Positions 1 to 64,000 of a stretch of DNA of 64,000 nucleotides are shown piece after piece. The notes beneath the pieces were generated by a model. That model worked only from the letters and a program-made list of their open reading frames with translations. It made no database searches and had not been told where the DNA came from. The stretch is taken from assembly GCA_964016885.1 (NCBI GenBank), contig OZ024743.1, positions 167,152,001 to 167,216,000 of the forward strand, read 5' to 3'. A program made the translations under genes and the position numbers. Every line of letters starts with the position of its first letter. Position 1 is the first letter of the stretch. Source of the stretch: Eledone cirrhosa. Its lineage: Eukaryota.

Positions 1-58
1 CCCGTCCAAACCCATGCAAGCGTGGAACATGGACGTTAAACGATGATGATGATGATGA

Positions 59-60
<2 letters not shown>
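1..60 (+). mobile_element. 3' end of an RTE LINE or RTE-tailed SINE with (GAT)n tail
   Basis: ccatgcaagcgtggaacatggacgttaaac followed by (gat)n; reverse complement resembles the RTE terminus at 91-150. Confidence 0.7.
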
Positions 61-90
<30 letters not shown>

Positions 91-92
<2 letters not shown>

Positions 93-1778
93 TCATCATC
101 ATTATCATCATCACCGTTTTACGTCCGTTCTTCCACGCTAGCATGGGTTAGACGGGTTGTCCTGTTGTGTGCAGTGTCTGGTCGGCTGACCATGCCTTGC
201 TCATACAGGAACTGATCTGGCTTGATTTCTACAGCTGGATGCCCTTCCTAACACCAACCTCATTTACAGTGAGTGCTGGGTGCTTTTTCGTGGCGCCTAC
301 ACGTCCACTTTACAGTGTGGGCTGGGTGCTTTTTTGCCATGGCACCTCCACGACCACCTTGCGGTGGGGGTGTGGGGGCATATTGTTTATATGCTTCAGC
401 ATGTACCCATGGAAGGTCGGGTACTCTGTATTACTGCGTGACGCCAGAAGTCACGGTCGTGTGTCATTGTCTTTGAGAGGTGTAATTGGGTAAGGTCGGC
501 TTTTATCACCTCATCCCAGGTCATCTTGGGTCTCCCCACTCTGCGGTTTCCATCAACTTCTCGTGCTCTGCACCTTTTTATGCAGCTGTCATCCTTCATA
601 CGCATCACATGTCCATACCAGCGCAACCGCCTCTCCTGCACACAGCATTTGATTCCTCTTATGCTCAGTCTCTCTCTCAATTCATTTATGCTTTGTCGTT
701 CACGTATATTACTGTTACACATCCATCGGAGCATGCAGGCTTCATTTCTCTCTAATCTATGTAAGTCTTCCTCCTTCAGCGCCCAGGTCTCACTACCATG
801 CAACATCGCTGTTCGGATACACGCATCATACAGTCTGCCTTTCATTCTGAGGGAGAAGCCTTTTGCAGCTAGCAGTGGTAGTAGTTCCCTAAACTTCTTC
901 CATCCCGTTCTTACCCTAGTTATTGTACTTTCTGAACACCCACCTCCGTTGCTAATTCGGTCACCTAGGTAGCAGAAGCTGTCTACTGTTTCTACAGGGC
1001 CCTCCCAGAGATTAGCGGTACTTGTTTCCTGTGGCTGTTTGCTGCTTGCTGTTTCAGCACAGCTGCTGCATGTGAATCCTACATTCTTAATTAAGCTTCC
1101 TGAGATCCCGCTACATCTCTTGTGTACCCATTGTTTGCATTTGGGGCAGAGAATGGAGTTCCTACCTACACCTTTCCTACACACTGAGCAAGGCCATTTC
1201 GCTGAGGGGATCTGGGTTCTGTTTTCTCGTCTACTTACAAGGACCTTAGTCTTTGTCCGGTTGACCCTGAGACCCTTTCTCTCTAGTCCCTGCTTCCAAG
1301 TTTGGAATTTCTTCTCTAGTTCTACCATAGATTCAGCTATAAGTGCGAGGTCATCAGCATACAGGAGTTTCTATGGACATCCGGTCTTAAATTCATCCGT
1401 TATTGCCTGCAGGACTATGATGAACAGGAGAGGGCTAAGAACAGAGCCCTGGTGGACCCCAACCTGTACGCTAAATTCCTCGCTATACTCATTGCTAATC
1501 CTAACTTTGCTGACTGCTCCCCTATACATGGCTTGTACCGCTTTCACAAGCCATTCATCTACTCCTAGTTTTCTAAGAGCCCACCAGATTACAACACGTG
1601 GAACTCTGTCAAAGGCTTTCTCAAGGTCGACAAATGCCAAGTAGAGTGGCTTACTTTTAGCTAGGTACTTTTCCTGTAATTGCCTCACAAGGAAGAGGGC
1701 ATCAGTGGTGCCGCTTCCTGGTACAAACCCAAATTGCATCTCGTCTATTTTCACCCGGTCCCTAATCAGCTGTGCTGC
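91..1778 (-). mobile_element. 5'-truncated RTE-clade LINE (family 1, long 3' UTR), RT frameshifted
   Basis: ORFs 1371-1754 (QFGF, FVDLEKAFD, GVHQGSVLSPLLF) and 396-1328 (RRLRWYGHV, GRPKMTW); YADL motif at about 1347-1361 in the downstream frame; (CAT)n tail 91-113. Confidence 0.92.
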
Positions 1779-2138
1779 ACATATGGGTACATGTATGTGT
1801 ATGTATGTTTATATGTGCATGTGTGTGTATGTGTACATGTATGTGTATGCATGTATGTGCATATATGTGTGTATGTATATGTAAGTATATATGTGTGTGT
1901 GTGTAAATATATGGGTATGTAGGGAGGTAAATATGTGAGTTAGTATGAGGCCTCCTTCACCTCCCCTCCCAAACCAACAGCATACATCTCTCAACAAAAA
2001 TTCAAACACTAACTAAATTTAATCACCTCATTTTTCTGTGCTGTCATCATCTTTTTATCAAAAGACATGTATCTTACAGCTCATTACCCCCCCCCCCCCA
2101 GACACGCACCTAATTTCATCTTTTACTTACATACTTAA

Positions 2139-3506
2139 CCCTTTAGTGTTGAAACCGCCCAAAATCGGCCAAAATTATTTCCCCTTCATTTGTTCAAACC
2201 ACCCGAAAACACCCGTTCTAAAAATAAACAAACCATCATCAAAATCTCGTCAATTCGAGATTGCTGCAAGATTAGGCTCTTACCGCAAAAATTAACACTT
2301 AATATAGTGAAACAACTTAAAACAACGTCTTTTTTTTTAACTTTGAAAGTGCAACAAATTTTTTTTTTGTATCAATAGCTTATGAAAGTAGCGATACTGA
2401 CTTTGAAGGTTTTACACACGACGACATTCAGAATAAACAAGAAGCAAACGATAATATTAGTGATTTATCTTCAAATGTATCAGATGTTTATATTTCTGAA
2501 ATTTCGTCCAACGATGATTGTTTTGAAAGTGAAAACGAAGGAGGTCTCCAGGACGCCATTGAAAATATTACAGCAACATGGTTGAAAAATACCACACTAA
2601 TATATGTTCCCGATTTTATTCAAATTACTGGTCCACAACACACATTAGCTCCCGATGCTAAAGCCCTGGATTATTTCTTTTTGTTTTTATCACAAACTTT
2701 CTTCGAAGTTGTGGCAGAAGAGATTAATCGATATGCCCAACAACAGATTTCAAATCGAGGAAAACCTGATCTGTTTGGTGACTGACAGATGCTGCGGAAA
2801 TGCAAGCATTTTTTACAGTAAATATTATGTTTGGTATAAAACAATTTCCAAGACTGGAATTACTGGAGCACTGATATAAGGTTTAGTGATTCTTATATAT
2901 CAAGTATTATGCCGAAAACAACGTATTTAAAATTAAACCAATATATGGAGGCACATGGCTTAGTGGTTAGAGCATTGGTCTTGCAATCGAAAGGTTGTGA
3001 GTTCAATTCTCAGACCGGGTGATGTGTTGTTTCTTTGAGCAAGACACTTTATTTCACATTGCTCCAGTTTACTCAGCTGTAGAAATGAGATGATAGAGAC
3101 TGGGGTCCCTATCATTCCACTGCAAAGTGGTGGTGCCACGGCAAAAAAGCACCCAGCACTCACTGTAAATAAGGTTGGTGTTAGGAAGGGCATCCAGCTG
3201 TAGAAATCAAGCCAGAATCAGTTCATGTCCCACCCTTGCAAGCAGGGAAAAAGTGGGCGTAAAATGAAATGATGATGAAATGATGATTTGCACCTGGTTG
3301 ATACTTCAAATGCCCGTATTAATTAATTTCACCTGCCCATAAAAGTCAAATTTGACCAAAAAAATCAGGTTAAATTATATAATTATAATAGAAAATTAAG
3401 AAAATTACAAACAAATAAAATTGATAACCCTCTTGAGTATGATTAACTCAAAATAATGCGAACAGATAAGCATGTCATTTGACAAATTAATGTGAATGCT
3501 AAAGGG
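2139..3506 (+). mobile_element. Internally deleted piggyBac element with N-terminal transposase remnant
   Basis: TTAA|CCCTTTAG at 2135-2146 and CTAAAGGG|TTAA at 3499-3510; broken frames read as piggyBac N-terminus (acidic start, ALDYFFLFLSQTFFEVVAEEINRYA, EMQAFF..NIMFG, YW, IMP); no DDD core seen; second copy at 34632-35899. Confidence 0.85.
2947..3288 (+). mobile_element. tRNA-derived SINE with RTE-type tail (family S1), nested in piggyBac
   Basis: A box TGGCTTAGTGG, B box GAGTTCAATTC, 3' part similar to RTE UTR at 215-350, (GAT) tail; absent from the other piggyBac copy; near-identical copy at 12244-12592. Confidence 0.88.
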
Positions 3507-4210
3507 TTAATATACAATTGTTGAAGTTTTTCTTTATAAATTTAAGATAGTTGATTCAGTTATAAGAAAAGAATGTGAAAAACATTTGGCAGTTATATTT
3601 TGTTAGTATTTTATTCATCAAAGGTCATCTTTTGAAATGGAACCATCAGGAGGGCACTTTTACAACCCCTTTCTAAAACACTCTTTACACACCCATTAAC
3701 TTTACCTCCAGGGGACAAATCTGACCATCACATCCCGCTCCCTCACCTTTAACACCTCCCAACTCCACTGTCAATCAATCATCTCACTTTTATTATTTAC
3801 TATTTTCTTTCATCTTTTTGTATATATATTTTTTAGTTCCTTTAAATCTTCATCAGCACTCCTTTACTTCCATTCTCATTGACACCACCCCCAGACACAC
3901 CCAAATCTCATATATTGAGTCACATATTGCAACGCAACCATAGATCAGTTTGACACTTACCACCATGAATGCAAGAAAGTTCTCCCGAAAGTAAACCAGG
4001 ATTTTTAAGAAAAATTTCCCACCGAAGTTAACAAAGGACTTACAAGATCTACATAGCCAAATTGTAAAATTATTAGATTAAATTGTTTAGAGCACCAAAT
4101 ACAAGTGAAGTCATTCTTTCCCTTTTTTCCAATATATATATATATATATATATATAATGAATACTTCAAAACATTCTATCCAACATTCTAACAACTCGCC
4201 AATTCGCCTT

Positions 4211-4257
<47 letters not shown>

Positions 4258-4350
4258 ACACCACACCACACCACCCCACCCCACACCACACCACACCACA
4301 CCACACCACACCACACCACACCACACCACACCACACCACACCACACCACA

Positions 4351-4422
<72 letters not shown>
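4211..4422. repeat. Compound microsatellite (CA)n-(CACCA)n-(CA)n-(CT)n
   Basis: Directly visible. Confidence 0.95.
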
Positions 4423-4427
<5 letters not shown>

Positions 4428-4570
4428 TGGCAGAGTCATTAGAACGTCGGATAGAATGTTTTGTTGTATTTATTCCAGCTCTCTGAGTTCAAATCCTGCT
4501 GAGGTCAACTTTTGCCTTTCATACATTCCAGGTTAATAAAAAAAATACCAGTCAAGTACCGGGGTCAATT
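4423..4570 (+). mobile_element. Degraded tRNA-derived SINE (family S2, Meta-domain-like)
   Basis: ttggcagagtcattaga...tgagttcaaatcctgctgaggtcaacttttgcctttcat; similar to 34698-34887. Confidence 0.6.
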
Positions 4571-4911
4571 CTTCCTCTATATCTCTTTCTCAATTCCATT
4601 CTTTCACTTTCTATCTTTCTCTGGAAGAAATCTGTTGTATTCAGACCTGGAGAAGGATAGGCTCCACCAGGTTTAAAAAGTCCCCAAGAAACGCTGTAAG
4701 TCAATACAGTGCCCCTACGACTCCATCAGGAGTTAAAGGACCATGTCATATATAATATATATGAGAGAGATATATTATACATGTAAAGGGAAGTTTTTAA
4801 ACATACTAACAAAAAGAAACACAAAACTAGAAACTGGTATACATTTCAAGCATACAGATTCCCCACAGTATCTCCTTTTTACATTTCAAACAAAACACTC
4901 ATAGTTCAATT

Positions 4912-7270
4912 ATCATCATCACCGTTTAATGTCTACTTTTTCACACTAGCATAGCTTAGACGAGTTATCTTGTTATGAGCAATGCCATGGTCAGGTGACC
5001 ATGCCTTGCTCATACAGAACTGATTTTGGCTTGATTTCTACAGCTGGATGCCCTTTCTGGTGCCAACCTCATATACAATGAGTACTGGGTGCTTTTTTGT
5101 CGTGACACCTACATGACCACTTTACAGTGTGTGCTGGAGGCTTCACTGGATGTAACTTCAGCTTGTTCTCATGAGAGATGTATGGGACAAGTTGGAGTGG
5201 TGCATATTATATATATGCTTCATGTACGGCCTGTGCTTGCAGGAATTCGGGTCTTCTATATTACTGCGTAACGCCAGAGATTTCGATCCTGTGTCATCAC
5301 CTTTGAGAGATGCAATTGGACAAGATCAACTTTTATCAATTCATCCCATGTCTTCCTTGGTCTCCTCACTCCAAGGCTGCCATTGACTTTGAGCGCTCTG
5401 CACCTCTTTTAATAGAGCCGTCGTCCTTCATACACATCACATATCCATCCAACGCAATCCCCTCTCCTGCACACTGCATCTGATTCCTCTTATGCCTAGT
5501 TTCTCTCTGTTTGCTTATGCTTATTCACGTATATTACTATTACACATCCATCGGAACACGCAAGCTTCATTTCTTTCCAATCTACGCAAGTCTTCTGCAC
5601 ACAACACCTAGGTCTCATTTCTATGTAACATTGCTGTTTGTATGCAGGCATACAGTCTGCTTTTCATTTTTTGGAGGAAAAGTCTTTTGTAGCTAGCAGT
5701 GGTGCCTACTCCTTTCCTACACACTGAGCAAGGCCATTTTCCCAAGGGGATCAGGGCTCTGTTTTTTCTTCTACTTACTAGGACCTGAGTCTTTGTTAGG
5801 TTGACTTCAAGACCCCTGTTTCTAGTCCCTGTTTCTATGTTAGGAATTTCTTCTCTAATTCCACCATAGACTCCGCTATGAGTGTTAGATTATCCGGGTA
5901 TAGGAGTTCCCATGGGCAGCCGGTCTTAAACTCCTCTGTTATAGTCTGCAGTACGATAATAAACAGGAGAGGGCTAAAAACTGAGCCCTGATGGACACCA
6001 GCCTGCATGGTAAATACTTCACTGTAGTCATTAATCCTAACTTTGCTGACTGCTTCCCTAGACATGGCTTGTACAACCTCCACAAGCCACTCATCTACTC
6101 CTAGTTTTCTAAGAGCCCACCAGATTAAGGCATGAGGCACTCTGTCAAAAGCTTTTTCCAGATCAACTAATGCCAGGTAGAGCAGCTTATTTTTAGCTAG
6201 GTACTTTTCCTGCAGCTGCTTCACCATGAAGAGGGCATCTGTTGTGCTTTTGCCTGGCACAAATCCGAACTGCATCTCATCTAGATTTACCCGGGCCCTA
6301 ATCAGCTTTGCTATACGTTTCTCTTACTTTCATAACCTGGTCCATCAGCTTTACACCTTTATAGTTTCCTCTATCTAATACATCTTCTTTACCCTTGTAG
6401 CAGTTGACAATGAAGCTGCTGCGCCAATTATTTGGTATGACACCCTCTAGTATTACCTGGTTAACAATATGTGTGGTTATGGTGCGACCCAGATGTTTTC
6501 AGCACCTCAGCAACTATACTTGATGGGCCGGCTGCTTTCCCAGTCTTTATATCCTTAATTGCCTTACTTACTACATTGCTGCTGACTTGTACGGCTGGGC
6601 CCTCTATAGGGTCTACTTAGGGTAGGGTCTCTTTCTCTCATGTATTCTCCTCATTTAGCAATTTTCATAATGGCTCTTCCACGCAACTTCCTTTTTGGCG
6701 CCTGTGAAGGCAAGTGCTCCATTATCATCTCGGACACACTTCTCACCAATGACATTAAATTTTTTGCCTCGCAGCATTGCTGCTTGTATACACACATCAT
6801 ACAATCTGCTCTTCATTTTGTGGGGTAAAACCTTTTGTAGTTAGCAGTGGTAGTAACTTCCTGAACTTCCCTCCCCCTCATTCAGGCCCCTGTATTTCCC
6901 AAACATCCTCTTTCACTGCTAATTTGGTCACTCAAGTAACTGAAGTTGTCAACTGCTTTACGGAACTGTCCAAGAATTTGATAGAGGTTGTTTCCTGAGA
7001 GCGATTTTTGTTTACTGCTCCTGTCCAATGACCACATGTAAAACCTATGTTCTTAGCTAATTTAACTTGGATCCCACTACATCTTGTGCAATTAGGACAA
7101 GGGATAACATTTCTACACACCCCTTTCCTACACACTCAGCAGGGTCATTTACCTAAGGAAGTTTGGGTTTTGTTTTCCTTACTAGAACTTTGGTCTTTAC
7201 CAAGTTGACTATAAGACATTTTGATTCCAGCTTGTTCTGTCATAATTTCAGCTATGAAAGTCAGATAATG
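4912..7270 (-). mobile_element. Degraded, deleted RTE family-1 copies (at least two fragments)
   Basis: (CAT) tail at about 4912; ORF 5835-6275 with RT motifs (DLEKAFD, GVHQGSVFSP, YPDN for YADD); a second Cys-rich fragment at about 6817-7270. Confidence 0.85.
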
Positions 7271-7274
7271 AAAA

Positions 7275-10200
7275 TCATCATCATCATCATCATATGTCCG
7301 CTTTTCCCTGTTTGCAAGGGTGGGATGGGTCCTATTCAGCACAGCATCTCTCCACTTGCCACGGTCCTTCGTCATCTCCACCGTGAGCTTCAGCGATCTG
7401 CGGTCTGCTCTCACCACCTCCGTCCATGTTTTTCGTGGTCTTGCTCTACCACGTCTTCCTTCAACTGGCATTTCCTGGCACTTCTTCATCCGTCAGTCAT
7501 CCTCCATGCGCATCACAAGTCTATACCGTTGCAGTCTCCTCTCTCGCACACAACAATTTATCCCTCTCTGGCACAGTTTCTCTCTCAACACATTCATGCT
7601 CAGCCATTCACGCATTTTGGCATTGCACATCCAACGGAGCATGCTTGCCTCATTTCTATCCAACCGTTGCATATCCTCTGCAGTTGCTGCTGCCCATGTC
7701 TCACTACCATGCAGCATCGCGCACCTCACACAGGCATCATATAACCGGCCTTTCGTATGCAGGGAGAAACCCTTCTTCGTCAGCAGAGGAAGCATCTCCC
7801 TAAATTTCTTCCAACCCATCCTTATTCTAGATACTATGCCCTCAGTACCCCCCCCCTTTCATGCTAATCTGATCACCTAGGTAACAGAAGCTATCAACCA
7901 CTTCTACAGCACCCACCTGCATTTGAAAAATGTGTCTATCAATGCGACTTCTACTGTCTAATTTCCCTGTACATCTACTGCATATGTATTTCTCCCTACC
8001 TGTTAGTTTGCCTGCTATCCCACTACATCTCTTGTGTACCCAAGATCTGCAATGTGTACATTTTATAGAATTTATGCCAGTTCCTTTTCTGCATATCAAA
8101 CATGGCCATTTCCCTGACGGAATCAGAGTTTTGTCCTCTTTTCTACTCATCAACACTTTTGTCTTAGCTAGGTTCACTCTCAGTCCTCTTGATTCCAACT
8201 GCTGTTTCCATAGTCAGAATTTATTCTCCAGCTCCTCTACTGATTCTGCTATAAGAACCAGATCGTCAGCATAGAGAAGTTCCCATGGACAGCCAGTCTT
8301 AAACTCCTCTGTTATGGCTTGGAGGACTATAATGAACAAGAGCGGGCTGAGGACCGAACCCTGATATACTCCTACTTGTATCTAGAATTCCTCACTTAAC
8401 TCCATTCCTACCCGCACTTTACTGACAGCACCTCTGTACAAAGCTTGCACTGTCATCACAAGCCATTCCTCAACACCTAGCTTCCTTAGAGACCACCAGA
8501 TGACAGATCCGAGTACCCTATCAAAGGCCTTCTCTAGGTCAACAAAAGTTAAATATAGTGGCTTATTCTTCTCTAAGAACCTCTCTTGTAATTCTCTCAC
8601 TAAGAAGAGCGCATCTCTTGTACTTTTCCCAGGCACAAAACCAAACTGCATCTCATCTAGTTTGACTCTTTCTCTAATTAGTTGCGATAATATCCTTTCT
8701 GCCACTTTCATAACCTGATCCATCAGTTTTATGCCCCTATATTTGCTCCTCTCCAGAGCATCCCCTTTAACTTTGTAGCAATTTATTAGAATACCGCTGC
8801 ACCAATCTTTGGGTATGACACCGCCATATATAGCCTGATTGATGATGCATGCAACCAGTTTAGTGCCTACGTCCCCTGATGCCTCCAGCATCTCGGCAAC
8901 TATCCCCGACGGTCCAGCGGCCTTACTATTTTTCATTTCCTTAATCGTCTCTTGGACCCTATATTCGTCAATCTCAATAGCTGGTCCCTCTGTCGGATCT
9001 ACTGAGGGTAATTTCTCTCTCTCCCATTTGTTCTCCACATTCATCAGTCTCTCATAATGACATTTCCAGGCCTCCTTTTTCTGATCATTCGTGACACTAA
9101 GTACACCGGCATCATTCCGGACACACTTATCTCCAACAACATCCTGATTTGCACTGACACACTGCCTTGCAATGCGGAACACCGCACGTCTCTGATCTTC
9201 CCGTCGCAGAACATTGGCAAACCTCCTACTCTCAGCCTCCCTGCGTGCTAAGTACCCTTGACGTCTAGCTTCTCTCTTAGCGGCTGTATATCCTTCTCTA
9301 CTCCCACCCTTTTTCCAAGCCTTCCATTCTAGTCTTTTGTCTCTAATGGCCCTATCTACCGTGCTGTTACACCACCAGGTCTCTCTCTGTCTGGTTGGAG
9401 CCCAGCTCCAACAACAAGTTTCTTCAGTAGCCTGCTGTAAGTTGTCACATACGAAATTCCAGTTATCATCTATGTCATACAATTCTCTAAATCGTCTTTT
9501 TCGTCATACACATCTTGAAGGGCTTTCCTAAATTTGTATTTTAGTGAAAGGTCTTTTAGCTTCCAGACCTTTCTTCTCCACACCTTCCTGTATGTCTCAT
9601 TCCATCTTTTGCTTACTGAAATATCACTAACGACTAACCTCTGCTGTGGGGTATATTCTTCTCCGGGGTATGCCTTGGTATTTGACACCTATCTGTCTGT
9701 ACTGCTGCCTAACAAGCAAGAAGTCAATCTGGCTTATGTGCTCGCCTGATTTGTAGGTTATTAGGTGGTTGGCAGGTTTCTGGAAGTTAGTGTTGCAAAT
9801 GGTTAGTGCACTTGCATCACAAAATTCAAGAAGCCTCACTCCTTCATTTCTTTCGCCGTAACCATGCCCACCATGTACCCCAGTGTAACCATTGAAGTCC
9901 CTTGCTAGCATAACGATGTCTCCATCCTCTGTCATTGTAGCTGTTTGTAAATGTTGCTCGTAAAGGCAGTCTTTCTCTTCTTTACCTAGGCCTGCCTGGG
10001 GAGCATAGGCAGAGATGATTGTCTGTAGTCTCCTGCCTACAACTAATCTAAGCTTAATTATTCTATTACTAACTCGAACTACCTCAATTGTCTTATCGAT
10101 CCATCTCTCAGCCAGGAAAATGCCTACTCCCCCTAACCCATCATCATTACTCATCCAGAAAAGCTTATAACTAAGATGTTTGCCTGCGATTTGTCTCGCA

Positions 10201-10870
10201 AAGGCACCTCTCCATCTCACCTCTTGCACACAGCCTTCTCTCCAGCATCTCCAATTTCTCACCAGATCTACCTGTGAGAGTGCCAATATTAAGTGTTGCA
10301 ACTCTGAGATGTGACATCTTCCTATTATTGTTCCTTTTCCTATAGTGCGATTGCTTGATGATGGTCGGGGGGTTCTCGCACATGGCTGCACCAGCCACCC
10401 CACTACCGTGCGCAGCCCTAACAGGGTTAGTGTTATTGCTGTTGATGCAGTTGTTGCAATTCTCATTTGTTGTGCTCATAGTTTTTGGCAGTAGTATATA
10501 TACTGGTTGGATGCCCTTCCTAACACCAGCACCACTTTACAGCATGGACTGGGTGCTTTTATTCGTGCCACCAACACTAGAGAGGGTGTTTTTCTGGACA
10601 CAGGGGCCCTAAGCACCCCTCCATTTTCACAGCATGAACTGGGTGCTTTTATTTGTGCCACCAGCACTAGGGAAGTTGTCTTTCTGGATTTAGGGGACTT
10701 CTCTACTCCCCACCAATTTATTCGGAGTGGTAGCTCTCCTAGACGGGTTGCCTACATTACGGCTTATGGAGCCTCCGTCCGCCCCTTGTCTGTTCTATGA
10801 TATATTCATGAGGGAGTGGTTTGCATACAGCGTCGGGCATGTATACCAAATGTGGTGGGGTGGGTGGTAA
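7275..10870 (-). mobile_element. Near full-length RTE LINE (family 2): APE endonuclease + RT + Cys-finger, several frameshifts
   Basis: APE motifs (LRVATLNIGTLTG, VQEVRW, SAYAPQ, DFNG, SQIDFLLV) at 9627-10330; RT at 8382-9482 with YADD at about 8261-8272; (CAT)n tail 7275-7293; 5' boundary approximate. Confidence 0.92.
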
Positions 10871-10933
10871 GTGAGAACTGTAATGGCTTATACATACAAT
10901 TTTTAATACAGTTTATAAAGTCACATATATATA

Positions 10934-12239
10934 CAGGGTGCGGACAATATTTGTTCGCAAGATTACTGTCTAGGAAAAAATAACACAGTAGTTTTATTTT
11001 TTAAGATATATTTATCAAACTTGGGTCAGTTTGTCTTCATGACTTGTTCTTTCGATCTCACTTGATAAACCCGCCATTGGCTTTGATGACGACGCAAGGC
11101 GGCCTCGGAACTGGCTACAGGCCTTCGTCACTGTCCCCTGACTTAGGCCCCTAAAAGCACTTGTGATCCTGACCTTCAGATCATCTTTCGTATTGCAGCT
11201 AGATATGTTGGTGTCTCGTTCCACTGCGCCCCACACAAAGAAGTCGAGGGGGTTGCAGTCAGGCGAGCTGGGAGGCCAGATGTCAGGTGAGATGTGGTCG
11301 ATGAAGTTCTCTGACAGCCAGGCTTGGGTCTTTCGGCTGGTATGGCAGGGCGCTGAGTCTTGCTGCCACATGTACGGCTTACCTGCAGCTACCTGGTCGA
11401 TCCAGGGCTTTACTACCTTGCTCAGAATGCGGATGTACCCATCGGTATTCAGCTTGAGGCCCTCAGGGAAGAAGTGAGGTGGCATGATGTCACCTTGACT
11501 GTTGACGACACCTAAGACCAATGTTGTCACTGGAAACTTTGTCTGCATGACTCTGGGCACGTCTTTGGATGAGACAGCGAGCCACCTGTTATTCTGGGAG
11601 TTGATCTTCTGGTCATAGCAGAAGTTTTTCTCGTCGGAGAAAAACCACAGCATGTCTGGCTTCAGTGGGTGTTTCAACTTGTTGATCAGCTTCTTTGCGT
11701 GCTTCAGTCGCTTTTCTTGCATCACCTTTGACAGAAATTGTCCTTTCCTCATCTTGTATGAAACGTAGCGAATATCTTCATGTACCACCAGCCTAATGAG
11801 CTTTTCATCCATGCCTTTCTCCCTTGCAATTGCACGCAGCGACTTGCTAGGTTCATTGTTGATGATATCCTGAACTTCAGCGACGAACTCGGGCGTTCTG
11901 TAGGCGTCAGATCGTCGATCATGTGTTTTCCTCTCTGATGTTGCTTCGTAGTCGAATCCTGAATCTTCCAATTCCTTTCTGACCTTTTCCACCATTCTCT
12001 TGCTGACGCTGAGAAAGTCTGAAATTTCCTTATTTGTCCTCCCAACGCGGATTCCAAGAAGAACTCTGTGTCTCTTCCACAAATTTGGAGGTTCAACATT
12101 ATTCATAATCAATTATTCTGAAAATAAATAATGGAAATATAGTCACTGTTTTTATGAAGACAAGAGTGACAACGGAAGTAAAAAAAATTTGCATAAAATT
12201 AGCAGTTAAAAATTGCGAACAAATATCGTCCACACCCTG
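10934..12239 (-). mobile_element. maT (DD37D) Tc1/mariner-superfamily transposon, full length
   Basis: 27-bp TIRs CAGGGTGYGGACRATATTTGTTCGCAA (25/27 match), TA on both sides, transposase ORF inside. Confidence 0.95.
11015..12112 (-). CDS. DD37D transposase (365-aa ORF; probable 1-nt frameshift near the C-terminus)
   Basis: FSDEKNF...QQDSAPCH...WPPSSPDCNPLD, with 37 residues between the 2nd and 3rd Asp; family-like end VVIKANGGFIK* lies in another frame after about 11095. Confidence 0.9.
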   Translation of the reverse strand: MIMNNVEPPNLWKRHRVLLGIRVGRTNKEISDFLSVSKRMVEKVRKELEDSGFDYEATSERKTHDRRSDAYRTPEFVAEVQDIINNEPSKSLRAIAREKGMDEKLIRLVVHEDIRYVSYKMRKGQFLSKVMQEKRLKHAKKLINKLKHPLKPDMLWFFSDEKNFCYDQKINSQNNRWLAVSSKDVPRVMQTKFPVTTLVLGVVNSQGDIMPPHFFPEGLKLNTDGYIRILSKVVKPWIDQVAAGKPYMWQQDSAPCHTSRKTQAWLSENFIDHISPDIWPPSSPDCNPLDFFVWGAVERDTNISSCNTKDDLKVRITSAFRGLSQGTVTKACSQFRGRLASSSKPMAGLSSEIERTSHEDKLTQV

Positions 12240-12243
12240 TATA

Positions 12244-12592
12244 TCATCATCATTTCATCATCATTTCATTTTACGTCCGCTTTTTCCTTGCTTGCAAGGG
12301 TGGGACAGGAACTGATTTTGGCTTGATTTCTACAGCTGGATGCCCTTCCTAACACCAACCTCATTTACAGTGAGTGCTGGGTGCTTTTTTGCCGTGGCAC
12401 CTCCACGACCACTTTGCAGTGGAATGATATGGACCCCAGTCCCTATCATCTCATTTCTACAGCTGAGTAAACTGGAGCAATGTGAAATAAAGTGTCTTGC
12501 TCAAGGAAACAACACATCACCTGGTCTGAGAATTGAACTCGCAACCTTTCGATTGCAAGGCCAATGCTCTAACCACTAAGCCATGTGCCTCC
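12244..12592 (-). mobile_element. tRNA-derived SINE, family S1
   Basis: Reverse complement near-identical to 2947-3288. Confidence 0.9.
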
Positions 12593-12828
12593 ACCATATA
12601 TATATATACCAGCCTCTACAAATTCAACACCAACTTGGAGATACAAACATGAACACCCATCTTTATGAAGAAATAATGTGCAGAAACAACGGAAACATAT
12701 ATATATACAATCCCCTTACAAAGCTTTCACAATTGTACAAGCTGTTACACATACAAATTCAACACAATTTTGGAGATATAAAAAAATGAACACTTATCTT
12801 TACAAAGTTTACACATTTATTGTGTTTG

Positions 12829-12870
<42 letters not shown>

Positions 12871-12993
12871 AAAGTTCTATTTAAAATTGTTGGGATACAA
12901 CAAGTAAATATTTTTATAACTGATATAAAGCACTCGACAAGTATTTGGAGTAGATATACGATATTAATAAATGGAAACTATATTTATAAAACC

Positions 12994-13069
12994 ATATTTA
13001 TTTCATTATACATATTTCAGGGATACCAAATTAAATCATGGTATGCCTTCATCAGACAAAATACAATAT
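12994..13069 (-). ncRNA. Type-I hammerhead ribozyme (left-arm copy)
   Basis: Reverse complement of 14511-14586. Confidence 0.8.
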
Positions 13070-14510
13070 ATAACAGTTTTACAAATAAGCTTTGACGTAC
13101 CCTTTTAAAATGCAACCATTATTTTTGGAAGCCATCTGGATAGTGAATTGTTTATATTATTTTAATAAGTCTTAGTGTTAAGGACAATTAGTAAAAGACG
13201 GAGAGAAAGAAAAAAGACGGAGAGAAAGAAAAAGAAAAAAACGTGGAGAAATATCGGAGAGAGAGAAATGCATGGAGAAAAAAGAGAGAGATAAATAAAG
13301 ACAGGAGGAAAGAAAGAAAAAAAGAAAAAAGGAAGAAATAAGAAAAACAGAGGAAAGCAACAACAGAGAGATATCAAGTCATCAGACAGATAGAAAAACT
13401 CAAGAGAGAGAAATAATATATAGAGAGAGGGGGAGATAATGAAAACGTTACGTCATGTCATATTAAGTTGAGTTAACAATTTATATGAAATGAATAATAA
13501 AAATATAAATATTAATATTCATGAATGGGACATAAATATATATGAGAAATTAAACATTGTTTAATAATGATTATATGTTTAGTTTAAAACTTGAGATCAA
13601 TATACTAAAATTTGAGAAACCACTATCTTACGGCAAAGATAGACAAATATATATATATACACACGTCCTGAGAATAGAAATGTCTACTCAGGTCTACAAT
13701 ATAGACATACAAAACGCAAATGATTTCTCTTAATCACTGCTATACATTCCTTGTGTTATAAAAAGTTCACAGTATATATACATAAATATATACGATTAAC
13801 ATTCATGCCTTCATATATACGATTACCATTCATGCATTTAACATTTTGTTAAAATTATGCATATCTGCAATCAAAACTGCGTGGGTAGGCATGCACACAC
13901 ATAACTCTCACCCACACACATACATATACATATATATATACACATTGTCTATCTTTGCCGTAAGATAGTGGTTTCTCAAATTTTAGTATATTGATCTCAA
14001 GTTTTAAACTAAACATATAATCATTATTAAACAATGTTTAATTTCTTATATTATATATTTATGTCCCATTCATGAATATTAATATTTATATTTTTATTAT
14101 TCATTTCATATAAATTGTTAACTCAACTTAATATGACATGACGTAAAGTTTTCATTATCTCCCCCTCTCTCTATATATTATTTCTCTCTCTTGAGTTTTT
14201 CTATCTGTCTGATGACTTGATATCTCTCTGTTGCTTTTCTCTGTTTTTCTTATTTCTTCCTTTTTTCTTTTTTTCTTTCTTTCCTCCTGTCTTTATTTAT
14301 CTCTCTCTTTTTTCTCCATGCATTTCTCTCTCTCCGATATTTCTCCACGTTTTTTTTCTTTTTCTTTTTTCTCTCTCTCCGTCTTTTTCTAATTGTCCTT
14401 AACACTAAGACTTATTAAAATAATATAAACAATTCACTATCCAGATGGCTTCCAAAAATAATGGTTGCATTTTAAAAGGGTACGTCAAAGCTTATTTGTA
14501 AAACTGTTAT

Positions 14511-14586
14511 ATATTGTATTTTGTCTGATGAAGGCATACCATGATTTAATTTGGTATCCCTGAAATATGTATAATGAAATAAATAT
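14511..14586 (+). ncRNA. Type-I hammerhead ribozyme
   Basis: CTGATGA 14525-14531; helix II AGG-C-ATACCA/TGGTAT-C-CCT; GAAA 14562-14565; self-complementary helix III ATATGTAT; AUA triplet, predicted cut after 14573; helix I ATATT(G)TATTTTGT/ATGAAATAAATAT. Confidence 0.82.
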
Positions 14587-15312
14587 GGTTTTATAAATAT
14601 AGTTTCCATTTATTAATATCGTTGATATATATATATAATATATATATACACACACACGTGTGTTTGTGTGTGTATGCAAATAAAACCATCGATTGACCTA
14701 ATTTGTAAACATACCACAGACCCGTAAAAAAATATTATCTGCAGCAACTACAACCTCGTGTGTGTGCATGTCCTTCCAATTTTAAGAAGGCTGGGTATGA
14801 TTTGGAAGAAATTTGACTGCTATCTCAAGTAGGATGAGCAGTCTCATAGAGGTTTACTTGTCAGCATGGTAAATAGGATGGTATAGTGAAGATGTATGGC
14901 TTAATGTTTTGGGTGCTGGGTTCATAATCATAAGGTTGTGAGTTCAATTCAGTATATACTGTCCTTGATCAAGACTTATTTCACACTTCTTAAGTCCACA
15001 CATGTGGAAAGAATGAGTTGCAATGACACTAGCACCAACCAGTGTCAGCCTTTGCCTTTCCCTTAAAGAACATTAGTGGTGTAGAGAGGGGAGACTTGCA
15101 TGCATACGAATGATAGTTGGTCTTCCACAAAACAACCTTACCTAGGATTGTACTTTGGAGAGACAAACTAATGTCAATCAGTCATAGGTATATAACACTT
15201 AATAACTCATGTCTGCAATGAACCTTTTCCGTTGAGATGGTATTTACTGATCTTTGTATTTTATTTTTTCGTCTTTTTTTTATTTAATTTTTCTGTTTGT
15301 GTTTCCTTCTAG

Positions 15313-15441
15313 ATATTTGATTGCCTGTAGTTGTGGTGATAAGGTAAATACAATTGGTACAGAGTTAGACTATGAAAGATTAGGCCTGGCTAAAAATCAT
15401 GCTTACTCAGTGTTGGATGTTCAAGAGGTAGAAGGAAACAG
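15313..15441 (+). CDS. Calpain-15/SOL-like protease, exon with catalytic His
   Basis: tag|...|gtaagc, phase 2-2; YLIACSCG...GLAKNHAYSVLDVQEVEGN resembles CAPN15 FLMGASCG...GLRPRHAYSILDV (recalled sequence). Confidence 0.92.
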
Positions 15442-15711
15442 GTAAGCATTTCTTTCTGTTCTTTAACTGTTTTGATAGCAAACCACCTGGAACTGCACCT
15501 GGTTCTATTATATGTTGCTGTTTATTTTTAAATGTTTATATTTATCTGATAGCTTCACATATACCTCTCATGATTTTATGTAAGAATCATGTTCCAAACA
15601 CGAAGTTAATTTACGAAATCCCTTCAAATTCTTGGTTATTTTGAAAATCATTTAAAAATCATATGAAATATGGTAATGAAATGGTTAAATATTCATTTCT
15701 AAAATATACAC

Positions 15712-15900
15712 AATTGTTTCTACTTTTGGCACAAGGTCAGCAGTTACCCAGTATATTACTGGTACTTTATTTTATCGACCCCCGTAAGGATGAAAGGCAA
15801 AGTTAACCTCGGCGGGATTTAAACTCAGAACGTAAAGAGACGTAACTATGCTAGAAAGCATGGCGTCCAACCCTCTACCGATACTGCCAATTCACCGCCC
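15712..15900 (-). mobile_element. tRNA-derived SINE, family S2 (Meta-domain-like)
   Basis: Reverse complement matches 34698-34887. Confidence 0.8.
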
Positions 15901-16882
15901 TTCTAAAATATACACAATGTCTCATATTTAGAGAATGGATTAGTTAACTCATCTTATTTTATCTTCCCCAAATAGTGAAAAGTAAAATGAAGTGCCAATG
16001 GGATTTGAACTCAGAATATAACTAAATGTTGCAAAGCATTTTGTCTGTCATTCTACTGCTTCTGCTTCTTCTTATTCACCTACTTATTCCCGAGAGGGTC
16101 ATGGGGCAGAGTCCTCAAACACTCTTTCCAGCAAACCTGTCAGAAGCAACTGTCTCCAACTGATCTGGCTGGATCTCCAAGTGAGCCCAACAAAACTCAT
16201 GGATATTATCCAACTATCTTGCCCAGGGTCTACCCCTGGGTCTCCTACCGGTTGGTTTTTGCCTGTAAAATCCGTTCAGCAATTCTTTCCTGAGACATTC
16301 TAACCACATGCCCATGGTATTGGAGCTGTGATCTCTCAATTCTGCTCATTTACCAAATATATTGATTTGTTATTTATTTTACATGGACACAAGTCCTGAA
16401 TAAAGGAGATTGTGTTATCAGAAAGCTTTAATTTAGCAAGTGAAGTAACTTGACCCTTGCAAACCTTTAGCAAAGTCCACTCTATTGCAAGCATTGGGGC
16501 TAGGTTTTTGGTCTGACTGTAACTCTATATCATGAGGTGCTGCAGCAACCCATGTCTGTTTGTTTCTGTTCTATTTTCTTCTTGCTTGTCCTAGAGATCA
16601 GTGTAAAAAGTGTCATGGGCATTGCCCATCCTTCTCTGACTAAGCAATAAAAGAAAAAACTACACCGAAAACTGGATTTCAAATTACATCTATTTTATGA
16701 CATAAGCCCCTATATCTTCACATGTGAAATTTACGTTACTGGTATAATTTTCATCTATCAACTTGTGAATAAACCAATTAATTTTTTTTTTTTGTAATTG
16801 AGGTTATAGAAGTAAAGTTTAAAAAATATGAACAATTTTTATCTCATTAATTAATTTATTATTTGTTGACTTTTTTATGGAG

Positions 16883-17041
16883 ACTTCTCCAGATTCGTAA
16901 CCCCTGGAAATACCTCAGTTGGAATGGTAAATGGTCTAATGATTCTCCACTTTGGAAAACAATTAATTCAAACACAAAACATAAGTTACTTCAAAGATGT
17001 AGTGATGGAAAGTTCTGGATGTGTTTCAGTGACATCAGGAG
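16883..17041 (+). CDS. Calpain-15/SOL-like exon with catalytic Asn
   Basis: LLQIRNPWKYLSWNGKWSNDSPLW...DGKFWMCFSD; gag acceptor, gtatat donor, phase 2-2. Confidence 0.9.
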
Positions 17042-17442
17042 GTATATATCTTCTTTTAATTTTTTTTTTTGTTGGTATTAGTCATATCTGTTATAGTGAC
17101 TGTGGCTGGTGTTGTTGTGGTTACTGTTGGTGTCATTGTTGAGGTTTGTGTCAGTGTAAACATACATTTTTTGTTATCCAGAAATTTCAACAAATATACA
17201 AAGTCTATTGGTATTTGTGATGTTAGTGTCTGTTTGATCGATGTCTATAGTGTCAGTGTTGATGTGGTTGGTGATGGTGTCGATGTGGTTAGTGTCTGTA
17301 GTTGGTGTCAGTGTCTATGTGATTGATATTGGTGGTGTCTGTGGTTGATGTTGTTGGTCATTGTTTACCTTGTCTCCAAATTATTTCTAGATGGATACAC
17401 ATTTAACAGTTGTTATAAAATGACCTTCTTCCATTCTTTTCT

Positions 17443-20400
17443 ATCATCATCATCATCATACGTCCGCTTTTCCCTGCTTGCAAGCATGGGACGGGTCTTA
17501 TTCAGCACAGCATCTCTCCACTTGCCACGGTCCTTCGTCATCTCCACCATGAGCTTCAGCGATCTGAGGTCTGTTCTCACCACCTCCGCCCATGTTTTTT
17601 GTGGTCTACCTCTACCACGTCTTCCTTCAACTGGCATTTCCTGGCACTTCTTCACCCATCGGTCATCCTCCATGGGCATCACATGTCCATACCACCTCAG
17701 TCTCCTCTCCCGTACACTACATTCTATCCCTCTCAGACACAGTTTCTCTCTCAACACATTCATGCTGGGTTGTTCACGCACATTTACACTGCACATCCAA
17801 CGGAGCATGCTTGCCTCATTTCTCTCCAGCCGTCGCATATCCTCTGCAGTTGCTGCCCAAGTCTCACTACCATGCAGCATCGCGCTCCTCACACAGGCAT
17901 CATATAACCGACCTTTCGTACGCAGGGAGAAACCCTTCTTCATCAGCAGAGGAAGCAGCTCTCTAAACTTCTTCCAACCCGTCCTTATTATAGATACTAT
18001 GGCCTCGGAACACCCTCCTCCCATGCTAATCTGATCTGCTAGGTACCGGAAGCTATCCACCACTTCTATAGCACCCTCCTGCATTTGAAAAATGTGTCTA
18101 TCAGTGCGACTTCTACTGTCTAATTTCCCTGTACATCTACTGCATACATATTTTTCCCTACCTGTTAGTTTGCCTGCTATCCCACTACATCTCTTGTGTA
18201 CCCAGGATCTGCATTGTGTGCATTTTATACAATTTATGCCAGTTCCTTTTCTGCATATCGAACATGGCCATTTCCCTGATGGAATCAGAGTTTTGTCCTC
18301 TTTCCTACTTATAAACACTTTAGTCTTAGCTAGGTTCACTCTCAGTCCTCTTGCTTCCAACTGCTGTTTCCATAGCCAGAATTTATTCTCTAGCTCCTCT
18401 ACTGATTCTGCTATAAGAACCAGATGACAGATCGGGGTACCCTATCAAAGGCCTTCTCTGGGTCAACAAAGGCTAAGTATAGTGGCTTATTCTTCTCTAA
18501 GAACTTCTCTTGTAATTCTCTCACCAAGAAGAGGGCATCTGTTGTACTTTTCCCAGGCACAAAACCAAACTGCATCTCATCTCGTTTGACCCTTTCTCTA
18601 ATTAGTTGTGCTAATATCCTTTCTGCCACTTTCATAACCTGATCCATCAGTTTTATACCCCTATAATTGCTCCTCTCCAGAGCATCTCCTTTACCTTTGT
18701 AATAATTTATGAGAATACTGCTGCACCAGTCTTTGGGTATGACACCACCATATATAGCCTGATTGATGATGCGTGCAACCAGTTTAGTGCCTACGTCCCC
18801 TGATGCCTACAGTATCTCAGCAACTATCCCTGACGGTCCAGCAGCCTTTCAATTTTTCATTTCCTTAATTGTCTCTTGGACCCTATATTCATCAATCTCA
18901 ATAGTTGGTCCTTCTGTCGGATCTACTGAGGGTAATTTCTCTCTCTCCCCATTCATCACTTCTCCACATTCATCAGTCTCTCATAATGACATTTCCAGGC
19001 CTCCTTTTTCTGATCATTCGTGACACTAAGTACACCGGCATCATTCCGGACACATTTATCTCTAACAACATCCTGATTTGCCAATGTGGAACACCGCACG
19101 TCACTGATCTTCCCGTTGCAGAACATTGGCAAACCTCCTACTCTCAGCCTCCCTGCGTGCTAAGTACACCTGACGTCTAGCTTCTCTCTTAGCAGCTGTA
19201 TATCCTTCTCTACTCCCACCCTTTTTCCAAGCCTTTCATGCTAGTCTTTTGTCTCTAATGGCCCTATCTATTGTGCTGTCCACCACCAGGTCACTCTCTG
19301 TCTGGTTGGAGCTCTGCTCCAGCCACAAGATTCATCAGTAGCCTGCAGTAAGTTGTCACATAAGAAATTCCAGTTATTAATCTGTCATACGACTCTAAAT
19401 CGTCTTCTTTTTCGTCATACACATCTTGAAGGGCTTTCCTAAATTTGTATTTTAGTGACAGGTCTTTTAGCTTCCAGACCTTTCTTCTCCACACCTTCCT
19501 GTATGTCTCTTGCTTACTGAGATATCACTAACGACTAACCTATGCTGTGGGGTACATTCTTCCCCAGGGTATGCCTTGGTATTTGACACCATCTGCCTGT
19601 CCTGCTGCCTAACTAGTAAGAAGTCAATCTGGCTTATGTGCTCACCTGATTTGTAGGTTATTAGGTGGTTGGCAGGTTTCTAGAAGTTAGTGTTGCAAAT
19701 AGTCAGTGTACTTGCATCACAAAATACAAGAAGTCTCACTCCTTCTTCATTTCTTGAGCCGTAACCGTGCCCGCCATGTACCCCAGTGTAACCGTCCTGG
19801 AGCTGTCCAACATGACCATTGAAGTCCCCTGCTAGCATAACGATGTCTCCGTTCTCTGTCATTGCGGTTGTTTGTAAAAGTTGCTCGTAAAAGCAGTCTT
19901 TCTCATCTTTGCCTAGGCCTGCTTGGGGAGCATAGGCAGAGATGATTGTCAGTAGTCTCCTGCCTACAACTAATCTAAGTTTAATTATTCAATTACTAAC
20001 TCAAACTACCTCTATTGTCTTATTGATCCATCTCTCAGCCAGGAAAATGCCTACTCCCCCTAACCCATCATCCTTACCTACCCAGAATAGCTTATAGCTA
20101 AGACGCTTGCCTACGACTAGTCTCGCAGAGGCACCTCTCCATCTCACCTCTTGCACGCAGCACACATCCACATGCCTTCTCTCCAGCATCTCTGCTATTT
20201 CACCAGATCTACCTGTGAGAGTGCCAACATTAAGTGTTGCAACTCTGAGATGCGACGTCTTCATATTTTTGTTGTTCCTATATATTTGTTGCTGTGCTGA
20301 TAAGCGTTTTGGCATTGATACACTGGTTGGATGCCCTTCCTAACACCAGTGCCACTTTACAGCATGGACTGGGTGCTTTTATTTGTGCCACCAGCACTAG

Positions 20401-20450
20401 AGAGGATGTCTTACTGGACTCATAGGCCCTCTCTACCCCTCCATTTTACA
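17443..20450 (-). mobile_element. RTE family-2 LINE, second copy, RT core deleted
   Basis: Colinear with 7275-10620; ORFs 17413-18360, 18411-18647, 20001-20315; (CAT)n tail; YADD segment missing at about 18423. Confidence 0.92.
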
Positions 20451-20565
20451 CGATGATCATAACAAAAAAAAAAAATTAATTCTATATTCTATAGAATTAA
20501 TTTAAAAGGGTGTAATGTAATAATTAAACAAAAAAAAAAAGGATATAACTTTTTCTATTATCCAG

Positions 20566-20727
20566 AAATTTCAACAATATGGAAGTTTGCAAAGTCTGCC
20601 CAGACTGGCATGAAATGAGTATACAAGGGAGATTTTTGTCTCATGCTAACATGCCACTAAAAGTGAATATTTTGACTGTTCATAAAACTGCTGAATTTGA
20701 TTTTTCCATCTACCAAGACAGCAGGAG
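20566..20727 (+). CDS. Calpain-15/SOL-like exon
   Basis: cag|...|gtaagt, phase 2-2; NFNNMEVCKVCPDWHEMSIQGRF...FSIYQDSR resembles [23 protein letters not shown]...FALFQEGSR; not in the ORF track. Confidence 0.9.
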
Positions 20728-21882
20728 GTAAGTTGTTAATATTATATCCATCATCATCACTGTTTTACATCTATTTTCTACATTGGCATAGGTTGGATGG
20801 GTTGTCACGTTTTGAGACTAAACAAGTCCGTTGACCACATCTTGCTCATATGTTTTGGAATGGTGTTCTAACACCAACCTTTTTACAAGATGTACTGGGT
20901 GCATTTAATTGCAGCACCATCACCACCACTTTACAGAGTTTTTGGGGTGCACTTTAGAGTGTGTCAATGATAATTTTGTTAGGCATAATCATAGCTGGGG
21001 AGGTTAAGGTGTTGAATAACACAGTTGTAAATACAAATCTTACTGGAGCCATATCTCATAACTATGTATACTCTAGTTTTTCTGACTGACAAAATTCAAA
21101 TCCCACCTCTACTTCACAGCTGAATAGATATTAGAATATATCCATCTATAAGGTGGCAAGTTGGTAAATTCATTAGTGCATTGGAGTAAATGTTTTGCAG
21201 TATTTGTTCTGGCTTTCTATACTCCAGTATGAAATCCTGCTGAAGTTAATTTTACCTTTCATACCCAGAGTGGTACATTGGCAGAATTTTAGAGCATTTT
21301 ACAAAATTTATGATATGTGTTCTGAGTGCTCAGGCAGGTCTGGTGAACTTGTCTGTTCCTAGCTAACAAGATGATGTATCTTTTGGCTCTTTGTGTTCTG
21401 AATTCGCCTGCAATGACAAGGGTGCCAAGATGTATTGAACTTTGTCTTGGACAACATCAGCGGCATAATATTGTGTACATGGGTGACTGTTGGTCTTCCA
21501 TAAAAAAAAAATCACCCTTGGAGAGGGATTTTCCAGGTATAGATCCTTGGTTTCACAAAACCTCTGAAGGCTCTAAAAACAGATGTTTCAATAAAGGATC
21601 ATCTCACTTATGTAAACAAAGGAAAATGGCAATAAAATTGTAAAAAAGTTAAAACAATTTCCAAAACTACCTACCAGTACTCAGATTTATTGGTAAAGAA
21701 TTGATTGAACTGAATTAACTTATTTTATTACATTGTAATTTTAAATGTCTTTTTTTTTTTTAGATGGTAGTATGATTTCAGAGGAAGTTTTAACAGGTCA
21801 AACAATGAAGTAAAGAATCTTGCTTTAGTTTTGAGAGTGGTGACAGAATAAGGAAATTTAAGTCTTGCTTTGTATTTTTCAG

Positions 21883-22082
21883 AACCTGTTTTAAAGATGG
21901 AAAACCATGGTTACCAGTTGATATTTTGCTCCTTGTATTTAAGTACAACCAAAATGGCAAATGTATCCTTGGTGATTTAGTAAGCTGTCAGCGTAAAATA
22001 ACAGCTCAGATGAACTTAACTAATGTATTAGAAGTTGGAAGATATGCTGTAATCTGTGTAGGGTTTAATCATTGGAATGTTG
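21883..22082 (+). CDS. Calpain-15/SOL-like exon (SOL-homology domain)
   Basis: cag|...|gtaagt, phase 2-1; VDILLLVF...LEVGRYAVICVGFNHW. Confidence 0.9.
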
Positions 22083-22864
22083 GTAAGTTATTTATACACT
22101 GCATCTTCTGTTTTATCCATTCTAGATTTCTTGTAACATTGAGAAGGCAAGTAATAAAGCATTTATTTCTCTTTCTGACAACTTTTTAAATCAGATAATT
22201 AATTATAAAAAGCAACAAAACAGGCACTGCCTTTTCTGTCTAGTTAAAAAAATGTTTTGGTGGTGGAAGATAATTTCATCATCATCATCATTTAACATCC
22301 ACTTTTCCATGTTAGCATAGTTAGGGGGTGGTCATAACAGACCAAATCAGCATGCAATTGGTGCTGCAGTTCCCACAAACAGGCTAGCATGAGGGGGCAC
22401 CTCTCTCTTACATATGTTCCTACACTTCACAGTCTACTTGGTGCACTTCATTATGGCACCAGCACCATGTTGGCAAGTTTTCTATGGCTGGATGCCCTTC
22501 CTATCACTAACCACTTTACAGAGTGTACCAGGCACATTTTTGTGGCACCAGCAGAGAGTCTGTCATGTCTGTAGCATTGGAGAGTCCTATCAACACTTTT
22601 GGCATGGTTTCCACCAATAATGGCCTTCTTAATGCCAACCACTTTACAGAGTGCACTGAGTGCATTGTATTGTGGCACCTGTATTAAGGAGGTTGTTGAT
22701 TTGATGCTCTACTTGAAAATGTCTATATTGTGTATATTCTTTCTGTTAACTGCTCATGTGCAGTCGTGTGTATGTTGGTGTATATGTGGCTTGAATATGT
22801 GTGTGGTCTGGATGTATGTTTAGATATATGGTATGTAATATGTAAATATATATATATATATACA

Positions 22865-24180
22865 CACAGGGTGCATTAAAAAATTATCTAATTATATATT
22901 TTCTGCCAAAACTAATTCTGCGTAGGCAATATCCTTTGGCTGGGAGGTGACACCACCCTTCCTGCGCATGTGTGAACATTTTCGTGCCAGTGGGCTGCAT
23001 CAGTTCCTGGCTGTTAAGCCTAGAGTACAACATATAGTGTGTGCTCATCAGATTTTCATTTTCATGCAGGATGACAGAATGCGTTGAGCAGAGATATTGA
23101 ATCAAGTTTTGCAAAAAGCTTAGTCATGCTCAAGCTCAAACTGCCCAGAAGATTCAGCAGGCCTTTAGCGATGAAACCATAGGCAAAACTCAGATCAAGG
23201 AGTGGTACAAATGCTTCAAACATGGTCACACTTCAGCGGAGAGTGAGGCATGCTCAGACAGGCTATCCACAGCTAAAATGAGGAGCCAATTGAGAAGGTT
23301 CAGTGAATGGTCTTGGAAGACCGTTGTATAACAATCTTGGAAATTACTCATGAAGTGGGAATAAGCATAGGATCAGTACATTCCATTTTAACATAAGATT
23401 TGTGCATACAGAGAGTGTGATACAAATTCATCCCCAAGGTGCTGGCGGAGCAGCAAAAGCAACTCTGCATGTAAATCACAAAGGACATGCCGAACTGTGC
23501 AAACTAAGACCCAGACTTTATGAAGACCATCATTGCTGATGATGAGAGATGGGTTTATGATTACAACCCGGAAACCAAGTTCCAGTACTCCCAATGGAAG
23601 CATCCGTCATTACTAAGGCCCCAAAAAAGTATGACAGGTTCGCGGCAACGTGACGGTAATGTTGACATGTTTCTTTGACTCCCGTGATATTGTGCATCAT
23701 GAATATGCACCACAAAGCCAAACAATCAATAAGGAATACCACCTGGAGGTTATATGTTAGCATCATGATGCTGTGTGTTGAAAGCAGCGGGACATGTGGG
23801 TGGTGAAGAATTGGCAACTTCACTACAATGCACCCACTCATTCCACCCATATAATCCAAGCTTTCCTGGTCAAGAACAACACATCACTTGTTCAACAGGC
23901 TCCCTACTCTTCCAACTTGGCACCATGTGACTTATGGCTCTTCCCCAACTTGAAAACCATGCTGAAAGGGAAGTGATTTGAGTTGCAAGAAGAAATTATG
24001 AGAAAAGTTACGGTGGAGCTCCATAGCATTCCAGAGAAGGTTTTTTTTGGAGGTGTTACCAGCAGTGGCAGAACCACTGGGAGAAGTGTGAGAACTTTCA
24101 AAGTGATTCAATAAAATTTGTGAAATGTACAAGATTGATTTTTATGCCCAAAGATCATATACTTTTTGAACACACCTCGT
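22865..24180 (+). mobile_element. Decayed mariner transposon
   Basis: Broken frames: EQRY*IKFCKKL, IKEWYKCFK, IIADDERWVYDYNPETK, HYNAPTH, APYSSNLAPCDLWLFPNLK; right TIR ...tttttgaacacacctcg|ta, left TIR degenerate. Confidence 0.85.
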
Positions 24181-24480
24181 ATATATGATGAGATTTTCCC
24201 CAATTTTCATCTAATAAATTCTGTCCACAACTCATTGGTCAACCTGAGGTTCTGATGCTTCCTTCCACTTGGATCTGTTGGTACTTCTCCTAACACTCCT
24301 CATTCACATACATCCCATCCATACCAGCACAGCCACCTCCCTTGCACATTATAGCTTTTTCCTCTTATATCCATTTTTTTTTTTTTATTCAGCTTCACTG
24401 TCTTTCATCTTTCATACACATTAACATTATTCATTTAACAGAACATGGCTTTCTGTTCAGACTATAAATTTTGGTAAATT

Positions 24481-24714
24481 TATAGTACTTTCTCCCTCGA
24501 TTTCAGTGGGAAAATTTTTTTCTTTGGTTGTTTTTCGTGTGCTATTTTAACCTCCAAGTTGCTCGAAATTGACTCTTTTTCCAGGAAAACCCTAACACCC
24601 TCTACACCCCCTTTGTTTTCCTGGAAAAAAGTCAATTGTGAGGTCAGATTAGTTGATAGCACATGAAAAAATGAAAAAAAAGTTTTCCCACTGAAATCAA
24701 ATGGGATGTTCTAT
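24481..24714. mobile_element. Palindromic MITE
   Basis: Outer IR gatttcagtgggaaaa/ttttcccactgaaatc; inner IR ttttccaggaaaac/gttttcctggaaaa; tata termini. Confidence 0.65.
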
Positions 24715-24819
24715 AAAAATACTCATATTTCTTCCACGTTTACTACCCATGTCTTACTGCTATGCAGTATCATGTATTATTTCTATATTGTATTGAAAAT
24801 TATTTCATTTTGTTTGTAG

Positions 24820-24986
24820 ATAATTCTAAAGATCCCAAGCTGAATGTTGATCCTGTTCCATACAGACTTGTACTCCACTGTCCTAAAGCCTTTATACTGC
24901 GAGAGTTGACATCAAGTTTTGATGATTATTTCCTTTTGGCTGACACCATCATAAAACTTGCAATGGAGAAAGGCAAAATGCAACTG
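24820..24986 (+). CDS. Calpain-15/SOL-like exon
   Basis: tag|...|gtaata, phase 1-0; PYRLVLHCPK...LLADTIIKLAMEKG resembles HVLAVYSS...TLADAIILLTESRG. Confidence 0.88.
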
Positions 24987-25334
24987 GTAATATCAACTTA
25001 TATTTATGAACTCTTTTTGTGTTGTTGTTATTGTTGTCATTGTTATTTAGCCCTTGGTTATACCTGTTCAAGCAAATCTATAATGAAAGGAAAAACAAAA
25101 AAATACATTTCATCTGTGAACATCCAACTGTGACTAGTGCAAGCAACTCTGGATCATGTTATTTAATATGCCTCTTTATAAAATAATAGAGTGTAATTTG
25201 AAGAAGATTTAGCTGCTGTTTCTAGCAGGCTGAGTGACCACATAGTGGCTTATTTATTGGCTCAAACACTTTTTGTTGGTATATTGTGGTATCTTGATGG
25301 AGTAAAGAGAACAAGAGGATACACAGAAGAGCAA

Positions 25335-27045
25335 GAAAAGACAAAACTGCAAAGGCATTTCTGCAGACAGTGGCCAGTGACACCCACTGCAACAGCCATG
25401 CCACCTCATGGGGTTCCTTCCTCAGACAGGCTGCTGACATGCTGATTTTGTGGAGGAGCTCGGTAGTATGGGGTCCAAGTACGTCTGAGGTCTTGATGGC
25501 AACTGGTGTGAAGAGGAAGTGGCCAGACAAGCCCCCGTATTTGTTTGTTTTCCTGTCCTCTGCATTGCGGGCTGCAGTTCCAGGGTTTGTGGCCAAAGCG
25601 ACTAAGCTGGATGTGTCACAGCAAGTGGTGTCTCGGATGAGGGGTTTACCTCTTTCGAATGGGAAGAGGGCAATTCCTTCAGGGTGATTGCCTTCTCCGC
25701 AGTCAAGACCTGCTGGCTTTAGTTGTGATGGGAAGTCAGCTGCATCCAGGCTCCTTCTCAATATGTCATTAAGAGTGGCATATTGGTAGAATTGGCCTGC
25801 TCTCTAGCGGCTTGACAGTGGGTGCAGGCCAAACTTGTCAATGACCACCCCCACAATAGGATTTCTGTGGCTCGCACAAGCGGAGGCCAAGGCATTGGGC
25901 CACTCCGATGCAAGTGCACTTGAAATGAGTCATGCACCACTGTTTGGCTGCCAAATGGATTGGAGACAGGTGAAGTGGTGTTGTCCAAGCCAAACTTGAT
26001 CCGCCTTAAGGAAGACAGGCATTTGATGTTGTTCCAGTTACGTTGGACATTTTACTGGGTGACAGAGAGGCCTTCGCTTGTCCAGTCGGCCAGAGCTTGC
26101 TCCAATTAAGGGGCCACATCAGATTCAGCTGTCTTGCTGAGGACCTTGCTGATGAGGGTGCAACTTGAGGAGAGCAGTGCCAGATCCAAAGTGGATCAGA
26201 GGCTGAGGCCACTGACTTCACTTGTTGCCAGCCACTGCTGTCGAAACTGACATTGCAGATGAGTTCCACACAGTGTCAGATGGTGACATCAAGTTCATGG
26301 AGGTGATCTACGTGGGGGTGACAAGGTGAACTGCGCAGGGTGAACAAAAATTTAGAGAGGGTGTAGCAGTTCCTCAAGAGGAAGAGCACTGGGTGAGCAT
26401 CAAAGAGATGCAGCCTCTCTGCCTTTCATGACAGGTCTGCATGCTTGGTCTCCAGGCACTTTCTTATGGCTTTTGAGAGAATTGGAAAGCCAAGAATGCA
26501 GACTGCGTCTTTAGGTGTTAGCGGAGCCCCTGACAAGATGGGTGGATGCTGAGTATGGTGTTGTGGAATTCAGCCTCTCTATAGCTAACATCACCTCGAA
26601 CTTGGATGGGTTGATCTTGAGTCTGAGGAGCTTTAGAGCTGGAATGATTAACTACCATCTCAGCCGAGCCACTCGCAAGCTATCTTGGATGCAAGTCGTC
26701 AGAAGACGTTGCCCACAGCAAAGGGGCGGATGCCTCAATCATTCTTCCTCAGGGCTGTTAGACTGGTTGAGAAGAAAAGATCACAGGCATGGCAAGGCAA
26801 GTTGGTGCAGAGAAGATAGTTAGTGAGGGCTGTTATAGACTGGTGCTAGTGTTCAGCCGTGAGAGTGCAAGCAGCTTTGGAGATTCTGGTAATGACTCCG
26901 TAACTGCCTGTGGCAGGAGATCACCACCACGGCCTCATCCGAGTCGAGCAGGTTTGGGTCCCTGTTGTGCCAGGTGCCTGAGACTGGCTGTGGCTTCGAG
27001 GGAGATAGGCATCACAGGCAGTGCCACCGTGCAGGAATTCTGACT
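25335..27045 (-). mobile_element. Decayed non-LTR element with C-terminal restriction-like endonuclease (CRE-like)
   Basis: ORF 25222-25761: PAGLDCGEGNHPEG (degenerate RPDG), AEDRKTNKY, FTPVAIKT, LLQWVSLA..RNAFAVL; boundaries approximate. Confidence 0.75.
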
Positions 27046-27139
27046 TGTACTGAGTGAGTTTTTCAGGACTAGTCTAAGTTTAATGATTCTTGTGTTCACC
27101 CTGTTCACCAAGATTACCTTACCTACTCATTTATCAGCT

Positions 27140-28487
27140 AATGAACGGGAGAAAGAGACCCAACCCCAAGTGGACCCCATAGAGGGTCCAACAGTACAAG
27201 TCAGCAGCAGTGTAGTAAGTAAGGCAATTAAGGATATGAAGACTGGGAAAGCAGCCGATCCATCAGGAATAGTTGCACAGATGCTGAAAGCATCTGGGTT
27301 GGTAGGTCACACCATAACCACAAGTATCATAAACCAAGTAATACTGGATGGCATCATACCGAATGAGTGGTGCAGCAGCATCATTGTCAACTGCTTCAAG
27401 GGTAAAGGAGATGCACTAGATAGAGGAAACTATAGAAGTATAAAGCTGATGGACCAGGTCATGAAGGTCATAGAAAGAGTTATAGCACAACTGATTAGGG
27501 ACCTAATTAGGTAAATCCTAATGAGATGCAGTTCGGATTTGTGCCAGGCAAAATCACCACAGATGCCCTCTTCCTTGTGAGGCAGCTGCAGGAAAAGTAC
27601 CTAGCTAAAAGTAAGCCGCTCTACCTGGCAGTTGTTGATGTGGAAAAAGCTTTCAACAGAATGCCCCATGCCATAATTTGGTGGGCTCTTAGAAAACTAG
27701 GAGTAGATGAGTAGCTTATGAAGGCTGTACAAGCCATGTATAGGGGAGCAATCAATAAAATTAAGATTATCAATGACTTAGCATGCAGGTTGGCGTCCAC
27801 CAGGAGTTTCCATGGGCATCCGGTCTTAAACTCTTCTGTTATAGTACAATAATAAACAGGAGAGAGAGCTAACAACAGAGCCCTGGTGGAGGCCAACCTG
27901 CACACTAAGAGATTACATTGGTATGGACAAGTGATGTGCATGAAGGATGACAGCTGTATAAAAAGGTGCAGAGCGCTCAAAATCGATGGATCGATGGAAG
28001 CCATGGAGTGGGGAGACCCAGGAAGACTTGGGATGAGATGATAAAAGCTGACCTTACTTGATTGCACCTCTCAAAGATGATGACACAGGACCGAGATCTC
28101 TGGCATTACGCTGTAATACAGAAGACCCGAATTGACACGGGCACAGGCCATAGCTGAAGCATATATATATAGCATACACCACCCTGCTACACCCTACCCA
28201 TTTTCATGAGGACAAGCTGAAGTATACATCCAGTGAAGCCTCCAGCCCACACTGTGAAGTGGTTGTGATAGCAACATGACAAGAAGTTTCCAGTGCACGA
28301 TGTAAAGTGGTCATGTAGGTATCATAACAAAAATTACCCAGCACACACTGTAAATGTGGTTAGTGTTAGGAAGGGCATCCAACTGTAGAAACTGAGCCAA
28401 AATCAGCCCTGCGTGAGCGAAACACAGTCCTTCAACCAGATCTCTCAAAGAGACAGCCCGTTAAAGACGTTAAATGATGATGATGAT
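27140..28487 (+). mobile_element. RTE family-1 fragment with internal inversion and deletion
   Basis: ORFs 27083-27514 and 27526-27714 (RT N-terminal part); about 27780-27905 is RT core in opposite orientation; (GAT)n tail at about 28475. Confidence 0.85.
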
Positions 28488-29724
28488 ATATATATATATT
28501 ACATATAATTAATATAGAGTAGATCGTTTTCAAATATAAAAACAGGAAAAGTGTAGGTGAAAAATATATATATATATAAAGAACACATGTTTAGAAAACG
28601 GCGAGCAGAATTTGAAAATCATTAGAACTTTGACTAAATAAAATAGTCTAATAATAGTGGGGCGTCTAAACCCACTGAACTGAAAAAGGTGGGCATCAGG
28701 ACTTCAGCTGCTAGTGCAATTTTCAATATATATATTAATAAGCAACTTGAGTGCTAATTATATGCTAATTAGTATGTCCATTTCAGAATAATACTAAGAA
28801 CAAATGGGTATATATATCCATCAAATACATGTTTCCTTGTGGCTGCTTGGTGAGGGTCCAATTAGATCCGAAAATTGATTAAAGATGTTTCATTTTGTCA
28901 ATTTACAGGAAAATTCATATTTTCTGCTATGTTTTTAGCAGGTGTAATGAATGGCTTGTTTGTTTGTTCATTTGTTGGGTGGTAGTATGAATTGCGAGAT
29001 GAAGTTGTCGAAGTAATTGAATAAGTGAGTAGTTTGTTGGTCGAGTAATGGCAAGTTAGTTGAGAGAAGTTTTGCCATGTTCATGTAAACAAGTAGTTGT
29101 ACTCACTTGTTGTGCTGTGAATTAACAAATGAACAAGACACCGCTAATTTAAATCTTTTTAATTGTAACACGATTTACTTTGAAATTATGTGCAGCAATG
29201 AACAACTGAAAAAGATGCAAATTATAGATGCAGTATGTTATGCAAGCAAAAGTAGTAATATTTGTTAACCTGTGTAGCAAACTCAGCTAATGCTGATTCC
29301 AGAAGGGCTGGCTAGTGAGTGTGTATGTCTACATTGCTATGTGGCCAAACAAACTAACTGTTGCAGAGTTGGAAGGCAGGCTGTATTTTGCTTAGTCGAA
29401 AAGCAGAATATCTCTTTGAGGGTCAAAATCTCTTGCATATTTTAAGTTGCCCATTAATATTAATCAGATGGCCTTTACAACTGTCCTCTTTTCAGACACT
29501 CAGGTGTCTGTAGCTTCCTATAATAGAACATTATCTAGGTTTTGGGCTCTGAGGTCAGTCTTTTGGTGGTTATTTGCGGCAGGCTAAGAAAAGCGCTATG
29601 AGAAAAATATGTTGAGATTTTTTTGTGACATGTTTACATGCCTACATATATTAGATATGTGTATGTATTTATACACATTGTTAAAATCTTGGTTGCACAC
29701 TTTGTATTTATACAGATATAACTT

Positions 29725-31605
29725 TTGGTCCTCTTCGCAATCCCCACACAAGCCAGGTTACTCACTCTCCAGTTGGTCCTCTTCGCAATCCCCACACATG
29801 CCAGGTTACCTCACTCTCCAGTTGGTCCTCTTCGCAATCCCCACACAAGCCAGGTTACTGACGACCCCAAGGAATGCGCAGAGCTCATTGCTGAATGCTA
29901 TGCAGGCATTTTCACTATTGAAGACCAGAGTGTACCATCTCCACCACCTATGACACCGGACTCTATTACAACCATGGAATTTACACCTGCAATGCTGCGA
30001 CGTCACCTAAAAAATAAACGCAACCATGCCTCTCCTGGTCTTGATGGTGTTACGTACCTGCTTCTTAAACGTGGTGGGTACTTCCTTCTACACCAGTTAT
30101 CACGCTTCTTCCAATTCTGTCTGAACAACAGTGCTACTCCAGAACAGTGGAAAACTGCCAGTGTCATTCCTCTGTTCAAAAAGGGTGACCGCACATCACC
30201 TGTGAACTATCGTCCAGTCAGTCTTACTAGTTGCATCGCCAAACTGATGGAATCCTGTGTCAGAGAAACACTTTGGAACTTCTGGAGCTCTCACAGTCTT
30301 ATCCGGCCCTCGCAATTTGGATTTATCCCCAACTCCAGCTGCTGTGATCAACTTATAGAGTTTCTTGAGGACATCACCCGGATCACTGATGGCGGCTCAT
30401 GGGTGGATGTTGTTTACCTTGACTTTGTGAAGGCCTTCAATTCTGTGCCACACAAAAGGCTTATGGCAAAACTCTCTGCAATGGGTGTGAAGGATGATCT
30501 TTTTAACTGGTTGAAGTCCTTCATTCTCAGTCGAAGAGAGGTAGTCACGGTTCTGGGACAGCATTCCTCACCATATGAGATGTCATCTGGTGTACCACAG
30601 GGATCTGTTCTTGGCCCCCTTTTGTTTGTGGCATATATTAATGACATAGATGCCAACTTAAGGAATGCCACAGTACTAAAGTACGCAGACGACATCAAGC
30701 TGTACCTTGAGATAAAAAGGACAGATCCTGAACACTATAGATCTTGCTTGCAGTCTGACCTGGACACAATGCAACAGTGGATCTCAGACTGGCAACTCAA
30801 GCTAGCTGTGGACAAGTGCACCACCATGCATTTTGGGAGTAAAAACCCAGCGTCCACATACTCCCTCCACAGCACTAATATCAAGAAGTCTTCCTGTGAA
30901 CGTGACCTGGGCATTACGGTCAGCAGCGATTTGCGTTGGACGAGGCACGTCTCTAAAATTGTCAAGAGGGCTGAGGGTGTCTTAGCATCACTCAGCAAGA
31001 CCTTTGTCAGCTGCTCTCCAGATATCTATTTAAGGCTGTATACAGCTATGGTGCGACCACATTTAGAATTTGCATCACCAGTCTGGAACCCCTATCTTGC
31101 TCAGGACATTGACCGCCTGGAAACTGTTCAGAGACGTGCAACCAAGCGAATACCCTCCATCAGGCATCTACCATACTCTGAGCGCCTTGCTTCCCTGGGC
31201 ATGGATTCATTGAAGCTCCGACGCCTGGCAACTGACTTGGTAAACACCCACAAAATTGTTAACCATGTTGCCAACAACAACCCTGAGTACCTTTTCGATT
31301 TCCATGTGTCTAACACACGTGGACATGCCCACAAAGTAAGAAAACACCACAGTTCCCATGACTTTCGGAAACATTTTTTCGCGCTCAGAGTTGCTGAAGC
31401 ATGGAACAAACTACCTTCATCAGTTGTTAGCTGTCGAGACACTGCATCCTTTAAGGCCTCCATGCTTCCCGAGATCCGCTAACAGAACAGCTAACACATA
31501 CACACATGTACTTCCCTGACATTTGTGTATTATTCTATATACTACATTGACGAGTTGTAGTGCACCTGAGCACTTTACACAATAATTTCATTATTATTAT
31601 TTATT
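29725..31605 (+). mobile_element. 5'-truncated CR1-group LINE with open RT frame
   Basis: ORF 29725-31482: NYRPVSLTS, YLDFVKAFNSVPH, SGVPQGSVLGPLLF, YADD, ERDLGI, RPHLEFASPVWNP, TRGH, WNKLP; (ATT)n tail; no APE domain. Confidence 0.93.
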
Positions 31606-32933
31606 ATATATATATATATACACATACAATATAAACATTTTAAAGTGAAACATCATTATTTCACACTTCAATCTGCTATAGCATTGTGCTCACATTGGTG
31701 CCACATCCAGCAATCAATAATTAGTTCCTGCTTATTTGCACATGTAATTTTTTGCTATTTTGTTCTTTAAATCATTCTATAAAGCCTCTGTAGGGTTCAT
31801 AGCAGGACTGTTTCCTGGTCTGTCAAGAAGGGTGATTACCAGTTTTTCAAAATATTTCCTCATCTTTTTTTGAGGTATGACAAGGTGTACCGTCTTGTTG
31901 AAATATGAAATCATTATTCAGAAATCACTCTTGCAACTGGGGTAGTAACCGATGACCGATTATGTCTTTATACTTAACTGAGTTAATTATACCCTCCACT
32001 ATCTGGAGGTGGCTAGTACCGTGGTAAGAAAGTACTGACTACAACATAACTTTGGTGGATACTAGATACCTATTGGTTGTTATTCACTACATTTCCTCCT
32101 TCTTCCTTTTGTACACAAATATACCTAAAATATATTTGTTATTATATATTATTTCATTTATCTCTGAGGATTTGTTGTATCCGAGCATAATGCGAGTGAG
32201 TGAATAGAAAACAAAATCATATCAAGCTCTTGTAGATGATTGCATAACAGCAATTAAACACATGTTAGGTAATATAATGTAATAAATCTTTCTTCAAATT
32301 TCTCCTTCCTTCTTGCCTGGTTTTTCCTAATACTCAATTTACACACACGCACACACACACACACATATGCACACATACACACGCATATATAAGCAAAATG
32401 GAATATATGAGCACGCCACAGTTGTCTAGCCTCAGAATATAACCTGTCTAATCCATAAAATCATGAAAAATAGATGTAAAATGGTGATGATGATAATGAT
32501 ACATCTATAGATAAGTTTCATCATCATTGAGACATACTCTGCCAGAGCTGCACTTTGACGGTGAAATAAATTCTCTTAGGAAAAATAGAGTAATACATCC
32601 TCACAACACAATGCAGTCGATTTTGAGAGAGAGAAAGAGAGAGAGAGATAGGTTTGATCTATCAGATATGTAATGGAGGTAAGAGAGAAAAGATAAGATG
32701 GCAGTAGTAAAAGAAAGTTGTGGAAGAAAGAGAGTTGTATTGTGTGTAGGGAGTTACATGGAACCAGAGAGAGGACAGGTGGGAGGAAGACATTCAGACA
32801 AGGGAGAGAGAGGGAAAGGAGAAAGAAAAACTAAGATATGTACCCGGGTGTAAATCCAAAAAGCTATATCCTTCACCTGAATATCCATGGCTTTGTACCA
32901 ATATAAAAGAACCTCTTTTTTCCCCCACCCCAG

Positions 32934-33109
32934 ATGTCCAACGATGTTCAGTTATATTGTTTCTCAAGAGTAGGGATGATAATTGTTGCAGAAAACAATT
33001 CCAGTTATATCCCAGTAACAGTTTATATCAATGGAAATGCCAAGTCAAAAAACATTGTATCAACGAGAGGATCATTCAGCACAATAGATACTGTACCTCC
33101 AATGCATCG
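32934..33109 (+). CDS. Calpain-15/SOL-like exon
   Basis: cag|...|gtaagt, phase 0-2; GMIIVAENN...NIVSTRGSFSTIDTVPPMHR resembles GLIVVVENR...NVVSTRGSLRTQDSVPPLHR; frame not in the ORF track. Confidence 0.92.
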
Positions 33110-33984
33110 GTAAGTTCATTGTTGTTATTTGTTTCTTCTGGTTAGCTTGAAATTTCTTCTCAGCTATATTATAACTGAAATAAATCAGTTTTCATCATCA
33201 TCATCATCACTGTTTAATGTCCATTTTTCCACACTAGCATGGGTTAGACAAGTTGTCCCATTGTGAGACAAGCCAGATCAGATGACCATGTCTTTCTCAG
33301 ATAGAACTGATTTGGGCTTGGTTTCTACGCCTGGATGCCCTTCCTACTGGCAACCACATTTTCAGTGGGTACTGGGTGCTTTTTGTCATGACTCTTACAT
33401 CACCAATGACACCTATACAACCATTTTACAGTGAGGATTGGGTGCTCCTTGTCAGAGCACTGAAAACAACCACTTTAGAGGTTGGGGTGAGGAAGGTGCA
33501 TGGAGATGGATGTAAATCTAGAGTGGGAGACCTATTGGGTGAGGAGTGAGGGGTAGAGATTTGGGTGGAGTGTTACGATGGGGGAGGGGAAGTGGTGCAC
33601 ACTAGATGTATGCTTCAACTCGTACACATGGGAAGGCGGGTCTTCTTTATTACTACATAACACCAGTGATCTTGATCTTGTGTCATCGCCTTTAAGAGGT
33701 GTAATTGTGCAAGGTCAGCTTTTATCACCTTATACCAAGTCTTCCTACTCCATAGCTTCCGTCAACTTTGAGTGCTCTGCACCTTTTTATACAGCTGTCA
33801 TCCTTCATACACATCACATGTCCATACCAACGCAATCTCTTCTCCTGCACACTGCATCTGATCCCTCTTATGCCCAGTTTCTCTTAGTTCAATTATGTTT
33901 TGCCGTTCATGTATATTACTATTACATATCCATCAAAGCATGCCAGCTTCATTTCTTTTTAATCTTCACAGGTCCTCTGCACAT

Positions 33985-34162
33985 AATTGTTTCTACTTTT
34001 GGCACAAGGCCAGCAATTACCCAGTACATTACTGGTACTTTATTTTATCGACCCTCTCAGGTTGAAAGGCAAAGTTAACCTTGGCGGGATTTGAACTCAG
34101 TTCATAAAGGGATGTAACTGTGCTGCAAAGCATGGCGTCTGATCCTCTACTGATACTGCCAC
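33985..34162 (-). mobile_element. tRNA-derived SINE, family S2
   Basis: Similar to 15712-15900; interrupts RTE sequence. Confidence 0.8.
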
Positions 34163-34631
34163 CCAGATCTCACTACCATGCAACATTGCTGATGGAATAC
34201 ATGCATCCTACAATCTTCCTTTCATTTTTTTGGTAAAAACCTTTTGTAGCTAGCAGTGGTAGTACCTCTCTGAATTTTTTCCATCCTGCTCTCACTCTGG
34301 CTACTGTACTTTCCAAACACCCACCTTCACTGCTAATTTAGTTACTCAGGAAGCTGTCAACTGCTTCCACGGAACCTTCCCAGAATTAGATAGAGCTTGT
34401 TTCTTGAGAGCGATATCTGCTTACTGCTCCTGTGTAATGGCCACATGTAAAACCTACATTCTTAACTAAACTTCCTGAGATCCCACTACATCTCTTGTGT
34501 ACCCATAGTTTGCATTTGGGTCAGAGGATGGAATTCCTACACACCACACTGAGCAGGGTCATTTCCCTAAGAAGGTCTTGGTTTTGTTTTCCTTTCTGCT
34601 TACTGGGACTTTAGTTTTTGCCAAGCTTTAG

Positions 34632-35899
34632 TTTAGCATTCGCATTAATTTTCAAACGTCATACTTATCTGTTCGCATTATTTTGAGTTAATCAAAATGG
34701 TGGTGGATTGGCAGTATCGGTAGAGGGTCGGACACCATGCTTTGCAGCATAGAGTTACGGCCCTTTATGATCTGAGTTCAAATCCCGCCGAGGTTAACTT
34801 TGCCTTTCATCCTTATGGGGTCGACAAAATGAAGTACCAGTAATGTACTGTGTAATTGCTGGCCTTGTGCCAAAAGTAGAAACAATTATTTTGAGTAAAT
34901 CATATTCAAGAGGGTTATCAATTTTATTTGTTTGTAATTTTCTTAATTTTCTATGTGCAAGGCTTGAAATTTTGTAAGTAGATGTTTAAATATCAATAAT
35001 TTACAATTATATAATATTACCTGATTTTTTTTGGTCAAATTTGACTTTTATGGGCAGGTGAAATTAATTAATAGGGGCATTTGAAGTATCAACCAGGTGC
35101 AAATACTGGTTTAATTTTAAATACGTTGTTTTCGGCATAATACTTGATATTTAAGGATCACTAAACCTTATATCAGTGTTCCAGTAATTCCACAGTCTTG
35201 GAAATTGTATTATACCGAACATAATATTTACGGTAAAAAATGCTTGCATTTCCGCACCATCTGTCAGTCGCCATAACAGATCAAGTTTTCCTCAATTTGA
35301 AATCTGTTGTTGGGCATATCGATTAATCTCTTCTGCCACAACTTCGAAGAAAGATTGTGGTAACAATAAAAATAAATAATCCAATTAGCATCGGGAGCTA
35401 ATGTGTGTTGTGGACCAGTATTTTGAATAAAATCAGTAACATATATTAGTGTGGTATTTTTCAATGGCGTCTTGGAGATCTCCTTCGTTTTCACTTTCAA
35501 AACAATCATTGTCGGACGAAATTTCAGAAGTATAAACATCAGATTCATTTGAAGATAAATCACTAATATTACCGTTTGTTTCTTGTTTATTCTGAATGTC
35601 ATTGTGTGTAAAACCTTCAAAGTCGGTATCGCTACTTTCATAAGCCATGTTGGTACAAAAAAAAAAATTGTTGTACTTTCAAAGTTAAAAAAACACTTGT
35701 TGTTTTAAGTTGTTTCACTATATTAAATGTTAATTTTCGTGGTAAAGGCCTATTTCGCAGTAATCTCAAATTGACGAGATTTTGATGATGGTATTGTTTA
35801 TTTTTAGAACAATATTTTAGTGTGGGTGTTATCGGGCGATTTCGGGCGGTTTGAACAAATGAAGGGGAAATAATTTCGGGGGATTTCAACACTAAAGGG
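34632..35899 (-). mobile_element. Second copy of the deleted piggyBac element
   Basis: CTAAAGGG|TTAA at 35892-35903; colinear with 2139-3506; the other TIR is damaged. Confidence 0.85.
34698..34887 (+). mobile_element. tRNA-derived SINE, family S2 (Meta-domain-like), with TSD
   Basis: TGGCAGTATCGG A box, GAGTTCAAATC B box, gcctttcatccttatggggtcgacaaaatgaagtaccag core; flanked by attttgagt(t/a)aatca duplication. Confidence 0.85.
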
Positions 35900-37429
35900 T
35901 TAAGACCTTTTGATTCCAGGTCAGATATTTTTTCTCTAGTTCTGTCATAGATTCAGCTATGAGAGTTAGGTCAGCAGCATACAGGATTTCCCAAGGGCAT
36001 CTTTTTTAAAACTTTTCTGTTATAACTTGGAGGACAATTAATTTTAACCTTACTGATATCACCTCTATACATGGCTTGTACTGCCTTCACAAGCCCTTCT
36101 TCTACTCCTAGTTTCCTAAGTGCCTACCATATTACAGAATGGGGGGACCCTGTCAAAAGCAAATGTTAACAAATGTTAATTAGAGGGGTTTACTTTTAGC
36201 TAGGTCTTCTCCTGCAGTTGCCTCACAAGAAAGAAGGTATCATGGTACTTCTTCCTAGGACAAATCAAAACTACATTTCATCTAGATTAATTTGATCCCT
36301 AATCAGTTGTATAATGACTCTTTCTGTAACCTCCATGACCTGGTCCATCAGTTTGATGCCACGATAGTTCCCTCTGTCTAGTGCATCACCTTTACCTGTA
36401 GCAGATGACAATGATGCTGCTATGCCAGTCATTGGGTATAGCACCATTTTATATTACTTGGTTTACAATATGGGTGTTATGATGTATGCTAACATTCTAA
36501 ATGTTTTCATCATTTCAGCAACTATACACAATGGCCCTGCTGCTTTGCGTGTCTTCATGTTCTTATTTCCCTTGCTACACAGTTGCTAACTTGCACTGCT
36601 GGTCCCTCTATAGGGTCAACTTGGGGCAGGCTATTTCCTCCCACACATTCTCATCAGTCTCTCGTAATGACACTTCCATGCTGTCTTCTTTTTTACCATT
36701 GTCATCTTGGACACTCTTCTCCCAAACAACAACACTATTTTCCTTGACACACTTCCTTGCAATCCTGAACATCGCATAACATGCATAAACTTTTTACTTT
36801 CCACTTCCCTCCTTGCAAAATATACTTGTTACCTCGCCTCTTTCCTGGCCACTTGGTAAAGTTCTCTGCTTCATCCATTTTACCATTCCTTCCATGCTTG
36901 TCTATTGGCCTTCACTGTTTAATTCACCCTACTATTCCACCACCAAGTCACTCTCCTACTCCCTGGACCTCTGATCTAGCTACATACCTCATTTGTGGCC
37001 TTTAGTAGATTGTCTATCAGAACTCCTACTGCTCCTCTATAATGTATGTTGCTATTTCTTCTTCCTTATAGTCAAAAGTGTCAAGTAAGATATTCCTAAA
37101 TTTGTTACAGGCTGGGGGCTCCTTCAACTTCCATATCCTTCTACTCCAGGTTGCTCTATGTCTCTGAGTTCGTCTAACTCTAATTAGCAGGTTGCTGATA
37201 ACTAGATTATGTTGGGAGGGTCATTCCTCACCTGGGGGGGACTTTGTGTGTGGCCACACTTTGGTACAGCTTTAAGATAAACCCTTCTGACACCTGTATT
37301 AATTTTTCTCAAGTCTGGTACTTATTTTATTTATACATTTTGTCAAGTTACAGGACAAAAAACACAAACATAAATGTAAAAACAAACACTGACACAAACA
37401 CAATATAATTTTATTTATTTCTATTTCAG

Positions 37430-37574
37430 ACAAGTTATAATAATTCTTTCACAAAGAGAAAATGACTATTACCGTATATCTTACAATACAAAAGCTGATT
37501 TTAAGAGTAAAGCTATTAATTTACCTCCATTAAACCTACTAGTTAAAGCCTTGCACTCATCACGTCCCATATGA
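37430..37574 (+). CDS. Calpain-15/SOL-like last coding exon (TGA 37572-37574)
   Basis: cag| phase 2; QVIIILSQ...PPLNLLVKALHSSRPI* resembles QVLVILSQ...PPLTPEVAGLHGPRPL*. Confidence 0.92.
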
Positions 37575-39157
37575 AAACAAAGCAAATGATAACAGCAACA
37601 CTATACTGAAGGTAAGATCCTAAATCATCAGTTCAATCCAGTTAAAAAACTAATCATGGCTTTGCACCTCTCCAAAGTCCATCCCCAAGCAAGGTGTTTT
37701 GTGAAGGACCAGCAATGTATGCTAGTCTCCCTTCTCTATACCACCGATGGTGTCCAAGGGAAAGGCAAAGGCCAATACAGCTTGGCACCAATGTTGTCAC
37801 AATTCATTTTTTTTCCAGCTAAATGAACTAAATCAAAGCAAAATAGTGTCTTGGCTAAGAACATAATGTGATGACCTATCCAAGGCTACCTTACAGTGAA
37901 ATCAAATCTACGATCTCATGATTATGAAGTGAATTTCTTAACTATTTGACTTTGTCTGCACCCACTGTTTGTGTATTACTGTCACTTTTTATGTATTGTT
38001 TTTTATTTTTATTATAATCATACTGTTTTTGATACAATAGCAATAATTTAAACATTTGAAGTCACGAGTTCAATTTGTGGTATTATAAACATACATAGGA
38101 ATAAGACACTTGATGTAAACCAATAACAATCTAGTGCTGGTGTAAATATTAAAAAAAAAAAGTTTCACTTTAAAAATTAGCATTAAGATAACAGAAAATA
38201 TGATACTCAGTAAATCACACAAATGAAAATAATTTTCAAATATATTCTATTTTTCTTTCAGTTTCTTGAAACCAGAAAGCATTTCTTGAAAATGCAACTG
38301 GAAGAAATGATTTTACTGGAAAGCTAGAAAATTATGGTTAAAATTTCCATTTTGCCTCTAATTATTGATATTTTGTTTAACTATTGGACATTTCACAGTA
38401 TCTGACAATCTGCAAGATAATAATTGAATTCAAAGCAGTGCTTAAACTAAAATTTCTCTAGATTATTTAGTGGCTGTATTTCACAGTACATACTATTAAT
38501 ATAGTACACTCTGGTGAAATATAGTTCAGAATTTTAATACGCAGCCTATATGATGAAACAAATTTTGCTATAGAGTTGTATTCAGAGATTCACTTATCAT
38601 GAAATATATTCAAAAATACATGACAAAAGAAAGATTGTGAGGTTTCTTTTGTATCACATAATGTATCTGTACATGTGTAAATATCAGTATGTGTGTGTGT
38701 GTATGTGTGAATATTGAAATATATGTTGTGTGGGTGTTGGTTTATTAAGTGTATATATTATATCGAAACATGAATTAAGCCAGCCTTAAAGAGCCGATTT
38801 TTGTTGTTGAAGAATTACCTTTTAACTATGAAAAACAAAGAGACATTTTTTTATTCTTTTACTTGTTTTTGTTTTTAATACAAACTTTCACTTTGTTATG
38901 TGTATGTTTTGCACTGGTCCTGTAACTGTAGTGAAGTAAGTCATAAGATGACTGGCTGGACATTTTCACAAGGTGATATAAGAAAATAATAATGGCAATA
39001 ACATTGACAAAGGGGTTTAATTCAATATCAACTATTTATGGTTTTGCTTGATCTAATACCAAAAAATGAGAAATTCTGAAAGTTTTTATTAAATCATTAC
39101 ATTAAGGAACCACAGTGTGCACAATATCACTGTATAACTTTTATGTGTCTGTGCATA

Positions 39158-39247
39158 TAATAATAATAATAATAATGAAATTATTGTGTACAGTGCTCAG
39201 GTGCACTACAACTCATCAAAGGTGCATGTATAGTACATAGAATAATA
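39158..39247 (-). mobile_element. Short 3'-end copy of the CR1-group LINE
   Basis: Reverse complement of about 31530-31600 including the (ATT)n tail. Confidence 0.75.
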
Positions 39248-51500: not shown

Positions 51501-53847
51501 GAAAAATAGTTTCTCTAAGGGGTTGTCGTTATTTCTATCGTCATAGTTGTGTGTGTTGCTATTATTATTATCATGGTGGTTGTTGTTGTTTCTATCATTA
51601 GCATTAATATTATTATTGTTATGATTGCTAGATGTATTGTTGTTTACTTCACCGTTATTGTTGTTGTTGTTACTGCTATTTCTACCATTGTGGTTGTTAC
51701 TATTATTATGTTTCTTGTTTTTGTTGATGTTGCTACATGTACTATTTCCATTATTACCACTGTGGTTATTGTTGTTGTTGTTGTTCGTATTGTTACCGTT
51801 ATTACTACTGTGGTCACTGTTGCTGTGTCTGTGGTTAACGTTTCTATTATTATTATTATTGTGGTTGTTGTTGTTCTGTCTATCGCTAGTATTATTACCA
51901 TTATCACTATTTCTCACTTTCCTGCCATTGTTATGGTTATGGCTGTTATTTCTATACCCAGAGTTATTGTTTATATTACTACTACCGTTATTATTGTTGT
52001 TGTTGTTTACCTTTGCATTCCAACGTATTTTTGTGAAACACTTTTCCAGTTCCGTTTTGCATTCCATAGGGTTAATCTTTTTGTAGATGGCAAATTTTGG
52101 TGGTAACTTTAGGATTTGTTGTTCTTGTTCACTGATTAAAGTGTTCCCATAGATATTTACTGTGTGGTCATTGGTAAATTCTTCCGGTAGTTTTACATCA
52201 CTCATACGGATGTTGTCGATGTTATCTGGGTATTTTTGAGAATATTCGATTTTCCTTTCTTGTAGTTTTTTCTTATTCATCCATTCTAATTTCTTCTTGA
52301 AATGCCTACAGCATTCGTTTTGAGCATATTTCGTTTCGCGTCGGATGACGCTCATGAAGTCATCTCTCTCGTTTGCTGTGATGAGATTTCGGATTTCCTT
52401 ACCGTTGATGCGTTTTTGTCTGTAGAGTGCGTTGACTTTTGTGTATGTTGTTCTTTTCATATTAACTGTTATTGTGTGTTTTAGCCGTTCAGCTTGTGTT
52501 TTGTTCAATAATAAATTATTTACTTGTTTTGATATGTTTGTTGTGTATGTTTTGGAGGAAACACAGTGTTTTAAGAAGCGGATTTGTTCTGTTGTTATTG
52601 TAGTTTTTATATAACAGAAAACAGTGTCTTTCAATAACCTTTCAGCTTGGCACAAGCTAATGCCATAGCGGCGATGAATTAGTTTTGCGAGGTTTTTTAT
52701 ATGAAATCGTGTGTCGAAACAGATATTGTTATATTTGGGGAGGGTCATATTTGCGTAATATTGCCAGAATTAATAACAGAACACACTCACTGTTTGGTTG
52801 GTTTTCGCTTCTCGCTGTCTTTTATATATATATATCTGCGATCTAACTTACTCGGTCCTCAATGTTGCCATTGACTGACCGGCGGTCAAAAATAATACAG
52901 ATACAATATAGACAAACACATATATATATAGTTTACATAAATCTTTCGTTGCACATCTGCAACATCGTCAGTGGTGTTATATTCATTGTTCCTCCTGTTG
53001 TGTTGTATGTCTACGCCATTTTTTTTTTTTGTTCAGTCTGTCTATATATTTATTTATTTATTTGCTTGTTTGTTTATCTTATTTTATTTTGTCTTCTTTG
53101 CGCATGCGTTTGCGTGTGTGTATAGTGTTATGTGTGATGTGTGACTAGTGTGTATAGTGTTGTGTCTGCTGGGTGACTAGTGTGTGTTTATGTGCTTGTG
53201 TATGTATTTATTTATCTTATTTTATTTAATTTAATTTACTTATTTATTTATACTTCTCTTAGGTCAGTGTTGTTTGTTTGGGTGTTGTTGTTGTTCCACT
53301 CATTCTTTCTGTTTAGCTTTGGTCTTCTAATTTCTATTTCACTGGCCTCTCTGATTTGCCTATCTGCTGGGTCATTCCTATGTTTAGATATTATTCTAAT
53401 TTCTATGTTGTCTATGTTACCGTCATGATGTTGTCTAGCATGTTCGTATAGTACTGACCCGTTTTTTCGTCCTTTTAGTTCCCCCCAGTGTTGGTCTATC
53501 CTTTCACCTATGCTACGAGCTGTCTCACCTATGTATGTTGTTGTCGTGTTTCTGCAAGTACCCTCTGTACATCTTATGCTATAGACTACGTTTCTAGTTT
53601 TACAGTTTATCCGGGGGTTCACCTTACATATGATACATTTCCTATTGGTACAGTGGGTTTTCTTAAAAGGGTAGGTTTTGCTGATCAGGGATTTTATGGT
53701 GGTTCCTGGCTTTTCTACCACCTTTATTTTTAAGTGGGTCTTTCTCAGGGCCTTTCTACACTGGTTAGCTAATTTCCCTCCAGGGGTGGCGTCCACAAAC
53801 ATGACACTCTGATATCTCTGGTTGTCGTACCATGATGTGGCCTTCCC
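48590..53847 (-). mobile_element. PLE copy A: full ORF, 3' pseudo-LTR plus tail, and upstream partial-tandem unit
   Basis: The 3' segment (ORF end + UTR + ORF start) recurs as a direct repeat at about 48590-49715 and 52723-53847. Confidence 0.96.
49116..52748 (-). CDS. PLE polyprotein: N-terminal region, Asn-rich insert, reverse transcriptase, Cys-rich linker, GIY-YIG endonuclease (1210 aa, intact)
   Basis: GSMDVVSLYPSI, QNEGAAIGVSIAGDVANLFM, RYVDD, LPVLD; HCTNRKCIIC..NC; VVYSIRC...YIGET..R..QH...REA..I...PKLN. Confidence 0.96.
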   Translation of the reverse strand: MTLPKYNNICFDTRFHIKNLAKLIHRRYGISLCQAERLLKDTVFCYIKTTITTEQIRFLKHCVSSKTYTTNISKQVNNLLLNKTQAERLKHTITVNMKRTTYTKVNALYRQKRINGKEIRNLITANERDDFMSVIRRETKYAQNECCRHFKKKLEWMNKKKLQERKIEYSQKYPDNIDNIRMSDVKLPEEFTNDHTVNIYGNTLISEQEQQILKLPPKFAIYKKINPMECKTELEKCFTKIRWNAKVNNNNNNNGSSNINNNSGYRNNSHNHNNGRKVRNSDNGNNTSDRQNNNNHNNNNNRNVNHRHSNSDHSSNNGNNTNNNNNNNHSGNNGNSTCSNINKNKKHNNSNNHNGRNSSNNNNNNGEVNNNTSSNHNNNNINANDRNNNNHHDNNNSNTHNYDDRNNDNPLEKLFFNPADKTYKMGNIYPTRLPFNKRVCIPQQIDDETEAQFTIARNKIRQVIDRYTMRQSRPEAQQLGIKPVEGLVSLKQRTRDGEVVCLPTDKSGRMSIDSMPNYIEAMQPHITNTSEVAQLTHDGREKILNAHMMMWTDILKPSRRTANNFQASNNGIPPLYGLRKDHKTVDDPTTGPPTRPVCGANIASNYRISYFLSMVIRPIIKMSPDVCESTEDLLSRISECNKNRSLSNCIIGSMDVVSLYPSINIDFAVKRCVEMIIESEVEFCDVDTDELGLLLRLTYDTDYLDSHDLRCFCPSRPIRGRPPTITSMAKKTPIGRWIGWTKAIRTPQNTDQVRKMVAHAIGASIKTTLKGHIFKFNEKIYTQNEGAAIGVSIAGDVANLFMVWWERRLKDLLNESSIDLIMYSRYVDDINIVIRTPPLESTNKFDLERSTMESIQQIANSIHQSITVTIDFPSKHPNNRLPVLDTELWINTIDERAQILHSHYAKPMASKYLILKNSAMSSSAKFNILIADLVRVMKNVSSMCDPTEMEGHIQHFINRMQFSGYNQRDRVRVYEGAMEKYKTLIELDMKGICPLYRSKSWNSLDRARHKIGKATSWYDNQRYQSVMFVDATPGGKLANQCRKALRKTHLKIKVVEKPGTTIKSLISKTYPFKKTHCTNRKCIICKVNPRINCKTRNVVYSIRCTEGTCRNTTTTYIGETARSIGERIDQHWGELKGRKNGSVLYEHARQHHDGNIDNIEIRIISKHRNDPADRQIREASEIEIRRPKLNRKNEWNNNNTQTNNTDLREV

Positions 53848-56800
53848 ACAACAAACATATCAAAACAAGTAAATAATTTATTATTGAACAAAACACAAGC
53901 TGAACGGCTAAAACACACAATAACAGTTAATATGAAAAGAACAACATACACAAAAGTCAACGCACTCTACAGACAAAAACGCATCAACGGTAAGGAAATC
54001 CGAAATCTCATCACAGCAAACGAGAGAGATGACTTCATGAGCGTCATCCGACGCGAAACGAAATATGCTCAAAACGAATGCTGTAGGCATTTCAAGAAGA
54101 AATTAGAATGGATGAATAAGAAAAAACTACAAGAAAGGAAAATCGAATATTCTCAAAAATACCCAGATAACATCGACAACATCCGTATGAGTGATGTAAA
54201 ACTACCGGAAGAATTTACCAATGACCACACAGTAAATATCTATGGGAACACTTTAATCAGTGAACAAGAACAACAAATCCTAAAGTTACCACCAAAATTT
54301 GCCATCTACAAAAAGATTAACCCTATGGAATGCAAAACGGAACTGGAAAAGTGTTTCACAAAAATACGTTGGAATGCAAAGGTAAACAACAACAACAATA
54401 ATAACGGTAGTAGTAATATAAACAATAACTCTGGGTATAGAAATAACAGCCATAACCATAACAATGGCAGGAAAGTGAGAAATAGTGATAATGGTAATAA
54501 TACTAGCGATAGACAGAACAACAACAACCACAATAATAATAATAATAGAAACGTTAACCACAGACACAGCAACAGTGACCACAGTAGTAATAACGGTAAC
54601 AATACGAACAACAACAACAACAATAACCACAGTGGTAATAATGGAAATAGTACATGTAGCAACATCAACAAAAACAAGAAACATAATAATAGTAACAACC
54701 ACAATGGTAGAAATAGCAGTAACAACAACAACAATAACGGTGAAGTAAACAACAATACATCTAGCAATCATAACAATAATAATATTAATGCTAATGATAG
54801 AAACAACAACAACCACCATGATAATAATAATAACAACACACACAACTATGACGATAGAAATAACGACAACCCCTTAGAGAAACTATTTTTCAACCCAGCT
54901 GACAAAACATATAAGATGGGTAATATCTATCCTACGAGGTTACCCTTTAATAAAAGAGTTTGCATACCACAACAAATAGATGACGAGACGGAGGCACAGT
55001 TCACCATAGCTAGAAATAAGATTAGACAAGTAGTAGACAGGTACACTATGAGACAGAGCAGACCAGAGGCCCAACAACTTGGGATAAAACCTGTAGAAGG
55101 CTTGGTTAGCCTCAAGCAGCGCACAAGGGATGGTGAGGTAGTGTGTCTACCCACAGATAAGTCTGGTAGGATGTCAATAGATAGCATGCCGAACTACATC
55201 GAGGCAATGCAACCCCACATCACCAACACGAGCGAAGTTGCACAACTAACACACGATGGGAGAGAAAAAATCCTCAACGCTCACATGATGATGTGGACTG
55301 ACATCCTAAAGCCAAGCAGATGCACTGCCAACAACTTCCAGGCGTCTAACAATGGCATACCACCCTTGTATGGGCTCCGCAAAGACCACAAGACAGTCGA
55401 CGACCCGACAACAGGACCACCAACAAGACCTGTATGCGGAGCTAATATAGCTAGCAACTACAGGATCTCCTACTTCCTCTCAATGGTTATACGCCCCATA
55501 ATCAAGATGTCCCCAGATGTATGTGAAAGTACAGAGGACCTTCTCAGCAGAATCAGTGAGTGCAACAAAAACAGGAGCCTATCCAACTGCATAATAGGCA
55601 GCATGGATGTGGTGTCACTGTACCCATCCATTAACATTGATTTTGCTGTGAAAAGATGTGTGGAGATGATCATTGAGAGTGAGGTGGAGTTCTGCGACGT
55701 CGACACAGACGAACTGGGCCTCCTACTTAGACTTACCTACGACACTGACTACCTAGACAGCCATGACCTTAGATGTTTCTGCCCTAGTAGACCTATAAGA
55801 GGTAGACCCCCCACCATAACCTCAATGGCTAAAAAGACTCCCATAGGAAGGTGGATTGGGTGGACCAAAGCTATACGGACCCCCCAAAACACTGATCAGG
55901 TAAGAAAAATGGTCGCACATGCAATAGGGGCTAGTATCAAAACTACCCTAAAGGGCCACATATTTAAGTTCAATGAGAAAATCTACACCCAAAATGAGGG
56001 AGCAGCCATCGGCGTCAGCATAGCTGGCGATGTTGCCAACCTTTTCATGGTATGGTGGGAAAGGAGACTTAAAGATCTCCTTAATGAAAGCTCCATAGAC
56101 CTCATCATGTACTCTCGTTATGTAGACGATATCAATATAGTTATAAGAACACCCCCACTAGAGAGCACTAACAAGTTTGATTTAGAACGTAGCACGATGG
56201 AAAGCATCCAGCAGATAGCTAATTCCATACACCAGAGTATAACTGTAACTATAGACTTCCCTTCCAAACACCCTAACAATAGACTACCTGTATTAGACAC
56301 AGAACTCTGGATTAACACTATAGACGAGAGAGCCCAAATTCTCCACTCACACTATGCTAAACCCATGGCCTCCAAATACCTGATACTCAAAAACTCAGCA
56401 ATGTCCAGTAGTGCTAAGTTTAATATTCTGATCGCAGATTTGGTACGAGTGATGAAGAATGTGTCCAGCATGTGCGACCCAACAGAAATGGAAGGACACA
56501 TCCAACACTTCATCAACCGCATGCAGTTCTCTGGCTACAACCAAAGAGACAGAGTCAGAGTATACGAAGGAGCCATGGAAAAGTATAAGACCCTCATAGA
56601 ACTGGACATGAAAGGAATTTGCCCACTATACAGGAGCAAATCATGGAATAGCTTAGATAGGGCTAGACATAAGATAGGGAAGGCCACATCATGGTACGAC
56701 AACCAGAGATATCAGAGTGTCATGTTTGTGGACGCCACCCCTGGAGGGAAATTAGCTAACCAGTGTAGAAAGGCCCTGAGAAAGACCCACTTAAAAATAA

Positions 56801-57880
56801 AGGTGGTAGAAAAGCCAGGAACCACCATAAAATCCCTGATCAGCAAAACCTACCCTTTTAAGAAAACCCACTGTACCAATAGGAAATGTATCATATGTAA
56901 GGTGAACCCCCGGATAAACTGTAAAACTAGAAACGTAGTCTATAGCATAAGATGTACAGAGGGTACTTGCAGAAACACGACAACAACATACATAGGTGTA
57001 CTTGCAGAAACACGACAACAACATACATAGGTGAGACAGCTCGTAGCATAGGTGAAAGGATAGACCAACACTGGGGGGAACTAAAAGGACGAAAAAACGG
57101 GTCAGTACTATACGAACATGCTAGACAACATCATGACGGTAACATAGACAACATAGAAATTAGAATAATATCTAAACATAGGAATGACCCAGCAGATAGG
57201 CAAATCAGAGAGGCCAGTGAAATAGAAATTAGAAGACCAAAGCTAAACAGAAAGAATGAGTGGAACAACAACAACACCCAAACAAACAACACTGACCTAA
57301 GAGAAGTATAAATAAATAAGTAAATTAAATTAAATAAAATAAGATAAATAAATACATACACAAGCACATAAACACACACTAGTCACCCAGCAGACACAAC
57401 ACTATACACACTAGTCACACATCACACATAACACTATACACACACGCAAACGCATGCGCAAAGAAGACAAAATAAAATAAGATAAACAAACAAGCAAATA
57501 AATAAATAAATATATAGACAGACTGAACAAAAAAAAAAAAATGGCGTAGACATACAACACAACAGGAGGAACAATGAATATAACACCACTGACGATGTTG
57601 CAGATGTGCAACGAAAGATTTATGTAAACTATATATATATGTGTTTGTCTATATTGTATCTGTATTATTTTTGACCGCCGGTCAGTCAATGGCAAGATTG
57701 AGGACCGAGTAAGTTAGATCGCAGATATATATATATAAAAGACAGCGAGAAGCGAAAACCAACCAAACAGTGAGTGTGTTCTGTTATTAATTCTGGCAAT
57801 ATTACGCAAATATGACCCTCCCCAAATATAACAATATCTGTTTCGACACACGATTTCATATAAAAAACCTCGCAAAACTA
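53847..57880 (+). mobile_element. PLE copy B: inverted, 5'-truncated, frameshifted in the endonuclease
   Basis: ORFs 53884-57030 and 56952-57311 nearly identical to copy A; 35-bp tandem duplication 56963-56997/56998-57032; pLTR 57312-57811; 69-nt ORF-start tail. Confidence 0.96.
57576..57634 (+). ncRNA. Minimal type-I hammerhead motif in the PLE pLTR (other cores: 48805-48838 -, 52938-52971 -, 61006-61039 -, 62664-62697 +)
   Basis: CTGACGA-T-GTTGCA(GATG)TGCAAC-GAAA-GATT-TA; 6-bp helix II; 1-bp helix III within wobble-palindromic AGATTT; helix I weak. Confidence 0.68.
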
Positions 57881-57996
57881 TATATCTATATATATCTATA
57901 TATATCTATATATATATATCTATATATATATATCTATATATCTATCTATATATATATATATATATATATATATCTATATATATATCTATATATCTA

Positions 57997-58049
<53 letters not shown>

Positions 58050-58126
58050 ATATATATATATCTATATATATATATATATATATCTATATATATATATATA
58101 TATATATCTATATATATATATATATA

Positions 58127-58161
<35 letters not shown>

Positions 58162-58188
58162 ATATCTATATATATATATATCTATATA

Positions 58189-58223
<35 letters not shown>

Positions 58224-58328
58224 ATATATATATATATATATATATCTATATATATATATATCTATATATATATATATCTATATATATATATATATATATA
58301 TCTCTATATATATATATATATATATATA

Positions 58329-58361
<33 letters not shown>

Positions 58362-58504
58362 ATATATATATATCTATATATATATATATATATATCTATA
58401 TATATATATCTATATATATATATCTATATATCTATATATATATATATATCTATATATATATCTATATCTATATATATATATATATATATCTATATATATA
58501 TATA

Positions 58505-58547
<43 letters not shown>

Positions 58548-58638
58548 ATATATATATATATATATATATCTATATATATATATATATATATATCTATATA
58601 TATATATATATATATCTATATATATATATATATATATA

Positions 58639-58677
<39 letters not shown>

Positions 58678-59122
58678 ATATCTATATATATATATATATA
58701 TATCTATATATATCTATATATATATCTATATATATATATATCTATATATATCTATATATATATCTATATATATATATATCTATATATATCTATATCTATA
58801 TATATATATATCTATATATATCTATATCTATATATATATATATCTATATATATCTATATATATATCTATATATATATATATATATATATATATCTATATA
58901 TATATCTATATCTATATATATATATATATATATATATCTATATATATATATATATATATAGATATATATATATCTATATATATATATATATCTATATATA
59001 TATCTATATATATATATCTATATATATCTATATATATCTATATATATATATATATATATATATATCTATATATATATATCTATATATATATATATATATC
59101 TATATATATATATATATATATA

Positions 59123-59157
<35 letters not shown>

Positions 59158-59552
59158 ATATATATATATCTATATATATATATATATATATCTATATATA
59201 TATATCTATATCTATATATATATATCTATATATATATATATATATCTATATATATATATCTATATATATATCTATATCTATATATATATATCTATATATA
59301 TATATCTATATATATATCTATATCTATATATATATATCTATATATATATATCTATATATATATCTATATCTATATATATATATCTATATATATATATATA
59401 TATATATCTATATATATATCTATATCTATATATATATATCTATATATATATATATATATATATATCTATATATATATATCTATATATATATCTATATCTA
59501 TATATATATATATATATCTATATATATATATATCTATATCTATATCTATATA

Positions 59553-59597
<45 letters not shown>

Positions 59598-59772
59598 ATA
59601 TATATATCTATATATATATCTATCTATATATATATATATATATATCTATATCTATATATATATATCTATATATATATCTATATATATATATATATATATC
59701 TATATCTATATATATATATCTATATATATATCTATATATATATATATATATATATCTATATATATATCTATA

Positions 59773-59813
<41 letters not shown>

Positions 59814-59864
59814 ATATATATATATATATATATATCTATATCTATATATATATATATATCTATA

Positions 59865-59903
<39 letters not shown>

Positions 59904-59942
59904 ATATCTATATATATATATATATCTATATATATATCTATA

Positions 59943-59987
<45 letters not shown>

Positions 59988-60207
59988 ATATATATATATA
60001 TATATCTATATATATATCTATATCTATATATCTATATATATATATCTATATATATATCTATATATATCTATCTATATATATATATCTATATATATATATC
60101 TATATATATATCTATATATATATATCTATATATATATCTATATATATATATCTATATATATATATCTATATCTATATATATAGATATATATATATCTATA
60201 TATATAA
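57881..60207. repeat. About 2.3-kb imperfect (TA)n/TATC tract
   Basis: Directly visible. Confidence 0.95.
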
Positions 60208-60763
60208 GTAGATAAATCTACCAAGAGTTTACGGTAGTGTCCAATCCGTATGAAGAACTCAATGTATTCCGGATATCATGGAAAGAAGAGATGTAATGAA
60301 AAATCACTTTCGGTGAAAGATAAACGGTATACAGAGTCAAGATAAAATATTAAACAAATAATGAATAAACAATGAGACAGTTCCCTATATTAAACAAAAA
60401 AAGTTCATTATTTAACGATCGTTTCTAGGATATATATGTGTTAGAATTGGCATGCATATTCAACAGATCTATGTACAAAATTATACAAAATTATACAAAC
60501 TATCAAGATTAAATATACATACCAACACATATATACGCCGTCTTCAGGATTATTTCTGAAGACGGCGTATATATGTGTTGGTATGTATATTTAATCTTGA
60601 TAGTTTGTATAATTTTGTATAATTTTGTACATAGATCTGTTGAATATGCATGCCAATTCTAACACATATATATCCTAGAAACGATCGTTAAATAATGAAC
60701 TTTTTTTGTTTAATATAGGGAACTGTCTCATTGTTTATTCATTATTTGTTTAATATTTTATCT
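60208..60763. mobile_element. Non-coding PLE-like element: 208-bp inverted repeat (60340-60547/60556-60763, 8-nt spacer) plus about 130-bp extension, TA flanks
   Basis: No mismatch seen between arms; hammerhead motif begins at the centre. Confidence 0.85.
60549..60696 (+). ncRNA. Type-I hammerhead-like motif with about 115-nt helix II domain
   Basis: Helix I ATTATTT/AAATAAT; CTGAAGA 60556-60562; stem GTATATATGTGTTGG/CTAACACATATATAT; GAAA 60678-60681; palindromic helix III ACGATCGT; GUU triplet, predicted cut after 60689; extra nucleotides at helix II base. Confidence 0.7.
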
Positions 60764-60781
60764 ATATATATATATATCTAT

Positions 60782-62970
60782 ATATTGTTATATTTGGGGA
60801 GGGTCATATTTGCGTAATATTGCCAGAATTAATAACAGAACACACTCACTGTTTGGTTGGTTTTCGCTTCTCGCTGTCTTTTATATATACATATCTGCGA
60901 TCTAACTTACTCGGTCCTCAATGTTGCCATTGACTGACCGGCGGTCAAAAATAATACAGATACAATATAGACACAAACACATATATATAGTTTACATAAT
61001 TTACATAAATCTTTCGTTGCACATCTGCAACATCGTCAGTGGTGTTATATTCATTGTTCCTCCCCCTAAAGGGCCACATATTTAAGTTCAATGAGAAAAT
61101 CTACACCCAAAATGAGGGAGCACCCATCGGCGTCAGCATAGCTGGTGATGTTGCCAACCTTTTCATGGTATGGTGGGAAAGGAGACTTAAAGATCTCCTT
61201 AATGAGAGCTCCATAGACCTCATCATGTACTCTCGTTATGTAGACGATATCAATATAGTTATAAGAACACCCCCACTAGAGAGCACTAACAAGTTTGATT
61301 TAGAACGTAGCACGATGGAAAGCATCCAGCAGATAGCTAATTCCATACACCAGAGTATAACTGTAACTATAGACTTCCCTTCCAAACACCCTAACAATAG
61401 ACTACCTGTATTAGACACAGAACTCTGGATTAACACTATAGACGAGAGAGCCCAAATTCTCCACTCACACTATGCTAAACCCATGGCCTCCAAATACCTG
61501 ATACTCAAAAACTCAGCAATGTCCAGTAGTGCTAAGTTTAATATTCTGATCGCAGATTTGGTACGAGTGATGAAGAATGTGTCCAGCATGTGCGACCCAA
61601 CAGAAATGGAAGGACACATCCAACACTTCATCAACCGCATGCAGTTCTCTGGCTACAACCAAAGAGACAGAGTCAGAGTATACGAAGGAGCCATGGAAAA
61701 GTATAAGACCCTCATAGAACTGGACATGAAAGGAATTTGCCCACTATACAGGAGCAAATCATGGAATAGCTTAGATAGGGCTAGACATAAGATAGGGAAG
61801 GCCACATCATGGTACGACAACCAGAGATATCAGAGTGTCATGTTTGTGGACGCCACCCCTGGAGGGAAATTAGCTAACCAGTGTAGAAAGGCCCTGAGAA
61901 AGACCCACTTAAAAATAAAGGTGGTAGAAAAGCCAGGAACCACCATAAAATCCCTGATCAGCAAAACCTACCCTTTTAAGAAAACCCACTGTACCAATAG
62001 GAAATGTATCATATGTAAGGTGAACCCCCGGATAAGCTGTAAAACTAGAAACGTAGTCTATAGCATAAGATGTACAGAGGGTACTTGCAGAAACATGACA
62101 ACAACATACATAGGTGAGACAGCTCGTAGCATAGGTGAAAGGATAGACCAACACTGGGGGGAACTAAAAGGACGAAAAAACGGGTCAGTACTATACGAAC
62201 ATGCTAGACAACAACATGACGGTAACATAGACAACATAGAAATTAGAATAATATCTAAACATAGGAATGACCCAGCAGATAGGCAAATCAGAGAGGCCAG
62301 TGAAATAGAAATTAGAAGACCAAAGCTAAACAGAAAGAATGAGTGGAACAACAACAACACCCAAACAAACAACACTGACCTAAGAGAAGTATAAATAAGT
62401 AAATAAAATTAAATAAAATAAGATAAATAAATACATACACAAGCACATAAACACTCACTAGTCACCCAGCAGACACAACACTATACACACTAGTCACACA
62501 TCACACATAACACTATACACACACGCAAACGCATGCGCAAAGAAGACAAAATAAAATAAGATAAACAAACAAGCAAATAAATAAATAAATATATAGACAG
62601 ACTGAACAAAAAAAAATGGCGTAGACATACAACACAACAGGAGGAACAATGAATATAACACCACTGACGATGTTGCAGATGTGCAACGAAAGATTTATGT
62701 AAACTATATATATGTGTTTGTGTCTATATTGTATCTGTATTATTTTTGACCGCCGGTCAGTCAATGGCAACATTGAGGACCGAGTAAGTTAGATCGCAGA
62801 TATATATATATAAAAGACAGCGAGAAGCGAAAACCAACCAAACAGTGAGTGTGTTCTGTTATTAATTCTGGCAATATTACGCAAATATGACCCTCCCCAA
62901 ATATAACAATATCTGTTTCGACACACGATTTCATATAAAAAACCTCGCAAAACTAATTCATCGCCGCTAT
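60782..62970 (+). mobile_element. PLE copy C: inverted partial pLTR (60782-61063) joined to 5'-truncated RT-EN ORF (61064-62394), pLTR and 84-nt tail
   Basis: ORF 61039-62394 almost identical to the C-terminal part of copy A; both ends abut (TA)n. Confidence 0.95.
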
Positions 62971-63129
62971 ATCTCTATATATATATATATATCTATATAT
63001 ATATATATATATATCTATATATATATATATATATATATCTATATATATATATATATATATCTATATATATATATATATATATCTATATATATATATATAT
63101 ATATATCTATATATATATATATATATATA

Positions 63130-63192
<63 letters not shown>

Positions 63193-63278
63193 ATATATAT
63201 ATATATATATCTATATATATATATATCTATATCTATATATATATATATATATATATATATCTATATATATATATATAT
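62971..63278. repeat. Imperfect (TA)n tract
   Basis: Directly visible. Confidence 0.95.
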
Positions 63279-63593
63279 TACTCACATGTCGCTTCTTTTA
63301 AACACTCAGATAAACGAACATCAACGGCCCTCGCAAGTAAGGTATGGGATCTCAAGGATAGTAATATCCCGTACTCTATTGATTGGTCTATATTAGACCA
63401 TTCGAGGGAGTACCAAAGGGGCACAAAGAATTGTTCTTTGTGTACCACAGAAAAGTATAGGATTTTGCTAAACTTGAGAGACACTTCCGCTTGCCTTAAC
63501 TCTAAGACTGAGATCTTCAGATGCTGTCCTCATCTGAAATCGCATCTGATCTGTAACTGGATTGACACTCCTACGATAAATCAACCGCCTTGA
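63279..63593 (+). pseudogene. C-terminal half of a GIY-YIG endonuclease from another PLE family (Nematis-like), 5'-truncated
   Basis: Hand translation (not in track): [61 protein letters not shown]...LNSKTEIFRCCPH...PP*. Confidence 0.75.
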
Positions 63594-63759
63594 ACTCCTT
63601 CTCTGCTCTTTACTTTTGCTACGGCTTTTATTTTGCTGCTTCTACCTTCTGTACTCTTGTATTTTAAAAAAAAAATGTTCTCCCTTACCTCCCCTTATAT
63701 TTTTACCTCCTCTTAGCCCTCCCCCCATATATTCTTTTTGTTTTGCCCTTCACATACCT

Positions 63760-63908
63760 ATGTGTATGTGTATGTATTTGTGTGTGTATATATGTATATG
63801 TGTACGTATATGTTTGTGTATGTATATATATGTGTATGTATGTATGTATATGTATGTATGTATGTGTATATATGTGTATGTATATATGTCTGTATATATA
63901 TATATATA

Positions 63909-63954
<46 letters not shown>

Positions 63955-64000
63955 CGTGTCTGTATGTGTGTATATATTTGTATATTTGTGTGTGTATATG
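63760..64000. repeat. (TATG)/(TG)/(TA) low-complexity repeat
   Basis: Directly visible. Confidence 0.9.

Follow-up and report, generated by a model that had tools for sequence, protein, structure and literature searches.

Paired short and long 3' ends suggest two-strand priming on one RNA in a Penelope-like element family of Eledone cirrhosa

In this study, we asked where reverse transcription of a Penelope-like element (PLE) starts and how its inverted repeats with a one-sided tail originate, using a family that is inserted in TA arrays of a 64,000-nt window, the whole stretch of Eledone cirrhosa DNA that was analysed. An earlier note on this DNA had described four PLE tails that stop inside the start of the element's own ORF, and all four ends were confirmed: A at 48590 (+26 relative to the ATG, ...CAATAT), B at 57880 (+69, ...AACTA), C-inverted at 60782 (+26) and C at 62970 (+84, ...CGCTAT). 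Each tail passes directly into TA repeat without poly(A), and the bases shared with the target are ATAT (4 nt) at +23–26, TA (2 nt) at +68–69 and TAT (3 nt) at +82–84. The TA microhomology claimed for these ends is also borne out, as a random end between +10 and +100 with a random TA phase gives at least 2 nt in 21% of cases, and four of four has p ~0.002 if the ends are independent. The four tails belong to only two insertions, A+B and C-inverted+C (Table 1), and each insertion combines one short and one long tail, a pattern absent from the earlier four-end reading. Our preferred reading of this pattern, to which we give a probability of roughly two in three on comparison of sequences, is that the two strands of a staggered cut each act as a primer on a single read-through RNA, at two set zones in the start of the ORF.

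Table 1. Features of the window, with positions counted from its first letter
Feature	Position	Strand	Remarks
Insertion 1, short-tail arm A	48590..53847	-	5'-truncated unit, full 4133-nt unit, tail to +26
Insertion 1, long-tail arm B	53847..57880	+	inverted 5'-truncated unit, tail to +69
Tail of B	57812..57880	+	first 69 nt of the ORF; final TA common to target
Insertion 2, short-tail arm C-inverted	60782..61063	-	tail to +26
Insertion 2, long-tail arm C	61064..62970	+	tail to +84
13-nt target-site duplication, left copy	48581..48593	+	in TA array; includes one C variant
13-nt target-site duplication, right copy	57879..57891	+	same 13 nt as left copy
Left TA array (target)	44784..48593	.	C/G interruptions
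TA array right of B	57879..60206	.	C interruptions
TA array right of C	62968..63278	.	TA repeat
ORF, 1210 aa, open	49116..52748	-	Asn-rich insert, RT, CX4CxxC linker, GIY-YIG endonuclease with CCHH residues
Asn-rich in-frame insert upstream of RT	51520..52050	-	48% Asn over residues 235–410
Internal TA run of pseudo-LTR (-87..-75)	57725..57737	+	best possible TA-primer match, hardly ever an end
Hammerhead-like core, candidate	57589..57631	+	CUGACGA, hairpin, GAAA, CUA; stem I interrupted by TA run
35-nt tandem duplication in arm B	56955..57033		disrupts the endonuclease frame of that copy
Hydra-type Penelope-like family, window copies	46694..46843 and 60205..60763		4947 pattern matches for the family
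Third Penelope-like endonuclease, C-terminal piece	63279..63570	+	5'-truncated; CxxC and CxH motifs, Hydra-like; adjoins TA array
Tc1/mariner transposase-like ORF, 363 aa	11015..12106	-	translation judged by eye
LINE-type RT fragments	396..1328, 8382..10466, 17413..18084, 29950..31482		translations judged by eye

The TA array is older than insertion 1, since its C interruptions lie on the same strand to the left and right of the insertion. The 13-nt duplication around this insertion is, as a single case, weak evidence because the array is periodic. In the left array, which is 3.8 kb long, C and G interruptions swap around a nested Hydra-type fragment, which suggests a local inversion or serial insertions.

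On the motif definitions of Craig et al. (2021; PMC8557442, as far as its text was accessible), the focal element is a Neptune/Nematis-type PLE, the two clades sharing the linker motif. The elements so named there have, as the focal element does, a single ORF with an RT followed by a GIY-YIG endonuclease, a CX2-5CxxC linker and a CCHH arrangement, as well as pseudo-LTRs in partial tandems, an inverted 5'-truncated copy and a tail that is often one-ended. In the translation of the 1210-aa ORF, the RT motifs are DKSG at 505 and YVDD at 826, and the endonuclease is C-terminal as in canonical EN+ PLEs. CCHH is defined by two cysteines between GIY and YIG and conserved R, H, E and N (PMC8557442, accessible text), which correspond to VYSIRC...C...YIG at 1099–1118, H1147/H1151, RQIRE at 1174–1178 and LN at 1189–1190. 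The linker finger CTNRKCIIC (1077–1085) fits CX2-5CxxC and its cysteines are invariant in 30 aligned sequences. The 4133-nt repeat unit occurs in partial tandems with an inverted 5'-truncated copy and a tail that lacks poly(A). The Penelope/Poseidon clade was rejected, as it lacks the linker finger that the focal ORF has, and so was the Hydra clade (CxCX5C linker, DKT, no CCHH), as the focal ORF has DKSG, CX4CxxC and CCHH.

Database searches were less informative: the whole 1210-aa protein had no match in Pfam, its C-terminal 704 aa had a weak RVT_1 match (E 1e-4) under the curated cut-off, and GIY-YIG was scored by Pfam in four of 30 aligned relatives. A search of PDB with the single protein returned no match, and one with a profile returned weak RT-motif matches only, plus histone matches that are probably spurious. 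The nearest named relative is an RT protein of Octopus vulgaris with 68% identity. The pseudo-LTR also contains a core motif (Table 1) that we take to be a candidate for a hammerhead-like ribozyme, although no Rfam family was found in the pseudo-LTR and the hairpin was no better than shuffles (z 0.03). Near the putative ribozyme cut (-180), eight of 180 5' ends fell in -186..-170, a weak pile-up that is confounded by a TA run at that spot. Another hammerhead-like motif, CTGATAC...GAAAC near 44557–44572, lies in an AT-rich piece to the left of the array (44090–44700), which is possibly the end of another element.

For the 3' ends genome-wide, we counted exact sequence patterns. A 31-nt pattern across the ATG had 3670 exact matches, and the first 100 of those listed (from one contig) plus the window gave an ATG-anchored sample of 103 distinct sites that was blind to end class. 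Four of these sites continue into the ORF and 99 are ends, which fall in two zones, a short one at +19 to +26 (61 ends) and a long one at +67 to +85 (38 ends). The earlier note had named many copies outside TA repeats as a finding that would count against it; 97 of the 99 ends run into TA, and the other two are from a single insertion (L053) at the edge of a TA array. By exact patterns there are 2192 ends at +26, 216 at +21/+22, 2416 at +69/+71 and 1639 at +84 and near variants, totals that are not strictly comparable because the patterns catch older subfamilies to differing degrees. Assembly artefact is an unlikely source of these ends, since loose TA ends recur at these positions in contigs of public runs that come from three studies (window positions 52665 for +84, 52680 for +69, 52678 for +71 and 52723 for +26). 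A rare end at +51 was from older subfamilies in all ten loci examined; it also occurs in long+long pairs (51+84 and 51+51, in L094 and L202) and may act as either a short or a long site.

Genome-wide, the ends are thus as the earlier note had anticipated: discrete, inside the ORF start, in TA arrays and in register with template UA/AU. At the short site, the first 100 of the 216 listed matches comprise 92 in-phase +21 ends, which have a terminal mismatch and are in phase with A23–U26, versus 7 out-of-phase +22 ends, and at +84 the first 100 of the 1639 listed comprise 98 in-phase ends and 2 out-of-phase ends. At +68–71 the phase flips with the template, with 71 ends at UA68–69, 28 at AU70–71 and one at neither among the first 100 of 2416 listed. 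Interruptions of the arrays give a second measure. A target G was found in 83 of 95 cases at slot 85, where the template has G, versus 11 of 33 at slot 87, where the template has C, whereas a target T was found 10 and 18 times, respectively; a target G is therefore 7.5 times more common opposite template G85 than one repeat further on. The G at slot 85 is target DNA and not a copy of the template, as such ends lie in G-containing arrays (20/24 vs 7/39, with one duplicated locus counted twice) and have G in the opposite flank too (18/18 vs 5/28). At the short site, slots 27 and 29 show a shift in the same direction as slots 85 and 87 (p 0.006); older subfamilies have T at +27, which may account for the excess of T at the short-site slots.

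A sister family of the focal element (L203–L232; 6173 matches for one 27-nt pattern) has A in place of U68, and so provides a natural variant of the template. Its short end is at +26 as in the focal family and its long ends are at +81 to +86: a sample of 29 ends has 26 in register at +81–86, one at AU70–71 and two unclassified, with none of the +69 class. Eight of the 29 start at +81 with a terminal mismatch.

The alternative that survives these data best is that the protein fixes the starts without pairing, the microhomology being due to a fixed nick phase or to later microhomology-mediated repair. Several observations agree with it, including the in vitro result for the Poseidon PAc element (PMC11167929, accessible text), the terminal-mismatch classes at +21 and, in the sister family, +81, and the L053 long end without homology. 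In addition, T is at even positions at +23–26 and +82–86 in the focal and sister families alike, and because of this equal parity at the two main sites a fixed nick phase with a fixed start base mimics part of the register signal. Pairing and a fixed nick phase are told apart only by the +68/+70 flip, the placement of G85 and the sister family, and all three go against protein-fixed starts: the phase flips with the template, the +69 class is missing where U68 is missing, and target G follows template G. We therefore consider starts fixed without any pairing unlikely. Pairing sets the register; it helps, and is not strictly required. Register could be set at repair instead of at priming, a choice that genomes alone cannot make.

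A larger regularity in the family is the composition of its insertions. We counted 77 insertions that are contiguous and have two ends: 75 of them join a short end to a long one, two have two long ends and none has two short ends, three duplicate or overlapping loci having been removed and a few insertions split by gaps or nested sequence being uncounted. In the subset that was blind to end class, the count is 38 of 38 (p 4e-12). One apparent short+short pair (L196) was rejected, being an inverted duplication of a short+long unit. One-armed insertions occur for both end classes: by eye, the blind sample holds about 18 short-only versus 3–4 long-only copies, and about 8 of 40 loci picked by their long end are long-only.

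The arms themselves are informative about their template. They often overlap for kilobases, and the short arm extends further 5' than the long arm in 47 of 75 pairs, whereas 12 pairs have a long arm confined to the part 3' of +26, and so arms with no common sequence. The 5' ends of both arms are at most 15 nt apart in 8 of 75 pairs versus 1.8 expected, giving near-perfect palindromes, and the inner junctions have an overlap of at least 2 nt in 40 of 78. In 47 young pairs, lineage variants were shared between the arms in 24 cases versus 4 discordant, whereas permutation gave a mean of 13% shared, a count that rests on nine insertions. Shared variants point to the same source lineage and not necessarily to one molecule, since two RNAs of one locus, or gene conversion from arm to arm, would look alike. 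Array interruptions allowed target duplications to be scored in 66 of the 75 pairs (nine were not scorable); 31 pairs were informative, about half of them from loci picked for G85, and in 24 of these the duplication is 11–15 nt (13 nt in 16), whereas permutation gives on average 9.2 and at most 15 such pairs.

It is quite unlikely, in our estimation, that each of the two primers has an RNA molecule of its own, with an asymmetric dimer of the protein holding the two. Kilobase overlaps between arms would need strand displacement on a single RNA, which favors two, and cis-preference could furnish both from one locus; however, the shared lineage variants and the coincident 5' ends of the arms fit one RNA more simply, and two equal RNAs offer no obvious cause of the strict short+long pairing. 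Priming of both strands on one RNA is thus the simpler account of these arms.

How the two sites are chosen is a separate matter from their register. The longest TA-primer matches in the element are ATATA at +15–19 and +47–51 and the 13-nt TA run at -87..-75, and they are almost unused: ATATA at +15–19 accounts for 3 of the 99 sampled ends, that at +47–51 for 27 matches genome-wide, and the TA run for at most 2, one of which is a local duplication. The sites used thousands of times have just 2–4 nt of homology to TA, about 200 ends at +21 carry a terminal mismatch, and the L053 long end has zero homology to its target. Pairing therefore does not choose the site, whose position is most likely fixed by a protein–RNA complex. 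Folding of the tail RNA was no better than that of shuffles (z -1.25), and in three family variants predicted accessibility did not agree with the sites used. Directly 3' of the +84 zone there is a predicted short hairpin in both the focal and the sister family, with stems that are not homologous between the two, and no comparable hairpin is predicted 3' of the short zone in either.

These observations divide the explanation offered in the earlier note, that a cut TA primer anneals wherever the RNA has UA or UAU and that this alone makes both the discrete ends and the targeting. The part that concerns register stands, as the main ends are all in register with template UA/AU and G85 is placed accordingly, whereas the part in which microhomology alone picks the sites is contradicted by the near disuse of the best matches. 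As predicted accessibility does not explain the unused sites, and annealing leaves the combination of a short with a long end unaccounted for, annealing alone is largely refuted and highly improbable. For the TA targeting, the endonuclease is an equally good cause as annealing, so that nuclease, annealing or both may be responsible. A further route, put forward for Penelope elements of rotifers (PMC3846280, accessible text), has a single primer, and the inverted arm arises when the first cDNA or an antisense template folds back and primes itself. As a general route it is scarcely credible. Near-perfect palindromes are over-represented, variants are common to both arms and fold-back may explain a few palindromes, but a fold-back copy must sit inside its template while 12 pairs share no sequence, the short arm is often the one that reaches further 5', and the long tail cannot derive from the short arm.

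Two-strand priming on one RNA would proceed as follows. The GIY-YIG domain would nick both target strands ~13 nt apart, and a read-through, multi-unit transcript would serve as the template. The protein, possibly dimeric, would sit near an ORF start of this RNA and fix the two zones, so that each 3' end of the target could prime on the same RNA, one at +21–23 and the other at +67–83. Within its zone, the 3' end of the TA primer would slide to 2–4 paired bases, G–U included, and would be extended even from a terminal mismatch. Both cDNAs would head for the 5' end of the RNA; in any stretch of overlap, the downstream cDNA would displace the upstream one, and repair would fuse their 5'-truncated ends head to head, often via microhomology. 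Extension of one primer alone would leave a plain 5'-truncated copy.

The Hydra-type family of the window has an open frame of 830 aa in L193 (6033–8522), with the motifs DKT, CxCX5C and CxxC/CxH. Among 37 sampled long ends, 12 are matched, within 1.5 kb and on the opposite arm, by a short end that lies ~135 nt upstream, none has a second long end, and for 25 no partner was found within 1.5 kb. The short end of the window copy agrees with a target variant that carries C (ATCT), and arms whose 5' ends coincide are seen in this family as well. In seven of its inner junctions (window 60540–60570; L128, L174, L181, L185, L189 and L190), both arms end at about -340, at the 5' strand of an apparent hammerhead stem I; this stop could mark the 5' end of the RNA or a strong RT stop.

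The proposed route resembles twin priming of L1 elements, in which microhomology lets the other target strand start on the RNA already in use and repair joins the inverted junction. In L1, the poly(A) tail takes the first primer and an upstream position that varies takes the second, so that the inversion has little overlap, whereas the focal element lacks poly(A), has both sites fixed at a distance of about 45–60 nt and gives an inverted duplication with two outward-facing 3' ends. Twin priming proper, in its L1 form, was rejected for these reasons, although the focal route would work in a similar way.

Several components of our reading are already in print, namely tails, a tail on one of two inverted pseudo-LTRs, initiation at two internal sites and a preference for (TA)n (accessible portions of PMC8557442, PMC3846280 and PMC11167929). 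In PMC8557442, as accessible, Naiad and Hydra elements are reported to prefer (TA)n, and the microsatellite bias of Neptune is tied to the linker finger. The tail is described there as optional, 30–40 bp long and ascribed to endonuclease resolution, whereas the focal extension is 43–59 nt and has a short-end partner in 75 of 77 insertions; likewise, duplications are said to be often not discernible in microsatellites, whereas in the focal family 13 nt were recovered from array variants. The closest biochemical counterpart is Poseidon PAc of Anolis (Frangieh et al. 2024, PMC11167929), whose protein, a predicted dimer, cuts and extends both strands with two internal start sites; it resembles the focal element in initiation inside the ORF start, two tail-defining sites and AT-rich targets. 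In the accessible text, however, its start site in vitro is not homologous to the cut DNA and does not differ between strands, whereas the focal register follows 2–4 nt of pairing and focal insertions use one site of each kind. This was the one in vitro study of a full-length PLE protein that we found; as far as its text could be consulted, it presents no primer–template homology and leaves later steps unvalidated. Penelope elements of the rotifer Adineta (PMC3846280, accessible text) have head-to-head inverted pseudo-LTRs with a tail on one, Asn-rich ORF inserts that the insert of the focal ORF resembles, and duplications of 8–10 bp, but the self-priming model given for them cannot yield the non-overlapping arms of the focal family. 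A literature search in which subscription papers were thinly covered found no report for PLEs of two-strand priming, strict short+long pairing, a register set by pairing or a duplication recovered from array variants. New here are the test of two fixed ends in a Neptune/Nematis-type coding family, the base-pairing evidence and the nick stagger.

The focal family offers natural junctions by the thousand, together with an open ORF, precise start zones, a nick stagger and template bases to mutate, so that priming of both strands on one RNA and the part played by pairing can be tested directly. More tentatively, and at somewhat less than even odds, EN+ PLEs could owe their tail, their inverted pseudo-LTRs and their microsatellite junctions to one mechanism in which an RT–endonuclease dimer makes a 13-nt staggered cut and copies one RNA twice at once from two fixed internal sites, using short duplexes as telomerase does. 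If so, the same short+long layout in the Hydra-type family of the window would make the mechanism general across clades, and the short primer–template duplex would connect PLE RTs functionally with their sister group, telomerase.
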